From contig JAZLFH010000017.1 of NCBI GenBank assembly GCA_045615705.1, positions 9,121-73,120 on the forward strand: a stretch of DNA of 64,000 nucleotides. Reading direction: 5' to 3'. The translations under genes were made by a program, and so were the position numbers. This DNA is from Clostridia bacterium (GTDB lineage: Bacteria; Bacillota; Clostridia; UMGS1883). This document shows, one piece after another, positions 1 to 64,000 of the stretch (positions within the stretch are counted from its first letter, which is position 1; each line of letters begins with the position of its first letter). The notes below the pieces were generated by a model that was not told the DNA's origin, did no database searches, and saw only the letters and a program-made list of their open reading frames with translations.

Positions 1-84
1 AATAGTATAAATTATAATTTAAAATATGTCAAGCATAATATTTAGAAAAAAACATTTAATTTTTTGTTAATAAATTTTCTTGAA

Positions 85-1080
85 TTAAAACGAAATATTT
101 GCCGTGGCATTTAAATCAAGTTTGGCAAGAATTCCTTTTTTGTAGTTTAAATATCCGGCACCGGCAACCATAACAGCGTTATCGGTACATAACAAGAGAT
201 CGGGGCAAAAGAAGTCCATGCCGTTTTCTTTCGCCTTTCTTTGCATTTTTTCTCTGAGTTTTTTGTTTGCACTAACCCCGCCTGCGATCGCAATTTTGTT
301 ACAACTCACCCTTTTTGACGCTTCTATGGTATTTGATACCAACACATCGGTAACCGCTTCTTCAAATGAAGCTGAAATGTCTGCCTTTGATATAGGTTCT
401 TTTGCTTGCTCTTTTTTGTGAACATAATTTATTACCGCTGTTTTAAGTCCGCTGAAACTGAAATCAAGGTCGTTGTGCGGTCTTGGAAAATTTACGGCAT
501 CAGGATTTCCTTCAAGTGCCAACTTGCTTATCTTAGGCCCTCCGGGATATCCGAGTCCCAAAACTCTTGCCACTTTGTCAAACGCTTCGCCCGGTGCATC
601 GTCCTCCGTCTGACCAAGAGTTTCAAAATCATAATAATTTTTCACATTTATTATATGGCTGTGTCCGCCTGATGCAACCAGACAGACAAACGGCGGTTTT
701 AAATCTTTATTCGTTACATAGTTAGCAGCAATATGTGCATGAATGTGATTTACCGGGACAAGCGGTTTTTTTACCGCATAAGAAAGAGCCTTTGCAGTTG
801 AAACTCCCGCAAGAAGCGAACCGATAAGACCGGGCGTATCGGTTACCGCAATTGCAGATAAATCCGAAAATGTTACATTTGCTTCTTTAAGTGCCGAATC
901 TATCACGGTTATAATTTTTTCGATATGTCTTCTTGACGCAATTTCAGGCACCACTCCACCGTATTTTTCGTGTTCCTTAATCTGCGTGTATATTATATTT
1001 GATAAAACATTTCTTCCGTCTGCTACAACCGATGCAGCCGTTTCATCGCACGATGTTTCTATGCCCAAAATCAAGTCCAT
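85..1080 (-). CDS. tsaD: tRNA N6-adenosine threonylcarbamoyltransferase TsaD (Kae1/Gcp family)
   Basis: N-terminus MDLILGIETSCDETAASVV and the HxxxH metal-site region (VNHIHAHI) are typical of TsaD. Length 331 aa. Last gene of a tightly packed minus-strand operon. Confidence 0.95.
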   Translation of the reverse strand: MDLILGIETSCDETAASVVADGRNVLSNIIYTQIKEHEKYGGVVPEIASRRHIEKIITVIDSALKEANVTFSDLSAIAVTDTPGLIGSLLAGVSTAKALSYAVKKPLVPVNHIHAHIAANYVTNKDLKPPFVCLVASGGHSHIINVKNYYDFETLGQTEDDAPGEAFDKVARVLGLGYPGGPKISKLALEGNPDAVNFPRPHNDLDFSFSGLKTAVINYVHKKEQAKEPISKADISASFEEAVTDVLVSNTIEASKRVSCNKIAIAGGVSANKKLREKMQRKAKENGMDFFCPDLLLCTDNAVMVAGAGYLNYKKGILAKLDLNATANISF

Positions 1081-1084
1081 TTTC

Positions 1085-1933
1085 TCACCCTATATCCTTT
1101 GTCATAACTATTGCATTTTCGTTATTGTCGGAATAATATTTTTTTCTTACTCCGCATGTTGAAAATCCAAGTTTGTCGTACAACATTTTTGCACAAGTGT
1201 TACTTTCTCTCACATCAAGAAAAATCTTTTTTGCATTTAACTCTCTTGCACTGTTTTCAACAGCGTTCATTATGCGAGTTCCGATACCGCATCTTCTGTA
1301 ATCTTCAAGGACGGAAACCGTCATTATATGTATTTCGTCAAAAATCATCTTAAATCCGCCATATCCTATAACTTTTCCTAAATGTTCCGCAGAAAAGTAA
1401 TAAGAATCCGGATTTTTAAGTTCTTCTTTAAGCATCGTTTCATTCCAAGTAACTGCTTTTGTTTTTCTTTCAACATCAATTATTTCTTCAATATCTTGTG
1501 GGATGGTTTTCCGTACACTAATGTGTGTAAGTTTATCAACACACTTTTTTATATTTTCGGCACATTTAAAATATTCATCCAAACCCATTCCGAAAGGGTC
1601 TTGTATATCTTTGTCAAATCCTGTATATTCGCACAGTGTGAATGTTTTTTTTGAAATTGTTTCATCGACAGACAATATAAAATCTTTTTGTCTTTCGGTC
1701 ATTGTAAGAATTAAATCGCTTTCTTCCGTCATTTTATAAGTAAGTTGCTTTGAACGGTGCTTTCTTATATCTATTCCGAATTTTTCCATGGTAATTATTG
1801 CGTTTTCCGAGGCTAATGACGGTTCATACACGGAAAGTCCGGCAGAAATCGCTCCATTTAACTTATTATTATAAAACGCTTCTGCCATAGGACTTCTGCA
1901 AGTGTTTCCCGTGCAAATAAAAAGAACTTTCAA
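1085..1933 (-). CDS. Fusion protein: N-terminal YwlE-like low-molecular-weight phosphatase plus C-terminal RimI-type GNAT acetyltransferase
   Basis: N-terminal P-loop VLFICTGNTCRSPMAEAF (CX5R-S) and DPFG acid loop. The C-terminal half has the GNAT acetyl-CoA motif RRCGIGTRIM and a RimI-like length. It overlaps the tsaC stop by 4 nt and ends 4 nt before tsaD. Confidence 0.8.
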   Translation of the reverse strand: MKVLFICTGNTCRSPMAEAFYNNKLNGAISAGLSVYEPSLASENAIITMEKFGIDIRKHRSKQLTYKMTEESDLILTMTERQKDFILSVDETISKKTFTLCEYTGFDKDIQDPFGMGLDEYFKCAENIKKCVDKLTHISVRKTIPQDIEEIIDVERKTKAVTWNETMLKEELKNPDSYYFSAEHLGKVIGYGGFKMIFDEIHIMTVSVLEDYRRCGIGTRIMNAVENSARELNAKKIFLDVRESNTCAKMLYDKLGFSTCGVRKKYYSDNNENAIVMTKDIG

Positions 1934-2916
1934 ATTATTTTTCCTCCCGCAGATTTCAAAAGACGATTTCTGATTGCTTCGCCAATGCCGTTTTTATCCG
2001 GAAGTACAGCAAATACTGCATCTGCTCCGTCTAAGTCTGCCTTTCTGAGCAAATAAAAGAGCCTTGCTCCGTATTCTTCTTTACTCTCGCCTGCACTGTA
2101 CATTAAAGGAAATCTTTCGTCTTTTTCGGCGTTAAATGTGATGAGACAAGGTTTTTTAAAGCCTTTTGTATCTATATTTTTAAAATCCTCGTACAAAATT
2201 ACTTCTGCATCGGGACTGTAATGGGTATATTTCATTCCCGGACATTTCGGAGCATCGGAAGAAAATCCGCCATACTCGGCATCGCCAATAACCTCTCGTA
2301 TTTCTTCAAGAGAAATTCCTCCCGGTCTGAGAATTGTGGGGACATCTTGTGTCATATCAATAACGGTGGATTCAAGACCTATCATACTTTTACCGCCGTC
2401 AATTATCATATCAATTTTCCCTTGCATATCGCAAATTACATGCTCTGCTACGGTTGGACTCGGTTTTCCGGAAATATTTGCACTCGGTGCGGCGATAGGA
2501 GTTTTTGACTCCGTAATAAGTGCGTTTGCTACGCTGTGGCTCGGAAGCCTTACCGCAACCGTATCCAAAGATGCGGTTACGACATCCGGAACAGAACTTC
2601 TTTTTTTCATAATCATAGTGAGCGGTCCGCCCCAAAATGCTTGTGCCAAACTGATTGCTTTTTGCGGGAACTCTCGTACCAACATTTCCACATCGCCGAT
2701 TGTTGCGATATGTGCAATAAGGGGGTTGTCGCAAGGTCTTCCTTTTGCGGCAAAAATACTTTTTACCGCTTCGGGATTAAAGGCATCCGCTCCAAGTCCG
2801 TAAACTGTTTCGGTAGGAAACGCCACAAGCCCGCCTCGTCTTATTATATCTCCTGCATCTTTTAATAAATTTTTATCTACTGTTTCCGGATTTACTTTTA
2901 TAATTTTCGTATCCAT
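1930..2916 (-). CDS. tsaC: L-threonylcarbamoyladenylate synthase, long Sua5/YwlC form
   Basis: The motif FPTETVYGLGADAF...AKGRPCDNPLIAHI is typical of TsaC/Sua5. At 328 aa it includes the C-terminal Sua5 domain. Confidence 0.9.
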   Translation of the reverse strand: MDTKIIKVNPETVDKNLLKDAGDIIRRGGLVAFPTETVYGLGADAFNPEAVKSIFAAKGRPCDNPLIAHIATIGDVEMLVREFPQKAISLAQAFWGGPLTMIMKKRSSVPDVVTASLDTVAVRLPSHSVANALITESKTPIAAPSANISGKPSPTVAEHVICDMQGKIDMIIDGGKSMIGLESTVIDMTQDVPTILRPGGISLEEIREVIGDAEYGGFSSDAPKCPGMKYTHYSPDAEVILYEDFKNIDTKGFKKPCLITFNAEKDERFPLMYSAGESKEEYGARLFYLLRKADLDGADAVFAVLPDKNGIGEAIRNRLLKSAGGKII

Positions 2917-2921
2917 TTATG

Positions 2922-3650
2922 TCATTCTCCGTATCTTGGCGGCATTTTTCTCTTATGTTCGCTAACGCTATGGTATCTTTCAATAATTTTTTTATCTTTT
3001 TCATTTGATTTTCCGAAAAGAATATGCATATCAATAGCCGGGTAAGTTACCCCCATTTCCTTTTCGTCCGTTTGTCCTTCAAAAAGTCCCGCTGACGGTG
3101 CTTTATTTATTATTGTTTCCGGTACTTTTAAAAATTTTAAAAACTCATAAACTTCCGTAACAGTAAGGTCTGCAATAGGGTTAAAGTCGTACGCACCATC
3201 GCCCCACTTTGTAAAATACCCCATATAATACTCGCTTTTGTTACCTGTTCCTGCAACAAGTCTGTTCTCCGATGCTCCTATTGAGTAAAGTGTTGTCATT
3301 CTGAGTCTTGGTGCCATATTTGTAAGTGCATTATTATTTAATTCGGTTTTCCCTTCCAATGCTTTTATTAAAGACTCTTTTACATTACTTAAATCAACCA
3401 TACGGTTCTCTATATTAAACTTTTCACAGACTTTTTTTGCATCGTCAATGTCCGAACCAAAGTTTTGCTTGGATTGACACGGAAGCATAACACTTACTGT
3501 ATTATCACACGCCATTTTACATAAAATGCCCGCCAGCGTGCAATCCTTTCCGCCGCTATTTCCAAATACAATTCCCTCTGCTCCGCTTTTTTCTATAATT
3601 TCTCGTATATATAAAACTCTGTTTTTTACTTCTTGGTTGTAATCTCGCAT
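2922..3650 (-). CDS. nadE: NH3-dependent NAD+ synthetase (short NadE type)
   Basis: PP-loop-like GNSGGKDCTLAG and a C-terminal SEHKRKMP region resemble NadE. 242 aa. Confidence 0.75.
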   Translation of the reverse strand: MRDYNQEVKNRVLYIREIIEKSGAEGIVFGNSGGKDCTLAGILCKMACDNTVSVMLPCQSKQNFGSDIDDAKKVCEKFNIENRMVDLSNVKESLIKALEGKTELNNNALTNMAPRLRMTTLYSIGASENRLVAGTGNKSEYYMGYFTKWGDGAYDFNPIADLTVTEVYEFLKFLKVPETIINKAPSAGLFEGQTDEKEMGVTYPAIDMHILFGKSNEKDKKIIERYHSVSEHKRKMPPRYGE

Positions 3651-3659
3651 CTTATCTCC

Positions 3660-5309
3660 TTATATGCTGTACATATTATCACACATTTTTGCAGTCTGCT
3701 CTCGGTGTGTAATCATAAGTATAGTCTTTTTCCCGTACATTTTTTCTATTCCTTCCAATACTCGCTTTTCAGTATTGCTGTCAAGCGCCGATGTCGCCTC
3801 GTCAAGAATAAGTATCTTGGCATTTCTTATGAGTGCTCTTGCTATTGCAATTCTTTGTGCCTGTCCTTCGCTAAGTCCTGTCGCTCTTTCACCTATTACG
3901 CTGTCTAATCCGCCTTTTAATTCAAACACAAACTCCGCATTTGAAGCCATAAGTGCCTCTTTAAGCATTTCATCGTCTGCGGCAGGGTTTCCTTGCAAAA
4001 GATTTTCCCTTATTGTACCCGAAAAAAGCGTGTTTCCCTGTGGAACATATCCGAAAAGCATTCTCGTTTTTGCACCAACTGTGATATTTTCCTCACAATC
4101 TAACCTTATTTCTCCCTCGTCCGGGGTAATAAGTCCTAAAAGAAGCCTTATTAGAGTTGTCTTTCCTTCGCCCGATGGTCCTACTATTGCGGTTTTCTTC
4201 CCGCTTTCAATTTCTATATTCAAATTATTTAAAACTTTTTTGTCTTTCTCGTACGAAAAGCTTACATTCTTTATTGAAACGCCGATGTTTTTATCACTTT
4301 CCGTTAAAGAAACAACTTTTCTGTCCAAAAAAACATTTTCTTCCGGCAAGTCAATGATTTCAAGCAATCTTTTTGACGATGTTAATGCCCCTACCCCGTT
4401 CGGAATCATAGAGAGTACCTTTTTTGCAGGTGCTTGAACACGGCTTATGAGTTGAAACAACATTACAAGTGTTCCTATCGCACTTGTGATTCCGCCATCA
4501 TAAAATCTGAATACGCACCAACCGAATATTAAAAGTGCCATAAACTGATAAACGGCATTTAAAACCGCTCTTGCAACTGTTGTGTACTTCGTCTGCGAAA
4601 GCGATGAATCATAATACTCTGATTGAATGTCTTTAAATGCAGCGGCAATTCTTTCCGATACCGAAAAAGTCTTTATTACCAGAAGGTTTTGAAGTGATTC
4701 CTGCAAAAAACTTTGATTTTTTCCGTATAATTTATAGTTTTTTTCATTGTATTTTCTGATTCTTTTTGTAACCGAACCGGAAACCAAGACAAGTATCGGC
4801 AGAAGTGCCACCGTCAAAATCGCTATCGTCCAATCATAATACACTAAAATCGAAAATGAAAGCAAAACCTCAATTACACTCGTAATTGCAACAGGCAAAA
4901 AATCAACCGCACCCGACACAACATTTGAACAATCTCTTGTGAGTCTGTTGAGAAGGTCACCACTATGATAATTGTTCGTGCTTTTCCATTCAGTTTCAAG
5001 CAGTTTTTCAAACAATTCCTGTCTTATCTGATTTGTTGTTTTAAGGCTTACCTTGGAAGACAAAATCAATGTGTAGCACTCTGTCAAAATCATGAAGGCT
5101 CCCAAAACAGCGATAGAGATTGCGTAATACAGTATTCTTTCATTGTTTCCCATAAAACCGTCTACGATTTTTTTTGATAACAATGCAAAAGCCACACCTG
5201 CAACGGCAGAAAAAATCCCCATTACAGTTATGGCTATAAGTTCAACTGCATTTCGCTTTGTATATGAGGCTATATACCCGGCCTCGTTTTTAAGCGATTT
5301 GCCCATCAT
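3660..5309 (-). CDS. ABC exporter, fused permease/ATPase (MsbA/ABCB-like)
   Basis: About 300 aa of N-terminal TM domain, then Walker A GPSGEGKTT, ABC signature LSEGQAQR and Walker B ILILDEATSALD. Start overlaps the upstream BY-kinase stop by 4 nt. Confidence 0.9.
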   Translation of the reverse strand: MMGKSLKNEAGYIASYTKRNAVELIAITVMGIFSAVAGVAFALLSKKIVDGFMGNNERILYYAISIAVLGAFMILTECYTLILSSKVSLKTTNQIRQELFEKLLETEWKSTNNYHSGDLLNRLTRDCSNVVSGAVDFLPVAITSVIEVLLSFSILVYYDWTIAILTVALLPILVLVSGSVTKRIRKYNEKNYKLYGKNQSFLQESLQNLLVIKTFSVSERIAAAFKDIQSEYYDSSLSQTKYTTVARAVLNAVYQFMALLIFGWCVFRFYDGGITSAIGTLVMLFQLISRVQAPAKKVLSMIPNGVGALTSSKRLLEIIDLPEENVFLDRKVVSLTESDKNIGVSIKNVSFSYEKDKKVLNNLNIEIESGKKTAIVGPSGEGKTTLIRLLLGLITPDEGEIRLDCEENITVGAKTRMLFGYVPQGNTLFSGTIRENLLQGNPAADDEMLKEALMASNAEFVFELKGGLDSVIGERATGLSEGQAQRIAIARALIRNAKILILDEATSALDSNTEKRVLEGIEKMYGKKTILMITHREQTAKMCDNMYSI

Positions 5310-6901
5310 TTACTTTTGTTCTCCTTTTCATCGGCTTCTTCTTTGGAGCGATGAGAACCTCCATATCCGTAATAACCGTAGTAACCATAGTAACCGCGAT
5401 GACCTCTGGAAGAATAGTAGTAACCTTTTTTATGATAGTAGTATCTTGTGCTTGGTAAGATTCCGCCGTAGTCAACATTATTAAAGATAAATCCGATTAT
5501 TTCAGAACTTCCCTGAGACAAATCCTCTATTGCAGAAACAACTTCCTTAACTTTCGCAACATCCTGACGGACAACCATAACCGTTGCATCAACCATATTT
5601 GAAAGTACCATGGCATCTGCAACAAGTTTTGCAGGCGGAGTATCTACTATAATGTAATCGTACTTTTCCTTCATTTTTTCAAGGATTTCTTTGAACTGAC
5701 TGTTTGAAAGAAGCTCACTTGAATTTCTTCTCGGTGAACTGCTTACCAAAAGGTCAAGGTTCATATCATCCTGGTGAATTATTGCATCTTCTATTTTTAT
5801 TCTGCCTTCAAGAACATCGATAATTCTGCGGTTTTTATTTTTTTCCATATCAACATCGCAGATAAGATGTACCGCAGGTTTTCTAAGGTCAGCATCAACA
5901 AACAATACTTTTTTGTTGTTCTGTGCAAGTGCTATTGCAATATTAACCGCAACCGTTGTTTTACCTTCATTTTCAAGGCTCGATGCAATCATAAATGTCT
6001 TATAGCCTTTTTTCGCTGAAACATTTTCAATTTTTGTACGAATGGCTCTGTATGTTTCAATGAATGTTGAATCCAATCTCTTGTTCGTAAGAAGAAGCGG
6101 TGTCTTTTTAAGTGCTTGCTTTTTAACAGGCTTTATTACATGGTGAACAGTGCCGATAAGGTTCAAATTCGCAGATGATTGAAGCGAAGATGCTGTCTTT
6201 ACGGTATTCTTGAAATAATACATTAAGAAAAGTATTGCAAATGAAATTCCGAATCCAATCAAAAATCCGATAATCGTAAACAGTTTACTGTTAGTATTCG
6301 GGTTTGGAAGCGGTAAATTCTTTTCATAATTAAACGCATAAGTCGGTTGTTCCAAAACTGACAAACTTCCTGTCAAAACAGCTTTTTCCGCAACAGGTTC
6401 AATTATATCGATAATAGTCTTTGCAACATCGTATGAAATTCTGTAATCTTGTGATGTTACCGACATTTCCATGATATTAGTCTTTGTAATAAGGTTTGTT
6501 GCAACAGTATACTGTGTTGATTTATACCCGGTCTTATCTTCAACTGTCTGCAAGACATCTCTGCTCGTTATGATATACCCGTAAGTACTTGCAAGATATT
6601 CGGCAGTCATAAAGTCTGTTGTAGTTTGATAGTAGTAAGCACCGGGAGTATTTTCGCTGTTTTTCGTGCTTATTGCCATACTTGCTCTTGATGTATAAGA
6701 CGGCACATATATGATACGAGCGTATGTAAGTCCTATAACAGCAAGTGCTACTGCACATATCGCAACAATCCACCATTTAGAAATAACATTTCTGATGGTC
6801 ATAAGCACTTCAAGATAAATATCCGATTGTTCTACTTTTAAACTGTCATTTGAAGGATAATAGTTATTTTTCTCTTCTGCCATATAAACACAACCTATCA
6901 A
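5306..6901 (-). CDS. Fused polysaccharide co-polymerase (Wzz domain) / bacterial tyrosine (BY) kinase with Tyr-cluster tail
   Basis: Wzz-like N-terminus with two TM segments. Walker A SSLENEGKTT, A' VDADLRKP, Walker B IIVDTPP. The C-terminal 48 aa contain 13 Tyr. The track start is TTG at 6901; an in-frame ATG at 6883 (MAEEKNNYY) is an alternative. Confidence 0.85.
   Translation of the reverse strand: MIGCVYMAEEKNNYYPSNDSLKVEQSDIYLEVLMTIRNVISKWWIVAICAVALAVIGLTYARIIYVPSYTSRASMAISTKNSENTPGAYYYQTTTDFMTAEYLASTYGYIITSRDVLQTVEDKTGYKSTQYTVATNLITKTNIMEMSVTSQDYRISYDVAKTIIDIIEPVAEKAVLTGSLSVLEQPTYAFNYEKNLPLPNPNTNSKLFTIIGFLIGFGISFAILFLMYYFKNTVKTASSLQSSANLNLIGTVHHVIKPVKKQALKKTPLLLTNKRLDSTFIETYRAIRTKIENVSAKKGYKTFMIASSLENEGKTTVAVNIAIALAQNNKKVLFVDADLRKPAVHLICDVDMEKNKNRRIIDVLEGRIKIEDAIIHQDDMNLDLLVSSSPRRNSSELLSNSQFKEILEKMKEKYDYIIVDTPPAKLVADAMVLSNMVDATVMVVRQDVAKVKEVVSAIEDLSQGSSEIIGFIFNNVDYGGILPSTRYYYHKKGYYYSSRGHRGYYGYYGYYGYGGSHRSKEEADEKENKSK
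5367..5402 (-). repeat. Four imperfect tandem 9-bp units encoding the (GYY)n core of the BY-kinase Tyr cluster
   Basis: Plus strand reads ccgtaataa ccgtagtaa ccatagtaa ccgcgatga. The reverse complement encodes GYYGYYGYYGYG. Confidence 0.6.
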
Positions 6902-6961
6902 GATTAATTATTTTTTCCCATTCTTGTAGTAATGTTAACACCTTTTTTTATATTAGTCAAG

Positions 6962-6993
6962 AAAAAATTACGAGATATTCTTATCTCGTAATT
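6962..6993 (-). terminator. Rho-independent terminator overlapping the dacB-like stop codon
   Basis: Inverted repeat AATTACGAGAT / ATCTCGTAATT with a 6-nt loop. It is followed on the minus strand by a T run. Confidence 0.6.
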
Positions 6994-8102
6994 CCTCTTG
7001 CAAAGTCAAAGAAAAAGTCAAGCGGTGTCTTTTTAGGCACATCTTCTTCTGCAACAACTGTTGTTTCCCCTATTATTTCGCCTTCAAGTGTATATGTTAT
7101 CTTACCGAGTTCTGCATCTTTTTTAATTGGTGCGGTTACACACTCTTGTATGCTTACTTGTTTGTTGATTTTTTCTTTATCTTGTTTTTTGATTACTGCA
7201 CGGTATCCGTTTTTCACAACCGCTCCTACCGAGTCTTTCTTTCCTTTTTTAACTTTTACCTCGGATACTTTCTTGTTTTCTTCTTCATTTCCTACTGTAA
7301 AATAGTTGTCAAACCCATAGTCAAGCATATTAGATACTGACTTGAATCTTTCTTTTGAGTTAGGACTTGCAAGTACAACTGCTATCAGTTGCATTCCGTC
7401 TCTTTCCGCTGTTCCGCAAAGACAACAATGAGCCTTACTTGTAGAGCCTGTTTTTAAGCCGTTTGCACCTTTATAAAACCTTATGAGTTTATTTGTGTTT
7501 GCCAGTTGGAATTTTCCGTCTCTTAATGTGTCCATCCAAATGGTGGTAAAGTTAAAAATGTCTTTGTGTTTTAAAAGTTCCCTTGCCATAATCGCAATGT
7601 CGTAGGCAGACGAATAGTGATTATCGCTGTCAAGTCCGTTGGTGTTTTCAAAATGAGTATTCAGCATCCCGAGTTCGCTTGCACGGTTATTCATCATATT
7701 GACAAAGTTTTCTTCGCTGCCTGCCAAAAATTCTCCCATTGCCACGCAAGCATCATTTGCCGATGCAACGGTTATTCCTTTTAGGAGGTCTTTTACACTC
7801 ATTTTTTCTCCGGCGTCCAAATAAATGGTGCTTCCGCCCATGCTCTTTGCTCTTTCTGAGGCTGTTACAACAGTGTCATAAGTTATATCTCCTCTTTCCA
7901 ATGCCTCCATTATCAAAAGAACCGTCATTATCTTTGTAACACTTGCCGGCGGAAGTTGTTCATTTGCGTTGTTTTCGTACAGAATGCTTCCCGTAGACGC
8001 TTCCATAAGAATTGACGATTTTGCGTTAACAACAGGTTCTGCCGACACGCAAATATTAAAAGAAAATATTAAAACTAATAAGACTAACAGTGTTTTTTTC
8101 AA
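6981..8102 (-). CDS. D-alanyl-D-alanine carboxypeptidase (PBP5/DacB/DacF class)
   Basis: Signal peptide, SxxK motif (SVTKIMT), KTG motif (LKTGSTSKA) and a C-terminal PBP5-C-like domain. TTG start preceded by AAAGGAAG. Confidence 0.85.
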   Translation of the reverse strand: MKKTLLVLLVLIFSFNICVSAEPVVNAKSSILMEASTGSILYENNANEQLPPASVTKIMTVLLIMEALERGDITYDTVVTASERAKSMGGSTIYLDAGEKMSVKDLLKGITVASANDACVAMGEFLAGSEENFVNMMNNRASELGMLNTHFENTNGLDSDNHYSSAYDIAIMARELLKHKDIFNFTTIWMDTLRDGKFQLANTNKLIRFYKGANGLKTGSTSKAHCCLCGTAERDGMQLIAVVLASPNSKERFKSVSNMLDYGFDNYFTVGNEEENKKVSEVKVKKGKKDSVGAVVKNGYRAVIKKQDKEKINKQVSIQECVTAPIKKDAELGKITYTLEGEIIGETTVVAEEDVPKKTPLDFFFDFARGITR

Positions 8103-8160
8103 ATTGGCACTTCCTTTCTTTCCTATTTTGCACGGAAGTTTGTTTTATATTCTCATTATG

Positions 8161-8189
8161 TTGACACTTTTCTCTTAAAGTCTTATAAT
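8161..8189 (+). promoter_or_regulatory. Consensus sigma-A-type promoter (TTGACA-17-TATAAT)
   Basis: TTGACA at 8161-8166, 17-nt spacer, TATAAT at 8184-8189. It lies directly upstream of the ybaK remnant. Confidence 0.6.
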
Positions 8190-8204
8190 CGGTTTGGTGA
8201 TACT

Positions 8205-8375
8205 ATGAAAAATGATAAAGTCAAAACAAATGCAATGAGAATACTCGATTCCAATAAAATTGAGTATATTCATCACTCTTACAATAACACAGACGGTCAA
8301 ATTGATGGTGTTTCCGTTTCACAAAAATAGGAATTCCGCCCGAAAAAGTTTTTAACACGCTTGTAGGCATTGAAA
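8205..8375 (+). pseudogene. ybaK: Remnant of ybaK/ebsC-type Cys-tRNA(Pro) deacylase (premature stop, frameshift, 3' two-thirds missing)
   Basis: 8205-8330 encodes MKNDKVKTNAMRILDSNKIEYIHHSYNNTDGQIDGVSVSQK then a stop. The YbaK-like IPPEKVFNTLVG continues in another frame from 8332. No further YbaK-like sequence follows. Confidence 0.65.
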
Positions 8376-8558
8376 TGTTATACAAACACGCCTCAAAGTA
8401 TGAATTTTAGAGTCTTTTTAGCTTGTCGTCCTTAAAAGGCGACAGCCTTGTTGCGTCCTCCACACTAAAAATACATAATTATGTTTTTATCGTATTTTTC
8501 TATGCTGGACAAAACAAAAAAAATATGATATTATATTGCATAATGGAATGATGCGGAG

Positions 8559-11399
8559 GTGAGTGCCTTGAATAAAAAGTTTTTTTACGCTTTTGTTTTG
8601 GTGCTCATTTTTTGTGCTGTTTTTTCCTTTAATGTCTGTGCTTTTGACAACGGCGACTTTGAAACGCAAGATGTTTCTATGTGGTTTGGCGGAATAAGTG
8701 ATTCTTCAATTTCATTTGAAGGCGGAAATTCTTTTTACCTGAATAATCCATACGGCGAAATCAGTATTGACGGAACTTCACTCCACGAACTTGATTATTT
8801 GAATACTCTTTACCTTTCCACAGGTAAAATCTACACAATAACTTTATCTGCACTAAATGTAGCTCATGAAAGTGTATCAAATCCGATTTCATCCGTTTCA
8901 CTTTCCCGTTCCGCACACAAAGCCCTCATCACAGTAAAAAATGTCGGTTCTTCGTGGGAAACTGCATCAGTTTCGTTGGTAGTCCCCGAAAATGGCTATT
9001 ACTCGTTTTCTTTTTTGATTGAAGGCAATGCTTACAGTGGTGTTTTTGTTGACAATATTTCTGTTACCGAAGATATTTTTACTCCGGCAGGAATTAAAAT
9101 TTCAGGTCAAAAGTCGGTATATGTTCCGGAGATAGGAAGCGAAACTTACTCGTATTCCGCAATCATGTACGATTCTGCGGGAAACGAAGCAACTGTATTT
9201 TCACTCTCAATACTACCTGACGGTGTTCTCCCCGAAGGGGTTAGTTTTGACTCCGAAAAAGGTATGTTGACAGTTTCTAAAAATGCCCATGCAGGAGACG
9301 AACTCACTTTAATTTGTTATTCTCCTTCTTATATTAATGTAACAAGTACAAAACTGACGGTAACATTAAGCGACAACATATTTGAAAATTCTGTATTTGG
9401 TATAGGCAGCGGTTGGAAAATGAGCGGAGAATATGAGATTGATACGGAAAAAATACTCCTCTCAGTTCCTTCAACTTTAAATTCCGGGTTTTCGGCATAT
9501 CTTGAAGGCGGAAAAATGTATGTCTTTTCCTGCATTGCTTCGTCTGTTTTTTCAAGTGATGACCATTTCTCTGTTTCAAGTGTTGTAAATTCCGATGCTA
9601 CAATTGATGTGGATATTGAAAATGTCGGGGAGCAAAGTATTATTGAAACCGCTTTCACCCCCAAAAACAGCGGAATCTATGACATTAGAATTAACTTTTT
9701 GTCGCCGGACGGGGATTTTATAGCCCTTTCAAATATTTCTCTTTCAAAAAGGGAATCGGAGGTTTCAAGAATTTCTTTAAGTGTTCCCGGAAATCTGTCC
9801 ATTGCTAATCAAAGTTATTCCGTTCCTTTCGGCGTAAAAACTTTTGACCTTTCCGGAACGGAAATTTTTAAAGACCTTGATTTTTCTCTCTCCGAAGAAA
9901 ATCCCGGAATAGAAATTGACCCAATCGCTTCTCTCATAACTGTTTCTCCAACTGCAAATGAGGGTATGTATACTTTTAGGGCATCACTCAAAAATGACAG
10001 TTCCGTATTTAGCGAATCGACTATTGCAATTGGTCTTGAATACATTGGCGACGGCAGTTTTGAAAATCGAGGCGTAAACGAAGTTTGGGCAACGCCGTAC
10101 CCGTCTTCTTTAAATATAATTGATGACGGAACCAAAAAATTTGCTTTAATTAATTCCAATGATTTTTACTCGATTTTACTTTCAAATTCGTATATGCATC
10201 TTATCGGTCAAAAAAATTATATATTTTCCTTAGACATTTTGTCAGTTGAAAGTCCGACAACCATGACCGCTTTTATTAAAGATGCGTTTAATTCCGACAA
10301 TAGCGTTCCGATTTGTCAAGCATATTTAAATGAAGGCAGAAACATCTTTGAAATTTTTTCTGTTGATGAAAATATTACAGGAAGCATATTGCTTTATTTT
10401 GAAAGCGAAAACGGAAACATTGACATTTCTCTCGACAATATTTCTATAAAAGAAGCTATTTTAGGTGCCTATAATGTAAAAATTATAGGCGATACGGTTT
10501 TAAATGAATCTGTAAGCGGTTCTTATCAATATCTTAATAACATGACGGATTTAGAGTCCGACAATGCAAGCATAACAAGATGGTATATCTCTTCTTCCCC
10601 AACAGGACCGTTTGAACCGATAGAAATTGAAAATCAACCAATACTTTATTTAAATGAACAAATGCTTGGCCAGTATGTTCTTTTTGAGGTAACTCCTATT
10701 TGTAAAAAAACCGGACTGAGTTCTGAACCTATTCGCTCTGCACCTTACATTGTTCATAAAGAAGGTAGTTTTCCCGATTTATCGGCACCGCCAAGTACAA
10801 GCAATGTGCCATATGATAAATATACGCTTGTTTCTCTTTCAAACGAAAAAAAAGAGTGCCCGTTTTTGGATATAACCGGGCACTGGTGCGAAGAAAATAT
10901 TAAAACGCTTTTTAATGCAGGTGTCATAAACGGCAGGTCAAGAACAGAATTTGCTCCCAATGACAGCATTAGCCGAGCAGAATTCTCTGCCCTTTTAATA
11001 AGAATTTTTTCTCTGGTCCCTTCGGCATACAGCGGTACTTTTAGCGATGTTTCATCCTCTGACTGGTATGCTTCCGCCATTGAAGTTGCCGTCAGAGAAG
11101 GTTTTGCACTTGGTATGTCCGATAATACATTTGCCCCCAACAGTCCGATAACCCGAGAGCAAATTGCCCTTATGGTAGTCCGTGCCTACTATAAAAACAA
11201 TGGCGATGCTCCATTAAATATAGACCTCACTTTTAATGACACTGACGAAATAAGTCCTTGGGCGTACACAGGAGTTAAAGATGCGTACTTCCTCGGAATT
11301 ATAGAGGGCATGGGAGATAACACATTTGCTCCAAAGAAAAATGCAACTCGTGCCGAGGCAGTTACCATGCTTATAAGACTGATTAAGAAACTATCGTAG
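8559..11399 (+). CDS. Large secreted modular surface protein with three C-terminal SLH domains
   Basis: Signal peptide. Three jelly-roll/CBM-like modules start with DNGDFE / NIFENS / GDGSFEN motifs and alternate with Ig-like segments. The C-terminus has three SLH repeats (FLDITGHW..., FSDVSSSDWY..., FNDTDEISPWAY...). Start is GTG at 8559 or in-frame TTG at 8568 after GGAGG. Confidence 0.85.
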   Translation: MSALNKKFFYAFVLVLIFCAVFSFNVCAFDNGDFETQDVSMWFGGISDSSISFEGGNSFYLNNPYGEISIDGTSLHELDYLNTLYLSTGKIYTITLSALNVAHESVSNPISSVSLSRSAHKALITVKNVGSSWETASVSLVVPENGYYSFSFLIEGNAYSGVFVDNISVTEDIFTPAGIKISGQKSVYVPEIGSETYSYSAIMYDSAGNEATVFSLSILPDGVLPEGVSFDSEKGMLTVSKNAHAGDELTLICYSPSYINVTSTKLTVTLSDNIFENSVFGIGSGWKMSGEYEIDTEKILLSVPSTLNSGFSAYLEGGKMYVFSCIASSVFSSDDHFSVSSVVNSDATIDVDIENVGEQSIIETAFTPKNSGIYDIRINFLSPDGDFIALSNISLSKRESEVSRISLSVPGNLSIANQSYSVPFGVKTFDLSGTEIFKDLDFSLSEENPGIEIDPIASLITVSPTANEGMYTFRASLKNDSSVFSESTIAIGLEYIGDGSFENRGVNEVWATPYPSSLNIIDDGTKKFALINSNDFYSILLSNSYMHLIGQKNYIFSLDILSVESPTTMTAFIKDAFNSDNSVPICQAYLNEGRNIFEIFSVDENITGSILLYFESENGNIDISLDNISIKEAILGAYNVKIIGDTVLNESVSGSYQYLNNMTDLESDNASITRWYISSSPTGPFEPIEIENQPILYLNEQMLGQYVLFEVTPICKKTGLSSEPIRSAPYIVHKEGSFPDLSAPPSTSNVPYDKYTLVSLSNEKKECPFLDITGHWCEENIKTLFNAGVINGRSRTEFAPNDSISRAEFSALLIRIFSLVPSAYSGTFSDVSSSDWYASAIEVAVREGFALGMSDNTFAPNSPITREQIALMVVRAYYKNNGDAPLNIDLTFNDTDEISPWAYTGVKDAYFLGIIEGMGDNTFAPKKNATRAEAVTMLIRLIKKLS

Positions 11400-11765
11400 G
11401 TTATATTTTCCGAGTGCATCAACACGAGATATTTCTTCAAGAAGTATTTCATCCAGGTCTATGTCTAATGCGTTGCAAAGTGATGCAAGGTAAAAAATAT
11501 TCTCCCCTATTTCCCTTTTTATCGCATTTTTACAATCTTCACACAGTTCACCTTCAATTTGAGTTTCGTTCCCGTTTGATTTAAAGATGTCCGTACTTTT
11601 ACGGGCATTTATTTTTATGCAGCCACACGCAGTTGCGGCTTTTATGGTGCTTCGGTTTACTCTTCCGTTTGTTATGTGAAATTTTGTTAAAATGTCAAGC
11701 AAACTCTTGTTTCTTACAAGGAGTTTTCTTACCTTTTGTTGAAAATCACCTGTTGTGCCATACAT
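11391..11765 (-). CDS. Hypothetical 124-aa protein with Cys pairs (CGC ... CEDC) and a MazG-like C-terminal helix
   Basis: Good SD (AAGGGAG) and a consensus promoter. EIGENIFYLASLCNALDIDLDEIL resembles the MazG-type helix, but the catalytic EExxE motifs are not evident. Family assignment is uncertain. Confidence 0.5.
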   Translation of the reverse strand: MYGTTGDFQQKVRKLLVRNKSLLDILTKFHITNGRVNRSTIKAATACGCIKINARKSTDIFKSNGNETQIEGELCEDCKNAIKREIGENIFYLASLCNALDIDLDEILLEEISRVDALGKYNLR

Positions 11766-11809
11766 TAAATCAACTCCCTTAAATTTACATTTTTGTTTTT
11801 ATATTACAT

Positions 11810-11838
11810 ATTATACGACTTGTGAAATTGACTGTCAA
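11810..11838 (-). promoter_or_regulatory. Consensus sigma-A-type promoter (TTGACA-17-TATAAT) for the 124-aa gene
   Basis: The minus strand reads TTGACAgtcaatttcacaagtcgTATAAT. Confidence 0.6.
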
Positions 11839-11853
11839 CCGAAAAGAAAGCAG

Positions 11854-11881
11854 AAATCGCACGACTTTTGTCGTGCGATTT
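11854..11881 (-). terminator. Rho-independent terminator of tcdA
   Basis: AAATCGCACGAC tttt GTCGTGCGATTT immediately after the tcdA stop codon. Confidence 0.7.
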
Positions 11882-12571
11882 TTATGCATTTACGATATCT
11901 CTTACTACTTCTCCCGCAATAATAAGTCCTGCTGTCGGCGGAACAAATGCCGAACTTGAAAGTTTGTGTCCTAAAAGTGGCTTTATCGGTTTTTCTTTTG
12001 AAAACACAACCTTTAAATCTTTAATTTTCCGCTCCTTCAATTCGTGCCTCATAACTTTACAAAGAGGGCATTCGCTCGTTTTAAAGATGTCAGACACTTC
12101 AAGAAGTTCCGGATAAATTTTGTTTGCTGTTCCCATTGCACAGATTATCGGAATGTTTCTTTTTTTTGCATTTTCGATTATTGAAAGTTTAGCCGTTACA
12201 TTGTCAATCGCATCAACGACATAGTCATAATTTTCGTCAAAAAACAACTCCGCATTTTCTTTGGTAACAAACACTTTTTTAGCATTTACAAAAATGCCGG
12301 GGTTAATTTCTTTAAGTCGTTTTTCCGTTGCAATGACTTTATCCTCGCCGATGTTATTATAAAGAGCGATTACCTGACGATTTATATTTGTTACATCTAT
12401 GACATCACAATCCACAATCGTAATTCTTCCTATTCCGCTTCTTACAAGTGCCTCTGCACAAATTCCTCCTACTCCGCCTAATCCGAATAGCAGTACATTG
12501 CTGTTATTTAGTTTTTCAACATTTTCTTTACCGAAAAGTGCTTCTGTTCTTTCAAACATATCATTCACCAT
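11882..12571 (-). CDS. tcdA: tRNA threonylcarbamoyladenosine dehydratase (ThiF/E1-like, TcdA/CsdL)
   Basis: Rossmann motif VLLFGLGGVGG, followed by the IVDCDVIDVTNINRQ pattern typical of TcdA. About 230 aa. Confidence 0.85.
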   Translation of the reverse strand: MVNDMFERTEALFGKENVEKLNNSNVLLFGLGGVGGICAEALVRSGIGRITIVDCDVIDVTNINRQVIALYNNIGEDKVIATEKRLKEINPGIFVNAKKVFVTKENAELFFDENYDYVVDAIDNVTAKLSIIENAKKRNIPIICAMGTANKIYPELLEVSDIFKTSECPLCKVMRHELKERKIKDLKVVFSKEKPIKPLLGHKLSSSAFVPPTAGLIIAGEVVRDIVNA

Positions 12572-12678
12572 AGATAGAATATATGTTTTTCCTTATTTTT
12601 TCAATAAAAATTTTTAAAAATATATTTATAGTTTTATATTTTAATGGTACAATTATAAAAAAACATCAGAGGTGCAGT

Positions 12679-14181
12679 ATGTTTAACAGAACAAGCGGTG
12701 TATTAATGCCGGTATTTTCTCTTCCCGGAAAATACGGAATAGGTTCATTTTCAAAAGAGGCAAAAGAGTTTTGTAAAAAGATAAAAGAAATGGGTTTTTC
12801 TGTATGGCAAGTACTCCCATTATCGCCTTGCGATTCTTTTAATTCTCCTTATGCAAGTGTAAGTGCTTTTGCCGGTAATCCGTTTTTTATAGACCTTGAA
12901 ATTCTTAATAAGAAAGGTCTTATAAGTAATGAAGAACTTCTAAACAGTACATCTTCTTCTGCTTCTTGTGATTACAAATGGCTAAAAGAAAGTCGTATTC
13001 CGCTTTTAAAAGTTGCTTTTTCCCGTCTTGGTGAAAAGGATAAAAAAGAAGTATCCGCTTTTATGGAAAAAAACCGGCATATCAAAAACTTTGCTCTTTT
13101 TTCAGTTCTTAAAGATGAGAATAATCAAAAACCTTGGCATGAATGGGAAGAAGGAATTCGCTCATTTGATTTAAAAGCCGTAAACTCTGCCTTTGAAAGG
13201 CTTAACGATGAAGTTTTATTTTACGCTTTTTTGCAAAAAGAGTTCTTCTCTCAGTGGTTGGACTTAAAGAATTACGCAAACTCAATCGGTGTTTCTGTAA
13301 TTGGAGATATGCCGATATATCCCACATTAGACAGTGTTGATGTGTGGGCAAATCAAAAATACTTCAAACTTGACAGTATGGGTTTTCCGTTGGAGTGTGC
13401 CGGAGTTCCGCCGGATTACTTCTGTAAGGACGGTCAATTTTGGGGAAATCCGCTATATGATTGGAAAAAACTTAAAGATGATAACTATTCTTGGTGGATA
13501 GATAGGATTAAGTTTAACCTTAGTATTTTCGATGCAGTAAGGATAGACCATTTTAGGGCGTTTTCTTCTTATTTTTCCATCCCAAAGGGTAAAACTGCGA
13601 AGGAAGGCAAATGGATAAAGGGTGCGGGAATAGACTTTTTCAATACTGTAAAAAAAGAACTCGGTGATGTTCCTATAATAGCAGAAGACCTTGGCGACAT
13701 TGATGATGATGTTATAAAACTTTTAAATGATACGGGATTTTACGGAATGAGAGTTTTGCAGTTTGCTTTTACTTCACACGGGGACAATCTCCACCTTCCG
13801 CACAATTATCCGAAACACTCCATCGCCTACACCGGAACTCACGATAACAACACAACATTGGGCTGGCTTTGGGAACAGTCTGATGATGTCAGGAAATACG
13901 CACTTTCTTACTGCGGATTTTCGGGCGATTGGGGAATCGGCGGCAAAGACTCTCCCTCTGTACACGCCATGCTCCGTGCCATTTTTACAAGTCCTTCCAA
14001 CATTGCAATTTGTCCTATTCAAGATATTTTTGGTTACGGCGGTGATACAAGGATAAACACTCCCGGGATAGCGGAGAAAAACTGGGAATTCAGAATAAGT
14101 GAAAATTCGTTAAACGAAGTGAATTCCGATTTCTTTAAAGAATTAAACAGTATAACCCACCGAAGAAACGCATTAATTTAA
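12679..14181 (+). CDS. malQ: 4-alpha-glucanotransferase (amylomaltase)
   Basis: MFNRTSGVLMPVFSLPGKYGIGSF and GDMPIY, IDHFRAF, IAEDLG motifs of GH77. Start moved to the ATG at 12679; the upstream part of the track ORF is low-complexity leader. Confidence 0.9.
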   Translation: MFNRTSGVLMPVFSLPGKYGIGSFSKEAKEFCKKIKEMGFSVWQVLPLSPCDSFNSPYASVSAFAGNPFFIDLEILNKKGLISNEELLNSTSSSASCDYKWLKESRIPLLKVAFSRLGEKDKKEVSAFMEKNRHIKNFALFSVLKDENNQKPWHEWEEGIRSFDLKAVNSAFERLNDEVLFYAFLQKEFFSQWLDLKNYANSIGVSVIGDMPIYPTLDSVDVWANQKYFKLDSMGFPLECAGVPPDYFCKDGQFWGNPLYDWKKLKDDNYSWWIDRIKFNLSIFDAVRIDHFRAFSSYFSIPKGKTAKEGKWIKGAGIDFFNTVKKELGDVPIIAEDLGDIDDDVIKLLNDTGFYGMRVLQFAFTSHGDNLHLPHNYPKHSIAYTGTHDNNTTLGWLWEQSDDVRKYALSYCGFSGDWGIGGKDSPSVHAMLRAIFTSPSNIAICPIQDIFGYGGDTRINTPGIAEKNWEFRISENSLNEVNSDFFKELNSITHRRNALI

Positions 14182-14400
14182 CGGGCTGTAAAAAAACGCA
14201 CCGACCACATAAAGTACATTAAACTTATACAATCACAAATTAAAAGATTTATTTTTTCAAACAAAATAAAGAAAAAATCCGTTTTTAACGAATTTTGAAA
14301 GTTTTATTCTTTTTGCTACGAACAAACTTCACCTCTCGGAGTACTTTCGTACGCCTTCGGGTTCAGTTTGTCCAATCTGCACGCTTTTTTAGTCGCCCGA

Positions 14401-14443
14401 AAAAAGGGGATGTAAAAAATAACTTTTTTACATCCCTTTTTTT
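14401..14443. terminator. Bidirectional Rho-independent terminator between convergent malQ and pncB
   Basis: GGGATGTAAAAAA taac TTTTTTACATCCC, flanked by an A run and a T run. Confidence 0.7.
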
Positions 14444-14457
14444 AAGCATTCATAATG

Positions 14458-15912
14458 CTATTTTGAATATCTGTTCAAAAGATTATCCCTTACATCCCAA
14501 AGCGGTTTAGATAAATCTACATAGTATCTGTGCGGATTTTCAAATCGTTTTACTTCGTCCCAAATTGTTTCAAGGTCTTCTTCGCATTTTGCCTTTATAC
14601 TTTCAAGCGATGGAAGATCATAGACAAGTTTACCTTTCTCAAACAATCTTACCAAGAGTTTTTTTGCAGTGAAATTCTCAACGGTTTTTCTCTTCCATGT
14701 ACTTATCGGGTCAAAGAGTTCGTAAGGTTTTTTCTCATCAATTTCTTCATCGTGCAAAGTTATAACATCGGCTATTGCCATATTTGTTTCATTACTGTAA
14801 AGCCTGAACACCTGCTTAAAGCCCGGCACAGTAATTTTTTCCACATTTTCGCTAACTTTAATTTTCGGCATCATTTCTCCGTCTTTTTCAACTGCGGAAA
14901 GTTTATACACTCCGCCGAAAACAGGTGTACTCGAAGCGGTAATAAGTCTTTCTCCCACTCCGAACGAATCTATACAAGCACCTTGTATAAGAGTATCTCT
15001 TATAATATATTCATCAAGTGAATTAGACACAACGATTTTGCAATCACTGTAACCCGCATCGTCTAAAATCTGACGCATTTTCTTACTTAAATATGTTATA
15101 TCTCCGCTGTCAATTCTAACGCCCTTTGGTCTTTTCCCCATAGGCTTTAATACCTCGTCAAAGACTTTAATTGCGTTTGGAAGACCGCTTTTTAAAACAT
15201 TGTATGTATCAATTAAAAGCGTGCAATCATCGGGATAAACTTCTGCATATGCCTTAAACGCCTCATATTCGCTGTCAAAAAGTTGCACCCAACTGTGTGC
15301 CATCGTCCCAAGTGCAGGAATTCCGTACATACTGTCTGCAATAGTACAGGCGGTACCCGCACATCCTGCAATATACGCTGCACGAGCACCCAAAATTGCA
15401 CTGTTATATCCGTGGGCTCTTCTCGAACCGAATTCCATAATTGCTCTGCCTTGTGCGGCACGAACAATTCTGTTTGCCTTTGTAGCAATAAGCGTTTGGT
15501 GGTTAATTGTGAGCAGAAGCATAGTTTCAATAAACTGTGCCTGAATTGCAGGTCCCTTTACGATTACGAGTGGCTCTCCCGCAAAAACAGGCGTTCCTTC
15601 CGGAACTGCCCAAACATCACACTCAAATCTAAAATTTGAAAGATACTCCAAAAACTCATCGCAAAACATATTCTTGCTTCTTAAAAAAGCAATATCGTCA
15701 TCGTCAAAATGAAGATTTTCGATATATTCCACAAGTTGCTCCGTTCCTGCCATAATGGCAACACCGCCACCATCAGGAACATTTCTGAAAAACATATCAA
15801 AGCAGACACATTTTTCTCCCATGCCCTTTTTGAAATATCCGTTTGTCATAGTAAACTCATAAAAATCCACCAAAAGTGTATAATTTGGTGGATTTTGCCA
15901 GTATTGACTCAT
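14458..15912 (-). CDS. pncB: Nicotinate phosphoribosyltransferase
   Basis: 484 aa. LLVDFYEFTM N-terminus, the GTMAHSW motif and the DSGD loop are typical of NAPRTase. Confidence 0.9.
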   Translation of the reverse strand: MSQYWQNPPNYTLLVDFYEFTMTNGYFKKGMGEKCVCFDMFFRNVPDGGGVAIMAGTEQLVEYIENLHFDDDDIAFLRSKNMFCDEFLEYLSNFRFECDVWAVPEGTPVFAGEPLVIVKGPAIQAQFIETMLLLTINHQTLIATKANRIVRAAQGRAIMEFGSRRAHGYNSAILGARAAYIAGCAGTACTIADSMYGIPALGTMAHSWVQLFDSEYEAFKAYAEVYPDDCTLLIDTYNVLKSGLPNAIKVFDEVLKPMGKRPKGVRIDSGDITYLSKKMRQILDDAGYSDCKIVVSNSLDEYIIRDTLIQGACIDSFGVGERLITASSTPVFGGVYKLSAVEKDGEMMPKIKVSENVEKITVPGFKQVFRLYSNETNMAIADVITLHDEEIDEKKPYELFDPISTWKRKTVENFTAKKLLVRLFEKGKLVYDLPSLESIKAKCEEDLETIWDEVKRFENPHRYYVDLSKPLWDVRDNLLNRYSK

Positions 15913-15930
15913 TTTAACTCACCATTCTTT

Positions 15931-16218
15931 TCAGCCGTTTTCAATCGCATCTTCAAGCCAAAATTCAGCAATATCAAGTGCTGCATACAAACCGTTTCTC
16001 TCTGCCTTTTTAATAACCTTTGCCTTATCATTATTCATAACAAGTTCAATTGTTACATTGTCCGAAAGTTCAAGATCTTCAACCATTTTTGTCGATTTTA
16101 CAGTAAATACAATGATGTACTTTTCATCAAGGCTTCCGTAATATATTGTATTGCCTCTCCTTACAAGCGGTTTTCCCTTATAAGTAAGGATTTCTTTAGT
16201 GTTTTCTGCTTTTGGCAT
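15931..16218 (-). CDS. Hypothetical small protein (95 aa)
   Basis: ORF with GAGGTG 6 nt upstream of the ATG at 16218, located between htrA and pncB. No family recognised. Confidence 0.45.
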   Translation of the reverse strand: MPKAENTKEILTYKGKPLVRRGNTIYYGSLDEKYIIVFTVKSTKMVEDLELSDNVTIELVMNNDKAKVIKKAERNGLYAALDIAEFWLEDAIENG

Positions 16219-16274
16219 ATATTTCACCTCTGTGAAGATTATAGCACAATTTACACTTTTAGTAAAGAAGTTTT

Positions 16275-17360
16275 TTACTTTTCGCCCAATGTTACCTTAA
16301 TTACTTTACTGTCATTTCCTCTTTTTATTGAAACTTCAATTTCATCACCTACCGAATGTTTTACAAGTTCCTTTCTTAGATCTGTCATAGAGTTAATTTG
16401 ATTATTTTCTATACTTTCAAGTATATCACCTTTTTTTATTCCCGACTTGTACCCTGCTGAATACTCATCAAGTTCAAAAACATATATTCCTTTTGTAAAT
16501 CCACTGCCTATTTTTAAATATTTTGCCTCCTTTGATGTGTATCCGTGCAGTCCTATATACGGCATTTTGAAATCAGGTTCTCTTTTTATTCTTTGCAAAA
16601 TTGCAATATATAAATCTGACGGAATGGCAAATCCCAATGCCTCTGCCGTCGTGATTTTTACAGTATTTATTCCTACTACTTCACCGTTTTCATTAATTAA
16701 AGGTCCGCCACTGTTTCCCGGATTAATTGAAGCATCAGTTTGAATTAAATCTTCTATATAATTTGTTGCACCGTTTGTTTCCACCGCCACAGTTCTTGAA
16801 ACAGCACTTATTATTCCCTTTGTTATCGTCCTTTCAAATTGCATTCCCAACGGATTTCCTATGGCATAAACCGTATCTCCGACATTAAGTGAGTTCGATT
16901 CGATTAATTTTGAATATCTGAAATTTTCGCCGTTCATTTTTATTATTGCAATATCTAATAATTCATCGCCCCACACCATACTTGCGGTGAGTGTATCTCC
17001 TGAATTAAGTGTAACGCTTACCTTGTTCGGACTGTTTTTAATAACATGCATATTTGTCAATATATATCCGTCATCACTTACAATTACCCCCGACCCCATA
17101 TCAATAATTTCTGTTTGTTTTGACAGAAAAGGGCTTCCTTTATATGTCGTGGCAGACAATCCTACAACAGTTTCAGATGTTTCTTCCAACATCCTCTCTT
17201 TGTCCGCTGTTTCCTTTATTGTATTAGTTTGTGTTTCTAAAGGTATCTCTTCCTTCTTTTTGCGATTTGAATCCTGATATATGCCCAATGCCCAAACACT
17301 ACCCATAAATAAAGTCGCCACCATAAGCATTGCAAACAGTATTACAAAAAAACGCTTCAT
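16275..17360 (-). CDS. htrA: HtrA/DegP-family serine protease with C-terminal PDZ domain
   Basis: N-terminal TM anchor, catalytic triad context (TNMHVI, DIAIIK, GNSGGPL), and PDZ-like C-terminus. Confidence 0.9.
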   Translation of the reverse strand: MKRFFVILFAMLMVATLFMGSVWALGIYQDSNRKKKEEIPLETQTNTIKETADKERMLEETSETVVGLSATTYKGSPFLSKQTEIIDMGSGVIVSDDGYILTNMHVIKNSPNKVSVTLNSGDTLTASMVWGDELLDIAIIKMNGENFRYSKLIESNSLNVGDTVYAIGNPLGMQFERTITKGIISAVSRTVAVETNGATNYIEDLIQTDASINPGNSGGPLINENGEVVGINTVKITTAEALGFAIPSDLYIAILQRIKREPDFKMPYIGLHGYTSKEAKYLKIGSGFTKGIYVFELDEYSAGYKSGIKKGDILESIENNQINSMTDLRKELVKHSVGDEIEVSIKRGNDSKVIKVTLGEK

Positions 17361-17368
17361 AAAAAAAC

Positions 17369-17395
17369 CTCCAAAGTATAAACTACCCTTTGGAG
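17369..17395 (-). terminator. Hairpin after ispF whose 3' arm contains the htrA Shine-Dalgarno
   Basis: The minus strand reads CUCCAAAG-11 nt-CUUUGGAGG UUUUUUU AUG. The U tract runs directly into the htrA start codon. Confidence 0.5.
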
Positions 17396-17410
17396 ATTAT
17401 TTTATACATA

Positions 17411-17887
17411 TTATATTTTTTCTATCAAAGCAACTGCTCGGGTTTCAATGCCTTCTTCTTTGCCGATAAACCCCAATTTCTCATTTGTTTTTGCCTTGAT
17501 GCTTACAAATTCTTTGTCAATAGACAAAACCGAAGCAATTTTTTCTTGCATCAGAGGGATAAACGGTGCCATTTTAGGCTTCTGTGCAATTATTATGCTA
17601 TCTATATTCACTATCCGGTATCCTTTTTCTTTTAAAAGTTCATTAGCATCTTCTAAAAGGCTGACACTTGAAATATCTTTGTATTTATCACTTGTATCCG
17701 GATAATGGCTTCCGATATCACCAAGTGCCGATGCACCAAACAGTGCATCAATTATGGCATGAATTAAAGCATCGGCATCGGAATGTCCTAAAAGTCCCTT
17801 GTCGTGCGGAATTTCTATTCCGCCCAAGATTAGTTTTCTTCCCTCTGCAAGTGCGTGAGTATCACAGCCTATTCCAACTCTTATCAC
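17411..17887 (-). CDS. ispF: 2-C-methyl-D-erythritol 2,4-cyclodiphosphate synthase
   Basis: MIRVGIGCDTHAL...GHSDADALIHAI is canonical IspF. 158 aa. Confidence 0.95.
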   Translation of the reverse strand: MIRVGIGCDTHALAEGRKLILGGIEIPHDKGLLGHSDADALIHAIIDALFGASALGDIGSHYPDTSDKYKDISSVSLLEDANELLKEKGYRIVNIDSIIIAQKPKMAPFIPLMQEKIASVLSIDKEFVSIKAKTNEKLGFIGKEEGIETRAVALIEKI

Positions 17888-18555
17888 GCATTTTCACGCC
17901 CCTTTATTATTGCTTTAACCATTTCTATATCATCTTTTGTTGTAAGTTTTATATTTGTGCTGCTGCACTCAACAACCTTGATTGTTATGCCGTTCTTCTC
18001 GCACAAGGCACAATCGTCCGACATACTCTCGCAATCCTTATAGGCTTCTAAAAGTATATCTTTTCTGAAAATCTGCGGAGTTCTTATTCTTAAAACATTT
18101 TCTCTGTCTATTGTTCTTTTGATAAACATATCATTATCAATTTCTTTTAATGTTTCTGTTTCTCTGACCCCGACTGCCGCCGCTCCATATCTTTTTGCTT
18201 CGTCTATCGCTTTTTTAATTGTTTCTTTGTCTATAAGAGGTCTTGCTCCATCGTGTACCGCTATAAAATTCGCATCTTTTGATACATTTTCAAGTGCTTT
18301 TTTAACACTTTCGGTACGATTTTTTCCACCTTTTAGAACAGCACGAACTTTATTAAAGCCGTGCTGTTTTATTATTTTATTATATTCTTCTATATTCTTT
18401 TCATTAGCCGTTACAATAATTTCAAACACTTCGTCTGTTTCTTCAAACGGTTCAATACTTCTTTCAAGCGTTGTTTTCCCGAAAAAATCAATGAGCATCT
18501 TATCAATACCCATTCTGCTCGAATTACCTGCCGCTGTAACTATAACCGAAACCAT
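17884..18555 (-). CDS. ispD: 2-C-methyl-D-erythritol 4-phosphate cytidylyltransferase
   Basis: VIVTAAGNSSRMG P-loop-like motif. Start placed at the ATG at 18555 after GGAGG, overlapping the ispF start by 4 nt at the other end. Confidence 0.9.
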   Translation of the reverse strand: MVSVIVTAAGNSSRMGIDKMLIDFFGKTTLERSIEPFEETDEVFEIIVTANEKNIEEYNKIIKQHGFNKVRAVLKGGKNRTESVKKALENVSKDANFIAVHDGARPLIDKETIKKAIDEAKRYGAAAVGVRETETLKEIDNDMFIKRTIDRENVLRIRTPQIFRKDILLEAYKDCESMSDDCALCEKNGITIKVVECSSTNIKLTTKDDIEMVKAIIKGRENA

Positions 18556-18556
18556 T

Positions 18557-19051
18557 TCAGCCAACCTCCGCCTGTGAAACGACAATATCTTTGAGTTTCT
18601 GCTCAATATCGCTGTTTTTAAGACCTGTTGCAAGAACTATTTCACTTATAATGATTTGTTTTGCACTTGTGAGCATTTTTCTCTCGCCTGTTGAAAGTCC
18701 TCTTTGTAAATCACGAAACATAAGTGCTTTTACAACAGATGCAACCTCCAATATGTCCCCGCTTTTGATTTTTACCATATTCTCGCGGTAACGCTTGTTC
18801 CAGTTTGCATTTTCCTCTACTTCCATGCATTCAAAAGATTTGATAAGTTCCTCCGCCTCTTCTTTGCCGATTACATCACGAACTCCAACCTCAGATACCG
18901 AATCCATCGGAATCATAATCTTCATATCACCAAATGGCGAACGCATGACATAATATTTTTTTACTACACCGAGAATTTCCTGCTCCTCAATGGCATCTAT
19001 TATTCCCGCTCCGTGCATTGGAAAAGCCACTTTGTCGCCAATTTTATACAT
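18557..19051 (-). CDS. carD: CarD/CdnL-family RNA-polymerase-binding transcription factor
   Basis: MYKIGDKVAFPMHGAGIIDAIEE (CarD_TRCF RID domain). Start placed at the ATG at 19051 after GGAGG. carD-ispD-ispF synteny is known in other bacteria. Confidence 0.85.
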   Translation of the reverse strand: MYKIGDKVAFPMHGAGIIDAIEEQEILGVVKKYYVMRSPFGDMKIMIPMDSVSEVGVRDVIGKEEAEELIKSFECMEVEENANWNKRYRENMVKIKSGDILEVASVVKALMFRDLQRGLSTGERKMLTSAKQIIISEIVLATGLKNSDIEQKLKDIVVSQAEVG

Positions 19052-19184
19052 ACAATTACCTCCGCAAAAACCTGTTGCCATCTTTATACTACCACTTTTT
19101 GCTTGAATTGTCAAATAAAAAATAATTACTATAACATATTTTTCTGTAACATACAAGGATTTTTTTGCAATTTGTCAAAAAAAT

Positions 19185-19225
19185 GAAAAAAAGGATGTAA
19201 AAAAACAATTTTACATCCTCTTTTT
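19185..19225 (-). terminator. Rho-independent terminator after the ABC ATPase gene
   Basis: AGGATGTAAAA aaacaa TTTTACATCCT with flanking A and T runs. Confidence 0.65.
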
Positions 19226-19232
19226 AAAACCC

Positions 19233-19964
19233 TTATAAAACCTTATTAAGGAAATCAATAGTTCGTGAATTTTTTGGAGCAGTGAAAACTTCCTCGGGAT
19301 TTCCCTCTTCGACAATAACGCCGCCGTCAATAAATATGACCCTGTCGGAAACTTCTCTTGCAAATCCCATTTCATGCGTTACGACAATCATTGTCATGCC
19401 TTCGTTTGCAAGTTTTTTCATAACCTGCAAAACCTCACCTACCATTTCGGGGTCAAGTGCCGAAGTAGGCTCATCAAAAAGCATAATGTCGGGTTTCATT
19501 GCCAAAGCTCTTGCAATCGCAACTCTCTGTTGCTGACCTCCGGACAAACTCGGCGGATATTCATCAAGTTTATCTTCAAGCCCTACTCTTTGCAAAAGAT
19601 TTATTGCCATTTCCTCCGCTTCCAATTTTGTCATTAACTTAGTGTCAACGGGAGCCATCATAACATTCTGTTTGACGGTCAAATGCGGGAACAGATTAAA
19701 CTGCTGAAAAACCATTCCGATATTTCTTCTGACTTTGTCAATATTAATCTTTTTGTTGGTAACTTCGACACCGTCAACAACAATCGTTCCCTCGGTTGGT
19801 TCTTCAAGTTTGTTGATGCAACGAAGCATTGTGGATTTGCCGGAACCTGACGGTCCTATTACGCAAACAACTTCGCCCTCGTAAACATCTAAATCTATGC
19901 CCGATAAAACTTCACGATGAAAACTCTTTTTTAAACCTTTAATTTCTACTTTTTTTTCTTTCAC
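19233..19964 (-). CDS. Polar amino-acid ABC transporter ATP-binding protein (GlnQ-like)
   Basis: Walker [10 protein letters not shown], signature LSGGQQQR, Walker [12 protein letters not shown]. Confidence 0.9.
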
Positions 19965-20625
19965 AGTTGACTTTCTTCTCCAAATAATTTGATACTAACA
20001 TCAGAATAGATATTACAACCAAGTAATAACACGCAACCATTATGTAAGTCGCAAAGAAAAGATATGACTTACCCACATAAATCTTTGCTCTGTTAACCAA
20101 ATCCGCAAGTCCGATGACCGAAAGAATTGATGTATCCTTTATTGTGATAATAAACTGATTCACCAAAGACGGAATGACAATTTTAAATGCCTGAGGTAAA
20201 ACAACCTTTATCATTGTGCGTGTTTTTGTAAGTCCAAGGCTTCTTGCAGCTTCGGACTGTCCTTTTGGGACTGCTTGAATACCGCTTCTGAAAATTTCGG
20301 CAAGATACGCTCCCGCATTTATAGAAAGCGTTATAAGTCCTGCCGTAAACGGATTAATTCTAAATTCGGGTGCAAATATCTGTATAACCTGAGGAATTCC
20401 GAAATATACTATAAACGCCTGAACAATCATCGGCGTTCCTCGAATCGCCCAAATATACACACCTGCAATTGCGTTAAGTATCTTACTCTTTGAAATTTTC
20501 ATCAAGCAAGTGAAAAGACCTATTACAAAACCTATCGCAAGTGAAATAACAGATATCGCTATTGTCAGGCGAACACCTTCTATTAAAAGCGGCGTTGCCT
20601 CTTTAAATGCTCTAAAAAAATCCAC
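19939..20625 (-). CDS. Polar amino-acid ABC transporter permease (HisM/GlnP-like)
   Basis: Five-TM permease with the EAA-type loop [23 protein letters not shown]. Confidence 0.9.
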
Positions 20626-20647
20626 GTTAATCTATCCTAATAATTTA

Positions 20648-21421
20648 TTAATAACCGTATTTTGCAAGAATCTGCGCATATTCACCGGAAGCCTTGATAT
20701 TTGCAAGACCTTTGTTGAACATTTCAATAAGTTCGGGATTTGAACCCTTCTTAACCGCAAATCCGTAATATGCAGGCGCAATAACATCGCCTACTGTTTT
20801 AAGTGCAAGGTTTTCAGATGTGATTGCCCAACCGATAACACTGCGGTCCTCAAAGCAAGCATCGTTTGCACCGTTTATAACTGCTGTGTACATTGTCGGG
20901 GAATCTTCATAAGAAACAGTAGTAAATCCTTTCTCGTCCTTTACGGATTCAGCATATTCTGTTCCCATTGTGCCGATTTTTGTTGCAACGCTCTTGCCGT
21001 TTAATGCATCAACGGAATCAATATCACTTCCCGCAGCAACTACTAAAATCTGACCATCTTCAAAGTAACCTTCCGAGAAATCGAATGTTTCTTTTCTCTT
21101 CTCGTTTATTGTCATACCGGCAATCATACCATCTGCCTGGCCGGACTGAACTGCACCCATAGATGCGTCAAAACCTTCGTTTTTAACTTCGTACTTGAAG
21201 TTTTGGTCTTTTGCGATTGCAGCAAGAATATCCATATCAACTCCGACATATTCTTTTGCTTCTTCATCATAATACTCAAACGGTGCAAATGAATTGTCCG
21301 AATAAATTATGTATGTTTTTTGATTTTCCGCTGCATCTTTTACCGTTCCGCTTTGAGTTGTGCAAGCTGCAAGGCTTACGCAAAGAGCAAGAACAACTAC
21401 TAAACTAAAAATTTTTTTCAT
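20648..21421 (-). CDS. Amino-acid ABC transporter substrate-binding lipoprotein
   Basis: Lipobox LAAC and SBP_bac_3-like sequence (GVDMDILAAIAK, GYFEDGQ). Confidence 0.9.
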   Translation of the reverse strand: MKKIFSLVVVLALCVSLAACTTQSGTVKDAAENQKTYIIYSDNSFAPFEYYDEEAKEYVGVDMDILAAIAKDQNFKYEVKNEGFDASMGAVQSGQADGMIAGMTINEKRKETFDFSEGYFEDGQILVVAAGSDIDSVDALNGKSVATKIGTMGTEYAESVKDEKGFTTVSYEDSPTMYTAVINGANDACFEDRSVIGWAITSENLALKTVGDVIAPAYYGFAVKKGSNPELIEMFNKGLANIKASGEYAQILAKYGY

Positions 21422-21573
21422 ATTTACTGATACCTCCCATAAATAATATATTAATTTTACAACAAGTTTATATAAATTGCAAGAGTTTTTTGTCGCCGTT
21501 TCATCAAATATGTTGACACAGGTAGTCTTTTAGTGCTATTATAATTGAAAAGTTTATTTTTGGAGGTGTACAA

Positions 21574-23235
21574 ATGGACTTTCTTAATATGACACTCGGC
21601 GACCTTTTGGACGATTGTGCAATTAAGCATCCGGATACCGAAGCAATAGTCTATCCAAAGACCGGTCTGAGACTTACATACAAAGAATTTAACGAAGTTT
21701 GTCGCCGCACCGCCAAAGGCTTTCTCAAAATGGGTATTAAAAAGGGTGACCATATTGCTATATGGGCTACCAACTACCCCGAGTGGCTTATAACAATGTT
21801 TGCCTCGGCAAAAATCGGTGCAACACTTGTTACGGTTAATACCAATTATAAAATTTTTGAACTTGAATATTTGATGAAACAGTCCGACTCCTCCACTCTG
21901 ATTTTAATGGAAGGCGTCAAAAGTTCAAATTATATGGATATATTGTATGACCTTTGTCCTGAACTTTACGATTCAAAAAAAGGTGAACTATCTTCTAAAA
22001 AACTTCCATTTTTAAAGAGAGTAATTTATCTTGACGAAAAAGAATATCCCGGAGTTTATAACTGGAAGGAAATCGAACTTTTTGGTAAAGATGTTTCGGA
22101 TGAAGAACTTGACAAAATACAAAAAAGCATTGATGTTCACGATGTTGTAAATATGCAGTATACTTCGGGAACAACAGGTTTTCCCAAAGGTGTTATGCTT
22201 ACACATTACAATATAGTAAACAACGGACTTAATATCGGTAACGGACTTCAATTCACGGAAAAGGACAGACTGTTGGTTTGTGTTCCGCTTTTTCATTGTT
22301 TCGGAGCGGTTTTGGCAACTATTGCAAGCGTAACACACTGTACAACCATTGTATTGATTGATGTTTACTCGCCGACTCGTGTTATGCAGGCGATTCAAGA
22401 TGAGAATTGCACTGCTCTGCACGGTGTCCCTACAATGTTTATATTTATGCTTGACCATCCGGATTTTCATAAGTATAAAATGCCTTACCTTCATAAAGGA
22501 ATTATGGCAGGTTCGCCTTGCCCGATAGAAAGAATGCGTCAAGCAATCGACCTTATGGGAATGAAAGATATTGTCATTGTTTACGGTCAAACAGAGGCTT
22601 CCCCGGGTTGCACAATGACAACTATTGACGACACAATAGAAAGAAAGGTCAATACTGTCGGTAAAGTTTTTCCCGGTACCGAGGCAAAAATCGTTGACCC
22701 GGAAACAGGTGAAACTCTCGGTCCGAATCAAACCGGAGAATTTTGTTCGAGAGGCTACCATATTATGAAAGGGTATTACAAAATGCCCGAAGCAACTGCT
22801 TTGGCAATAGATAAAGACGGGTGGCTTCATACAGGTGATTTGGCAACTGTTGATGAAGACGGATATTACAAAATAACAGGTCGTTTAAAAGATATGATTA
22901 TCCGTGGCGGAGAGAATATCTATCCTCGGGAAATCGAAGAACTTTTGTATACTAACCCGTCTGTCCAAGATGTTCAGATTGTCGGTGTGCCGAGTTTGAA
23001 GCACGGCGAAGAGGTTGCGGCGTTTGTCATACCTAATCCGGGAGAGACTTTGACGGAAGAAGATGTAAAAGAATTTGTAAGCGAACGCATGGCAAGGCAC
23101 AAAGTACCGAGTTATGTAGCAATCGTAGATTCTTTCCCGATGACTGCAAGCGGTAAAATTCAAAAATTCAAATTAAAAGACATGGCAATTGAGATGTTTA
23201 ATCTGTCCGATGCCGCCAACATAGAAACAGCATAA
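21574..23235 (+). CDS. AMP-binding acyl-CoA synthetase / fatty-acid-CoA ligase
   Basis: AMP-binding motif YTSGTTGFPKGV, plus TGD and GRLKDMIIRGGENIYP motifs. 553 aa. Confidence 0.85.
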   Translation: MDFLNMTLGDLLDDCAIKHPDTEAIVYPKTGLRLTYKEFNEVCRRTAKGFLKMGIKKGDHIAIWATNYPEWLITMFASAKIGATLVTVNTNYKIFELEYLMKQSDSSTLILMEGVKSSNYMDILYDLCPELYDSKKGELSSKKLPFLKRVIYLDEKEYPGVYNWKEIELFGKDVSDEELDKIQKSIDVHDVVNMQYTSGTTGFPKGVMLTHYNIVNNGLNIGNGLQFTEKDRLLVCVPLFHCFGAVLATIASVTHCTTIVLIDVYSPTRVMQAIQDENCTALHGVPTMFIFMLDHPDFHKYKMPYLHKGIMAGSPCPIERMRQAIDLMGMKDIVIVYGQTEASPGCTMTTIDDTIERKVNTVGKVFPGTEAKIVDPETGETLGPNQTGEFCSRGYHIMKGYYKMPEATALAIDKDGWLHTGDLATVDEDGYYKITGRLKDMIIRGGENIYPREIEELLYTNPSVQDVQIVGVPSLKHGEEVAAFVIPNPGETLTEEDVKEFVSERMARHKVPSYVAIVDSFPMTASGKIQKFKLKDMAIEMFNLSDAANIETA

Positions 23236-23263
23236 AAAAGCACCCGATGGGTGCTTTTTTATG
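23231..23263. terminator. Bidirectional Rho-independent terminator
   Basis: CATAAAAAAGCACCC gat GGGTGCTTTTTTATG between convergent genes. Confidence 0.75.
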
Positions 23264-23283
23264 CTGTTTTTTAATATAATTGT

Positions 23284-24093
23284 TTATGATTTCATTACTG
23301 CTCCGATTGCTCCCGCAAAAGCAGCATTTTTCGGAATGATAAATTTGTTATCACAGAGTTTTTTGATAGAGTTTAGTATCTCATCAAACCTTATATAGTT
23401 AGTAAGAGAACCCAGTACAACAATGTTTTTGGTATTTTTCTGTCGTGCGGTAAAAACAGCCGACATGGAAACCGATTGAATTACCAAATTAAAAATTCCG
23501 AGTGCCATATCTTCTTTACTTGCATCTTCTTTAAGCCCGCCAAAGAACGAAACCGATGTATCGGGCCATAAATTTGAAACCGTGCCGTCTATAACATCCT
23601 TTATTAAAAGGTCAACATTTTCAATTCTGCCTTTTTGAGAAAGCATGCTGATTTGAGAAAAACTCTGTGCATCTAATAAAGCTTTTCCAAGTCCCATTAC
23701 GGTTCCTCCACCCAAAGAAAGCCCTCCGAGATGTAAAAACTTATCGTCTTTTGCGTAAATATAAGCCGTTCCCGTCCCAAGGCTTAACACTATTGCCTCG
23801 GATAGGTTTGACAAATATAATGCACCTCTGCCCACTGCTTCAAATTCACTAACCTTTACGGTTTCTGTATCGAGCAAATTTCCGTTTATATTTAGCGAAT
23901 TAATACCCGTGAGAAAAACTTTTTTAAGTTTTTCTTTTTTTATTGAATTCTTCACAAGCATACTTTCTATATGTTGCTCTAACTTTTCTTTTGAATTAGT
24001 TGCATCTATACACAAAAAGTCAATGAAGTTGGCATCTTCTTTAAGTACGAGTTTTGTTGACGACGAGCCCATATCAACACCGACAAAACACAC
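23284..24093 (-). CDS. coaW: Type II pantothenate kinase (CoaW-like, ASKHA fold)
   Basis: VGVDMGSSSTKLV, LGTGTA, GGLSLGGGTVMGLGKALL and a C-terminal AFAGAIGA match the pattern of staphylococcal/bacillary type II PanK as I recall it. Confidence 0.7.
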   Translation of the reverse strand: MCFVGVDMGSSSTKLVLKEDANFIDFLCIDATNSKEKLEQHIESMLVKNSIKKEKLKKVFLTGINSLNINGNLLDTETVKVSEFEAVGRGALYLSNLSEAIVLSLGTGTAYIYAKDDKFLHLGGLSLGGGTVMGLGKALLDAQSFSQISMLSQKGRIENVDLLIKDVIDGTVSNLWPDTSVSFFGGLKEDASKEDMALGIFNLVIQSVSMSAVFTARQKNTKNIVVLGSLTNYIRFDEILNSIKKLCDNKFIIPKNAAFAGAIGAVMKS

Positions 24094-24662
24094 TACACCC
24101 TCGCCGCCTTTTTAACTGTTTTATAAAGAATAGGAACTAAAACTATTGCTCCTATAAGTTCGATTACTCCGTTTATTCCTATAAGTGTTGTAATTATTGT
24201 TTTAAAAAGGTCATAAACCGCCTTGTAGCTTTCAAACATTCCTCCGAATATGTAGTAAGAGCCAAGTACCAAAACGGTATTTGAAAGTGTGCCTATGCAC
24301 GCAGTAATTCCCGCTTTTAACACATCACTTATGCTTGTCCTCGAAAGAGCCTTAAAAATTGCTCCTGCAATTATTCCGACCAGTATTCGGGGAAGAACAG
24401 AAATAAGAGGATTTGTAAAGGCTATCCAAAGAGGATTTGTAAAGGCTCGAATCATGCATGTTACTCCCCACACCAAACCCAATACTCCTCCGTTTTTAAC
24501 TCCCAGAATAGTTGCACCCAAAATTACAACTATATGAATTGTTGTAATCTCAATTAAGCCGTAGTTAATATAACCGAAATACGGTACAACAGTAAACACA
24601 ACAATAACTGCGGAAAGTATTGCAAGCAGTACAAGCCTTGCAGTGTTAGTGTTTTTTGTCAT
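24093..24662 (-). CDS. ECF-transporter S component, possibly pantothenate-specific (PanT-like)
   Basis: About 190-aa six-TM protein of ECF S-component type. Start placed at 24662 after GGAGGG. Substrate is inferred only from adjacency to coaW. Confidence 0.6.
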   Translation of the reverse strand: MTKNTNTARLVLLAILSAVIVVFTVVPYFGYINYGLIEITTIHIVVILGATILGVKNGGVLGLVWGVTCMIRAFTNPLWIAFTNPLISVLPRILVGIIAGAIFKALSRTSISDVLKAGITACIGTLSNTVLVLGSYYIFGGMFESYKAVYDLFKTIITTLIGINGVIELIGAIVLVPILYKTVKKAARV

Positions 24663-24686
24663 TTGAAAACCCTCCATATTTTTAAT

Positions 24687-25664
24687 TTATACCATAAAGA
24701 ATTTAAGCATAACTGTTAAATATACCCCATACATCAAAAGCATCGTTACTCCTTGCCATCTCTTTAATTTTGAAGAAATAAGCATAGGAACTATCGCAAT
24801 TAATGTTATCACAAGACAAGACGGTGTGTCAAGATAAATGCCTTGTTTTGATATTGGAAGCGGTTTTTTGTTAATAAGACCGCAGAGAGGCAAAATAAGG
24901 GTAGTATCTATGATATTTGCACCTATTATGTTTCCTACACCGAGTGAAGACTGTTTTTTTGTGATAGAAGTTATGGTTGTTACAAGTTCCGGGAGTGATG
25001 TTCCTATTGCAATTACCGTAACACCTATTATTGCCTCCGGAATTCCGAGTTTCAAAGCCAAAAATTGTCCCTTATCGACTAATATATTAGCACCCCAAAC
25101 AATTCCTACCGTTCCGAAAATAAACTTTATTACATTTGACCATATTTCTTTTTTATCCGGAGTTTCTCTCTCCGATTTGATTGCATTTTTCTTTGCCGAT
25201 GCTACATTTTCATAGATAAAAATTGCAAAAATCAGTAATAAAATGATGCTTCCGATTAGCGGAAGAGAACCAGTTTCTAATATTTTATCATAAGAGAAAA
25301 ACGAAAACAAAAAAAGTGTTCCTATGGCACTCAGCATCAATATACCTTTTGCCGAATAATTCTTTCTCTCGATAACAAACGGAAGGCATACCGCAGAAAT
25401 AGCCATAATAATTCCCGTGTTTGCCGTAACCGAACCTATTGCATTGCCAAACGCCATATCCGGAAGTCCCTGAAACGCTGCCAAAAGCGATACAATGATT
25501 TCCGGAAGTGTTGTAGCAAGGCTTACAACTGTCGCCCCGACTATGACCTTTGGTATACCCGACACCTCCGCCATCCATGCCGAAGCATCAACAAACCAAT
25601 CTCCGCCTTTTACTATAAATACTATTCCTACCGCAAAAATAAGTATTGCCAAAAATATCTCCAT
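24687..25664 (-). CDS. Ca2+/Na+ (cation/Ca2+) antiporter, CaCA/YrbG family
   Basis: Two alpha-repeat regions (GATVVSLATTLPE and IAIGTSLPELVT). Start placed at the second ATG (25664), 5 nt after GGAGG. Confidence 0.85.
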   Translation of the reverse strand: MEIFLAILIFAVGIVFIVKGGDWFVDASAWMAEVSGIPKVIVGATVVSLATTLPEIIVSLLAAFQGLPDMAFGNAIGSVTANTGIIMAISAVCLPFVIERKNYSAKGILMLSAIGTLFLFSFFSYDKILETGSLPLIGSIILLLIFAIFIYENVASAKKNAIKSERETPDKKEIWSNVIKFIFGTVGIVWGANILVDKGQFLALKLGIPEAIIGVTVIAIGTSLPELVTTITSITKKQSSLGVGNIIGANIIDTTLILPLCGLINKKPLPISKQGIYLDTPSCLVITLIAIVPMLISSKLKRWQGVTMLLMYGVYLTVMLKFFMV

Positions 25665-25834
25665 AACTTCCTCCATAATACAAAAGACTCATGGGTAGTT
25701 AACTATCCATGAGTCTCATTTTTAATGATACACCATGCCGATACAGGCAGGTATGTTGGCATATCAACCACCTAAGTGGCAATTACTCCCCCACAATTTT
25801 CTATGATTTTATCACAGAAATTATTACTTTGCAA
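25665..25834 (-). promoter_or_regulatory. Promoter plus about 135-nt structured leader ending in a strong intrinsic terminator immediately upstream of the CaCA RBS (candidate riboswitch/attenuator)
   Basis: On the minus strand, TTGCAA-17-TAAAAT (25834-25806) overlaps the pck stop. The leader begins AAAUUGUGGGGGAGUAAUU, followed by hairpins GCCAC-UUAG-GUGGU and UGAUAUGCC...GGUGUAUCA. A 14-bp terminator stem follows (25716-25685) with UUUU, then GGAGGA and AUG. Confidence 0.45.
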
Positions 25835-27572
25835 GGCGATTTTTAAGATTTTCAAGTTGGTTTCTGATTTCAGCAGGAAGACGGTCAAATTTCTTGAAGA
25901 ATTCTTCGATTCCTTCGGTTTCATTAAGCCAAACATTCTTGTCTACGCTGAGAAGTTCTTCAAGTGTTTCCTTAGATACATCAAGTCCTTCAATATTGAT
26001 GTCTTCCGGATTCGGAAGATAACCGATTGCTGTTTCTTTTGCACCGACTTTGCCTTCGCAACGGTCAATAATCCAGTTAAGAACTCTAAGATTATCGCCA
26101 TATCCGGGCCACATAAACTTGCCGTTTTCGTCAAGTCTGAACCAGTTAACATGGAAAATCTTCGGAGCGTTCGGAATTTTTTCGCCCATTTCAAGCCAAT
26201 GTGCGAAATAATCGCCCATATTGTATCCGCAGAACGGAATCATTGCCATAGGATCTCTTCTTACAACGCCAACCGCACCTGATGCTGCGGCAGTTGTTTC
26301 ACTTGCCATTGTAGCACCGACAAATACGCCGTGCTTCCAATCAAATGACTGATATACAAGCGGAGCCGTCTTTGCACGGCGACCGCCGAATATAATTGCA
26401 CTGATCGGAACGCCATTAGGATTTTCAAATTCACTGCTTATGCAGGGGCAACGCTTTGCGGGAGCGGTGAAACGGCTGTTAGGATGAGCACCCTTTTCGC
26501 CGCAATCCTTTGTCCAAGGATTGCCTTTCCAATCAATACCCTTTTCTGGAACTTCGCCGTCAAGGCCTTCCCACCATACAGTATTATCTTCACGAAGCAA
26601 CACATTTGTAAATATTGTATCCGCCTGTGTTGTAGCCAAAGCATTCGGGTTTGTCTTTGAACTTGTTCCGGGAGCAACGCCAAAAAATCCTGCTTCCGGG
26701 TTTATTGCCCAAAGGCGACCATCTTCGCCTATTCTGAGCCATGCAATATCATCGCCGACTGTCCAGACCTTATAACCTTTGAGTATCTCCGGCGGAATAA
26801 GCATTGCAAGGTTTGTCTTACCGCAAGCACTCGGGAATGCTGCTGCAACATACTTGATTTCACCCTTAGGATTTTGGAGACCGAGTATAAGCATATGCTC
26901 TGCCATCCATCCTTCTTTATGTCCGAGGAAACTTGCAATTCTGAGTGCAAAGCACTTTTTACCCAAAAGAACATTTCCGCCGTATGCAGAGTTTACACTG
27001 CAAATAGAGTTTTCTTCCGGGAACTGAACAATGTAGCGGTTTTCTTCGTCAATATCCTTACTTGCGTGAAGACCTTTAACGAAATCGCCGTCCTCTCCTA
27101 ACTCGTCAATCGCAATTTGTCCTGCACGAGTCATAATTGACATATTTTTAACAACATAGATGCTGTCTGTAAGTTCAATGCCGACTTTTGCAAACGGAGA
27201 CGAAGCAGGTCCCATAATGTAAGGAATAACATACATTGTTCTTCCCTTCATGCTGCCTTCGTAAAGTTTATCAAGTTTTGCGTGCATTTCCTTAGGGTCC
27301 ATCCAGTTATTTGTAGGGCCTGCATCTTCTTTCTTTGTTGTACAAATAAATGTACGACCTTCAACACGAGCAACATCATTAGGCTTCGTGCGGTGAAGAT
27401 AACATCCCGGTAATTTTTCTTCATTTAATTTGATGAATTCACCGGTTGATACTGCCTGAGCGGAAAGCTCGTCAAGTTGTTTCTTGCTTCCATCAATCCA
27501 TACCACTTTATCAGGTTGGGTTAAGGAAACCATTTCATTAATCCAATTTAATGCTTTTTTATTATTTGTCAT
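25824..27572 (-). CDS. pck: Phosphoenolpyruvate carboxykinase (GTP)
   Basis: 582 aa. The kinase-1a type motif FPSACGKTN and overall PEPCK-GTP pattern ([16 protein letters not shown]). Confidence 0.95.
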
Positions 27573-27646
27573 GGTTTTATCCTCCTAACACCACAATTTA
27601 CATTATAACATTTTAACACAAACAAAATATTTTGTACAGTATTTTT

Positions 27647-28501
27647 TTATTTTTTCGATAAAAAGTTACTTAATTTTGCAAATTCATCAATAGAGAGTGC
27701 TTCTCCTCTTATTTTATCGCCTCTTTGGAGCATTTCTATTGCCTTATTTATTGATTCGCTATCAAAAAGGTTACTGTTTGCAAGTCCGTTTTTAAGCGTT
27801 TTTCTCCGTTGTGCAAAAGATGCTTTTACTACTTTAAAAAACATCTTTTCGTCATAAACTTCTACTCTCGGTTTCTTTAAAAGAGTCATTTCAATAACAC
27901 AACTGTCTACCTTAGGAATGGGGATAAAGTCTTTTGCACTGACATTCATGAGTATTTTTGGTTCGCTGAAATATCTGACGCTGACACTTATTGCACCGTA
28001 ATCTTTGCCTTTTTCATCTGAATTTAACCGTTCTGCCACTTCTTTTTGTATCATAACCGTTATCTTTTCAAAAGGAATTCTGCTCTCTAAAAGATACATT
28101 ATCATAGGTGTCGTTATATAATATGGCAAATTTGCCGCAACCGACACCTTCATATTTGGAAACTCCTCTTCTATCAGTCTTTTAAGGTCTGTTTTCATAG
28201 CATCTGCCCATATTATTTTCACATTGTCATACCCGGCTAATGTTTCTTGCAAAACCGGTTCTAACCGTGTGTCAAGTTCTATTGCCACAACCTTTTTTGC
28301 CTTTGATGCAAGTGAAGCGGTAAGTGTTCCGAAACCTGCACCTATCTCAATTATCCCTTCTGCACTTTCACAGACAGACTCACTCATTGCATAAGGAACT
28401 TCGGGATTTATAATAAAGTTTTGTCCCATCCCTTTTGAAAATGTGAACCCGTATTTTTTGCACAAATATTTAATTGCTTCAGGATTTGTAAGTTCATACA
28501 T
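27647..28501 (-). CDS. rsmA: 16S rRNA (adenine1518/1519-N6)-dimethyltransferase
   Basis: KKYGFTFSKGMGQNFI and the SAM motif IEIGAGFGTLT. 284 aa. Confidence 0.95.
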   Translation of the reverse strand: MYELTNPEAIKYLCKKYGFTFSKGMGQNFIINPEVPYAMSESVCESAEGIIEIGAGFGTLTASLASKAKKVVAIELDTRLEPVLQETLAGYDNVKIIWADAMKTDLKRLIEEEFPNMKVSVAANLPYYITTPMIMYLLESRIPFEKITVMIQKEVAERLNSDEKGKDYGAISVSVRYFSEPKILMNVSAKDFIPIPKVDSCVIEMTLLKKPRVEVYDEKMFFKVVKASFAQRRKTLKNGLANSNLFDSESINKAIEMLQRGDKIRGEALSIDEFAKLSNFLSKK

Positions 28502-28505
28502 AAAA

Positions 28506-28529
28506 AATTACCCCCAACCGGGGGTAATT
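28506..28529 (-). terminator. Terminator of the yabE-like gene abutting the rsmA start codon
   Basis: AATTACCCCC ggtt GGGGGTAATT followed by UUUUUU AUG on the minus strand. Confidence 0.6.
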
Positions 28530-28547
28530 ATATACCATATTCATTAA

Positions 28548-29756
28548 TTATTCAAGAACATAAACATTACATTTTCTTCTGCCGAAATTTTTTGTTTCCG
28601 TACTTGTGTAGAAAAACAAGTCAACTTTATTTCCTTTAATTGCTCCGCCTGTATCACCTGCCACACCGTATCCGTATGTCCAAGATGTACCGTCTTCCGA
28701 TTCGATATAAAGTTTTGAATACATAGGAATAACTTTCGGGTCAACTGCCACCATTCCCTTTTCAAGAGGTAGTCCCGTGGCTGACTTTCCCGCCCACTTT
28801 CCATTAGAAGCAGGTGAAGCGTCGTAAGCAGTTGCTGAGCAAGTTATAACTTTTTTGTACTTAAAAGTTTCTCCTGTCGCCGTAACTTTAACATTAGGTT
28901 CAACATAAGTTCCAATCAAATAAACTTCATTTACAGGCTCTTTTACCACTTGTTGAGATATAAACTTCTCATCTGTTTGAATTCCGTTTTCAAACTTAAC
29001 TTCGATAGTCTGTACAGCTTCGCCGTTTATTCCATCGCTAAGTTTTCTTTCTTCCCCGTAAGGAAGTTCGTCCGTTTCGATATAATCGGTACCGTAAGGA
29101 ACAGCAACCGTCTTTATCGTATTGCTCTTAGTTACTCTGACTATTTCTATCGTCATACCGTTTAAAATTTTTGTTTCTTCGGACGGTAACATATAATCGT
29201 CTTCGTCAATGTCGCTCTCGATAAGGGCTGCCGCTTCCCCTACGGTTTTAAGACAAGTCTTTATGGAGTACAACTTGTTTCCGTCTATAAATGTAACTTT
29301 CTTTGCCCTTGTAATAACAATAATTTCTCCGTCAAATATCTCATCATCATCTTCAACAGAAATAGAATCGTCAGCAGAAACAGAAATCTTTGCTTCTTTT
29401 AAAAATTCTTCAACTGTCTGCATAGTTGTACTATAATTTGTTGCTACATCGTCATCAATTACCATAACTGTTACCGGAGAATAGACTCTGATAACCGTAT
29501 TTCTCAAAAGCATATGGTCTTTTTCCGGGAATACTCTCTCATTTTCTTTTATCTCAATATTGTTTTCATTAAGAAACTGACCGACCGTTCTTGAACGAGT
29601 AATATAAGTTTCTTGATGCAAATCACGAATTAATGTAATTTCCTTTTCCGATACCGCAAAACTCGAGATCGTAACAGATACTGTAAGTATAAAAGATAAA
29701 ACTATTGTAATAATTAATCTGCTGTTTTTAAGCATTTTCTCATATATTTTTTTCAT
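28548..29756 (-). CDS. YabE/RpfB-like cell-wall protein (DUF348 repeats, G5 domain, C-terminal 3D domain)
   Basis: N-terminal TM. Repeated DUF348-like segments, a G5-like segment (TVAVPYGTDYIETDELPYGEERKLSDGINGE) and a 3D-domain C-terminus (ATAYDASP...VAVDPKVIPMYSKLYI...GDTGGAIKGNKVDLFF). Confidence 0.85.
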   Translation of the reverse strand: MKKIYEKMLKNSRLIITIVLSFILTVSVTISSFAVSEKEITLIRDLHQETYITRSRTVGQFLNENNIEIKENERVFPEKDHMLLRNTVIRVYSPVTVMVIDDDVATNYSTTMQTVEEFLKEAKISVSADDSISVEDDDEIFDGEIIVITRAKKVTFIDGNKLYSIKTCLKTVGEAAALIESDIDEDDYMLPSEETKILNGMTIEIVRVTKSNTIKTVAVPYGTDYIETDELPYGEERKLSDGINGEAVQTIEVKFENGIQTDEKFISQQVVKEPVNEVYLIGTYVEPNVKVTATGETFKYKKVITCSATAYDASPASNGKWAGKSATGLPLEKGMVAVDPKVIPMYSKLYIESEDGTSWTYGYGVAGDTGGAIKGNKVDLFFYTSTETKNFGRRKCNVYVLE

Positions 29757-29937
29757 AATTTTTTAATCCCTTTCCAAACTTTGGCTCTGTCATTATACAC
29801 ATATTATATTCGGCTTGTCAAGTATTTATTCAAATTTTGTTATATTTTTGTAATAATTAGTTAATTTTTATGGGAAACATACCCAATTATAAGCCATTTA
29901 AGTTAGACAAGGGACTTTTTTTAAGTTATTAATAAAC

Positions 29938-29979
29938 AAAAAAACACCCGGGATGCATTTGCATCTCGGGTGTTTTTTC
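29938..29979 (-). terminator. Rho-independent terminator of the S-layer-like gene
   Basis: ACACCCGGGATGC attt GCATCTCGGGTGT with flanking A and T runs. Confidence 0.75.
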
Positions 29980-29985
29980 GACTAA

Positions 29986-32900
29986 TTATTCAACAATACA
30001 AATTCCGTAAAGTGTTCCGCTTTGAGAGAATACTATTACTCTGCTTGGATTTTCCGCAAATTCATCATAAGCATTTAACGCTTCGTATTCATTGCCCTTT
30101 GTAAGTGAGCCGTCAGATGAATTATATTTGTAAATTCTGTCTTTTACGGTAGAGTTGAGTTTAAATGTGTGAACAACATAATCTTTCTTGCAGCCGACAT
30201 TGGTCGGAATATTATTGCCGCTGTTCTGCACTCCTATGCTGTCGGATGTGATTGTAGATGAAATTGTTACTGTTTCATCTTCTTCCGTATCAATTGAAAT
30301 TACAGAACCATACTGAAGTCTGAATCCTGCCGCATCATAACCTGGATAGACTTTGTTATTTGAATCATACTTTGTGCTGTTGCTCATGGCGTAAATTCTG
30401 TTATCGACTATATCTTCGATAGTTGAGCAGTCTTGTTCCTGCATTGACGGGTTCTCTGCATCATACCAAAGTTTAATCTCTTCCACTTTACCAGCAACAG
30501 TGCGATACATAATTACATCGCCGACACTGATATCATCCAATGACTTAACCGTTCCGTCTGCCGAAGTTACATCGCAATCTCCGTCTTCAATGGTGATAGA
30601 TGTTTCGTTAGGTGCAAATCTCAGATATCCCTTAATGGTTGTTCCGTCTGCCTTTTCACTCTTTGCACTTACAAGCATCATCGGAGAGTTTGATGTGAAT
30701 TCCATCGACATATTGCTCTTGTAAAGTAAAACTACATCTGCATTCTTTGCGTTAGTTTTACTGCAATTAAATACTTCTACATGGTAATTTCCGCCGGAAG
30801 TGAATGCATCACCGTATGAGATGGTATAGAACGAATCGGTATCTGTTCTGTCATCGGGAATGAAGAATATCTTAGTGCTTGATGTAACCGTGCAAGTTCC
30901 TGCATTTCCGCCGTTAGTACCATAGAAAGAGAATGTTCTTGAACTACTGTACTGTTTTGCTCCCTCATACAAGAAATCACAAGTTAAATCATCTCCGACA
31001 GAACTTGGTGAAAGCGTGTCTATTTCGTTTACAAGGTTTGAACTGTTAAGTGAATATCTGATTAACTGCGTGTAGGTATTTCCGTCTTCACTTACTACAT
31101 TTGTTATTGACGATGCGTTGTCTGTGTCATATCTCTTGTTAACATTATGGCCTGCTTTAAGTTTATTCATTATGTCCGAAGATGTAGCCTTTTCGGAAAC
31201 TCCGTCAATTTTAACATTTTTTGATGTGCCGAATACTGTTTTTGAACCGTTTGAAGTAAGAATATAAAGTTCAAGGTCATTGTTTGAATCCGATGCATCG
31301 CTGTTCTGTCTTGCATCTATGAGGTAACCGTACTGGAAGTTGCTTGTAGAAGCATCATATACTGCTGCCGCAATCTCGCCCATACAGTCAAGATATGCTT
31401 CTGCATTATCGTTAATTCCCATTGCGGGGCGGTACTCATCCGAAAGTGCTTTATAGGTATCCGAATAGTAGTAGTCGGTTCCTGCAATCTTTCTTCCGTC
31501 TGTTCCTATAATCTCAGATACAGTACCTTTTGCCGTATCTCTTGTAACTATAATATCAAGTACACGCTTTCCCGATGCTCCCGTTGGTTTTCTGTTTGCA
31601 TCAGCCTTAGCACCTGTTGCATTGTAGTGAGAATCACGAATATTTACTACATCCCACTTTTTAAGGCTTGACAATGTAATGTCTTTTCCCTCGCAAGTCA
31701 TTGACAATCTGATTTGCGATGTTGCTTCTTCCGGAATGTCGTAAAGAGCTTCCAAATCTGCTCCTGCTCCGTCTTTATACTTATACAAGAGGTATATTAT
31801 TTTGTTTGTATTGTCAACTTTACTTACAACATAAGTCTGATACGAATTTACGAATGCAATTTCATAAGTGCCGTCTCCATCATTGCAGACAAGTTCTACA
31901 TATCCGCATTCAAGATTATCTTTAAGGTCTGCCAAGTTGTATCCGGGCATATACTTTCCGTTATAGATAACTTTTACATCAGGAATATTTGCTTTAATCG
32001 TCTTTTCCTTATCACGATTCGAGTAATAAGTTATTGTACTGTTTGTCGTTGAAGCTAACTGATACTTTTCGACTTTTACGGAATCATTACTGTTTGCAAT
32101 CTTAATTTGTCTGATTTCGTCAGATTTATCTGCATCCAAGTAAACAGTAACTTTTCTTCCGAGATATGCTTCATAATCATAAGTTCCGTTCGTCTTGTAA
32201 GTTCTTCCGTCTATTTCGATTTCATCTTTTGCAAGTCCCGGATTGGAAGTATTTAAACCTGTAATAAAGGTTCCCGTTACAATACCTGTAATCTTTGTGT
32301 CGCCTCTCAAACTGTCGGAAGCGCTTGAACCTTTTTCAATTGAGTATGTTCCATCGTTATTTTCAACGAGTTTATCTACATCCAAAGCATTGTAAATGAG
32401 CATTGAAACCAGTCCGCGAGATGCCGGAGCTGAAATTCCGTTTGTTGCAACAATATTCTTTAAAATATTCTTCTGCGTTGCAACTGCAATAAATCCGCTT
32501 GACCATGATGCAGGGTTTTCAAGTTTTGCATACTCTTGATCTGCAACAACGGTATATCCGAGTGCGGCGACAATCATTTTTACCGCTTGTTCATAGGTAA
32601 CAGGGTCATTTCCTCTGAATGTGCCGTCCTCAAAGCCTTCTATTATTTTAAGATCTGTTGCAAGTTTAACATATCCTGTTGCCCAAGACAGTGTCGGGTC
32701 GGCATTTAAATCAGCATAAGCCGTAACCACCGCAATGTCTTCCGAAACAGAAGCGGTAAGATTAAGGAATCTTGTAATAACAGCCGTGAACTCTGCACGA
32801 GTTATTGTATTTGCCGATTTGAATGTGCCATCGGGGTAGCCCTGTATAACGCCGAGTTCTACAAGTGTTTCTACCGCAGCCCCCTCTGTCGTATTGACAT

Positions 32901-33048
32901 CAATGTCTGAAAGTGTAATCGGGCTTGCGATTGCCGTTTCAACGGCAGTTACAGTGTCGGTTGTTTCTTCTGCAAAAGCAAAAGGCACAATCGAGAAAAG
33001 CATTGCCACTGCCACAAGTACAGAAAGAATTGATTTTAGTTTTCTCAT
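29986..33048 (-). CDS. S-layer-like surface protein with three N-terminal SLH domains
   Basis: Signal peptide MRKLKSILSVLVAVAMLFSIVPFAFA. SLH repeats (AVETLVELGVIQGYPDGTFKSANTITRAEF..., WATGYVKLATDLKIIEGFEDGTFRG..., WSSGFIAVATQKNIL...). The rest is a long Thr/Ser/Asn/Asp-rich beta-type body. A strong promoter and terminator flank it. Confidence 0.8.
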   Translation of the reverse strand: MRKLKSILSVLVAVAMLFSIVPFAFAEETTDTVTAVETAIASPITLSDIDVNTTEGAAVETLVELGVIQGYPDGTFKSANTITRAEFTAVITRFLNLTASVSEDIAVVTAYADLNADPTLSWATGYVKLATDLKIIEGFEDGTFRGNDPVTYEQAVKMIVAALGYTVVADQEYAKLENPASWSSGFIAVATQKNILKNIVATNGISAPASRGLVSMLIYNALDVDKLVENNDGTYSIEKGSSASDSLRGDTKITGIVTGTFITGLNTSNPGLAKDEIEIDGRTYKTNGTYDYEAYLGRKVTVYLDADKSDEIRQIKIANSNDSVKVEKYQLASTTNSTITYYSNRDKEKTIKANIPDVKVIYNGKYMPGYNLADLKDNLECGYVELVCNDGDGTYEIAFVNSYQTYVVSKVDNTNKIIYLLYKYKDGAGADLEALYDIPEEATSQIRLSMTCEGKDITLSSLKKWDVVNIRDSHYNATGAKADANRKPTGASGKRVLDIIVTRDTAKGTVSEIIGTDGRKIAGTDYYYSDTYKALSDEYRPAMGINDNAEAYLDCMGEIAAAVYDASTSNFQYGYLIDARQNSDASDSNNDLELYILTSNGSKTVFGTSKNVKIDGVSEKATSSDIMNKLKAGHNVNKRYDTDNASSITNVVSEDGNTYTQLIRYSLNSSNLVNEIDTLSPSSVGDDLTCDFLYEGAKQYSSSRTFSFYGTNGGNAGTCTVTSSTKIFFIPDDRTDTDSFYTISYGDAFTSGGNYHVEVFNCSKTNAKNADVVLLYKSNMSMEFTSNSPMMLVSAKSEKADGTTIKGYLRFAPNETSITIEDGDCDVTSADGTVKSLDDISVGDVIMYRTVAGKVEEIKLWYDAENPSMQEQDCSTIEDIVDNRIYAMSNSTKYDSNNKVYPGYDAAGFRLQYGSVISIDTEEDETVTISSTITSDSIGVQNSGNNIPTNVGCKKDYVVHTFKLNSTVKDRIYKYNSSDGSLTKGNEYEALNAYDEFAENPSRVIVFSQSGTLYGICIVE

Positions 33049-33105
33049 AGTATTATCCTCCAGTAAAAAATCGCTACTAACCATAGTTTATAAGTAACCA
33101 TATAC

Positions 33106-33134
33106 ATTGTACAACTTGTAAAATTTTAAGTCAA
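33106..33134 (-). promoter_or_regulatory. Sigma-A-type promoter of the S-layer-like gene (TTGACT-17-TACAAT)
   Basis: The minus strand reads TTGACTtaaaattttacaagttgTACAAT, about 60 nt upstream of the start codon. Confidence 0.55.
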
Positions 33135-33135
33135 G

Positions 33136-33164
33136 AAAAAAAAAGGCGAAACACGCCTTTTTAT
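33136..33164 (-). terminator. Rho-independent terminator of lgt
   Basis: AAAGGCG aaaca CGCCTTT with flanking A and T runs. Confidence 0.7.
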
Positions 33165-33193
33165 CTAAACTGTAATATTGCATTAACAATACA

Positions 33194-33970
33194 TTAACAT
33201 TTCTTCTTGCTTGCAATTATGTAAATTAAAAATGCAACAATTACCGAAACTCCTGCGATCACCTGTGAAACTCGAAAATTTCCTATGTATAGGCTGTCTG
33301 CCCGAAGTCCTTCTATAAAAAACCGTCCCGCTCCGTACCACATTATATATGAAAGAAATGTCGCTCCGTTAAACTTTCTTTTTTTGAAAAACGCACAAAG
33401 AATGGCAAATCCCAGCACATTCCACAATGATTCATACAAAAATGCGGGATGAACCGGACTAAATCCGTTTATTGACATTCCCAAAAAGCAGTTTGTCGGG
33501 GAACCGTACGCTTCGCAGTTAACAAAATTTCCCCACCTGCCTATTGCTTGTCCGATTAAAAGTCCCAAGACTCCTATATCAAGATATTCCAAAACGGGCA
33601 GTTTTTTAACCTTAAAATAAATAACCGCAGTCAAAACCGCTCCGATAATCGCCCCGTAAATAGCAATCCCGCCGTTATGTATGTAAAAAATACTCAATAT
33701 ATTATTTTTGTATGAATCAAACTCAAATGCCACATAATATGCCCTGGCACAGATTACGGAAACGGGAATCGCATAGATTAAAAGGTCAATAAAAACCTCT
33801 TTGTCCTTCCCTGTTTTCTTTGACAGATAAGTTACATACCACGCAGCCAGAACAAGCCCCAATGCAATTATTATACCATACCAATATATATTAAAATTTC
33901 CTATTTTAAATGCGATTCGGTCCAATGTAAACGATATATTAAGTTTTGGAAATGAAACGGTGTTTTTCAT
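33194..33970 (-). CDS. lgt: Prolipoprotein diacylglyceryl transferase
   Basis: Y..GIIIALG, GGIAIYGAIIG and GRWGNFVN motifs. 258 aa. Confidence 0.95.
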   Translation of the reverse strand: MKNTVSFPKLNISFTLDRIAFKIGNFNIYWYGIIIALGLVLAAWYVTYLSKKTGKDKEVFIDLLIYAIPVSVICARAYYVAFEFDSYKNNILSIFYIHNGGIAIYGAIIGAVLTAVIYFKVKKLPVLEYLDIGVLGLLIGQAIGRWGNFVNCEAYGSPTNCFLGMSINGFSPVHPAFLYESLWNVLGFAILCAFFKKRKFNGATFLSYIMWYGAGRFFIEGLRADSLYIGNFRVSQVIAGVSVIVAFLIYIIASKKKC

Positions 33971-35247
33971 TTGCTTTTAACCTCGGATAAGACCATATTT
34001 TTCTCATCAAAAAGTGTATTAAAGCGTTTTTGGAGATAATCATAGTCTATTTCTTCAATAATTTCCGCCGTTTCAAATATATCTATATTTTTGTGATGTG
34101 CAAAAACAAAGTCATTCCCCAAATCTTCAATGTCATTTAAAGAGCGAATAAAGGAGGCATAACTTACCTTTTTTTGCCTTTCAAACGCTTCACGGTCAAG
34201 TCCTTTGTTCTTGACTTTTAACAATTCCTCTTTTATGCTGTCTCGCACTTTTTTTACATCATTTGACGAACCGCTCAGCATTGCAAACGAAAAACTTTCT
34301 TCATAATCATAAGATGATGAAAAATCCGACTGTATCAGTCCTTTTTCATACAAATCGGTATAAATAAGTGAACTCTGTGAAAAAAGCATATCAAGAAGTA
34401 TCCCCGAAGCAAGTTCTTTCTTTAAAAGTTCTCTTTTTTCAAGGTTGTTTTCATTATCTTTAAATCCTATTGTGAAAAGCGGGAGCGGGACATCCATAGC
34501 GGTTGAAATCTCTTCTTGCACCGTTTCTTTAGGTTCGCTCGGAAAGATTTGAGTTATCTTCCCTGTCTTTTCTTTGTCGATATACTTATCGACTATTTCA
34601 AGAATCTTATTTTCGTCAACATCTCCAAGACAAATAAGTGCCATATTTGACGGATGATAAAATGTATTGTAGCACTTATACAGTTCTTGCGGTGTAATCT
34701 TCATTATATCTTCCACACTTCCCGCAATATCCTCTTTTACGGGATGGTTTTTATACATTGCTTTAAGACAATTATAAAAGCACACCTGATTAGGGTCATC
34801 ATTGTACATTCTTATTTCCTGTGCAATTATCCCTTTTTCCTTTTCTACATTTTCTTCCGTAAAATACGGTTTTGTAACAAAATCAAGGAGTATTTCAAGG
34901 TTTTCATAAAATGAATCGGTGCAGGAAAAAAGATAATTTGTTACCGCAAACGATGTAAAAGCGTTTGCATTTGCTCCGTATTTTGCAAAATAGTCAAACG
35001 CATTTGTCCCGTCTTCCATTTCAAAAACTTTATGCTCCAAAAAGTGTGCCACGCCTTCTGTTGTGCGTATTTCTTCGCCGTTTGGCGGAGTAAATCTTGT
35101 GTTTATCGAACCGAATTTCGTTGAAAATGTTGCATAATACTGGCTGTAACCCTTTTGAGGAATAACTATTATTTCCAGTCCCGATTTGTGTGTCATTTTA
35201 AGGACTTTTCGATTTATTGAAGGATATAAATATTCTTTAAATTCCAT
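33967..35247 (-). CDS. M16-family zinc peptidase, active subunit (HxxEH)
   Basis: HFLEHKVF inverted zinc-binding motif. 426 aa. Paired with the upstream M16 paralog. Confidence 0.85.
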   Translation of the reverse strand: MEFKEYLYPSINRKVLKMTHKSGLEIIVIPQKGYSQYYATFSTKFGSINTRFTPPNGEEIRTTEGVAHFLEHKVFEMEDGTNAFDYFAKYGANANAFTSFAVTNYLFSCTDSFYENLEILLDFVTKPYFTEENVEKEKGIIAQEIRMYNDDPNQVCFYNCLKAMYKNHPVKEDIAGSVEDIMKITPQELYKCYNTFYHPSNMALICLGDVDENKILEIVDKYIDKEKTGKITQIFPSEPKETVQEEISTAMDVPLPLFTIGFKDNENNLEKRELLKKELASGILLDMLFSQSSLIYTDLYEKGLIQSDFSSSYDYEESFSFAMLSGSSNDVKKVRDSIKEELLKVKNKGLDREAFERQKKVSYASFIRSLNDIEDLGNDFVFAHHKNIDIFETAEIIEEIDYDYLQKRFNTLFDEKNMVLSEVKSK

Positions 35248-36509
35248 TTATTTTTCCTCCTTTTGTCAAGAAAATAGACTGTATCAAGTTTAAACAGATT
35301 TGCTGCCTCAACTATATTTTCTTTTGTAAGAGAATTTATCTTTTTTATCTCATCATCAGCAGTTAAATCCGTACCTGCTATTCGGTTTGAAATTTTCTTG
35401 TTTAATATTGAATAAAGAGAGTCGTTTTGTGCTTTGAGTGCTGTAACAAGTGTTTTTTTCGCTCCGTCAAATTCTTCGTCCGTGATTACTCCGTTTTTAA
35501 TATTTTCAAGTTCAAAAAGTATTCCGTCATAAGCCTTTTTGAAGTTTTCGCACTCTATTCCGCTCTTTACCAGAATTATTCCCTTGTGCTTGTCATACGA
35601 TGCCGATGCATAGTAGCAAAGGCTCATTTTTTCTCTTACATTATTGAACAGTTTACTCGTTGCTCCTCCGCCGAAAACTACCGTTGCAAGCCAAGCGGCA
35701 TACATTTTATCATCATTTGCCAAAACAGGCACCCGAAATCCCATGCAAAGTTTCCCTTGTGTAACATCCATCTTTTCTTTGACTTTTTTAATCTCGTTTC
35801 CCGGTTCTTTATATGTTCCTTTAATTATTGAAGCATCTCTGTCATTAAGATTTTTTACAAACTTATCTGAAAAATCGGTTGCATCTTTTTTCGAAAAATT
35901 TCCGGTAAACATAATGTCTATTACGCTGTTGTCAAGGAGAGTATTGTACTGGTTTATTATGTCATCTTCGCTTATTTTTTTTGCAATGTCAGTATAACCC
36001 ACCGTATTTACACCGTAAGGTTCATCATGACACATTTCTTCAAGAAGCCTGTTTGTACTGTATGAAATTTTATTGTTTCGCTCCGCTTCAATCTTTTTAA
36101 TAAGATTTTCTTTTTCGCTTTTTATATCTTGTTTCTTAAAACCTATCTCACGAGGCGAAAAAAAGACATCAAAAAGCAGTTCACTTGCCCCTGAAAATAT
36201 ATCAATACCTTCGGGAAGTGTGCTTTTTGAAAGAATATCAAATCCAATACACACAATATTTTCTTCGCCGATTTTTGCACTGTAAGTGTAAAGCGATGTA
36301 CCGTAAAGTTTTTCCGACTCTACATTAAGCTTCATTCGTGAAGGATACTTTTTCCCTCCGCAACGAAAAAGCATGGAAATAAGGTTGTTTATTGTCGCTT
36401 CTTTCTTTTCAAGCGGTCTGTGTATAATTACATCGACACGCATAGTCGTAAATTTATCATCCGGTATTAAAAAAAGGTTTATTCCGTTTTTCAGTTTTAT
36501 TTTTTCCAT
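35214..36509 (-). CDS. M16-family peptidase-like protein lacking the HxxEH motif (non-catalytic partner)
   Basis: Length and architecture resemble the adjacent M16 protein, but no HxxEH is present. Overlaps its partner by 34 nt. Confidence 0.8.
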   Translation of the reverse strand: MEKIKLKNGINLFLIPDDKFTTMRVDVIIHRPLEKKEATINNLISMLFRCGGKKYPSRMKLNVESEKLYGTSLYTYSAKIGEENIVCIGFDILSKSTLPEGIDIFSGASELLFDVFFSPREIGFKKQDIKSEKENLIKKIEAERNNKISYSTNRLLEEMCHDEPYGVNTVGYTDIAKKISEDDIINQYNTLLDNSVIDIMFTGNFSKKDATDFSDKFVKNLNDRDASIIKGTYKEPGNEIKKVKEKMDVTQGKLCMGFRVPVLANDDKMYAAWLATVVFGGGATSKLFNNVREKMSLCYYASASYDKHKGIILVKSGIECENFKKAYDGILFELENIKNGVITDEEFDGAKKTLVTALKAQNDSLYSILNKKISNRIAGTDLTADDEIKKINSLTKENIVEAANLFKLDTVYFLDKRRKNKWNLKNIYILQ

Positions 36510-36551
36510 AAAATACTCCTCTATGTAAAGGACGCCTTTGGGCAGTCCGTT

Positions 36552-36611
36552 TTACTTGCTTACTCCTATCGTAGCAATTAAAGAAAATATCCACACTAAA
36601 AGTTTCCGCAT
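36552..36611 (-). CDS. Candidate 19-aa hydrophobic micropeptide (MRKLLVWIFSLIATIGVSK)
   Basis: ATG preceded by GGAGGTG with 6-nt spacing, lying between the glycosyltransferase and the M16 genes. A small hairpin follows (GGACUGCC caaa GGCGUCC). It is below the ORF-track cutoff. Confidence 0.25.
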   Translation of the reverse strand: MRKLLVWIFSLIATIGVSK

Positions 36612-36641
36612 AATAGCACCTCCGCTTTTAGTATATCCCTT

Positions 36642-37763
36642 TTAATCTTTAAAATTCTTTTTGATTGAAAGCACAAAATCTCCCAGTTTTTCCGAACTGT
36701 TTGCACTTCCTATATATGAAGCTCCTTCTCTCATATGCTTTTGCAGATACTCGTTATTAAAGAACATATATACCGCTTCGTCAATCGGAAATGTTTTTGT
36801 TATAAACATCGCCAAACCGTTATTAAGCAGAAATTCCTTGTTCCTGTCTTCCTGCCCCGGTATCGGACTTTCAATCAGCATAGGAACAGCTTTTGAAAGT
36901 GCTTCCGAAACCGTTAATCCGCCCGGTTTTGTAACTAAAATATCGGACGCATCCATCATTACTTCAACATTATTTACAAATTCGTAAGGATATACCTTGT
37001 GCTTAAAATTAGTTCGCAAAAGTCTTTTGTATGCCCGCTCATTCTTACCGCATACCGCAATTATCTGAAAATCATCCTCTAAACCGTCAAGCGTCTTTAT
37101 CTCTCGTGCTATATTTCCGAATCCCATAGAGCCCATCATTACCATAACTGTTTGCTTATTTTCGATATTAAGCATTTCTCTTGCCGTTTTTTTATCTGTA
37201 TTTTTTGAAAATTTAGCGTCAATGGGAATCCCGAACGGAAGTATTTTTTCTTCCGGAATCCCGTTTTTCTTCATTTGATTTCCGAGTAAATGTGTAGGTG
37301 TTACATAGTAGTCAAGATTTGTTTCATACCACATAGGATGAACGGTAAAATCCGTGATTATTCCTATGGTTTTTATTCCGCTTAAACGGTTTTTCATTGC
37401 CGTAATGCTCTTTGCGGAAAATAAATGCGAGCAAATTATTACATCGGGGCAGAAATCATCAATATACCTGATTGTTTTGTATGTCAGAATTTTATTTAAC
37501 ACCAAATCCATTTTTATCATATCTTCGCCGAGTTTAAACTCGTCCTTTTCAAGCATACGATAAAACTTAGCGTATGTTTTCGGTGCGTATTTTGTGGATA
37601 ATAAATATCCCTTTTCAACTGTGTCCGAAAGTGCCGGGCTTATATATTTATATTGGTCGAGTATTCTGCATTCGGCACCTTTTGATTTTAAGTATTCGGA
37701 AATTGCTCTCGCACTTGCAGTATGTCCTTGTCCTGTTGAAATTGTGAGAATTAAAACTTTCAT
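36642..37763 (-). CDS. Diacylglycerol glycosyltransferase (MGDG synthase / UgtP-like, GT28)
   Basis: MKVLILTISTGQGHTASARAI N-terminus and a C-terminal KPGGLTVSEAL motif, typical of the MGDG_synth plus Glyco_tran_28_C architecture. Confidence 0.8.
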   Translation of the reverse strand: MKVLILTISTGQGHTASARAISEYLKSKGAECRILDQYKYISPALSDTVEKGYLLSTKYAPKTYAKFYRMLEKDEFKLGEDMIKMDLVLNKILTYKTIRYIDDFCPDVIICSHLFSAKSITAMKNRLSGIKTIGIITDFTVHPMWYETNLDYYVTPTHLLGNQMKKNGIPEEKILPFGIPIDAKFSKNTDKKTAREMLNIENKQTVMVMMGSMGFGNIAREIKTLDGLEDDFQIIAVCGKNERAYKRLLRTNFKHKVYPYEFVNNVEVMMDASDILVTKPGGLTVSEALSKAVPMLIESPIPGQEDRNKEFLLNNGLAMFITKTFPIDEAVYMFFNNEYLQKHMREGASYIGSANSSEKLGDFVLSIKKNFKD

Positions 37764-37868
37764 AAGTTTTCCTCCCTGTAAAAATAATCAGTAACACAAT
37801 TTTTATAAAGCACATAGAATGTGAGTGTAAGCAGCTTACAGTAAATCTACTTTGAAAGGAGATTACCC

Positions 37869-37985
37869 ATGCTTTTCGGATGCAACTCTAATAACGGAAA
37901 CAATTGCTGCGAATGGATTATTTGGATAATCGTTATCGCATTCATTCTTAACTGCCTTTGCGGTAATAACGACTGCGGTTGCTAA
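37869..37985 (+). CDS. Cys/Asn/Gly-rich 38-aa membrane micropeptide (YjcZ-like tiny sporulation-protein type)
   Basis: AGGAG 7 nt upstream of the ATG. Sequence MLFGCNSNNGNNCCEWIIWIIVIAFILNCLCGNNDCGC has Cys-rich ends flanking one hydrophobic helix. A bidirectional terminator follows. Confidence 0.5.
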   Translation: MLFGCNSNNGNNCCEWIIWIIVIAFILNCLCGNNDCGC

Positions 37986-37995
37986 TTAACTTTTT

Positions 37996-38019
37996 CGGGG
38001 AGATTATTCTCCCCGTTTT
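37996..38019. terminator. Bidirectional terminator overlapping the rdgB stop
   Basis: GGGGAGA ttat TCTCCCC followed by a T run. Confidence 0.7.
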
Positions 38020-38585
38020 ATTTTTTCTCTGAGCATTTTAAGTGCCATTCCCCTATGACTTACGGAATTTTTCTCATCCGGGTTTAGTTCGGAAAAGGTC
38101 TTTTTAAACTTTTTAACATAAAACACCGGGTCATATCCAAATCCGTCAGTTCCTCTGGGTGTTCTTGTTATTGTTCCCTCACATTTTCCTTCGCATACAA
38201 GCTCTTTATCCCCGTCTGTAAAAACAATTGTACATACAAACCGTGCATTTCGCTCTCCTTCGGGAGCATTTTCCATATTTTTAAGTAAAAGTTTTGTTCT
38301 GTCGCTGTCTGTAAGTCCTTCTCCTCCGTACCTTGCAGAATAAACTCCCGGTTCTCCTTTCAGATAATCCACAATCAAACCCGAATCATCTGCAATAACC
38401 GGAATTTTTACCTTTTTTACTATTTCTCGTGCCTTTTTCAAAGCATTTTCTTCAAATGTTTTTCCGTCCTCAATGACATCTGTTTCTACGCCGACATCAC
38501 TTAAAGACAAAATCTCATGTTCTTTTAAAATTTCACGAAACTCACGAACTTTGTTTTTGTTGTTTGTTCCTGCAACTATTTTCAT
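38004..38585 (-). CDS. rdgB: Non-canonical purine NTP pyrophosphatase (RdgB/HAM1)
   Basis: MKIVAGTNNKNKVREF and GFGYDPVF motifs. 193 aa. Downstream of rph as in many bacteria. Confidence 0.9.
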   Translation of the reverse strand: MKIVAGTNNKNKVREFREILKEHEILSLSDVGVETDVIEDGKTFEENALKKAREIVKKVKIPVIADDSGLIVDYLKGEPGVYSARYGGEGLTDSDRTKLLLKNMENAPEGERNARFVCTIVFTDGDKELVCEGKCEGTITRTPRGTDGFGYDPVFYVKKFKKTFSELNPDEKNSVSHRGMALKMLREKIKRGE

Positions 38586-38587
38586 AC

Positions 38588-39307
38588 TTACTCCTTTAAA
38601 GAATTCTTTTGAGCCTTTGTTATTTCTTTAATTCCTTTTTTTGCTAGTGCATACAAAGAGTCGAGTTCCTCTTTTGAAAATGTTTTACCTTCGGCAGTTC
38701 CCTGTACTTCTATTATTTCTCCCTTGTCATTCATTACAAAATTCATATCAACATCAGCCGAAGAATCTTCCTTATAGCACAAGTCTAAAAGAACCTCATT
38801 GTCTTTTATTCCCACACTTACCGCAGAAACAAACGATTTTAGAGGGCTTTTGGTAATTAAGCCTTGCTCCTTTAAATAAGTAAGAGCATCATAAAGTGCC
38901 ACAAATCCTCCCGTAATCGAAGCACATCTTGTCCCGCCGTCTGCCTGTAATACATCACAATCAATCGTAATGGTTCTTTCTCCGAGTTTTTTCATATCTA
39001 CCGAGGCACGAAGACTTCTTCCTATAAGCCTTTGGATTTCTCCGCTTCTTCCGTTTAATTTTAACTTTGATATATCTCTTTTGTTTCTTGTTGATGTTGC
39101 TCTCGGAAGCATACTGTACTCCGCAGTTACCCAGCCTTCACCCGAATCTTTTTTAAATGGCGGTACCGATTCTTCAACACTTGCCGTGCAAAGTACCTTT
39201 GTATCTCCCATTTCAATCAGGACAGAACCTTCGGCGTATTTTGTATAATGCCTCGTAATTTTTATCGGTCTTAACTTGTCCTTTTTTCTTCCGTCCGTTC
39301 TCTCCAT
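38588..39307 (-). CDS. rph: Ribonuclease PH
   Basis: [17 protein letters not shown] and the [12 protein letters not shown] motif. 239 aa. Confidence 0.95.
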
Positions 39308-39319
39308 AGTAATTCTCCT

Positions 39320-41575
39320 TTAAAATAATTCATTTATAGAATATGTTACTCCATCTTCATTGATATAAAATGAAAGGTATCTTGCTTCTTTTATTCTTTC
39401 CGAAACAGACACACTCCTGTCGCCGCTGACATTTGAAAGTGCAAAATAATGTACTCCGTCTTTTACATAACGAAAGTTATCGGTAGAGCGGTATATTACA
39501 TATACATCTTTTTGAGTATTTGCCAGGTAATCTTCAAATACCTCCCTTTCAAAGTTGTCGCTCCATGTTGTAATATCACTGTTTAGTACTATAAAAAGAT
39601 TGTATGCTTTGCTTTTATCTACCGCATTTTTTAATGTATCCCACTGAGTTGAATCTGTTGCTCTTATTCCGCCGTTTGAAGCATTTAGTGTTATAAAAAG
39701 CGATGAACCGTATTCCAAAGATTGTGCTTTGTTGCAAGAAATAAATTCTGTTTTGTCCATTTTCCCCGCAAAGGCACTGAGGTTACTTGTCTTTTTCTCA
39801 AAATTCTTTTTTGCCGCTCTTTCAATAAATGAATCTGCCATATCACTTATTGAGCATACATTGAAAGTAAATGCTTTGTCATTAGCCTTGTAATAGTCAT
39901 CTCTTTTGTCTTCGTTCCAAAGATTTTCGGGAATGAAGCGAAGGTCTTCACTGATATTTCCCACCGTAACACGGCTATACGCCACTGTTGTGCCGAATTT
40001 CGCACTTATTATTGCTTCGCCCGAAGATACTCCGCTTATTATACCATCGTTTGAAACCGAAGCACATCCGCTGTCGGAAGAAAAACTTACAAGCGACAGA
40101 TTATCTATCTTGGATTCTCTTCCTGCTCTGTCATAGCCGTAAACGGTCAGTGCTATGTTACCCCCGACATCACATTTAACCGTTCTCGTAGCAAGAAGTC
40201 TTTCGGGTAAATCAATTACATCTACTTCTTGTGTAGCCGTAATTCCGTCATAAGTTGCACTTATAATGGCTTTCCCCGATTCTTTCGGGTAAAACACTCC
40301 GTTTTCAATATAGCCTTTTACACCTGATACCCTAAACGAAACATCAGTATCTTTTTCTGCGAAATAATTGTTATAAAAGTGAGCCGAAACGGGAGTTTTA
40401 TCGTTTGTAAAAACAAACGGTTTCGTTACAAGAATTTCACCAGAAGAAACTTTTGAATCAACCGTATCGCTTGTTATTGCGGCACAGTTTATTACTCGCC
40501 TTGTTTCGCACGGATTGTTTATCGTGTGGAGTTCGTTGTATCCTTTTGACTTCCCTACCAATGCGGTAGACCCGCCTCCGTCAAGATTTATTGCATTAGT
40601 GCAACCTAATTCCTTTAAAATATCCGCAAAGTCGTCAAGAGTTACCCCCGAAGAAGCGGTTTGCCTTCCGTCAACAGCAACGAGGTAAACTACTGTTCCG
40701 TCCTCGTTTGTTCCCAATGCACTTCTTGGGTGCTTGCCTTCAACATCATGGGTTATTTTAGTTTCTTGTCCGTTTTTAAGAAGGATTGTTCCTCCGCCGA
40801 ATGCAGTTTGAATGTTTTTAATATTGGGAGTTAAAGTCTTATCTAAAATAACCTTGTCCCCTTCTTTAAAGTTTTCCGCCAAAAATGTGCTGTACCCCTC
40901 AGACACATCCAAAACATATCCGTTTGCGGGAATTTTTACGCTTTCTTGGTTCCGCCTGAACTCTTTTATTGTGTCATTTTCGACAACTACCTCTACCACA
41001 TCTCCGCCGGGTGCCAAGGACATACCCGAATTAAACTTATCCGTGTACATCATCATATATTCAAATCCGCCGGTATAAGTGTTTAATTCTTTTATCATTT
41101 CGTAGTTTCCGTTAGGTGCAACTATTGACATTCCCAACTGATAATAGTCTAAAATAACGCTGTCTCCGTCATAAAAAACACCTGCCATAGAGTAGTCGTT
41201 ATTATATTTTGACTTAATAATTTCTCCGTCTTTAATCATCGCACCGATTGCAAATCCTGTATTTCTGGCAGAAAAAAAGTCTGCATTAATTGCGGCAACC
41301 GTATTTTTCTGCTCTTTTGCGTGATTCATAACCGTTTGAAGATTTTCAAGTGAATTGCATGCCAAAACATCAAGTGAAAGATGCTTTTCTTTCAAATCTG
41401 CCTTTACAACATTTATGACTAATGACCTGTCGGAATAAAATTTTTTGTATGTTATGAGTTCAACGCCTTTTGACATTGGCTCGGTAGTTTTGTACTCAAA
41501 TATGGGTGCGGCACCGGCATTAGGTGCAATAAAAATTGTTAAAGTCATCAAAACCAGTATAATAATTCGTTTCAT
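39320..41575 (-). CDS. Secreted phosphodiester glycosidase-family protein (DUF2233/NAGPA-like) with Big_2-like domain and an unassigned C-terminal domain
   Basis: Signal peptide. NADFF...AINLDGGGSTALV pattern of DUF2233. An Ig-like segment (Big_2-like) sits mid-protein. Start at the ATG at 41575 after GAGGTGG. Confidence 0.75.
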   Translation of the reverse strand: MKRIIILVLMTLTIFIAPNAGAAPIFEYKTTEPMSKGVELITYKKFYSDRSLVINVVKADLKEKHLSLDVLACNSLENLQTVMNHAKEQKNTVAAINADFFSARNTGFAIGAMIKDGEIIKSKYNNDYSMAGVFYDGDSVILDYYQLGMSIVAPNGNYEMIKELNTYTGGFEYMMMYTDKFNSGMSLAPGGDVVEVVVENDTIKEFRRNQESVKIPANGYVLDVSEGYSTFLAENFKEGDKVILDKTLTPNIKNIQTAFGGGTILLKNGQETKITHDVEGKHPRSALGTNEDGTVVYLVAVDGRQTASSGVTLDDFADILKELGCTNAINLDGGGSTALVGKSKGYNELHTINNPCETRRVINCAAITSDTVDSKVSSGEILVTKPFVFTNDKTPVSAHFYNNYFAEKDTDVSFRVSGVKGYIENGVFYPKESGKAIISATYDGITATQEVDVIDLPERLLATRTVKCDVGGNIALTVYGYDRAGRESKIDNLSLVSFSSDSGCASVSNDGIISGVSSGEAIISAKFGTTVAYSRVTVGNISEDLRFIPENLWNEDKRDDYYKANDKAFTFNVCSISDMADSFIERAAKKNFEKKTSNLSAFAGKMDKTEFISCNKAQSLEYGSSLFITLNASNGGIRATDSTQWDTLKNAVDKSKAYNLFIVLNSDITTWSDNFEREVFEDYLANTQKDVYVIYRSTDNFRYVKDGVHYFALSNVSGDRSVSVSERIKEARYLSFYINEDGVTYSINELF

Positions 41576-41646
41576 TAAAGTTACCACCTCACAGAATCAT
41601 TTTATACTTTTTTATCTTAATAATCAAGTATATTAGCAAATATTCC

Positions 41647-41675
41647 TTGATATTTTTGTGTTGTTAAAGTATAAT
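41647..41675 (+). promoter_or_regulatory. Sigma-A-type promoter (TTGATA-17-TATAAT) of the cell-wall polymer cluster
   Basis: TTGATA at 41647-41652, 17-nt spacer, TATAAT at 41670-41675. Confidence 0.6.
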
Positions 41676-41698
41676 AAATATATTACCAATTAAAGGAG

Positions 41699-43879
41699 AT
41701 GAGTGCTTTGAGTCTTAATATTTTGCTCGCAACCATGCAACTTGACATAGGCGGAGCGGAAACGCATATTATAGAACTTGCAAAAAGCCTTAAAGCACGG
41801 GGACACAGCGTTTTTATTGCCTCAGGCGGCGGTGTATATGAAGAAGAATTGAAAAAATATGATATACCTCACTTTTGTGTCGCACTGAACAGTAAAAATC
41901 CAATCAGTGTCCTTTCCTCGATGAGAAAACTTTCAAAAATAATTGACGAACAAAAGATTGACATTGTTCACTCTCATGCAAGAATCCCGTCATTTATAAT
42001 AAACAAAATCCACAAAAAGAAAAATTTTGCTTTTGTAACGACTGCCCACGGTGCTTTCAGTACAAAATACGGTCTTAAATACATAACAAGTTGGGGCGAA
42101 AAATCTATCGCCGTAAGTGATGATTTAAAAGAGTATCTCGTAAGAAACTACAATTATCCCGAAAAGGACATAACCGTAACAATAAACGGTATTGATACCG
42201 ACTTTTTCTGTCCCGAAGTTTCTGATTCTGATAAAAAAGAAAAAACAATCGTTCATGTTTGCCGTATGGACACAAGGGTAAGCCTTGTTGCTCATCTTCT
42301 AATCAAGGCTTTTGAAACAGGAAGAATTGACCGTGATGTCCGTTTAATGATAGTGGGCGGCGGAAATGATTATGAAAATGTGTTAAGAGAAGCCAATTTA
42401 GTAAACGGAAAATTAGGTTATGATGCAATTTCTCTTACGGGAGCCCTTACCGATGTAAAACCCATACTGAATAAAGCCGACCTTTTTGTCGGCGTTTCCC
42501 GTGCCGCTCTTGAAGCCATGGCTTGCGAAAGACCGAGCATTCTCGCCGGAGCGGAAGGCACTCTCGGACTTTTTTATAAAGAAAAACTTGATGACGCAAT
42601 AAAAACAAACTTTTGTTGCCGAGGTCTGAAAGAAGCAAGCGTTGATTCTTTGACAGATGATATAAATAACTTTTTTTCTCTCTCAAATGAAGAACAAAAC
42701 AGTATCGGCAAATATTCAAGGACTGTCGTAAAAGAGTATTACTCCGTAAAAAAGATGACAGATGATACACTTTTTTCTTACAGTGAAGTTTTAAAAGAGC
42801 GTATCCCAAAAAAAGTGTTAATTTCAGGTTATTACGGTTTCAATAACAACGGAGATGATGCTCTTTTATACTCAATTATAAGTGATTTAAAAAATGAAGT
42901 TGAAAATGTTGAAATTACCGTATTGTCAAATAATCCCGAAGAAACAAAAAAACTTTACGGTGTAAATTCAATTTCCCGCACGGCAATTTTAAAAATTCTT
43001 TCTCTCATGGAGCGTAACGCACTCTTTATTTCTGGTGGCGGAACGCTTATTCAAGACAGTACAAGCACAAAATCGCTCATCTATTATTTAACATTAATAA
43101 GACTTGCAAAGATGAAAAAAATGAGAGTTTCATTATTTGCCAACGGTATAGGCACACTTAAAAAATGTAACGAAAAAAGAGTTTCCAAGGTCTTAAATAA
43201 AGTGGATTCCATAACTTTAAGGGATGAAATTGCACTTATGTGGCTTAAAAAAATCAATGTTTCAAGACCTTTTATTAAACTTACGGCAGACCCTGTATTT
43301 GCACTTGATGCACTTGATAAAACAGAAGGCAAAAAATATCTCGAATCGTTCAATATTAACAGCGACAGCATAGCATATTTTTGTATGAGATTCGACAAAA
43401 AATCATCTCCTTCATTTTGCAAAGAAATTGCAAAATGTGCAGACGAACTTTCAAAAGAAGGATACTTTCCCGTATTTATCCCGTTTCAAAGCAACAAGGA
43501 CACAAAAATTTGTGAAGAAATCCAAAGTCTTATGAATGAAAAGTCCGAAATTCTTGTACTTCCTGTTTCGCCTTACCTTTCGCTTTCGGTGTTTTCGTGC
43601 GGAAAGGTTTGTGTAGGAATGAGGCTTCATTCTCTTATTTACGCATTTTCTCAAAATGTTCCCGTAACAGGCATAGTGTATGATACAAAAGTAAAAGGTT
43701 TTATGGATTACACAGGTCTTGACAGTTACATAAATACAGAAGATGTCACAAGCGAAAAATTGCTTGATTTAATCAAAAAAAGCATTGAAAGAAAATCTCC
43801 CTATGATTGCGAAAAATTTTCTTTGCTTGCTCACGAAAATGTAAAAATAGCACTTAACATCAAGGAGGGTATCTTTTGA
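41699..43879 (+). CDS. csaB: Fusion: N-terminal GT4-family glycosyltransferase plus C-terminal polysaccharide pyruvyl transferase (CsaB-like)
   Basis: The N-terminal about 365 aa look like GT4 (DIGGAETHIIELAKSLKARGH...). From about 42810 the sequence VLISGYYGFNNNGDDALLYSIISDL and ISGGGTLIQDSTS matches the CsaB/pyruvyl-transferase pattern. An alternative TTG start at 41708 has better SD spacing. Confidence 0.8.
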   Translation: MSALSLNILLATMQLDIGGAETHIIELAKSLKARGHSVFIASGGGVYEEELKKYDIPHFCVALNSKNPISVLSSMRKLSKIIDEQKIDIVHSHARIPSFIINKIHKKKNFAFVTTAHGAFSTKYGLKYITSWGEKSIAVSDDLKEYLVRNYNYPEKDITVTINGIDTDFFCPEVSDSDKKEKTIVHVCRMDTRVSLVAHLLIKAFETGRIDRDVRLMIVGGGNDYENVLREANLVNGKLGYDAISLTGALTDVKPILNKADLFVGVSRAALEAMACERPSILAGAEGTLGLFYKEKLDDAIKTNFCCRGLKEASVDSLTDDINNFFSLSNEEQNSIGKYSRTVVKEYYSVKKMTDDTLFSYSEVLKERIPKKVLISGYYGFNNNGDDALLYSIISDLKNEVENVEITVLSNNPEETKKLYGVNSISRTAILKILSLMERNALFISGGGTLIQDSTSTKSLIYYLTLIRLAKMKKMRVSLFANGIGTLKKCNEKRVSKVLNKVDSITLRDEIALMWLKKINVSRPFIKLTADPVFALDALDKTEGKKYLESFNINSDSIAYFCMRFDKKSSPSFCKEIAKCADELSKEGYFPVFIPFQSNKDTKICEEIQSLMNEKSEILVLPVSPYLSLSVFSCGKVCVGMRLHSLIYAFSQNVPVTGIVYDTKVKGFMDYTGLDSYINTEDVTSEKLLDLIKKSIERKSPYDCEKFSLLAHENVKIALNIKEGIF

Positions 43880-45405
43880 ATAACAAACTCATAAAAACTG
43901 CCGGTTTTATGGCAATAGCCACCCTTCTTGCCAAGGTGTGTGCACTTCTTCGGGAAATGCTTATTGCTTACACATTTGCAGGCACATTTGAAAGCGATGC
44001 CTACTATGTCGCAACTCAAATCCCCACGACACTTTTTGATATGGTCATAGGCGGAGTTATTTCCGCATCTTTTATTCCGATTTACAGCGGAGTTTTAAAA
44101 AATGACGGTAAAGAAAAGTCCAATACCTTTGCAAACAGATTTATAGGAATAGTTCTTTTTGCAACTTCTATCATCACCGTACTCGGTATGGTTTTTGCAG
44201 GTAAATTGGTCTCCGTTCAAGCTCCTCTTTTTTCCGCAGAAGCACATGAATTGTGTACCAAACTGACTGCAATAATGTTTCCGATGCTTCTTTTTACGGC
44301 ACTTGCGTTTTCATTTGTCGGGATACTTCAATCAAACGATGAATTTAACATTCCCGCACTTATAAGTCTTATTTCAAATGTAGCGGTTATCCTCTACTTT
44401 CCTCTTTTTTCAAAAAAATTCGGTATCGTAGGATTGTCGGTTTCAATGGTAATTGCATGGAGTCTTCAATGTGCGGTTCAAATCCCGTCCCTTAAAAAAT
44501 TTGGTTTTAAATTTTTACCATCTCTTAAAATTGACGAAAATGTAAAGTCTGCACTTCTGCTTGCTCTTCCGATGCTTATAAGCACCTGGGTACAGCCTCT
44601 CTATTCGTTCGTAAACACTCGCCTTGCATCAGGTTTTTCCGGTGCGGTTTCATATCTTCAATATGCAAACAGAATTTATCTTGTCGCAACGGGTGTTTTT
44701 GCTTTTGTCGTTACAAATCTTGTCTTTCCGAAAATGTCCGGTGCAAATTCGGTAAATGACAAAGACGAAGAACAAAAACTTTTGGTAGGCTCGGTAAAAG
44801 CGGTTATGCTTGTAATCATTCCCGTGTGCCTTTTGGTGATCACTCTTTCTCGTCCGATAATTTCTATAATTTATGAGCGTGGCTCGTTTACTTCGGATAT
44901 GACAGTCGTTACCGCCTCACTTCTTTCGGGATATTCGGTCGGTATGCTCTTTTTCTCGCTGAACGAACTTTTTTCAAAGACATTTTTTTCAAGAAAAAAC
45001 TCTAAAACTCCTATGATAAATGCCCTCATCAGTATGGTTTTTGATGTTATTTTTGCGGTAGTTTTAAATAGGTTCTTCCCGCTTTTCGGTTTGGCACTTG
45101 CAACGGCTCTCGCATCTTTTGTAAATGCACTTTTAAACTACTTGGCACTTAAAAGAAGCGGAAAAATCTTTTCAAAGTGCGATTTATATATGTTTTTAAA
45201 GACTGTCGCATCCGCTTTTATTTCCTTAGTTGCCGTTTTGACAGTTAAATTTTTCTTGGAAAAAGTTTTATCAACTTCCCTTATCGGAAATATTGTTTAT
45301 TGCGGTGTATCTTCGGTCGTTCTTATCGTGGTTTACATAGTTATGTGTATTCTTTTTAAAATTGATGAGGTTACATCACTTTTCAGGAAGGAGGATTATA
45401 GTTGA
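43876..45405 (+). CDS. murJ: MurJ/MviN-family (MOP superfamily) flippase
   Basis: The N-terminus AKVCALLREMLIAYTFAGTFESDAYYVATQIPTTLF and a 14-TM-like profile are typical of MurJ. Whether the substrate is lipid II or a wall polymer cannot be told. Confidence 0.8.
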   Translation: MNNKLIKTAGFMAIATLLAKVCALLREMLIAYTFAGTFESDAYYVATQIPTTLFDMVIGGVISASFIPIYSGVLKNDGKEKSNTFANRFIGIVLFATSIITVLGMVFAGKLVSVQAPLFSAEAHELCTKLTAIMFPMLLFTALAFSFVGILQSNDEFNIPALISLISNVAVILYFPLFSKKFGIVGLSVSMVIAWSLQCAVQIPSLKKFGFKFLPSLKIDENVKSALLLALPMLISTWVQPLYSFVNTRLASGFSGAVSYLQYANRIYLVATGVFAFVVTNLVFPKMSGANSVNDKDEEQKLLVGSVKAVMLVIIPVCLLVITLSRPIISIIYERGSFTSDMTVVTASLLSGYSVGMLFFSLNELFSKTFFSRKNSKTPMINALISMVFDVIFAVVLNRFFPLFGLALATALASFVNALLNYLALKRSGKIFSKCDLYMFLKTVASAFISLVAVLTVKFFLEKVLSTSLIGNIVYCGVSSVVLIVVYIVMCILFKIDEVTSLFRKEDYS

Positions 45406-47249
45406 TTTATAAAATAGCGGATAAATTTAAACTCTTATGGTTTAAACTTATATACTTTTATGACTCTTCTTTTTGCGAAAAGATAATTTCAAGTGTCTGC
45501 AATTTTTTCATAAGAGCATCAGAAAACAGTTTCATTTGTAATTTGTTTAAGTCAAAAGAAATAAACGAATTTTGGGAAAGTTCTGTATTCTTTAAAGTGC
45601 TTTACTCACCTGTAAGGCTTTGTGAATTATTTTACGAAAAAATCGGAAAAGACCTTAAAGAAAAAGCAAAAGAAAACTCTTTTATACTTTTTGTGAAAAA
45701 CATTTTTTATATTTCTCTTTTAAATTTAGGCTTGGTTATTTTTTCAATTTCATTAGGCACTCTTATACCGTCCATACTTGTTAAGGACAAGTTCTCTGTT
45801 ATCGTTTCGGCAATTTTTGTGTTTATTTCTTTACTCTTTATGATTTTAAAGAAAAACATGGTTACGGTGCTTTCAAACAGTCTTTTTCTCTCCTTTATAA
45901 TAAAAAGCATCGGGTTTGATGTGCCAAAAGAAAAAGACGATTACAAAATTAAAAATCTTTATATCGTTTTACCTGTATTATTTTTGGTATCCCTTTTCTT
46001 TTCATTTTTGAAGCCCGTTGTATTTACGGCAACTGTGCTTTTTGTTGTCGGATTCACATTCCTTTGTATCTATCCGGTAGTCGGAGCATTTATCTTTGTG
46101 TTTTTTGCACCCATCCTTCCCACTTTGGCGGTAGCAGGTCTTGTGGGCATTTGTATTTTGGCGTTTATCGTATCAATTCTTTTCGGAAGAAAATATCATG
46201 TTTCAAAGTTAAATTTCCCCATCGTTTTGTTTTTGGCAATTGCAACTGTTTCTACTCTTTTTGGAGTGGACAAGTATGACGGGCTTAAAATTGTCGCAAT
46301 TTACATTTTATTTGCACTCTCGTATTCAATCTTGGTAAGTAACATTAAAACCTTCTCGATGTGGAAATCTCTCTTGATAACATTTACTATGAGTGCATTA
46401 TTGGTTTCGCTCTACGGAATATATCAGAATTTTACGGTTTCAAGCACAACTTCTCTTTGGGTTGACCAAAATATGTTCTCCGGCATAGAAAAAAGAGTTT
46501 TCGCAACCTTGGACAATCCCAATATCTTAGGCGAATTTTTGATTTGTGCATTACCGGTTGCGTTTTCCGTTCTTTGTGCATTTAAAGATATTTTTAAAAA
46601 ATTTATATATACACTTGTAAATATAGCTATGTTCTTATGCCTTATCTATACTTGGTCAAGGGGTGCATGGCTTGGAGTTATCTTGGCTTTGGGATTTTTC
46701 GTTCTTTTAAATGACCGGCGTTGGCTCATGATATGTTTTATCGGTCTTATTCTCACTCCGACAGTTCTTCCGCAAAACATTCTTGAACGGTTTACAAGCA
46801 TAGGTAACTTAAAAGATGAATCGAGTGCTTACCGTGTTTCTATATGGATTGCATCGTTCAGGCTTGCAAAAGATGTTATTTTAAGCGGAATAGGTGTCGG
46901 AAGCGGTGCTTTCAGTAAGATTTATCCCTCTTATGCCCTTGATGGAGCGGGATTTGCACTTCACGCACATAATTTTTTCATTCAGTTGGTAGTCGAAATG
47001 GGAATTTGGGGATTGTTGTCTTTCTTCTATATAATTTTTTACGCATACAAACTGATATATAAAGGCATCAAAAACGGTAAACAAATTCGCTTAGTGCTTT
47101 TGGGTGCAGGCGGTTCGTTGCTCGGGTTGATGTTTTCGGGAATGTTTGAAAATTTATGGTATAACTACCGAATGATTTTGGTATTTTTCATACTTCTTTC
47201 AATAATTTCAATAGGTTCTTCGGTAAAGGAGGACGATGATGTCAATTAA
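45402..47249 (+). CDS. Polytopic membrane protein with Wzy_C / O-antigen-ligase-like domain
   Basis: Many TM helices. WSRGAWLGVILALGFF and the HAHNFFIQLVVEMG motif are typical of O-antigen ligase/polymerase-like proteins. TTG start after GGAGGA. Confidence 0.8.
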   Translation: MIYKIADKFKLLWFKLIYFYDSSFCEKIISSVCNFFIRASENSFICNLFKSKEINEFWESSVFFKVLYSPVRLCELFYEKIGKDLKEKAKENSFILFVKNIFYISLLNLGLVIFSISLGTLIPSILVKDKFSVIVSAIFVFISLLFMILKKNMVTVLSNSLFLSFIIKSIGFDVPKEKDDYKIKNLYIVLPVLFLVSLFFSFLKPVVFTATVLFVVGFTFLCIYPVVGAFIFVFFAPILPTLAVAGLVGICILAFIVSILFGRKYHVSKLNFPIVLFLAIATVSTLFGVDKYDGLKIVAIYILFALSYSILVSNIKTFSMWKSLLITFTMSALLVSLYGIYQNFTVSSTTSLWVDQNMFSGIEKRVFATLDNPNILGEFLICALPVAFSVLCAFKDIFKKFIYTLVNIAMFLCLIYTWSRGAWLGVILALGFFVLLNDRRWLMICFIGLILTPTVLPQNILERFTSIGNLKDESSAYRVSIWIASFRLAKDVILSGIGVGSGAFSKIYPSYALDGAGFALHAHNFFIQLVVEMGIWGLLSFFYIIFYAYKLIYKGIKNGKQIRLVLLGAGGSLLGLMFSGMFENLWYNYRMILVFFILLSIISIGSSVKEDDDVN

Positions 47250-48342
47250 ACTTATGCATGTGCTTACGGATTCAAATATCGGTGGTGCCGGTGTTTGGGT
47301 TGAAAACTTTTGTCGCTCATATAATAAAAATCTGTTTGACCTGGCGATTATTCTTCCCGAAAATTCACTCCTTATAAATCGTATTGAAAGTTTGGGTGTA
47401 AGAGTGATAAAAGCGTCAAATATTTCGGATAAGTCATTTTCTTTAAGCGGTGTTTTTGAACTTTTTAAAATTCTTAAAAAAGAAAAACCCGAACTTCTTC
47501 ATACTCATTCGGGACTTTCCGCAAGGATTTCGGCAAAACTTTTAAATATTCCCGTGATTTCAACAAGGCATTGTCTTGAAGGCAACGCTTCGGGTGTAAA
47601 AAAACTTATGTACAGATTGTTTAACAACTTTTTAAGTAAAAACTTTATTGCCGTAAGCGAGTATGTGAAAAACGAACTAATTGAAAGCGGAGTGAAAAAA
47701 GACAGAGTTTTTACTGTTTATAACGGAAGTTTTCCTCTAAAAGTGCTTTCCGAAGAAGAAATAAAAAATCTTAAAAAAGATTACGGGTTTGGTGAAGAAA
47801 ATATCATAATCGGCATTTGTGCAAGACTTGAAGATGTGAAAAATCACAAATTATTTATCGAGTCAGCAAAAAAAGCGTATAAAAAATGCGATAAATTAAG
47901 GTTTTTAATAGTAGGCTCGGGAAGTCTTGAAGATGAATTAAAAAAAGAAAGCGAGCCTCTTTTAAGTAAAGGAATAATCGTGTTTTTAGGCAGACAAGAC
48001 GATATCACACCGTTTATGAATGTGATAGATATTAACGCTTTAACTTCAAAAGAAGAAGCACTTTCACTTGCTCTTATTGAGGGATGTTCACTTAAAAAGC
48101 CTCCCGTATCTACAAACTCACACGGTCCCTGTGAAGTAATCGGTGAAAACTGCGGAATTATAGTTCCGAATTTCAATTCTGACGCATTAGAAGAGGCTTT
48201 CCTTAAACTATCGCTTGATAAAGAGTTGCGGCTTAATATGGGACAAAATGCTTATGATTACACCTTAGAAAAATTCAGTATTGTAAAGATGCAAGAAACT
48301 CTTGAAAAAATATATTATGAAACGGCAGGGATTACAAAATGA
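47236..48342 (+). CDS. GT4-family glycosyltransferase
   Basis: LMHVLTDSNIGGAGVWV N-terminus and an E(x7)E-type C-terminal region (EEALSLALIEG). Confidence 0.85.
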   Translation: MMSIKLMHVLTDSNIGGAGVWVENFCRSYNKNLFDLAIILPENSLLINRIESLGVRVIKASNISDKSFSLSGVFELFKILKKEKPELLHTHSGLSARISAKLLNIPVISTRHCLEGNASGVKKLMYRLFNNFLSKNFIAVSEYVKNELIESGVKKDRVFTVYNGSFPLKVLSEEEIKNLKKDYGFGEENIIIGICARLEDVKNHKLFIESAKKAYKKCDKLRFLIVGSGSLEDELKKESEPLLSKGIIVFLGRQDDITPFMNVIDINALTSKEEALSLALIEGCSLKKPPVSTNSHGPCEVIGENCGIIVPNFNSDALEEAFLKLSLDKELRLNMGQNAYDYTLEKFSIVKMQETLEKIYYETAGITK

Positions 48343-48800
48343 AAAAAGGATTAAAAATCGGTATTGCAGACATCTTAATAGTTGCATTTTTTATCGGTGT
48401 ATTTTGCGGAGTGTACTACTTTTTAAATAACCGCTCCAAAACACAAAAAAGCACGGAACATTCTTCTGTTAGGGTAACTCTTGAAGTAAAAAAGGCTCGG
48501 GACGGTCTTTTTGAGGCAATAACTGTCGGAGATGAAATCTACGAAAAGGTCAACAATATTTATCTCGGAAAAATTGTTGATAAAAGCATAACCGAAGCAA
48601 AAGAATACACAACCGATTCCATAAACGGCATTATGAAAGAAGAAATCGTTCCCCAACGCTACGATATTACGGTTACTTTTGAAGGTCCGCCGTCAGAATA
48701 TTCAAAAATAGGTCATGAGCTAAGTGCTAAGGGAAAAGGATTTATGTGTAACGGCTATATCATCGGCTTAGAGGAGGAAATTAAAAATGAAAATAATTGA
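48339..48800 (+). CDS. Single-pass membrane protein, DUF4330-like paralog
   Basis: N-terminal TM plus a beta-rich domain. It shares the RYD(I/L)TVT motif and architecture with the next gene. Confidence 0.45.
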   Translation: MKKGLKIGIADILIVAFFIGVFCGVYYFLNNRSKTQKSTEHSSVRVTLEVKKARDGLFEAITVGDEIYEKVNNIYLGKIVDKSITEAKEYTTDSINGIMKEEIVPQRYDITVTFEGPPSEYSKIGHELSAKGKGFMCNGYIIGLEEEIKNENN

Positions 48801-49281
48801 TGGCAAGGGTAAACTTTTTGGTAAGGTAAGCCTTATTGATATTTTTATTATTCTTTTAATAATTGCCTCTGTTTTTATAGTTATTAATCGTTTTGGCGGA
48901 AACAATTCTTTTTCAGGTGCCGACAAAGAAATTACCTATACCATATTGGTTGAAGGTGTGCGTGAACCTACCTACAACGCTCTTACAGATGAAAAACATA
49001 CGGCAATTACCGAAAAAGAGACCGGAAGGGAACTTGGTAACATCGTAAGTGTAGAAAAAAAGGACAGTTATATTCCCTCCTCTCTTGCAAACGGCGACTA
49101 TAAACTTGTAAAAAACGAAGGTCGTTACGATTTAACCGTTACCGTAAAGGTTTACGGAAGCGAGGCTGTAAACAGTTACTATGCGTCTTCCGGCAGACAG
49201 TTGATGGTTGGAGAGGACATTAACTTTACAAGCGAAATTTTAGAAACAAACGGCATTGTTACCTCTATAAAAACGGAATAA
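48787..49281 (+). CDS. DUF4330-family single-pass membrane protein
   Basis: The N-terminus MKIIDGKGKLFGKVSLIDIFIILLII matches my recollection of the DUF4330 signature. Needs an HMM check. Confidence 0.5.
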   Translation: MKIIDGKGKLFGKVSLIDIFIILLIIASVFIVINRFGGNNSFSGADKEITYTILVEGVREPTYNALTDEKHTAITEKETGRELGNIVSVEKKDSYIPSSLANGDYKLVKNEGRYDLTVTVKVYGSEAVNSYYASSGRQLMVGEDINFTSEILETNGIVTSIKTE

Positions 49282-49291
49282 TAAGAATAAT

Positions 49292-49315
49292 AAAAAGGGC
49301 TAAATAGCCCTTTTT
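49292..49315. terminator. Bidirectional Rho-independent terminator
   Basis: AAAAAGGGCT aaat AGCCCTTTTT. Confidence 0.7.
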
Positions 49316-49316
49316 A

Positions 49317-49493
49317 TTATTCGTCCTCCGGGAACCTTGAATTTTCATACCATAGAGGCATAAACTCTATGTTTCTCATATTGTCTTGCGGATATAATGC
49401 AGGACTTGTCTGGCTCATCGGTAAAAGTCCCAAATCGGCAAGCCTTTCGCACTCTACCATATAAGTTATGTACGCATATTTTGTATTATCCAT
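49317..49493 (-). CDS. Hypothetical 58-aa protein (below ORF-track cutoff)
   Basis: ATG preceded by GGGAG. Sequence MDNTKYAYITYMVECERLADLGLLPMSQTSPALYPQDNMRNIEFMPLWYENSRFPEDE. Lies downstream of tatD and ends at the bidirectional terminator. Confidence 0.35.
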   Translation of the reverse strand: MDNTKYAYITYMVECERLADLGLLPMSQTSPALYPQDNMRNIEFMPLWYENSRFPEDE

Positions 49494-49539
49494 AAAAACA
49501 CTCCCTCAAATTCAGTATATGAATAAAGGGAGTGTTTTG

Positions 49540-50316
49540 TTACACAATGCCGTAAAATCTTTTTGCGTTTTTTGTCGTCATTTCAATAATGTCTTCTGCA
49601 TCACATTCTCTAATATCTGCTATTCTTTTTGCCGTATGGTAGATGTAATGAGATGAATTTCTCTTTCCCCTGTACGGTTCCGGCGTGAGATAGGGAGAAT
49701 CCGTTTCAATTAAAAGCCTGTCATTCGGTACATACTTTGCCACTTCCACTGCGTTTTTTGCATTTTTAAAGGTTACTACTCCGCCCAATGAAACGCTCAT
49801 ACCTAAGTTTAAAACTAATTTTAAAGTTTCCTTATTTCCTGAAAAACAGTGCATAAGCCCGTTTAGTTCTTTTCCGGCATTTTTTAAAGTGTTAAGGCAG
49901 TCAAAAAACGCATCTCTCTCGTGTACTACAAAAGGCAAATTGTTTTCATTTGCAAATAATATCTGCTCGTAAAACCTTCTTTTTTGTGCCTCTTTTTGCT
50001 TTTCGTCATAATCGTAATGATAGTCAAGCCCTATTTCTCCTATGGCGACTGTTTTTTTATCGGCACAAAGTTTTTTAAGTTCATCAAAATCGCTGTCCTT
50101 CATCTCGTATGCATTTTCGGGATGCACTCCGACAGCCGAATAGATAACATCATATTTTTTTGCAAGTTCTGTGCTTTTTTTACTCGATTTGATATCGCAT
50201 CCTGCATTTACTACATATCCGACCCTGCTTTGTTTCAGGGTTTTTATAACTGTATCTCGGTCTGAATCAAAAGCCTCATCATCAAAGTGTGCATGAGCGT
50301 CAAAAATAAGTTCCAA
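49540..50316 (-). CDS. tatD: TatD-family metal-dependent hydrolase/DNase
   Basis: The DAHAH N-terminal motif, GEIGLDY, and the HCFSG and ETDSPYL motifs. Confidence 0.9.
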   Translation of the reverse strand: MELIFDAHAHFDDEAFDSDRDTVIKTLKQSRVGYVVNAGCDIKSSKKSTELAKKYDVIYSAVGVHPENAYEMKDSDFDELKKLCADKKTVAIGEIGLDYHYDYDEKQKEAQKRRFYEQILFANENNLPFVVHERDAFFDCLNTLKNAGKELNGLMHCFSGNKETLKLVLNLGMSVSLGGVVTFKNAKNAVEVAKYVPNDRLLIETDSPYLTPEPYRGKRNSSHYIYHTAKRIADIRECDAEDIIEMTTKNAKRFYGIV

Positions 50317-50317
50317 T

Positions 50318-52237
50318 TTATCTCACCTGTGAGCCGAGAGGCATATCCTTATCGGGATTTACGATGCTTATATCTTTTTCATTTGCAGCACAAAGAATCA
50401 TTCCGCAAGATTCAACACCGCGAAGTTTTACAGGCTTTAAGTTAACTATTACAATAACTTTTTTCCCGATCATTTCTTCTGTTGAGTAGTTCTTGGCTAT
50501 TCCAGAAACAATTTGTCTTTTTTCGTATCCCAAGTCCACTTTTAACTTGTAAAGTTTGTCTGCCCCTTCAATTTTTTCGCACTCTGTAACTTTTCCGAGG
50601 CGGAGGTCGATTTTTTCAAAATCTTCCATTGTAATTTCGTCTTTCTCATCTGGTTTTTCTGTCTTTTGTGCTGATTTTTGAAGCATTGCAAGTTCTTCTA
50701 ATTCCTTTTCTTGGTCAAGGCGAGGAAAAAGAGGTTCGCCTTTTTTAACCGTGAAGTTTTCCCCTATTGAACCGAAATTGAGTGCAGAGTCAAATCCAAG
50801 TCTTTTTGCACCCATTCTTTCAAGCATTTTATCTGATGTGTCGGGCATTACGGGAGTTATTAACTCTGCAATTATCCTGATTGTTTCTGCCAAATTATAA
50901 AGCACGCAGGCAAGTCTTTTCTTTTTACTCTCGTCCTTAGCAAGTGCCCAAGGCATAGTTTCATCAATATACTTGTTTGCCCTTGAAACAAGTTTCCAAA
51001 TTTCAGAAAGTGCCTGCGAAAACTGAAATGTATCCATGTTTTCACATACGGAAACAGAAACTTCTTTTGAAAGTTTTATAAACGAAGCATCTTCATCGCC
51101 TTCTTCTCTTTCTTTCGGAAGTGTTCCGCCAAAGTATTTTTCTATCATACTCTCTGTTCTCGAAACAAGATTTCCGAGGTCGTTTGCCAAGTCGGAATTT
51201 ATTCTTGATATAAGTGCTTCATTTGAAAATGTACCGTCTGCACCAAAAGGCATCTCTCTCATTAAGAAATATCTCAGTGCATCAACTCCGTATCTCTCCG
51301 CTAAAATAACCGGGTCAACAACATTTCCCTTAGATTTACTCATCTTTCCGCCGTCAAGGAGCAACCAGCCATGCCCGTAAACCTGTTTCGGGAGCGGAAG
51401 ATCAAGTGCCATAAGCATTGCCGGCCAAATAATAGAGTGGAAACGAACAATTTCTTTTCCCACGAGGTGTAAATCTGCGGGCCAAAACTTTTCAAAATCC
51501 GACTCGTCATCCGAAAAAGCACCAAGTGCGGTTATATAGTTTGAAAGTGCATCAATCCAGACATACGCTACATGTTTTGGGTCAAATTCAACAGGTACAC
51601 CCCAATCAAAAGTCGTCCTTGAAACGCATAAATCATCAAGTCCCGGAATCAAAAAGTTATTTAACATCTCGTTCTGTCTTGATGGTGGTTGTAAAAAATC
51701 GGGATTATTTTTTATCAAATCAATTAATCTGTCCTGGTACTTTGAAAGGCGGAAAAAGTAACTTTCTTCACGCGTCTTTTCAACCGGTCTGTCGCAGTCG
51801 GGACATTTGCCGTTCTTTAACTGATGCTCTGTCCAAAAAGCTTCACAAGGAGTACAATACCAGCCTTCATACTCACTCTTGTATATATCGCCTTTTTCAT
51901 AAAGTTTATTAAAGATTTTTTGTACAGCCTTCTCGTGCATTTCGTCAGTTGTACGAATAAAGCGGTCATTGGAAATATTCATAAGTTTCCACAAATCTTT
52001 AATTCCCGCTACTACCTCGTCAACATATTCTTTCGGTGTAACGCCTTTTTCCTCTGCTATTCTTTGAATTTTTTGACCATGCTCGTCAGTTCCGGTCAAA
52101 AACATAACATCATAGCCTTTTGACCGTTTGTACCTTGCTATTGAATCTGCCGCAACAGTACAATAAGTATGCCCTATGTGAAGTTTATCACTCGGATAAT
52201 AAATAGGGGTTGTTATATAAAATTTTTCTTTTGTCAT
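50318..52237 (-). CDS. metG: Methionine--tRNA ligase with C-terminal tRNA-binding (Trbp111/EMAP-like) domain
   Basis: HIGH motif (LHIGH), KMSKS, a CxxC...CxxC zinc knuckle, and a C-terminal DLRLGKV...IVSGI domain. Start at the ATG at 52237 after GAGGAGGA. Confidence 0.95.
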   Translation of the reverse strand: MTKEKFYITTPIYYPSDKLHIGHTYCTVAADSIARYKRSKGYDVMFLTGTDEHGQKIQRIAEEKGVTPKEYVDEVVAGIKDLWKLMNISNDRFIRTTDEMHEKAVQKIFNKLYEKGDIYKSEYEGWYCTPCEAFWTEHQLKNGKCPDCDRPVEKTREESYFFRLSKYQDRLIDLIKNNPDFLQPPSRQNEMLNNFLIPGLDDLCVSRTTFDWGVPVEFDPKHVAYVWIDALSNYITALGAFSDDESDFEKFWPADLHLVGKEIVRFHSIIWPAMLMALDLPLPKQVYGHGWLLLDGGKMSKSKGNVVDPVILAERYGVDALRYFLMREMPFGADGTFSNEALISRINSDLANDLGNLVSRTESMIEKYFGGTLPKEREEGDEDASFIKLSKEVSVSVCENMDTFQFSQALSEIWKLVSRANKYIDETMPWALAKDESKKKRLACVLYNLAETIRIIAELITPVMPDTSDKMLERMGAKRLGFDSALNFGSIGENFTVKKGEPLFPRLDQEKELEELAMLQKSAQKTEKPDEKDEITMEDFEKIDLRLGKVTECEKIEGADKLYKLKVDLGYEKRQIVSGIAKNYSTEEMIGKKVIVIVNLKPVKLRGVESCGMILCAANEKDISIVNPDKDMPLGSQVR

Positions 52238-52250
52238 TTTATGTTCCTCC

Positions 52251-53417
52251 TCATGCATACATTTTATCTATTTTAATTACCGCAAAATAAGTTTGATTTA
52301 TTTTTAAAATCTCTTTTTTTACCTGACTTAACACATCGTTGTTTTTCATTTTGCAATCAAACGGAATAACAATATCAAAAATAAGATTGGTGTGTGTAGG
52401 TCCGGGTACCATTCTGAAATCATGAATAGACATTCGGTCGTCCATCTCTTTTACGATTTTAGAAACTTTTTGTCTTAAATCAAAAACAAGTTCATTTTTG
52501 TCGTCAATCGGGTCCATGTGAATTACCGCTTCGCAGTTAAACTTTTTGCACAATTCAACTTCTATGTTGTCTATCATATCATGCATTTTAAAAACATCTT
52601 CACTTGCACTTACTTCTGCATGAAGCGACATCATAACTCTTCCCGGTCCGTAGTCATGTACTACAAGATCGTGAATGCCCTTTACTCCTTCGTGTGCCAT
52701 AACCGTTTTTTCTATATCCGATACAAATTCCTTTGAAGGCATTTGTCCAAGGAGTGGTGCTATTGTATCTTTTGCCGAATTAAACCCTGCAATAAGTATC
52801 ATAACAGACACAACTACACCGCAGTATCCGTCTATGTTAAGTGATGTATATTTTGAAACTAAAATTGCCGCAAGCGTAGCCCCGGTTGCAATACAATCGC
52901 TGAAACTGTCTGTTGCCGTTGCTTTCATAGCGTTTGAATTTATCTTTTTCCCTATTGAATTATTATAAAATGCCATATAAAACTTAACAAATATCGAGGC
53001 AATAATTATTACTATTGCAACAGCATTTGCCTCAATATCGGACGGAGAAAATATTTTTGAAACGGACTCTTTAAAAAGTTCAAATCCAACCGTTACTATA
53101 ATGATTGATACAATAAGTGCCGAAATGTATTCCATTCTGCCATGCCCAAACGGATGGTCCTCATCTGCCTGACGGTTTGACATTTTAAACCCTAAAAGTG
53201 TAACAACCGATGAGCCTGCATCGGAAAGGTTATTAAAAGCATCTGCCGTAACCGAAACCGAACCGCTGAGAAGCCCTGCAAAAAGTTTTATTGCAAACAG
53301 AAATACATTAAAAATTATTCCTACAATTCCGCACAAAAATCCGTATGCGGTTCTGACTCTTTGTGATGCAACATCTTCTCTGTCCTTTATGAAAATTTTA
53401 GCAAGCAAAGTTACCAT
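52251..53417 (-). CDS. Cation diffusion facilitator (CDF) family transporter
   Basis: Six TM helices with the SVTADAFNNLSD and HGRMEY motifs, plus a C-terminal cytoplasmic domain. Start at 53417 after GGAGGA. Confidence 0.9.
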   Translation of the reverse strand: MVTLLAKIFIKDREDVASQRVRTAYGFLCGIVGIIFNVFLFAIKLFAGLLSGSVSVTADAFNNLSDAGSSVVTLLGFKMSNRQADEDHPFGHGRMEYISALIVSIIIVTVGFELFKESVSKIFSPSDIEANAVAIVIIIASIFVKFYMAFYNNSIGKKINSNAMKATATDSFSDCIATGATLAAILVSKYTSLNIDGYCGVVVSVMILIAGFNSAKDTIAPLLGQMPSKEFVSDIEKTVMAHEGVKGIHDLVVHDYGPGRVMMSLHAEVSASEDVFKMHDMIDNIEVELCKKFNCEAVIHMDPIDDKNELVFDLRQKVSKIVKEMDDRMSIHDFRMVPGPTHTNLIFDIVIPFDCKMKNNDVLSQVKKEILKINQTYFAVIKIDKMYA

Positions 53418-53603
53418 ATTTATTCCTCCAATGCTTAATTTTACCACAGTGTTAACTTTTTTTCAAGTAGTAACAAAAAAATATGACTTTCTAATACTTA
53501 TTATATAAAAAAATAGAGTCGGCATTGCCGAATCCATTAAAAAGTTTTGTATTCTTTAAAATATTTAAATATAAGTTTTTATTGTCGCAAAAAATAACAA
53601 CTG

Positions 53604-53789
53604 CTATGAAATGAGGTATAAAAAATATATTAAGGCCGAAATCATACACAAAAATATTACCGCCAAAAAGCCTAAGGTATTTTTTGTTTTTTTCAGGTAA
53701 ATTGAGTAAGAAAATGTGCGTATCAAAATTAAAATCTCAACAAGCATCAATAAAAATTTTACTCCATTTATTGAAAAAGTCATCATCAT
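53604..53789 (-). CDS. Small two-TM membrane protein translationally coupled to the Ger(x)C gene (possible germinant-receptor D-type subunit)
   Basis: 61 aa with two hydrophobic helices. ATGA overlap with the upstream gerAC-like gene. Confidence 0.45.
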   Translation of the reverse strand: MMMTFSINGVKFLLMLVEILILIRTFSYSIYLKKTKNTLGFLAVIFLCMISALIYFLYLIS

Positions 53790-54979
53790 TCCTCCTGTAT
53801 TGCGTTTGAATTTGTTATGCTGAGGTTAACATTAACATCAAATGAAGCATTTTTATATTTCTTTTCCCAATCGTACTTTTCCCAATCGTCTATGTTTAAA
53901 AAATTCTTTTCGGCATATTTGTAAAATCCGAAAATATCACTGTCAAACTCACTTTGGCTCCTTTTTACAAGTTTTTTTATTTCCTGCTCCGCTTTTTTTG
54001 AAAACATATCTTTAAACTTAGAATCGTTATCCGACTTTTCGTTTTTCTCTCCTGCCAATACATATTCTCCCTCTAAAAATATATTTGCATAAATTTTGGG
54101 TATATCGCTTTTTGTATCCACCTTTATTATAGGTCTTGATAATTGTTTAAGTTTTATTGTTGTGTTTTTTTGTTTTTCATCATCATAGAGTGAAAAATAA
54201 TCCTCGGAATAACTGAATCTTAAAATCCTGAAAAATGTTTCTTCGGTTTCATTAAGGACTCCTTTCATCTGTCCTTTTTTAAATACCGAAAGCCCCAAAA
54301 ATTCCGCTCTGTCCTTTGATTTTCTCGGTGTATCTCCCGCTTCTGTTTTTGAAGAAAAGTCATCTTCTTTGCCTTCGTTTTTTATTTCATTATCATTTAT
54401 GGCACCATATAACATAACAGGGCTTGCGTGTAAACTTTCGTATGCAAAAAATCCGCTTGAAAGCGTAGTTTCTTTGGAATATCTGTCATCATCTCTTGAA
54501 AACAGAAGTTCAAAATACTTTTCTGCATAAGGTTCACCGGGGGGCTTTACATTCTTTAAAAATTCGCTCGGTTTATCCTTTGAAACGCACATATATGTGC
54601 TTGGTCGAAGTTCTCGGTCTTGTCCGAAAGTTATCAAAAAATCATCTATGCCCTCTTTTGCGATTTCCTCTGAAAAAAGTATCAATTTAGTATGCGAAAG
54701 GTCAATTCTCTTACTTTTAAATCCGGAAAGGTATTTTATTGCGGTAAAAAGATTTTCCGCCTCAATGTATGAACATTCACTTTTGTCTTCTTTTTCTTCT
54801 TTGTCACTATCCTCTTTATCAGTTTCTTCCTTATCTGAAAACATAAATGTAAATCCGTATATTCCGTTTTCACATTTTTCAACACCTAACGCTACAAGAT
54901 ATGCTTTGTTTTCAACATCCGTAAGCACTCCGCATCCCGAAAGAAAAAGTATCATTAAAATTGCAATTATGTTTTTCAT
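53786..54979 (-). CDS. Ger(x)C-family spore germination lipoprotein
   Basis: Lipobox LSGCG, followed by the Ger(x)C pattern. Third gene of an A-B-C operon. Confidence 0.85.
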   Translation of the reverse strand: MKNIIAILMILFLSGCGVLTDVENKAYLVALGVEKCENGIYGFTFMFSDKEETDKEDSDKEEKEDKSECSYIEAENLFTAIKYLSGFKSKRIDLSHTKLILFSEEIAKEGIDDFLITFGQDRELRPSTYMCVSKDKPSEFLKNVKPPGEPYAEKYFELLFSRDDDRYSKETTLSSGFFAYESLHASPVMLYGAINDNEIKNEGKEDDFSSKTEAGDTPRKSKDRAEFLGLSVFKKGQMKGVLNETEETFFRILRFSYSEDYFSLYDDEKQKNTTIKLKQLSRPIIKVDTKSDIPKIYANIFLEGEYVLAGEKNEKSDNDSKFKDMFSKKAEQEIKKLVKRSQSEFDSDIFGFYKYAEKNFLNIDDWEKYDWEKKYKNASFDVNVNLSITNSNAIQEE

Positions 54980-56073
54980 TTTATTTTTCTCCTTGCAAAA
55001 AGCAGTACAATAAATGGGAAAATCGGGTAAAAAATCGCTCCGTATCTGAAAAACACCTCAAAGAATATGCTCAAATGTCTGTCGCTCATGGGAAGTATCG
55101 AAAACAGGTACACGCTAAATGCCAAAATCGGGACTATTGGTCTTAAAGAATTTAACTTAAATGTCCTTTTTAGTGTGTATGCGGAAAAGAATAAGACACC
55201 ACTTAGGTATATTTGAACAGACAGACCGGAAATGAAAATTACAAGCGGGTCAAGTCTTTGCCAAAACACTCCCGATTTTATAAGCCGAGTAAGTTCGTAT
55301 ATCGGCTGTGCAATTTTTGCGGTTATGGGGTACGGAATTACAAGACAATATGACAATGACCAAATTGCAGTAAGCATTCCGCTGAGTAAAATTGCATTTT
55401 TACCTATGCTTTGAAATGCTTTGAAATCTCTTAAAAACGGCACCAACAAAAAAATAATCCCCACTTCTGCAAAAATGTTTGTGTTGACTGCGGTAGTGGA
55501 CAATACCTGTCTTATCCCTTTTCCTAAAATCGGGTAAAGATTTTTTATGTCGCAAAGTCGCCAAAGCATTATTACAATTATTGCCGTTGCAAAAAACGAA
55601 ACGATTGAAATTATTACATTTGCCCTTCCTATACTCTCAATTCCCAAAAACGCACAAACAGTCATTGGAACAAGGAAAAACAAGGCTATAAATTCTACTC
55701 TTCCGCTGCTTAGTGCGGTCATTTTTATTTCTCGTATCATGTTTTTTTCCACTGCCGTTGCCATAGAGATCAAAACGGTAAATATGAATACTCCGCCTAT
55801 TATTCTGCCTGCCTTATTGAATGCAATTTCAAGCAAATCAAAAATATCTTTCTCAAAAAAATTCTTGTATATGCTCGACAACATTAAAAAAATTGCGAGT
55901 GAGAGAAGTGTTTTCAGGATAATTACAAGCCAAACGGCATTTCCGCTTTGTTCTACCAAAAGTGTCGGCATAGAAAGAAAAAATTTTGTTATTACTGCCG
56001 CAGTTATTATAAGGATTCCTTCTGCTTTTCCTATCTCTTTAACTTTAATCACCTCATTTAACTTTTTCTCCAC
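54976..56073 (-). CDS. Spore germination protein, GerAB/APC-permease-like subunit
   Basis: About 10-TM protein of 365 aa between the GerA- and GerC-type genes. Confidence 0.85.
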   Translation of the reverse strand: MEKKLNEVIKVKEIGKAEGILIITAAVITKFFLSMPTLLVEQSGNAVWLVIILKTLLSLAIFLMLSSIYKNFFEKDIFDLLEIAFNKAGRIIGGVFIFTVLISMATAVEKNMIREIKMTALSSGRVEFIALFFLVPMTVCAFLGIESIGRANVIISIVSFFATAIIVIMLWRLCDIKNLYPILGKGIRQVLSTTAVNTNIFAEVGIIFLLVPFLRDFKAFQSIGKNAILLSGMLTAIWSLSYCLVIPYPITAKIAQPIYELTRLIKSGVFWQRLDPLVIFISGLSVQIYLSGVLFFSAYTLKRTFKLNSLRPIVPILAFSVYLFSILPMSDRHLSIFFEVFFRYGAIFYPIFPFIVLLFARRKIK

Positions 56074-57629
56074 TTTTCCGAAATATCAGGTTGTGCTTTT
56101 TCTCTCTTAGTATTTAAAAAGTCAGGTCTGTACTCTCTTTTCCATATTGGAGGTATAAAACCGGTATGAAGCATTGCTCTTTTTGAAACCGGTGCAATCG
56201 GTGATAACATAGGAACGCCCATAGATTTAACACTTGACCATACCGCAAGATGCATTATCATACCCGCAGTAATCCCCAAAAAACCTCCTAATGCACCTAA
56301 AAATATATACATAAATTTAAGAACTCGTGCGGAAAGTGAAATGTAATAATTAGGTGTAGCAAGACTTCCTATTGCCGAAAACGATACTATTATTATCATT
56401 ATCGGACTTACGATTTTTGCTTCTACCGCCGCTTGACCCAATATAAGTGCTCCGACAATACTCAACGGTGATGAAATTGTTCCGGGCACTCTGTTTCCCG
56501 CCTCACGAACAATTTCAAGTGATATTTCCATAAGTAAAAGTTCCAAAAATGCAGGAAACGGCACTTTTTCTCTTGCCGAAATTATGGACATCAAAAGGTC
56601 TGTCGGTATTATTTCTTGATGAAAATTGATTACTGCGATATATAATCCTGAAATCAAAAGCGAAAAAAAGTACGCAAAAAGTCTTACAAAATGAATCATG
56701 GCAACATACGGAAATCTTAAATATCTGTCGTCTGCCGGTTCATTTAGTTCAAAAACCGTTATCGGTGAAATTATTGCATATGGCGAACCGTCAACAAGTA
56801 TTGCACACCTTCCCTCGCATATTGCCCTTGCCGTTCTGTCGGGACGCTCGGTGGAAAGGAATTGCGGTATTGTGAGGAAACTTTTATCTTCGATAAATTG
56901 TTCCACTTCCGCACTCGAAAACACATAATCCGTTGAAATATTTTCAAGCCGCATTTTTGCTTCCTCAATCATTGAGTCCGATGCTACCGATTCCAAATAA
57001 CAAACGGCACACGATGTGTGGCTCAAAGTTCCTACTTCTACCTCTTCAATTACAAAATCTCTGTTTTTAATGAGTCGTCGTAAAAGAGAAGTATTTGCGT
57101 TTATCATTTCCGAAAATGCGTCTGACGGTCCTCTTAGGACTATTTCGTTTTTTGCTTCTTCTATTCCTCTGTGTTCCCAACCCTTCATATCTATTATTAC
57201 AGCATCTTTCATGCCTTCCGCCAAAAGAACGCAAGAGCCGTAATTTAGTTTTGTAAGTATTTCGTCAATCGAATTTGAAAAGTCCATTTCCCCTTCCGGA
57301 ACCGAATTTTTTATAAAATCTCCTATTTTGCTCTTGCCGTCAAACAACATAATAGGCTTGAAAACAAAATCGCAAAGGTCGGTTCTGTCTACCATTCCGT
57401 CAATAAAAAACACACTGCATTTTTCTCCGCCTTTTGACTTGAACTCTCTTACTCGGCTGTCCCGGTTTTTATCAAAACGCATCATTTCTCTTATCAGTGC
57501 CACATCTTTTTTATATCTTCCCGAAAGGTATGTTTCTTCGTGTTTTTTTACTTTTTGTCCGCTGTCGGTAAGTGAAAAATCATGTTCTTTTTCCGGAAGT
57601 TTATATATAAATAAATCTTTAACTGCCAT
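56058..57629 (-). CDS. Spore germination protein, GerAA-type subunit
   Basis: Soluble N-domain plus a C-terminal TM region with PFPAFLELLLMEISLEIVREAG, typical of GerA. Start placed at 57629 (MAVKDLF) after GGGGA. Confidence 0.9.
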   Translation of the reverse strand: MAVKDLFIYKLPEKEHDFSLTDSGQKVKKHEETYLSGRYKKDVALIREMMRFDKNRDSRVREFKSKGGEKCSVFFIDGMVDRTDLCDFVFKPIMLFDGKSKIGDFIKNSVPEGEMDFSNSIDEILTKLNYGSCVLLAEGMKDAVIIDMKGWEHRGIEEAKNEIVLRGPSDAFSEMINANTSLLRRLIKNRDFVIEEVEVGTLSHTSCAVCYLESVASDSMIEEAKMRLENISTDYVFSSAEVEQFIEDKSFLTIPQFLSTERPDRTARAICEGRCAILVDGSPYAIISPITVFELNEPADDRYLRFPYVAMIHFVRLFAYFFSLLISGLYIAVINFHQEIIPTDLLMSIISAREKVPFPAFLELLLMEISLEIVREAGNRVPGTISSPLSIVGALILGQAAVEAKIVSPIMIIIVSFSAIGSLATPNYYISLSARVLKFMYIFLGALGGFLGITAGMIMHLAVWSSVKSMGVPMLSPIAPVSKRAMLHTGFIPPIWKREYRPDFLNTKREKAQPDISEKWRKS

Positions 57630-57763
57630 ATTTATCCCCCAATCATTTTCATCTTTCCCGTTTAAATATTTAATATACATGGGCTGTAAAAAAGCATACC
57701 GATTGTATAAAGAGAGAAAAAAACATTAGTTTAATTATTTAAGTAAAAAACTAATGCTTTACA

Positions 57764-57800
57764 TCAAAAAAAGAGATGTAAAAACAGTTTTTTACATCTC
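57764..57800 (-). terminator. Rho-independent terminator of ftsY
   Basis: GAGATGTAAAAA cag TTTTTACATCTC, followed on the minus strand by a T run. Confidence 0.65.
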
Positions 57801-57814
57801 CATATACATATTAA

Positions 57815-58735
57815 TTAAAAATTAAAGAGTGCATCACAAAAATCTTGTGCGTCAAATTCTTGAAGGTCTTCTATTCCCTCTCCTACTCCGATAAACTTTA
57901 CGGGAACCGAAAGTTTCTTCATTATGTTTACAACCATTCCGCCCTTAGCCGTACCGTCTAACTTCGTTAAAACAATTCCCGTAAGCGAAGCAGCTTTATC
58001 AAATTCTTCCGCTTGTGCGATTGCATTTTGCCCTGTTGTTGCATCCAAAACCAACAGTACCTCTCTTGATGCCCCGGGAAGTTCTCTTTCGATAACACGG
58101 TAAATCTTTTTAAGTTCTTCCATGAGGTTTTTCTTGTTGTGAAGTCTGCCTGCCGTATCGCAGATTAATATATCTGTTTTTTTGCTCTTTGCCGAAGCAC
58201 ACGCATCAAAAACCACCGCCGCAGGGTCTGCCCCCTCGTTTAGTCTTACAATAGGCACATCATTTCTTTTTGCCCATATTTCAAGTTGGTCAGATGCTGC
58301 TGCTCTGAATGTATCCGCCGCCGCAAGCATAACACTTTTTCCTTCTTTTTTGTAGCGTGATGTGAGTTTTCCTATTGTTGTTGTTTTTCCCACACCATTT
58401 ACCCCGATTAAAAGAATAACCGAAGGGCTTGTGTCAAGGTGCATTTTACTGTCGCCGTTTAAGTAACCTCTTACTATATCTTTTATTTCAACTTTTAATT
58501 CTTCGGAGTCTGTTAATCTTTTTTCTTTGACTCTTTCTTTCAGTTCGTCAATAATCTCCATCGTTGTCATTGCACCGATGTCGCCTTCAATAAGTGCTTC
58601 TTCAAGTTCGTCAAAAAGTTCATCATCAATTTTTTTAAAAAGTTTTAATGTATTTTCGACCTTTTGCGATATATTATCTCTCGTCTTTTCCATTGAATCT
58701 TTAAGACGCGAAAAAAAGCCTCTTTTTTCTTCCAT
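57815..58735 (-). CDS. ftsY: Signal recognition particle receptor FtsY
   Basis: SRP54-type GTPase motifs GVNGVGKTTT, DTAGR and TKLDG. 306 aa. Confidence 0.95.
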   Translation of the reverse strand: MEEKRGFFSRLKDSMEKTRDNISQKVENTLKLFKKIDDELFDELEEALIEGDIGAMTTMEIIDELKERVKEKRLTDSEELKVEIKDIVRGYLNGDSKMHLDTSPSVILLIGVNGVGKTTTIGKLTSRYKKEGKSVMLAAADTFRAAASDQLEIWAKRNDVPIVRLNEGADPAAVVFDACASAKSKKTDILICDTAGRLHNKKNLMEELKKIYRVIERELPGASREVLLVLDATTGQNAIAQAEEFDKAASLTGIVLTKLDGTAKGGMVVNIMKKLSVPVKFIGVGEGIEDLQEFDAQDFCDALFNF

Positions 58736-61700
58736 TATGCTAACTTACCTACCTCACTTAATTTCATTGAAAGCAATTTGCTTACTCCTTTTTCTTGCAT
58801 TGTTACACCGTAAAGCATCTCTGCCGCTTCCATTGTACCACGGCGGTGCGTTATTACTATAAACTGCGTTTGACTGTTATATTTTTTCATATAATCCGCA
58901 AAACGATACACATTTTCATCGTCAAGGGCAGATTCTATTTCATCCAATATCAAAAACGGTGCAGGCATTACTTTTAAAAATGCAAACAAAAGTGCAATTG
59001 CGGTAAGTGCCCTTTCTCCTCCGGAAAGCAAAGTAATATTTTGCAGTTTCTTTCCCGGCGGCTGAATTTCTATTTCTATACCGCTTTCCAAAACATTATT
59101 CTCATCTGCAAGATAAACAGACGCACTTCCCCCTCCGAAAAGGTCGATAAATGCAGTTTTAAACTCTGAATTTATAATTGCAAATCGCTCTTTAAACTGT
59201 TGTTCCATAACCTTTGTCATATCCGAAATAAGTTTTAAAAGAGATGCCTTTGCTTCTTCCAAATCCTTTGTTTGCCCCGATAAAAACTCGTAGCGTTCTT
59301 TTACCTCTTTGTATTCTTCAATAGCATCAACATTTACATTTCCGAGTTCTTTTATAGACCTCTTTAAATCCGCAATCTCTTTTTGTGCTTTTGAAAGTGT
59401 TATGTCGGTTTTGTACTCCAATGCTGTATTGTATGTAAGTTCATACTCGTCCCAAAGCCTGTTTGTGGCATTTTCAATATCGTAATCAATGCGGTTTTTC
59501 TTGCTTTCCAAACGAGTACATTCCTCTTGCAATAAAAGAAGTTTATCGTTAATTGTTTTATTCTCTTTTCTTACCTCTTCGAGTGCTTCTTCAAGATCTT
59601 TTCTTTCTTCTTGTGCCTTTGTTATTTGCTCCTTTACAGAGTCAATTTCTCTGTCTATTTCCTCTGTTGCATCACTTCTTGTGGATAAAAGAGCATTTAT
59701 TGAATTTATTCTTTCCTTAATTGACTCATACTGTGCCTTTTTGACTTCGTTTTCTCTTTTTAAGTCTTTAATCCGTAACTCGCAATCTCTTTTTCTTGTT
59801 TCTTCAAGTGTTATACTGTTTTCCAAAGTATTTATATCTGTTCTTGCGGACAGAATTACAGAACTCATTTCATCTCTTTGTCTTATTACGGAAAGAATTT
59901 CTTCCTGTTTGGTTTTTTCTTGTATTTTTGTCTTTTCTTTTTCATCTCGTGCAGACAGTTCGTCCTTTTTAAGCGTTTCGGTCAATGTGTCCGCATCGGT
60001 AATCTGTCTGTACAAATCTTCTTTTTCATTTGCGAATCTTTTTTCTCGACCTTCGGCATCTTCCAATAAATGTTCTTTAAGGCTTATGTCTGCACTTATA
60101 TGCACAAGTTCCGACTCTTTATTTGAGAGTTCTTCTCTTTTTCTTTCTTCTTCGCCTCGGCGAAGCGAAAGTTTTTTGGAAAGCGAATATATCTCCTCTT
60201 CCGTTTTGTCAGCCTTCTTTAAAAATTCGGTCGCATCTTTTTTAAGTTCGGCTATCTCTTCTTTTCTTCCCAAAAGTGCCTGAGATTTATTCTGACTTCC
60301 GCCGGTGATTGAACCTCCGGGTTGCAATATTTCACCGCTCAAAGTAACGATTTTAAATCTGTACTTATACTTTTTTGCAAGTGAAATTGCACTTTTTAAA
60401 TCCTCGCAAATTACCGTTCTTCCCAAAAGTGCCTCAATTGCATTATCCAAAAATGCTTCACGCTCAACCACATCGGATGCAATGCAAAGCACTCCGTCAT
60501 TTCCCAAAACTTCTTTTTCTATGTCAAGTCTTCTTTTTTCCTGAGCGGATAGCACCAAAAAGGTTACCCTGCCGAGGGAATTTTCTTTTAAATACTCAAT
60601 CGCTTTTTTGGCGTCATTTTCTTCATTGACAACGATATTTTGCATGGTATTCCCGAGTGCCGACTCTATCGCCGATACATATTTTTTCTCAACATTGATA
60701 AGTGAAGAAAGTGTACCCGAAAATTCGCCATGATACTCTTTGTTTTTCTTTGCTTTTATAAGTTCTCTTACGCCTCGTGCATAGCCTTCAAGTGAATTTT
60801 CCATTTCAATGAGCATATTCGCTTTGGAATTTTTCTCTCCCGCTTTTGCACTGAGTTTATTATATTCTTCTTTTAACTCGTCCACTCTTTTTGAGGTCTT
60901 AATTACTTCCTGTCCTATATCAAACAGTTCTTTTTTATACTTGTCCGCTTCTTCTTTTAAAGCATTCTCACGCTCTTTCATAAAAAGAAGTTCGCCGGCA
61001 AGTTTTTCTTTTGTGGAAGTTGCTTCTTCAATATCCGTTTCGATTGATAATTTTCGGTTTTCGATATTACTCAAAATAAGCTGAACACTTTCGGACTTGC
61101 TTTTTGCCTCGCTTTCTTTTTTCTCAATATCCGAAAGCAATACCCTTATTTCTTCAAGTTCTCGGTTCTTATTTGAAAGAATTACTGAGATTTCGTCAGT
61201 TTGTTTATTTCTTTCTTCAAGGTATTTTTCCGCCGTTGCCTTTTTTTCTTCCAAATCCGAAATGCGTTTTTGGATTTCTGCCTCTTGCAGAATTTCCGCT
61301 TCCCTTTTCTTATCAAATCCTTCAAAATCAAGTTTTAAAAGTTTTAAATTGCTCTCTAAATTTGAAATATCGTTTTGTGCGAGCATAAGTTCGCCCGAAA
61401 CGGAAACCTTTTTTGTTTCAAGTTCGCTTTTTCTGCCGTGCAACTCTTCAATTTCGCTATCCTTTTGGCGGACGGCATCATACGCCTCTTTATTTTTCTC
61501 ATCAAGGGAGTCAAACTCGTTTTTTGCATTGGCAAATTCATCTTTTGCACTTGTAAGAAGTTTTTCATTCTCAAAAGAAGCAATTCTTTTTGCATCAATC
61601 ACCGCAAGGAGTGTGCTGACCTCTGTTTTTCTTAAAGCATCACGGTACGAAAGGTACATTTTTGCTTTTTCGCTTTGTACCCTGAGAGGTTCCAGACGCT

Positions 61701-62298
61701 CTGTGATTTCACTTAAAATATCTCTTACTCTTGAAAGGTTTTCTTCTGTCTTTTCAAGTTTTCGTTCTGCTTCTGTTTTTCTGAAACGATACTTTGATAT
61801 ACCGGAAGCTTCTTCAAAAACCTGACGGCGGTCATCACTTTTGGCAGAAAGTATTTCGTCAATTTTGCCCTGCCCCACTATTGAGTAACCATCTCTTCCG
61901 AGTCCGGTATCCATAAAAAGTTCGTGTACATCTTTCATTCTGCAAGATGATTTGTTTATGTAATACTCACTTTCTCCGCTGCGAAACATCCGTCTTGTAA
62001 CCATAACTTCGCTGTATTCACTTGAAAGTGTGCCGGAAGTGTTATCCAAAATAAGCGAAACTTCGGCAAAAGAAAGCGGTTTTCTTTTTTCCGTTCCCGC
62101 AAAAATTACATCTTCCATTTTGCTTCCGCGAAGTGTTTTTGCACTTTGTTCGCCCAAAACCCATCTTACCGCATCACTTATATTACTCTTTCCGCTTCCG
62201 TTAGGTCCGACTATTGCAGTAAGCCCTCTGTCAACCTCAACAGTTGTCTTATCTACAAACGATTTAAAACCTTGCAGTTCTATTCTCTTTAAGTACAA
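58735..62298 (-). CDS. smc: Chromosome segregation protein SMC
   Basis: N-terminal Walker A GPNGSGKSN, long coiled coils, a hinge, the C-terminal LSGGE signature and Walker B ILDEIESALD. TTG start after GGAGGTG. Confidence 0.95.
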   Translation of the reverse strand: MYLKRIELQGFKSFVDKTTVEVDRGLTAIVGPNGSGKSNISDAVRWVLGEQSAKTLRGSKMEDVIFAGTEKRKPLSFAEVSLILDNTSGTLSSEYSEVMVTRRMFRSGESEYYINKSSCRMKDVHELFMDTGLGRDGYSIVGQGKIDEILSAKSDDRRQVFEEASGISKYRFRKTEAERKLEKTEENLSRVRDILSEITERLEPLRVQSEKAKMYLSYRDALRKTEVSTLLAVIDAKRIASFENEKLLTSAKDEFANAKNEFDSLDEKNKEAYDAVRQKDSEIEELHGRKSELETKKVSVSGELMLAQNDISNLESNLKLLKLDFEGFDKKREAEILQEAEIQKRISDLEEKKATAEKYLEERNKQTDEISVILSNKNRELEEIRVLLSDIEKKESEAKSKSESVQLILSNIENRKLSIETDIEEATSTKEKLAGELLFMKERENALKEEADKYKKELFDIGQEVIKTSKRVDELKEEYNKLSAKAGEKNSKANMLIEMENSLEGYARGVRELIKAKKNKEYHGEFSGTLSSLINVEKKYVSAIESALGNTMQNIVVNEENDAKKAIEYLKENSLGRVTFLVLSAQEKRRLDIEKEVLGNDGVLCIASDVVEREAFLDNAIEALLGRTVICEDLKSAISLAKKYKYRFKIVTLSGEILQPGGSITGGSQNKSQALLGRKEEIAELKKDATEFLKKADKTEEEIYSLSKKLSLRRGEEERKREELSNKESELVHISADISLKEHLLEDAEGREKRFANEKEDLYRQITDADTLTETLKKDELSARDEKEKTKIQEKTKQEEILSVIRQRDEMSSVILSARTDINTLENSITLEETRKRDCELRIKDLKRENEVKKAQYESIKERINSINALLSTRSDATEEIDREIDSVKEQITKAQEERKDLEEALEEVRKENKTINDKLLLLQEECTRLESKKNRIDYDIENATNRLWDEYELTYNTALEYKTDITLSKAQKEIADLKRSIKELGNVNVDAIEEYKEVKERYEFLSGQTKDLEEAKASLLKLISDMTKVMEQQFKERFAIINSEFKTAFIDLFGGGSASVYLADENNVLESGIEIEIQPPGKKLQNITLLSGGERALTAIALLFAFLKVMPAPFLILDEIESALDDENVYRFADYMKKYNSQTQFIVITHRRGTMEAAEMLYGVTMQEKGVSKLLSMKLSEVGKLA

Positions 62299-62334
62299 AA
62301 AATCACCTCCGCTCCTTCAAATATAACCTATGTG

Positions 62335-62363
62335 ATTATATCAAACTTTGCACTTTCTTGCAA
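62335..62363 (-). promoter_or_regulatory. Consensus-like sigma-A promoter of smc (TTGCAA-17-TATAAT)
   Basis: The minus strand reads TTGCAAgaaagtgcaaagtttgaTATAAT, about 35 nt upstream of the smc start. Confidence 0.6.
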
Positions 62364-62410
62364 GGAAAAAATGCACTATGTTGTACGCTATATAATACAA
62401 AACGCGCATT

Positions 62411-62432
62411 AATTGTGCAACTTGCACAAATT
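62411..62432. repeat. Near-perfect inverted repeat TTGTGCAA-c-TTGCACAA between divergent promoters
   Basis: Perfect 8+8 palindrome at 62413-62429, extended by AA/TT flanks. Further TGCAC/TGCAA half-sites lie at 62348-62376. Confidence 0.4.
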
Positions 62433-62470
62433 ATTAGTTTTATTGTTATTTATTTGTAACAACAAATATG

Positions 62471-62499
62471 TTGACCTGTAACATCATAAGTGTTAATAT
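62471..62499 (+). promoter_or_regulatory. Sigma-A-type promoter with extended -10 (TTGACC-17-TGtTAATAT)
   Basis: TTGACC at 62471-62476 and TAATAT at 62494-62499, preceded by TGT. Confidence 0.55.
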
Positions 62500-62503
62500 T
62501 GTA

Positions 62504-62580
62504 TTGTACTAAGTGTACAAAACTTTTTTTCATTTTCCCTCCTTTTAGTGGCAGATTGATTATCTGTCATTTTTTTTCGT
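62504..62580 (+). ncRNA. Candidate ~75-nt small RNA: 5' hairpin, U-rich single strand with CCCUCC, intrinsic terminator
   Basis: Hairpin TTGTAC-taagt-GTACAA (62504-62520). CCCTCC at 62537-62542. Terminator GGCAGAT-tgatt-ATCTGTC (62550-62568) plus a T8 run. A separate promoter for the downstream gene follows it. Confidence 0.35.
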
Positions 62581-62587
62581 TTTTTAT

Positions 62588-62616
62588 TTGAATTTAAGAA
62601 CAAAATATACTATAAT
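62588..62616 (+). promoter_or_regulatory. Sigma-A-type promoter (TTGAAT-17-TATAAT) in front of the pspC fragment
   Basis: TTGAAT at 62588-62593 and TATAAT at 62611-62616. AGGAG lies 8 nt before the ATG at 62638. Confidence 0.6.
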
Positions 62617-62637
62617 ACAGGCGTAGGAGTAAGTTAT

Positions 62638-62757
62638 ATGCGTAAACTTTATAAATCACAGACAGATAAAAAACTTTGTGGGGTATGCGGAGGAATTGCC
62701 GAATACTTTAATATAGATTCAACCGTAATAAGGCTTATTTGGGTTTGTTTATGTTAA
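62638..62757 (+). pseudogene. 5' fragment of a PspC-domain gene, truncated after 39 codons
   Basis: [36 protein letters not shown] matches the PspC-domain consensus (LYRS..D..GVCGG.AEYF..D...R). It then ends CLC-stop, where the TM helix should continue. Confidence 0.7.
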
Positions 62758-63577
62758 TAACAATGTTATTGCAGAAACCGACAGTACGGGTACCATTATT
62801 TCCGAGATACTTTGGGGTAACGGAAAGCCGATAAGAAGAAAAGTCAATAACCAGTGGTATTATTATATCTACAATGCTCACGGTGATGTAGTAGCCCTGA
62901 CAGATTCAAGCGGAAATATCAAAAACAGTTATTCTTATGATGCATGGGGTAATATACAATCGGAAACAGAGCTTATTGATAATAAGGTCAAGTATGCAGG
63001 CGAATACTATGATGATGAGCTTGATATGTATTATTTAAGAGCAAGGTATTACGATCCGCAAACAGGACGCTTTACAAGTTTTGATATTCAAGAAGGAACA
63101 GTTGATGCTTCACAGGATTTAAACAGATATGCCTATTGCAGAAACAATCCTGTTAAATATGTTGATCCGAGCGGGGAAGAAGTAATAGTATTGACAGCTG
63201 CAACTGCTACGATAATAAAAGTTGCAATCGGAGCAATAGCAGCAATAGGGACCATGTATACGCTCAACAAAATGGTTAGCAATATTAGTGATAACAGAAA
63301 ACATCACATTTTGCATGGAAGTAATAATAGCCATGAGAAAGGTTGGAAAAAATTTAATATCGATCCTAACGATCCAAACGGTTTTGAAAAGTTGTTGCCT
63401 ATAATAAATGAAGTAATTAAAAATGGAACAAAGAGTAATTGGAGATCAGTTGGAAAAATGTCTATTCGAGAAATAGAATACTATTTTCCAAATATTGGAG
63501 AAACCGTTAGAGTTATTATAAATAAAACGGCAGAAGGTATAGAGAGCATTACAGATGCTTTTACAGTTTTTAAATAG
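62756..63577 (+). CDS. Orphan Rhs/YD-repeat C-terminal fragment: last YD repeats, core-end motif (PVKYVDPSGEE) and a 134-aa polymorphic toxin tip
   Basis: The frame is open from 62732. YD repeats (YYYIYNAHGDVVALTDSSGNIKNSYSYDAWGN; YAGEYYDDELDMYYLRARYYDPQTGRFTSFD) and NRYAYCRNNPVKYVDPSG are canonical for the Rhs core end. There is no N-terminal shell or secretion domain, and the first ATG in frame is at 63026. Confidence 0.8.
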   Translation, partial: NNNVIAETDSTGTIISEILWGNGKPIRRKVNNQWYYYIYNAHGDVVALTDSSGNIKNSYSYDAWGNIQSETELIDNKVKYAGEYYDDELDMYYLRARYYDPQTGRFTSFDIQEGTVDASQDLNRYAYCRNNPVKYVDPSGEEVIVLTAATATIIKVAIGAIAAIGTMYTLNKMVSNISDNRKHHILHGSNNSHEKGWKKFNIDPNDPNGFEKLLPIINEVIKNGTKSNWRSVGKMSIREIEYYFPNIGETVRVIINKTAEGIESITDAFTVFK

Positions 63578-63588
63578 GAGGATATAAT

Positions 63589-64000
63589 ATGACTTTATAT
63601 GAAAAAATATATTCGAAAGAGCACACCAGAAAGATTATAATGGAAGAAAGTGATAGTTGGATAAAGACATTAAAAAAGTTTGATGATAGTGTAGAAAAGA
63701 ATAGAGCGTTGGCACATGTGTACTATATAAGAGAACTTTATATATTTGATTGTGTAGATGCGGAAAAAGCGTGTGAATATTATGAAAAAATTCCTGTTAA
63801 TTACTATAGCATAGATTTATTGGCAGAGTATATTAACGCTCTTAAATTGTGTTATCATTTTAAGGAACTTATTAAATTGTCAAGAATAATCCTTAGTAGT
63901 GAAACCGAATTTGAAATGAGGTATTTGTTTTTAAGAGAGTTGGTGGATGCTGGAATGGTTGCAGACGGTGCAATGACAAAAGAAGAATATTTTGATTATA
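63589..64000 (+). CDS. Putative cognate immunity protein (helical, TPR-like), 3' end outside the window
   Basis: AGGAGGA 6 nt before the ATG at 63589, which is 11 nt after the toxin stop. The frame is open to the window edge (MTLYEKIYSKEHTRKIIMEESDSWIKTLKKFDDSVEKNRALAHVYYIRELYIF...). The function is inferred from position only. Confidence 0.5.
   Translation, partial: MTLYEKIYSKEHTRKIIMEESDSWIKTLKKFDDSVEKNRALAHVYYIRELYIFDCVDAEKACEYYEKIPVNYYSIDLLAEYINALKLCYHFKELIKLSRIILSSETEFEMRYLFLRELVDAGMVADGAMTKEEYFDY

Follow-up and report, generated by a model that had tools for sequence, protein, structure and literature searches.

The mgtA riboswitch of S. pneumoniae folds as a three-way junction in which helix P4 is replaced by an invariant UNAAA (Martin et al., 2019, PMC6649816), and the 3′ strand of its L1 loop carries an invariant AGA (PMC6649816). 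In vitro, the affinity of this P4-less aptamer is higher for Ca2+ than for Mn2+, and either ion compacts the RNA. Read-through in vitro is activated by Mn2+ at approximately 0.2 mM, far better than by Ca2+, and Mn2+ is the sole inducer in vivo (PMC6649816). The L3 consensus of the yybP-ykoY family is ACAUACU, which includes the metal-coordinating C and A (PMC12153347), and the exporter families known to be linked to these riboswitches include CaCA, P-type ATPase and MntP (PMC6649816; PMC8546581). In B. pertussis, a yybP-ykoY riboswitch controls the CaCA-superfamily protein BP3410 (BprK), a Mn exporter whose production is induced by Mn (PMC8546581).

In this study, we describe a leader that precedes a CaCA-family antiporter gene in a 64-kb stretch of DNA, hereafter the window. 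The leader is a genuine member of the yybP-ykoY (Mn2+) riboswitches in a shortened three-helix form, and we consider it very probable that it acts as a Mn2+-responsive transcriptional ON riboswitch of this family built on a P4-less three-way junction. Like the mgtA riboswitch, it has no P4 and carries UUAAA in place of UNAAA; it also shares the conserved L1 5′ strand, the AGA of the L1 3′ strand, the C and A of L3, a C-G pair that closes P3.1 and is a possible A-minor receptor, and an intrinsic terminator that competes with P1.1, and it is likewise predicted to be an ON switch for a metal exporter. It differs from mgtA in that a CaCA secondary antiporter rather than a P-type ATPase is encoded downstream, the host belongs to the uncultured gut Clostridia, and P1.1 is richer in G.U pairs.

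The BP3410 leader is similar in placing a yybP-ykoY riboswitch before a CaCA gene, although that RNA is approximately 200 nt long, matches the Rfam model with an E value of 8.5e-15, so that standard Rfam searching detects it, and belongs to a proteobacterial host. The aptamers of Lactococcus lactis yoaB, Xanthomonas oryzae and E. coli mntP have the same L1/L3 metal-site sequences, P1.1 switch helix and two-leg architecture (PMC6754395, PMC12153347). These aptamers contain P4 and form a four-way junction, whereas the present leader has three helical arms only; in addition, E. coli mntP is a translational switch, whereas this leader is transcriptional. The E. coli alx riboswitch belongs to the family as well and likewise folds as a three-way junction (PMC12153347), which indicates that one peripheral helix is dispensable. 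However, alx lacks P2 and keeps P4, whereas our leader keeps P2 and lacks P4, and the L3 sequence of alx is UCAUUAC, whereas that of our leader is the mntP-like ACAUAC. Both the P4-less form and the pairing of this riboswitch class with a CaCA gene have already been published, and the locus implies no new mechanism.

Materials and Methods

Helices were assigned from an alignment of the leader with six sub-threshold relatives. The covariance model R1 was built from seven sequences, including this leader. Because R1 included the leader, a second model, R2, was built without it, from 18 leaders of CaCA orthologues found in other genomes only. The CaCA set consisted of the 80 closest orthologues of the antiporter (45-55% identity), which came from gut and rumen Oscillospiraceae, Acutalibacteraceae and other Clostridia MAGs. 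The gathering cut-off of RF00080 is 45 bits (Rfam 15 model). Default Rfam scanning covered the whole window, and permissive scanning covered positions 25600-25900 (301 nt). Fold stabilities are given as nearest-neighbour energies.

Results

The leader, of 90 nt (25795-25708, minus strand), lies between a promoter and a terminator (Table 1). The promoter matches the consensus at 9 of 12 positions, carries the TG extension and overlaps the stop codon of the PEPCK gene (25826-25824). Transcription is predicted to start near 25799 on the minus strand, and in relatives a promoter precedes the homologous leader by the same distance. The PEPCK gene (25824-27572; Pfam PEPCK_GTP) ends in a double stop, TAA TAA, and 160 nt separate it from the next gene; from 25824 up to the leader, it has no terminator of its own.

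The gene behind the leader encodes a protein with two Pfam Na_Ca_ex matches, which scores 198.7 bits against the NCBIfam calcium/sodium antiporter model TIGR00367 (cut-off 179.65). Its likely start, with a GGAGGA-6 nt spacing, is the AUG listed in Table 1, located 18 nt past the terminator. The ORF finder placed the start at an AUG at 25676, which lies inside the Shine-Dalgarno (SD) region (AUGGAGGA); because this AUG has no SD of its own, 25664 was taken as the start. With 1.36 Mb, the genome is small and reduced, and its assembled fraction is 82%. This antiporter gene is the sole CaCA gene of the assembly, no MntP or TerC was found in the assembled 82% of the genome, and the leader is the only R1 match in that same fraction. 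Within this 82%, the gene behind the leader is thus the one candidate Mn exporter that can be recognised. The sequencing runs that hold parts of the sequence are DNA metagenomes only (faeces, gut, horse), and none contains more than 0.17 of the sampled words.

Table 1. Coordinates of the leader, its signals and the genes behind it within the window.
Feature	Position	Strand	Remarks
Sigma-70-type promoter	25834-25806	minus	−35 TTGCAA (25834-25829), 17-nt spacer, TG-extended −10 TGaTAAAAT (25814-25806)
P1.1, UGUGGG/CUCAUG	25795-25790 with 25713-25708	minus	Three Watson-Crick and three G.U pairs; switch helix
L1 5′ strand, GGAGUA, within GGGGAGUA	25789-25784	minus	Metal-site/A-minor loop; aligned to the GGGGAGUAG block of RF00080
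P1.2, AUU/AAU	25783-25781 with 25720-25718	minus	Helix 2
P2 hairpin, GCCAC-UUAG-GUGGU	25780-25767	minus	Helix 3; covarying in 3 of 5 pairs
P3 arm	25766-25726	minus	P3.1, L3 and P3.2
P3.1, UGAUAUGCC/GGUGUAUCA	25766-25758 with 25734-25726	minus	9 bp with internal loop
L3 bulge, AACAUAC	25757-25751	minus	Inside the internal loop of the P3.1 stem
P3.2 hairpin, UGCC-UGUAUC-GGCA	25749-25736	minus	
Junction linker, UUAAA	25725-25721	minus	Replaces helix P4
L1 3′ strand, GAGA	25717-25714	minus	Between the P1.2 3′ strand AAU (25720-25718) and the P1.1 3′ strand
Intrinsic terminator	25717-25682	minus	5′ arm 25717-25703, loop UUAA, 3′ arm 25698-25684, U tract
CaCA-family antiporter gene with SD	24687-25674	minus	SD GGAGGA 25674-25669, AUG 25664, 325 aa
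Promoter-like site, TTGACA-18-TAACAT with TG	24832-24803	minus	Inside the 3′ end of the CaCA gene
ECF-transporter S component gene	24093-24677	minus	9 nt after the CaCA gene
Type II pantothenate kinase-like gene	23284-24093	minus	1-nt overlap with the ECF-S gene
Bidirectional terminator	23226-23268		Downstream of the PanK-like gene

The leader fold is better than that of all 200 dinucleotide shuffles (200/200; z = −3.2). It consists of two legs, P1.1-L1-P1.2(-P2) and P3.2-L3-P3.1, in which five helices are all present and supported by covariation, and P4 is absent. The conserved L1 5′ strand of yybP-ykoY, GGGGAGUAG, is present as GGGGAGUAA (25791-25783), and the change of its final G to A is offset by a change of the partner base in P1.2, which gives an A-U pair. 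Compensatory changes were found in 5 of the 6 pairs of P1.1 (helix 1) and in all 12 pairs of helices 4 and 5, which make up the P3 arm. In P1.2, pairing is 100% and all three pairs show compensatory changes; the relatives have GCA/UGC, GUU/GAC (L017) and other combinations. In the alignment to RF00080, the P3 arm matched the CAACAUAC block and its stem at high posterior. The segment AACAUAC(C) (25757-25750) has 6 of the 7 positions of the L3 consensus, with ACAUACC here for ACAUACU, and C25758-G25734 closes P3.1 beside L3 as the putative receptor of a cross-helix A-minor contact.

Much of this anatomy had been anticipated in the earlier note on this DNA. The promoter over the pck stop and the two hairpins that it described are present as stated, and the hairpins correspond to P2 and P3.1. 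Its comparison of the 5′ segment with the conserved yybP-ykoY block agrees with the alignment of GGAGUA to RF00080 and with the invariance of this motif among homologues (see below), and the 3′ GAGAC, which it had taken for a family-like strand, contains the GAGA of L1. Two of its readings need to be corrected. The bases GUUGAUAU that it assigned to L3 belong to the P3.1 5′ strand, and the true L3 is AACAUAC. The region had also been judged too short to hold both P2 and P3/L3; both are present, and the missing helix is P4.

Homologues of the leader are common in the order. R1 gave approximately 60 matches in 44 of 87 genomes, and nearly all of these are 90-100 nt long, that is, P4-less. R2, which did not contain the leader, returned a single match in the window, at 25705-25799 on the minus strand (59.3 bits, E 1.2e-13). 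As a negative control, R1 was run on the surroundings of the PEPCK genes in 80 related genomes (498 kb) and gave no match; the element travels with the transporter and not with PEPCK. Conservation and covariation in relatives, a kind of check that the earlier note had suggested, are clear. Among 32 aligned homologues, 93.0% of the cells form standard pairs, compared with 69.6% in column shuffles and 32-43% with slid partners; both sides have changed in 23 of the 26 pairs, and none of 500 shuffles reached the observed values. In a set of 50 homologues, GGAGUA of the L1 5′ strand and NAGA of the L1 3′ strand are invariant (50/50 each), the closing pair of P3.1 is C-G in 44, the linker reads U[UG]AA[AU] in 47 and the strict U[UG]AAA in 38, and a P4 hairpin occurs in only one (L016).

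The genes behind the best 30 homologues of the order encode CaCA proteins in 18 cases (this one included), P-type ATPases in 7 and MntP in 5. Together with TerC and UPF0016, these are the metal-exporter families expected behind a yybP-ykoY riboswitch. From the side of the transporter, the P4-less aptamer lies upstream of 18 of the 80 CaCA orthologues, and a P2-less, P4-containing form occupies the same place in 9 more, so that approximately 27 of the 80 have a leader of the yybP-ykoY type. Therefore, the orthologous CaCA gene is served by P4-less or P2-less aptamers in different lineages. The P2-less forms (L043, L053, L063, L072, L078, L082, L094, L097 and L117) are found approximately 150-200 nt upstream of the CaCA start; they have no P2 after GGGAGUAG and carry a P4 hairpin before the (A/C)GAGAC strand, which is an alx-like topology.

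Several features of the homologous loci were observed in addition. In the CaCA leaders of genus g6 (L025, L027, L028, L030, L032-L036 and L038; aptamer near 1501-1599), L3 reads GUCA(G/A)UAC. At the first L3 position, U takes the place of the usual A, and the motif resembles the alx-like UCAUUAC, which has been described as exclusive to Enterobacterales (PMC12153347), yet it stands on a P4-less scaffold. Tandem units, in which one CaCA paralogue follows another and both have a riboswitch and a terminator of their own, are present in L036 (1501-1596 and 2658-2753) and L030 (248-342 and 1501-1597; in opposite orientation numbering, 2756-2850 and 1501-1597, minus strand), as well as in G082:C36, G064:C15 and G078:C13. 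In the mntP leaders of sister genera (L010, L011 and L014), a second GC-rich, terminator-like hairpin with a U tract lies before the SD, approximately 40-75 nt past the first terminator.

The default Rfam scan of the window gave no match. In the permissive scan of 25600-25900, the best riboswitch match was RF00080 (Manganese), with 19.8 bits (E 0.0011), which falls below the cut-off of 45 bits; positions 1-85 of the model aligned at high posterior and covered GGGGAGUA, the short P2 hairpin and the P3 stem with its CAACAUAC bulge. The pan motif and the Na+/DUF1646 and nhaA-I Li+ models, which the earlier note had named along with RF00080, had no match at E <= 10 in the same interval. Weak matches to the trpB motif, KRAS 3′UTR, microRNA precursors and rli51 fit the terminator hairpin, are far below their cut-offs and were rejected. 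Of 14 control genomes only 2, and of 61 related genomes none, had a match to RF00080 above the cut-off; in the related genomes, sub-threshold matches of 11-28 bits included obvious mntP leaders, and a search of the 18 orthologous CaCA leaders with this model found none. The failed score therefore reflects the low sensitivity of the model for three-helix forms and not non-membership. Only the Rfam cut-off was failed, and the leader agrees with the mgtA-type P4-less subclass in every test of sequence and structure.

The terminator stem has 15 positions with one A.C mismatch (25717-25684) and is followed by UUUU, and thus a strong terminator does stand before the GGAGGA-AUG of the antiporter, as had been noted earlier. 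Its 5′ arm takes in the 3′ strands of L1 and, over its full length, of P1.1. Because the arm is built from these strands, the closed aptamer and the terminator are mutually exclusive, which supports the competition between P1 and the terminator that was suggested from the first inspection; the same overlap with the P1.1 3′ strand exists in the homologous leaders examined. The terminator fold has an energy of −38.2 kcal/mol, compared with −20.3 kcal/mol for the aptamer fold. Since the terminator fold is the more stable of the two, termination would be the default, and a ligand would have to keep P1.1 shut during transcription.

The terminator of the riboswitch also has the appearance of a terminator on the plus strand (25685-25716). 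Read in this direction, the stem of 14 bp is continuous, since the A.C mismatch becomes G.T, and CATTTTTAAT comes after it. The hairpin at 25685-25716 has no converging gene on the plus strand. The plus-strand appearance is probably incidental, since the A-rich junction linker UUAAAAAU accounts, as its complement, for the T run.

Downstream of the antiporter gene lie the genes of an ECF-transporter S component, for which no NCBIfam model matched, and of a type II pantothenate kinase-like protein, which remains below its NCBIfam cut-off (209.5 vs. 234). The tight spacing of the three genes makes co-transcription likely, and the promoter-like site inside the CaCA gene could drive the ECF-S and PanK genes independently. 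The combination of a cation exchanger with pantothenate genes, which the earlier note had found odd, is real in that the genes adjoin here, but it is not conserved: neither ECF-S nor PanK nor PEPCK was found within 3 kb of the CaCA gene in any of the 80 orthologue loci. A type II PanK is present in only 2 of 31 related genomes, and the other PanK-bearing related genome has no ECF-S gene beside PanK within its 3.8-kb locus. A conserved CaCA-ECF-S-PanK regulon was therefore rejected. Because ECF-S and PanK are absent from the 80 loci and PanK is rare, the juxtaposition is lineage-specific, which suggests that the ECF-S/PanK pair was recently inserted behind a riboswitch-controlled gene. A functional connection of Mn2+ with CoA synthesis does not seem warranted to us, and we consider it quite unlikely that read-through deliberately couples metal stress to the uptake and phosphorylation of pantothenate and hence to CoA supply.

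Discussion

Our model infers what the ligand is, in which direction the leader switches, where transcription starts and what the transporter carries. RNA polymerase would start near 25799 and would probably be joined by read-through from PEPCK entering the leader. P2 and the P3 arm would form in the nascent RNA. At high Mn2+, L1 (GGGGAGUA/GAGA) and the bulged L3 (AACAUAC) would hold the ion between them, and its binding would dock both legs and keep the weak P1.1 (UGUGGG/CUCAUG) closed. A closed P1.1 would sequester the GAGACUCAUG segment, so that no terminator could form and RNA polymerase would enter the CaCA gene, the product of which, by published precedent, probably exports Mn2+; read-through would probably carry on into the ECF-S and PanK genes. 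At low Mn2+, the far more stable terminator would form, and transcription would end at approximately 25682. The assignment of Mn2+ as the probable physiological signal rests on precedent.

The earlier note had left a choice among a minimised variant, a different ligand class and a coincidence. The conserved, covarying fold supports the first, and the other two are not favoured. A different signal would be compatible with the same fold and the same antitermination if the leader responded to Ca2+, or to Ca2+ and Mn2+ together, and induced a true Ca2+/Na+ antiporter. The characterised P4-less aptamer of mgtA does have the higher affinity for Ca2+ and is compacted by Ca2+ and Mn2+ alike (PMC6649816), the protein encoded here passes the NCBIfam calcium/sodium antiporter model and is the only CaCA of the assembly, and in this order the P4-less form mostly precedes CaCA or Ca-ATPase-like pumps (25 of 30 loci). 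However, P4-less aptamers with the same L1 and L3 also precede mntP genes in sister genera, and the L3 of the present leader is the canonical ACAUAC. The mgtA aptamer itself supports read-through far better with Mn2+ in vitro and has Mn2+ as its sole inducer in vivo, and BP3410, a CaCA protein under the same riboswitch class, has been shown to export Mn (PMC8546581). We therefore regard a Ca2+ signal at this locus as unlikely. The wider proposal, that the P4-less subclass in gut Clostridia is a physiological Ca2+ sensor or an integrating Ca2+/Mn2+ sensor, seems to us quite unlikely; if Ca2+ sensing were true, the sole Ca2+/Na+ exchanger of the cell would be under the control of a naturally occurring calcium riboswitch.

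The remaining explanations deny that the leader is a working switch. It could be a decayed or locked descendant of a Mn2+ riboswitch, in which the main role of the hairpin is to terminate PEPCK transcripts, with the CaCA operon expressed only by leak or from another promoter. The G.U pairs that make up three of the six pairs of P1.1, the advantage of 18 kcal/mol of the terminator over the aptamer fold, the lack of a terminator for PEPCK alone ahead of the leader, and the small, reduced genome would all be in keeping with decay. Yet in the kinetically controlled ON switches of this family the terminator is normally favoured by a wide energy margin, all family-defining positions and every helix are intact, the changes relative to the orthologues are compensated (e.g., AUU/AAU in P1.2), and a dedicated promoter is retained at a conserved distance; decay is thus very unlikely. 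The resemblance could also be due to chance, with the hairpin serving as the PEPCK terminator and GGGGAGUA and AACAUAC being coincidental, and we assign hardly any probability to this. Although the Rfam score is below the cut-off and the hairpin is terminator-like on the plus strand too, the independent model R2 recognised the leader as its sole match in 64 kb (59.3 bits, E 1e-13), the element accompanies PEPCK in 0 of 80 related genomes yet precedes CaCA orthologues, and the covariation is strong. The covariation, the homologues among CaCA leaders, the PEPCK control and the R2 match effectively refute an origin by chance. A Mn2+-responsive ON riboswitch consequently remains our preferred explanation of the leader.

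Conclusions

The three-helix form of the yybP-ykoY riboswitch is missed by RF00080 at its cut-off, and the Mn2+ regulons of gut Clostridia are under-called as a result. Moreover, the label "calcium/sodium antiporter" on riboswitch-linked CaCA genes is probably misleading, and Mn2+ export is the likelier function of their products.

Follow-up and report, generated by a model that had tools for sequence, protein, structure and literature searches.

How does the tail end of an Rhs toxin gene come to lie directly against a broken membrane-protein gene, and can any part of it still serve the cell? The question arises at the 3′ end of the window, the whole 64,000-nucleotide stretch of DNA analysed here, where an earlier note had described an orphan Rhs toxin tip with its immunity gene next to a truncated pspC gene. 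All sequence features listed there were found in place, and the profile searches that it had proposed for both reading frames returned the PspC domain (PF04024) for the truncated gene and Rhs models for 62756-63175. We consider the window end to be, most probably, an orphan rhs-CT/rhsI module abutting a truncated PspC-domain gene beside smc. The parent family is likely that of the Gram-positive, Sec-exported Rhs/YD-repeat polymorphic toxins. The module itself consists of the last ~140 codons of the Rhs core, which end at the DPSG motif, a linker of hydrophobic residues, a toxin that is a divergent relative of Ntox35 and a predicted RNase, and the candidate for the cognate immunity gene. Such a stranded cassette is a known sort of genomic debris in an unusual place and does not represent a new system.

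A truncated pspC gene beside smc

Next to the cassette, smc (58735-62298) and ftsY (57815-58735) both lie on the minus strand, smc being divergently transcribed, in agreement with the earlier description. The core-genome context claimed for the cassette holds for this smc-ftsY side. However, the region upstream of smc varies among the nearest relatives, the closest two having different genes there, and a small pspC is not syntenic with smc elsewhere. In a scan of genome contigs for SMC, the full-length relatives were 28-46% identical, and none of them had a PspC gene near smc; the best other SMC in the protein search, the source itself aside, was 52% identical. The best intact pspC homologue lies between a rhamnosidase gene and pemK/alr, whereas the window copy lies beside smc. 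A search of the smc-pspC spacer for an RNA element gave no Rfam match. The host is a spore-forming, low-GC, Clostridia-type organism of a poorly sampled lineage.

The pspC fragment occupies 62638-62757 on the plus strand and consists of 39 codons and a TAA, with a second TAA directly following. Its product matches Pfam PspC PF04024 (E 7.7e-18) over model positions 1-38 of 58, and TIGR02978 as well; for the protein search, the fragment query was padded with one non-native Leu. The nearest homologues are 58-63 aa long, are 79-87% identical over the first 36-39 residues, and continue with GTGILAYIIAALIMPD. The window PspC has therefore lost about 19-24 C-terminal residues, i.e., most of the transmembrane (TM) helix, which bears out the claim that the gene breaks off within this helix. 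As the complete PspC domain including the TM helix is absent from the window copy and the truncation falls inside the helix, it is very unlikely that the fragment functions. The start of the gene, in contrast, is intact. A sigma-70-type promoter-like site, TTGAAT-17-TATAAT, with 10 of 12 consensus matches, lies at 62588-62616 (plus strand) and may serve the small pspC gene, and a Shine-Dalgarno sequence, AGGAG, at 62625-62629 (plus strand) lies 8 nt upstream of the ATG, so the near-consensus promoter and Shine-Dalgarno sequence noted earlier are both there. The promoter-like site is the sole good promoter candidate upstream of the cassette. Thus, the window copy resembles the small single-domain PspC proteins of Firmicutes (PF04024) in its N-terminal residues and has its own promoter and Shine-Dalgarno sequence, but unlike the intact members it is truncated inside the TM helix.

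An abrupt joint between pspC and rhs

Similarity to an intact pspC (locus L086) stops at ...TGGGT (62745), and rhs similarity begins within 62746-62756, the blastn alignment starting at 62745 against an orphan cassette and at 62756 against a full-length gene. The recombination joint therefore lies at 62745-62756 on the plus strand, where pspC similarity gives way to rhs similarity within 12 nt, abruptly and without filler. There are no direct or inverted repeats of note at the joint, and neither a mobile-element end at the joint nor an integrase or transposase was seen in the window end; an origin by a mobile element was set aside on these grounds. The open frames of pspC and rhs overlap by 26 nt, rhs being read in the +1 frame. 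A PspC-Rhs fusion protein, produced by a frameshift or a sequencing indel, was also considered as the main reading. It was rejected because the pspC and rhs homologies are unrelated and simply adjoin, and because the 26 nt of overlap show no evident slippery site.

We suggest that a single illegitimate (non-homologous) recombination fused the 5′ end of the module to a small pspC-type gene that stands alone, at codon ~36-39. A deletion reaching from pspC into an rhs locus could have had this result, and so could a cassette array that inserted itself within pspC. The joint is known from one assembly.

A remnant of the Rhs core

The Rhs frame is open from 62732 to a TAG at 63575-63577 (846 nt) and closed upstream of 62732. 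It carries YD repeats, YYDPQTGRF and NPVKYVDPSGEE, and matches the Rhs_assc_core model TIGR03696 (E 2.2e-25), RHS_core NF041261 at positions 1158-1260 of 1261, RHS_repeat PF05593 (E 7e-7) and TIGR01643 (E 5e-5). The core remnant spans 62756-63175 on the plus strand, about 140 codons, up to the DPSG of NPVKYVDPSGEE. This motif is the PxxxxDPxGL-type core/toxin boundary, of which a DPSGE/DPTGE variant is conserved in the relatives. The complete YD-repeat shell (>1000 aa) and the N-terminal export or targeting region are absent. Hence TIGR03696, NF041261 and tblastn with the full-length relative P0121 all agree with the proposal that no more of an Rhs core is encoded than its final ~140 residues, with neither shell nor export domain. 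Behind the boundary follows a hydrophobic linker, EEVIVLTAATATIIKVAIGAIAAIGTMYTLNKMV (63176-63280, plus strand), which is common to family members carrying other toxins.

As the earlier note had observed, the frame has no ATG before 63026, and we found no GTG or TTG between 62732 and 63026 either. The first in-frame ATG, at 63026-63028 on the plus strand, is preceded by a weak Shine-Dalgarno-like GAG and opens a 183-aa ORF, which is entered in the protein collection as P0002. The corresponding Met is conserved in the family (DELDM-Y/I-YLRARYY).

The full-length Rhs protein P0121 (1908 aa), from another genome, has the same tip and toxin, with 72% identity over 274 aa, and begins with the signal-peptide-like sequence MKYISRLLAVVIVLSMLLTSVNA. 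No match above 72% identity to the window Rhs tip was found among 120 listed, all of them <500 aa, long Rhs proteins being hidden behind short cluster representatives. When the 1908 aa of P0121 were searched over the 64 kb by tblastn, there was no other Rhs-like sequence. The description of the cassette as standing alone is thus upheld for the 62.7 kb upstream, and its scope is this upstream side. Orphan tips are common in the family, and one other also lies away from any main rhs. Their 5′ cut points vary: QKNDKQY.. in locus L001, NNNVIAETD in the window, ILWGNGKP in L091, RKTNGSWYYY in L084 and GDVVGMADS in L085. Given this variation, the length of the window remnant is typical.

Among Gram-positive bacteria, WapA of Bacillus subtilis exemplifies the WapA-type Rhs/YD-repeat toxins. 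P0121 is built alike: a signal peptide at the N terminus is followed by many YD repeats, the Rhs-associated core and, at the C terminus, a variable toxin, and its gene has an immunity gene and orphan tips behind it. In contrast, no more than the final ~15% of a gene of this type is present in the window. Furthermore, the toxin domain of the window differs from those known for WapA, which are tRNases.

The module also resembles the Enterobacterial orphan rhs-CT/rhsI and cdiA-CT/cdiI modules (Poole et al. 2011, PMC3150448; Koskiniemi et al. 2014, PMC3967940). Like them, it keeps the core up to DPxG, lacks a 5′ initiation signal, has a close immunity ORF with its own ribosome-binding site (RBS), and carries a CT that another bacterium has at the end of a full-length rhs. 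Unlike them, it does not follow a full-length rhs in the 62.7 kb upstream, where smc lies on the other strand; its neighbour is instead an unrelated, truncated gene with a promoter directed into the module. The Clostridia-type host is a further difference, and the full-length relatives of the window family have a Sec signal, in contrast to the T6SS PAAR/VgrG adaptors of the Enterobacterial systems.

A divergent Ntox35-like toxin domain

The non-Rhs C-terminal domain recognised earlier is present at 63281-63577 on the plus strand (~98 aa and the TAG) and can now be named a divergent Ntox35-like, BECR-fold domain, a predicted RNase. The domain itself has no Pfam match, even at E<=10, and does not reach the gathering score of PF15534. 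A phmmer search from the window CT against a library of 1.84 billion representatives, in which the toxin family forms 60 clusters, finds P0267 (E 1.3e-7) and P0298 (E 7e-4). The CT segments of these two proteins match the Ntox35 model PF15534 over its entire length of 78 positions, with E values of 7e-16 and 8e-15, respectively. The homology of the window toxin to Ntox35 (PF15534; S8-Ntox35 of S. aureus) is thus transitive, via members that match PF15534 at E ~1e-15.

The AF2 model of the toxin (pLDDT 93.8) has helices H7-15, H22-26 and H37-51 followed by four strands. No significant match to this model was found in the PDB by Foldseek, and a profile of the toxin likewise picked up nothing meaningful among PDB sequences. 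The predicted alpha+beta fold, N-terminal helices with a four-stranded sheet, is common to Ntox35. For Ntox35, a BECR RNase, two histidines near the N terminus and an S/T in the C-terminal strand have been described, and its association with RHS repeats has already been noted (Zhang et al. 2012, PMC3482391). In the window family, H12 in the first helix is invariant, most members have a second His further on (KHHILHGSNNSH in the window) at differing spacing, and the last strand carries T/S-D-A, which reads ITDA in the window. These residues may correspond to those of Ntox35 and are candidates for a catalytic role. Toxicity of the S. aureus Ntox35 is abolished by H205A (bioRxiv 10.1101/2025.07.24.666436). 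The window toxin is a divergent relative of Ntox35 and a predicted RNase. Nevertheless, the His spacing is HH-x8-H in the window toxin versus H-x5-H in Ntox35, and the window sub-family adds a conserved GW..FGIDPxDP..W..LLP segment. This sub-family also differs from Ntox35 in being rare and in having its own ~157-aa immunity family, which has no Pfam match.

A candidate cognate immunity gene

The candidate for the cognate immunity gene (63589-64000, plus strand) starts 11 nt past the toxin stop and runs off the window, with 137 codons seen of ~157 expected. It is preceded, at a distance of 7 nt, by the RBS AGGAGG (63576-63581). Homologues of this ORF lie 3′ of the homologous toxin in all four other loci examined, including L001, L084 and L085. 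In L001, the toxin of P0121 is followed by a 157-aa ORF with 62% identity to the downstream ORF of the window, and the orphan cassettes L084 and L085 again have the same toxin and immunity families side by side. The recurrence of the same tip and toxin in P0121, followed by the homologous 157-aa ORF, marks the pair as a predicted toxin/immunity module. The 11-nt gap, the AGGAGG and these homologues also support the earlier proposal that the tightly spaced ORF is the immunity partner, and neutralisation of the toxin by its product is predicted.

A promoter-like site at 63560-63588 (11 of 12 matches) cannot serve the immunity ORF, since its -10 box reaches to within one base of the ATG of that ORF. 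It was set aside as a match that probably arose by chance in AT-rich sequence.

Expression, fate and alternative readings

Since there is neither a shell nor a signal peptide, the toxin part cannot be delivered. Furthermore, the lack of a translation start at its 5′ end makes it most likely silent coding material, which might become a weapon again if it recombined with a full-length rhs. In contrast, the immunity gene has a strong RBS. No terminator-like site was found on the plus strand across 62638-64000; with none between the intact pspC promoter and the immunity gene, this gene is probably transcribed from that promoter. Its protein would shield the cell from neighbours deploying the same toxin. 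Orphan modules without initiation signals, yet with expressible immunity genes, are on record (PMC3150448).

An assembly mis-join at 62745-62756 would mean that an intact pspC next to smc had been wrongly linked to an rhs orphan array from elsewhere in the genome or from another organism in the sample. Because of their many repeats, Rhs arrays are frequent sites of breaks and errors in assemblies; the related orphan cassettes L084, L085 and L091 tend toward contig ends or tiny contigs; and the proteins of the source contig occur once in the collection, on one contig of 74,807 bp. An exact scan of JGI metagenomes for the junction 31-mer found no independent copy, and a scan of the same metagenomes for the Rhs tip and toxin gave relatives at <=41% identity only. 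Against this, the sequence on the pspC side is unique and no repeat, and any sequence shared at the joint is at most ~11 nt and imperfect, too short for a k-mer mis-join. Composition points both ways: GC3 is 0.23-0.26 in the toxin and immunity parts versus 0.325 ± 0.02 in host genes, but 0.32, and thus host-like, in the core remnant. The low GC of toxin and immunity genes recurs in L001; it is therefore a property of the cassette and no sign of foreign origin, and composition was dropped as a test of foreign or chimeric origin. We regard a mis-join as rather unlikely. That the module is decaying junk, left over when an rhs locus was deleted, with neither part expressed or selected and with frames still open only since the event is recent, seems to us highly improbable. 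The destroyed pspC, the toxin without a start codon and an organism known from a single contig would fit such decay. However, frames of 846 nt and 411 nt stand open in DNA of 30-37% GC, without gaps or stops relative to homologues 62-72% identical, the immunity RBS is intact, and the catalytic-type histidines are kept.

The two other readings concern expression. From the pspC promoter and a start at ATG 63026, the cell might make a 183-aa cytoplasmic protein of Rhs end, linker and RNase, held in check by the co-expressed immunity protein, i.e., an internal toxin-antitoxin-like pair. The ORF 63026-63577 is intact, its Met is conserved in relatives, and a promoter lies upstream with no terminator between; a precedent exists in Salmonella, where internal expression of main and orphan Rhs-CTs is held in check by the immunity protein (PMC7043789). 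In contrast, the RBS before 63026 is poor (GAG only), no promoter-like site lies directly upstream of it, and the same Met is a plain internal core residue in the full-length relatives, so that such a pair appears quite improbable. A broader reading, which we hold to be unlikely, is promoter capture: a solitary orphan module, moved by illegitimate recombination into a small envelope-stress-type gene, would be actively expressed from the promoter of that gene. It would then be either an immunity-only island under pspC regulation or, via Met-63026, an intracellular toxin-antitoxin-like pair, in which an Ntox35-like RNase not characterised before would be matched with an immunity protein of a new family.

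The orphan module beside smc leaves the current picture of polymorphic toxin systems unchanged. It does provide a clean example of an Rhs toxin/immunity cassette that has become separated from any visible delivery gene, while a small gene for a membrane protein was lost in the process. In addition, it brings to light a sub-family of predicted RNases that is rare, resembles Ntox35, has a conserved immunity partner of ~157 aa and escapes the present domain libraries. Should the captured promoter drive the immunity gene, the locus would represent antidote-only protection kept after the loss of the weapon.

Results

On the plus strand, the truncated PspC-domain ORF (62638-62757) encodes 39 residues followed by two TAA codons. 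Its Pfam PspC match (E 7.7e-18) covers model positions 1-38 of 58 only. A search of 5.8 billion proteins recovered the fragment's own entry (P0300) and matched hundreds of small PspC proteins, which are 56-69 aa long among the 120 matches listed. All 11 aligned homologues (58-63 aa, 79-87% identical to the window fragment) continue into a TM helix of the ...GTGILAYIIAALIMPD type; thus, the window copy lacks its last 19-24 residues. This bears out the earlier claim that the ORF ends early, and the promoter and SD that the earlier note ascribed to it were also found: a promoter-like TTGAAT-17-TATAAT (62588-62616, plus strand) and an AGGAG 8 nt 5′ of the ATG.

The smc-pspC spacer carries features at 62408-62434 and 62471-62581. 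These include a 13-nt inverted repeat (ATTAATTGTGCAA/TTGCACAAATTAT), a plus-strand promoter-like TTGACC-17-TAATAT with TG and, about 50 nt past that site and just 5′ of the pspC promoter, a hairpin with a T-run (62547-62581). They could represent an operator together with either a short transcript or an attenuator; the spacer had no match in Rfam.

The Rhs frame (+1 relative to pspC, plus strand) is open throughout from 62732 to a TAG at 63575-63577. It encodes ...WYYYIYNAHGDVV...YYDPQTGRF...NPVKYVDPSGEE and then 133 more residues. Matches to TIGR03696 (Rhs-associated core, E 2.2e-25), to the final 100 of the 1261 positions in the RHS_core model and to RHS/YD repeat models confirm an Rhs core end in the next frame. 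Its earliest possible start codon is the ATG at 63026, as previously claimed, and nothing else Rhs-like occurs within the 64-kb window. Directly after the DPSG boundary, a hydrophobic Ala/Gly/Ile-rich segment of about 30 residues (63176-63280) is shared with P0007, P0008 and P0011, family members with unrelated toxins. This distribution suggests a common membrane-interacting "pre-toxin" element that is not part of the toxin itself.

Against an intact pspC (locus L086), the window is about 80% identical in nucleotide sequence as far as ...TGGGT (62745), and similarity to the rhs sequences of L001, the locus of a full-length Rhs protein, starts between 62746 and 62756. Two unrelated genes thus meet, without filler, inside a stretch of about 12 nt. 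No direct or inverted repeats flank the joint, and no recombinase gene is in view. Together, these traits are the hallmark of illegitimate recombination. Within this family, the point at which orphan tips are cut at the 5′ end varies by locus: the first orphan of L001 starts 35 nt farther upstream in the core than the window's tip, and those of L091, L084 and L085 start farther downstream. The length of the window's remnant is thus unremarkable.

The C-terminal ~100 residues have no match of their own in Pfam or NCBIfam, and only 60 clusters turned up when 1.84 billion representatives were scanned exhaustively with HMMER; many of those retrieved lie at the ends of Rhs-type or other polymorphic-toxin carriers. 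In an alignment of 41 sequences (motif ...HHILxGxxxxHxxGWxxFGIDPxDPxxWxxLLP...SDA), the His in KHHIL is invariant, and the G, W, G and D-A positions are nearly so. Three members match Pfam Ntox35 (PF15534), two of them across the whole model (E 7e-16 and 8e-15). The AlphaFold2 model built from this alignment is confident (pLDDT 93.8); in it, three helices lead into a four-stranded sheet, a predicted topology that is the one described for the BECR RNase fold. Ntox35 is described as carrying a pair of N-terminal histidines and, in the C-terminal strand, a conserved S/T (Zhang et al. 2012, PMC3482391). The window domain retains the histidines and has T-D-A in its last strand, but its histidine spacing is longer. 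In S. aureus, H205A in the predicted RNase active site abolished toxicity (bioRxiv 10.1101/2025.07.24.666436). Since Foldseek found no significant match for the model in the PDB, the assignment draws on transitive homology at the sequence level and on topology, which together make an Ntox35-like RNase the likely identity of this domain.

Among the best homologue clusters is a full-length protein, P0121 (1908 aa), in which a signal-peptide-like segment forms the N terminus and YD repeats make up a long body. It shares 72% identity with the window's Rhs frame over its last 274 residues. Behind its gene in L001 come a 157-aa ORF and then two orphan Rhs tips. All 137 visible residues of the window's downstream ORF align with this ORF, at 62% identity. 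Two further metagenomic contigs, L084 and L085, also have the toxin family and the downstream-ORF family side by side; in these, the toxin is itself an orphan tip, preceded either by another immunity gene or by a further rhs-CT/immunity pair. This recurrent adjacency identifies the 3′ part as an Rhs polymorphic-type toxin/immunity module, and the conserved linkage makes the downstream ORF the candidate cognate immunity gene. It starts at 63589 on the plus strand, with AGGAGG seven nt upstream, and runs off the window end (64000). Together with L001 15741-16214 and L085 1933-2406, it forms one conserved family of ~157-aa proteins (...LA.VYY...D...AEKACEY..KIP...LKLCY.F...MVADG.MTKEEY) with no match in Pfam or NCBIfam. 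L084, a 1442-bp ENA contig, carries identical immunity-gene sequence at both ends (2-463 and 1279-1440) around one orphan tip, which means either that identical orphan cassettes are arrayed in tandem or that a repeat was wrapped or collapsed in the assembly. The best-scoring promoter-like site of the region, TTTACA-17-TATAAT at 63560-63588 (11/12), ends one base 5′ of the immunity ATG and so could not drive the ORF as annotated; it was rejected as the immunity promoter and probably arose by chance, the DNA being AT-rich.

The minus-strand neighbours of the cassette are smc and ftsY. Directly downstream of ftsY lies a minus-strand gerA-type spore germination gene set (53786-57680), which marks the host as a spore-forming, low-GC Firmicute. 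Pfam matches confirmed GerA (56058-57680) and Spore_permease (54976-56073), to which ORF 53786-54979 is adjacent. The organism is without close relatives in the collections searched, the next-best SMC being 52% identical. The cassette had been said to sit alone in a core-genome context. Its isolation holds for the 62.7 kb upstream, where nothing is Rhs-like; with the source contig reported as 74,807 bp long, as much as ~10.8 kb may follow after 64000. As for the "core" label, smc-ftsY is kept in the two nearest relatives, but upstream of smc one has an amidase gene and the other a gene for an SLH protein, and the best intact homologue of pspC stands by itself in another neighbourhood. The label therefore fits the smc-ftsY side only, and the side of smc away from ftsY is a variable spot.

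Detached orphans are not unique to the window. At a contig end in L091 (9953-10558, GCA_965335765.1), an orphan tip whose remnant runs from ...ILWGNGKP lies ~100 nt past an intact DUF3997 gene, with rho, serS and other housekeeping genes upstream; the 10 kb upstream contain no full-length rhs. Its toxin, a different one from the window's, is Lys-rich and is common to P0007. Particular to the window are the cut in the upstream gene and the orientation of that gene's promoter, which now points into the cassette.

Discussion

The earlier reading of an orphan Rhs tip and immunity gene grafted onto a truncated pspC beside smc was essentially right: the features are where it placed them, and the toxin and immunity families are linked in other loci. 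The window thus holds an orphan Rhs-CT/immunity module, a known kind. An assembly mis-join at the joint would also bring pspC and rhs sequence together. We consider it quite improbable, as the pspC side is unique sequence and any sequence that the two sides share there would not be long enough to cause a k-mer error. Base composition does not discriminate between the explanations. GC3 of the core remnant (0.32) is host-like (0.325 ± 0.02 for 21 window genes), and that of the toxin and immunity parts is lower (0.23-0.26), as in the homologous L001 cassette; Rhs tips are AT-rich, and the low values fit this.

Without a shell or signal peptide, the toxin part can be neither exported nor delivered and, devoid of 5′ initiation signals, would most likely be stored coding material; orphan modules typically lack initiation signals (PMC3150448). 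Alternatively, the toxin could be expressed internally from the conserved Met at 63026 as one half of a TA-like pair, for which Salmonella offers a precedent (PMC7043789), but the weak RBS at this site speaks against it. The immunity gene has a consensus RBS, and no terminator-like structure occurs on the plus strand between the pspC promoter and the window end; read-through from that promoter, and with it immunity expression, is therefore plausible. The finding is of modest interest for its rare pair of a probably Ntox35-like toxin and an immunity partner, which escapes direct recognition by domain libraries, and for its joint with a truncated small pspC that would supply a promoter.
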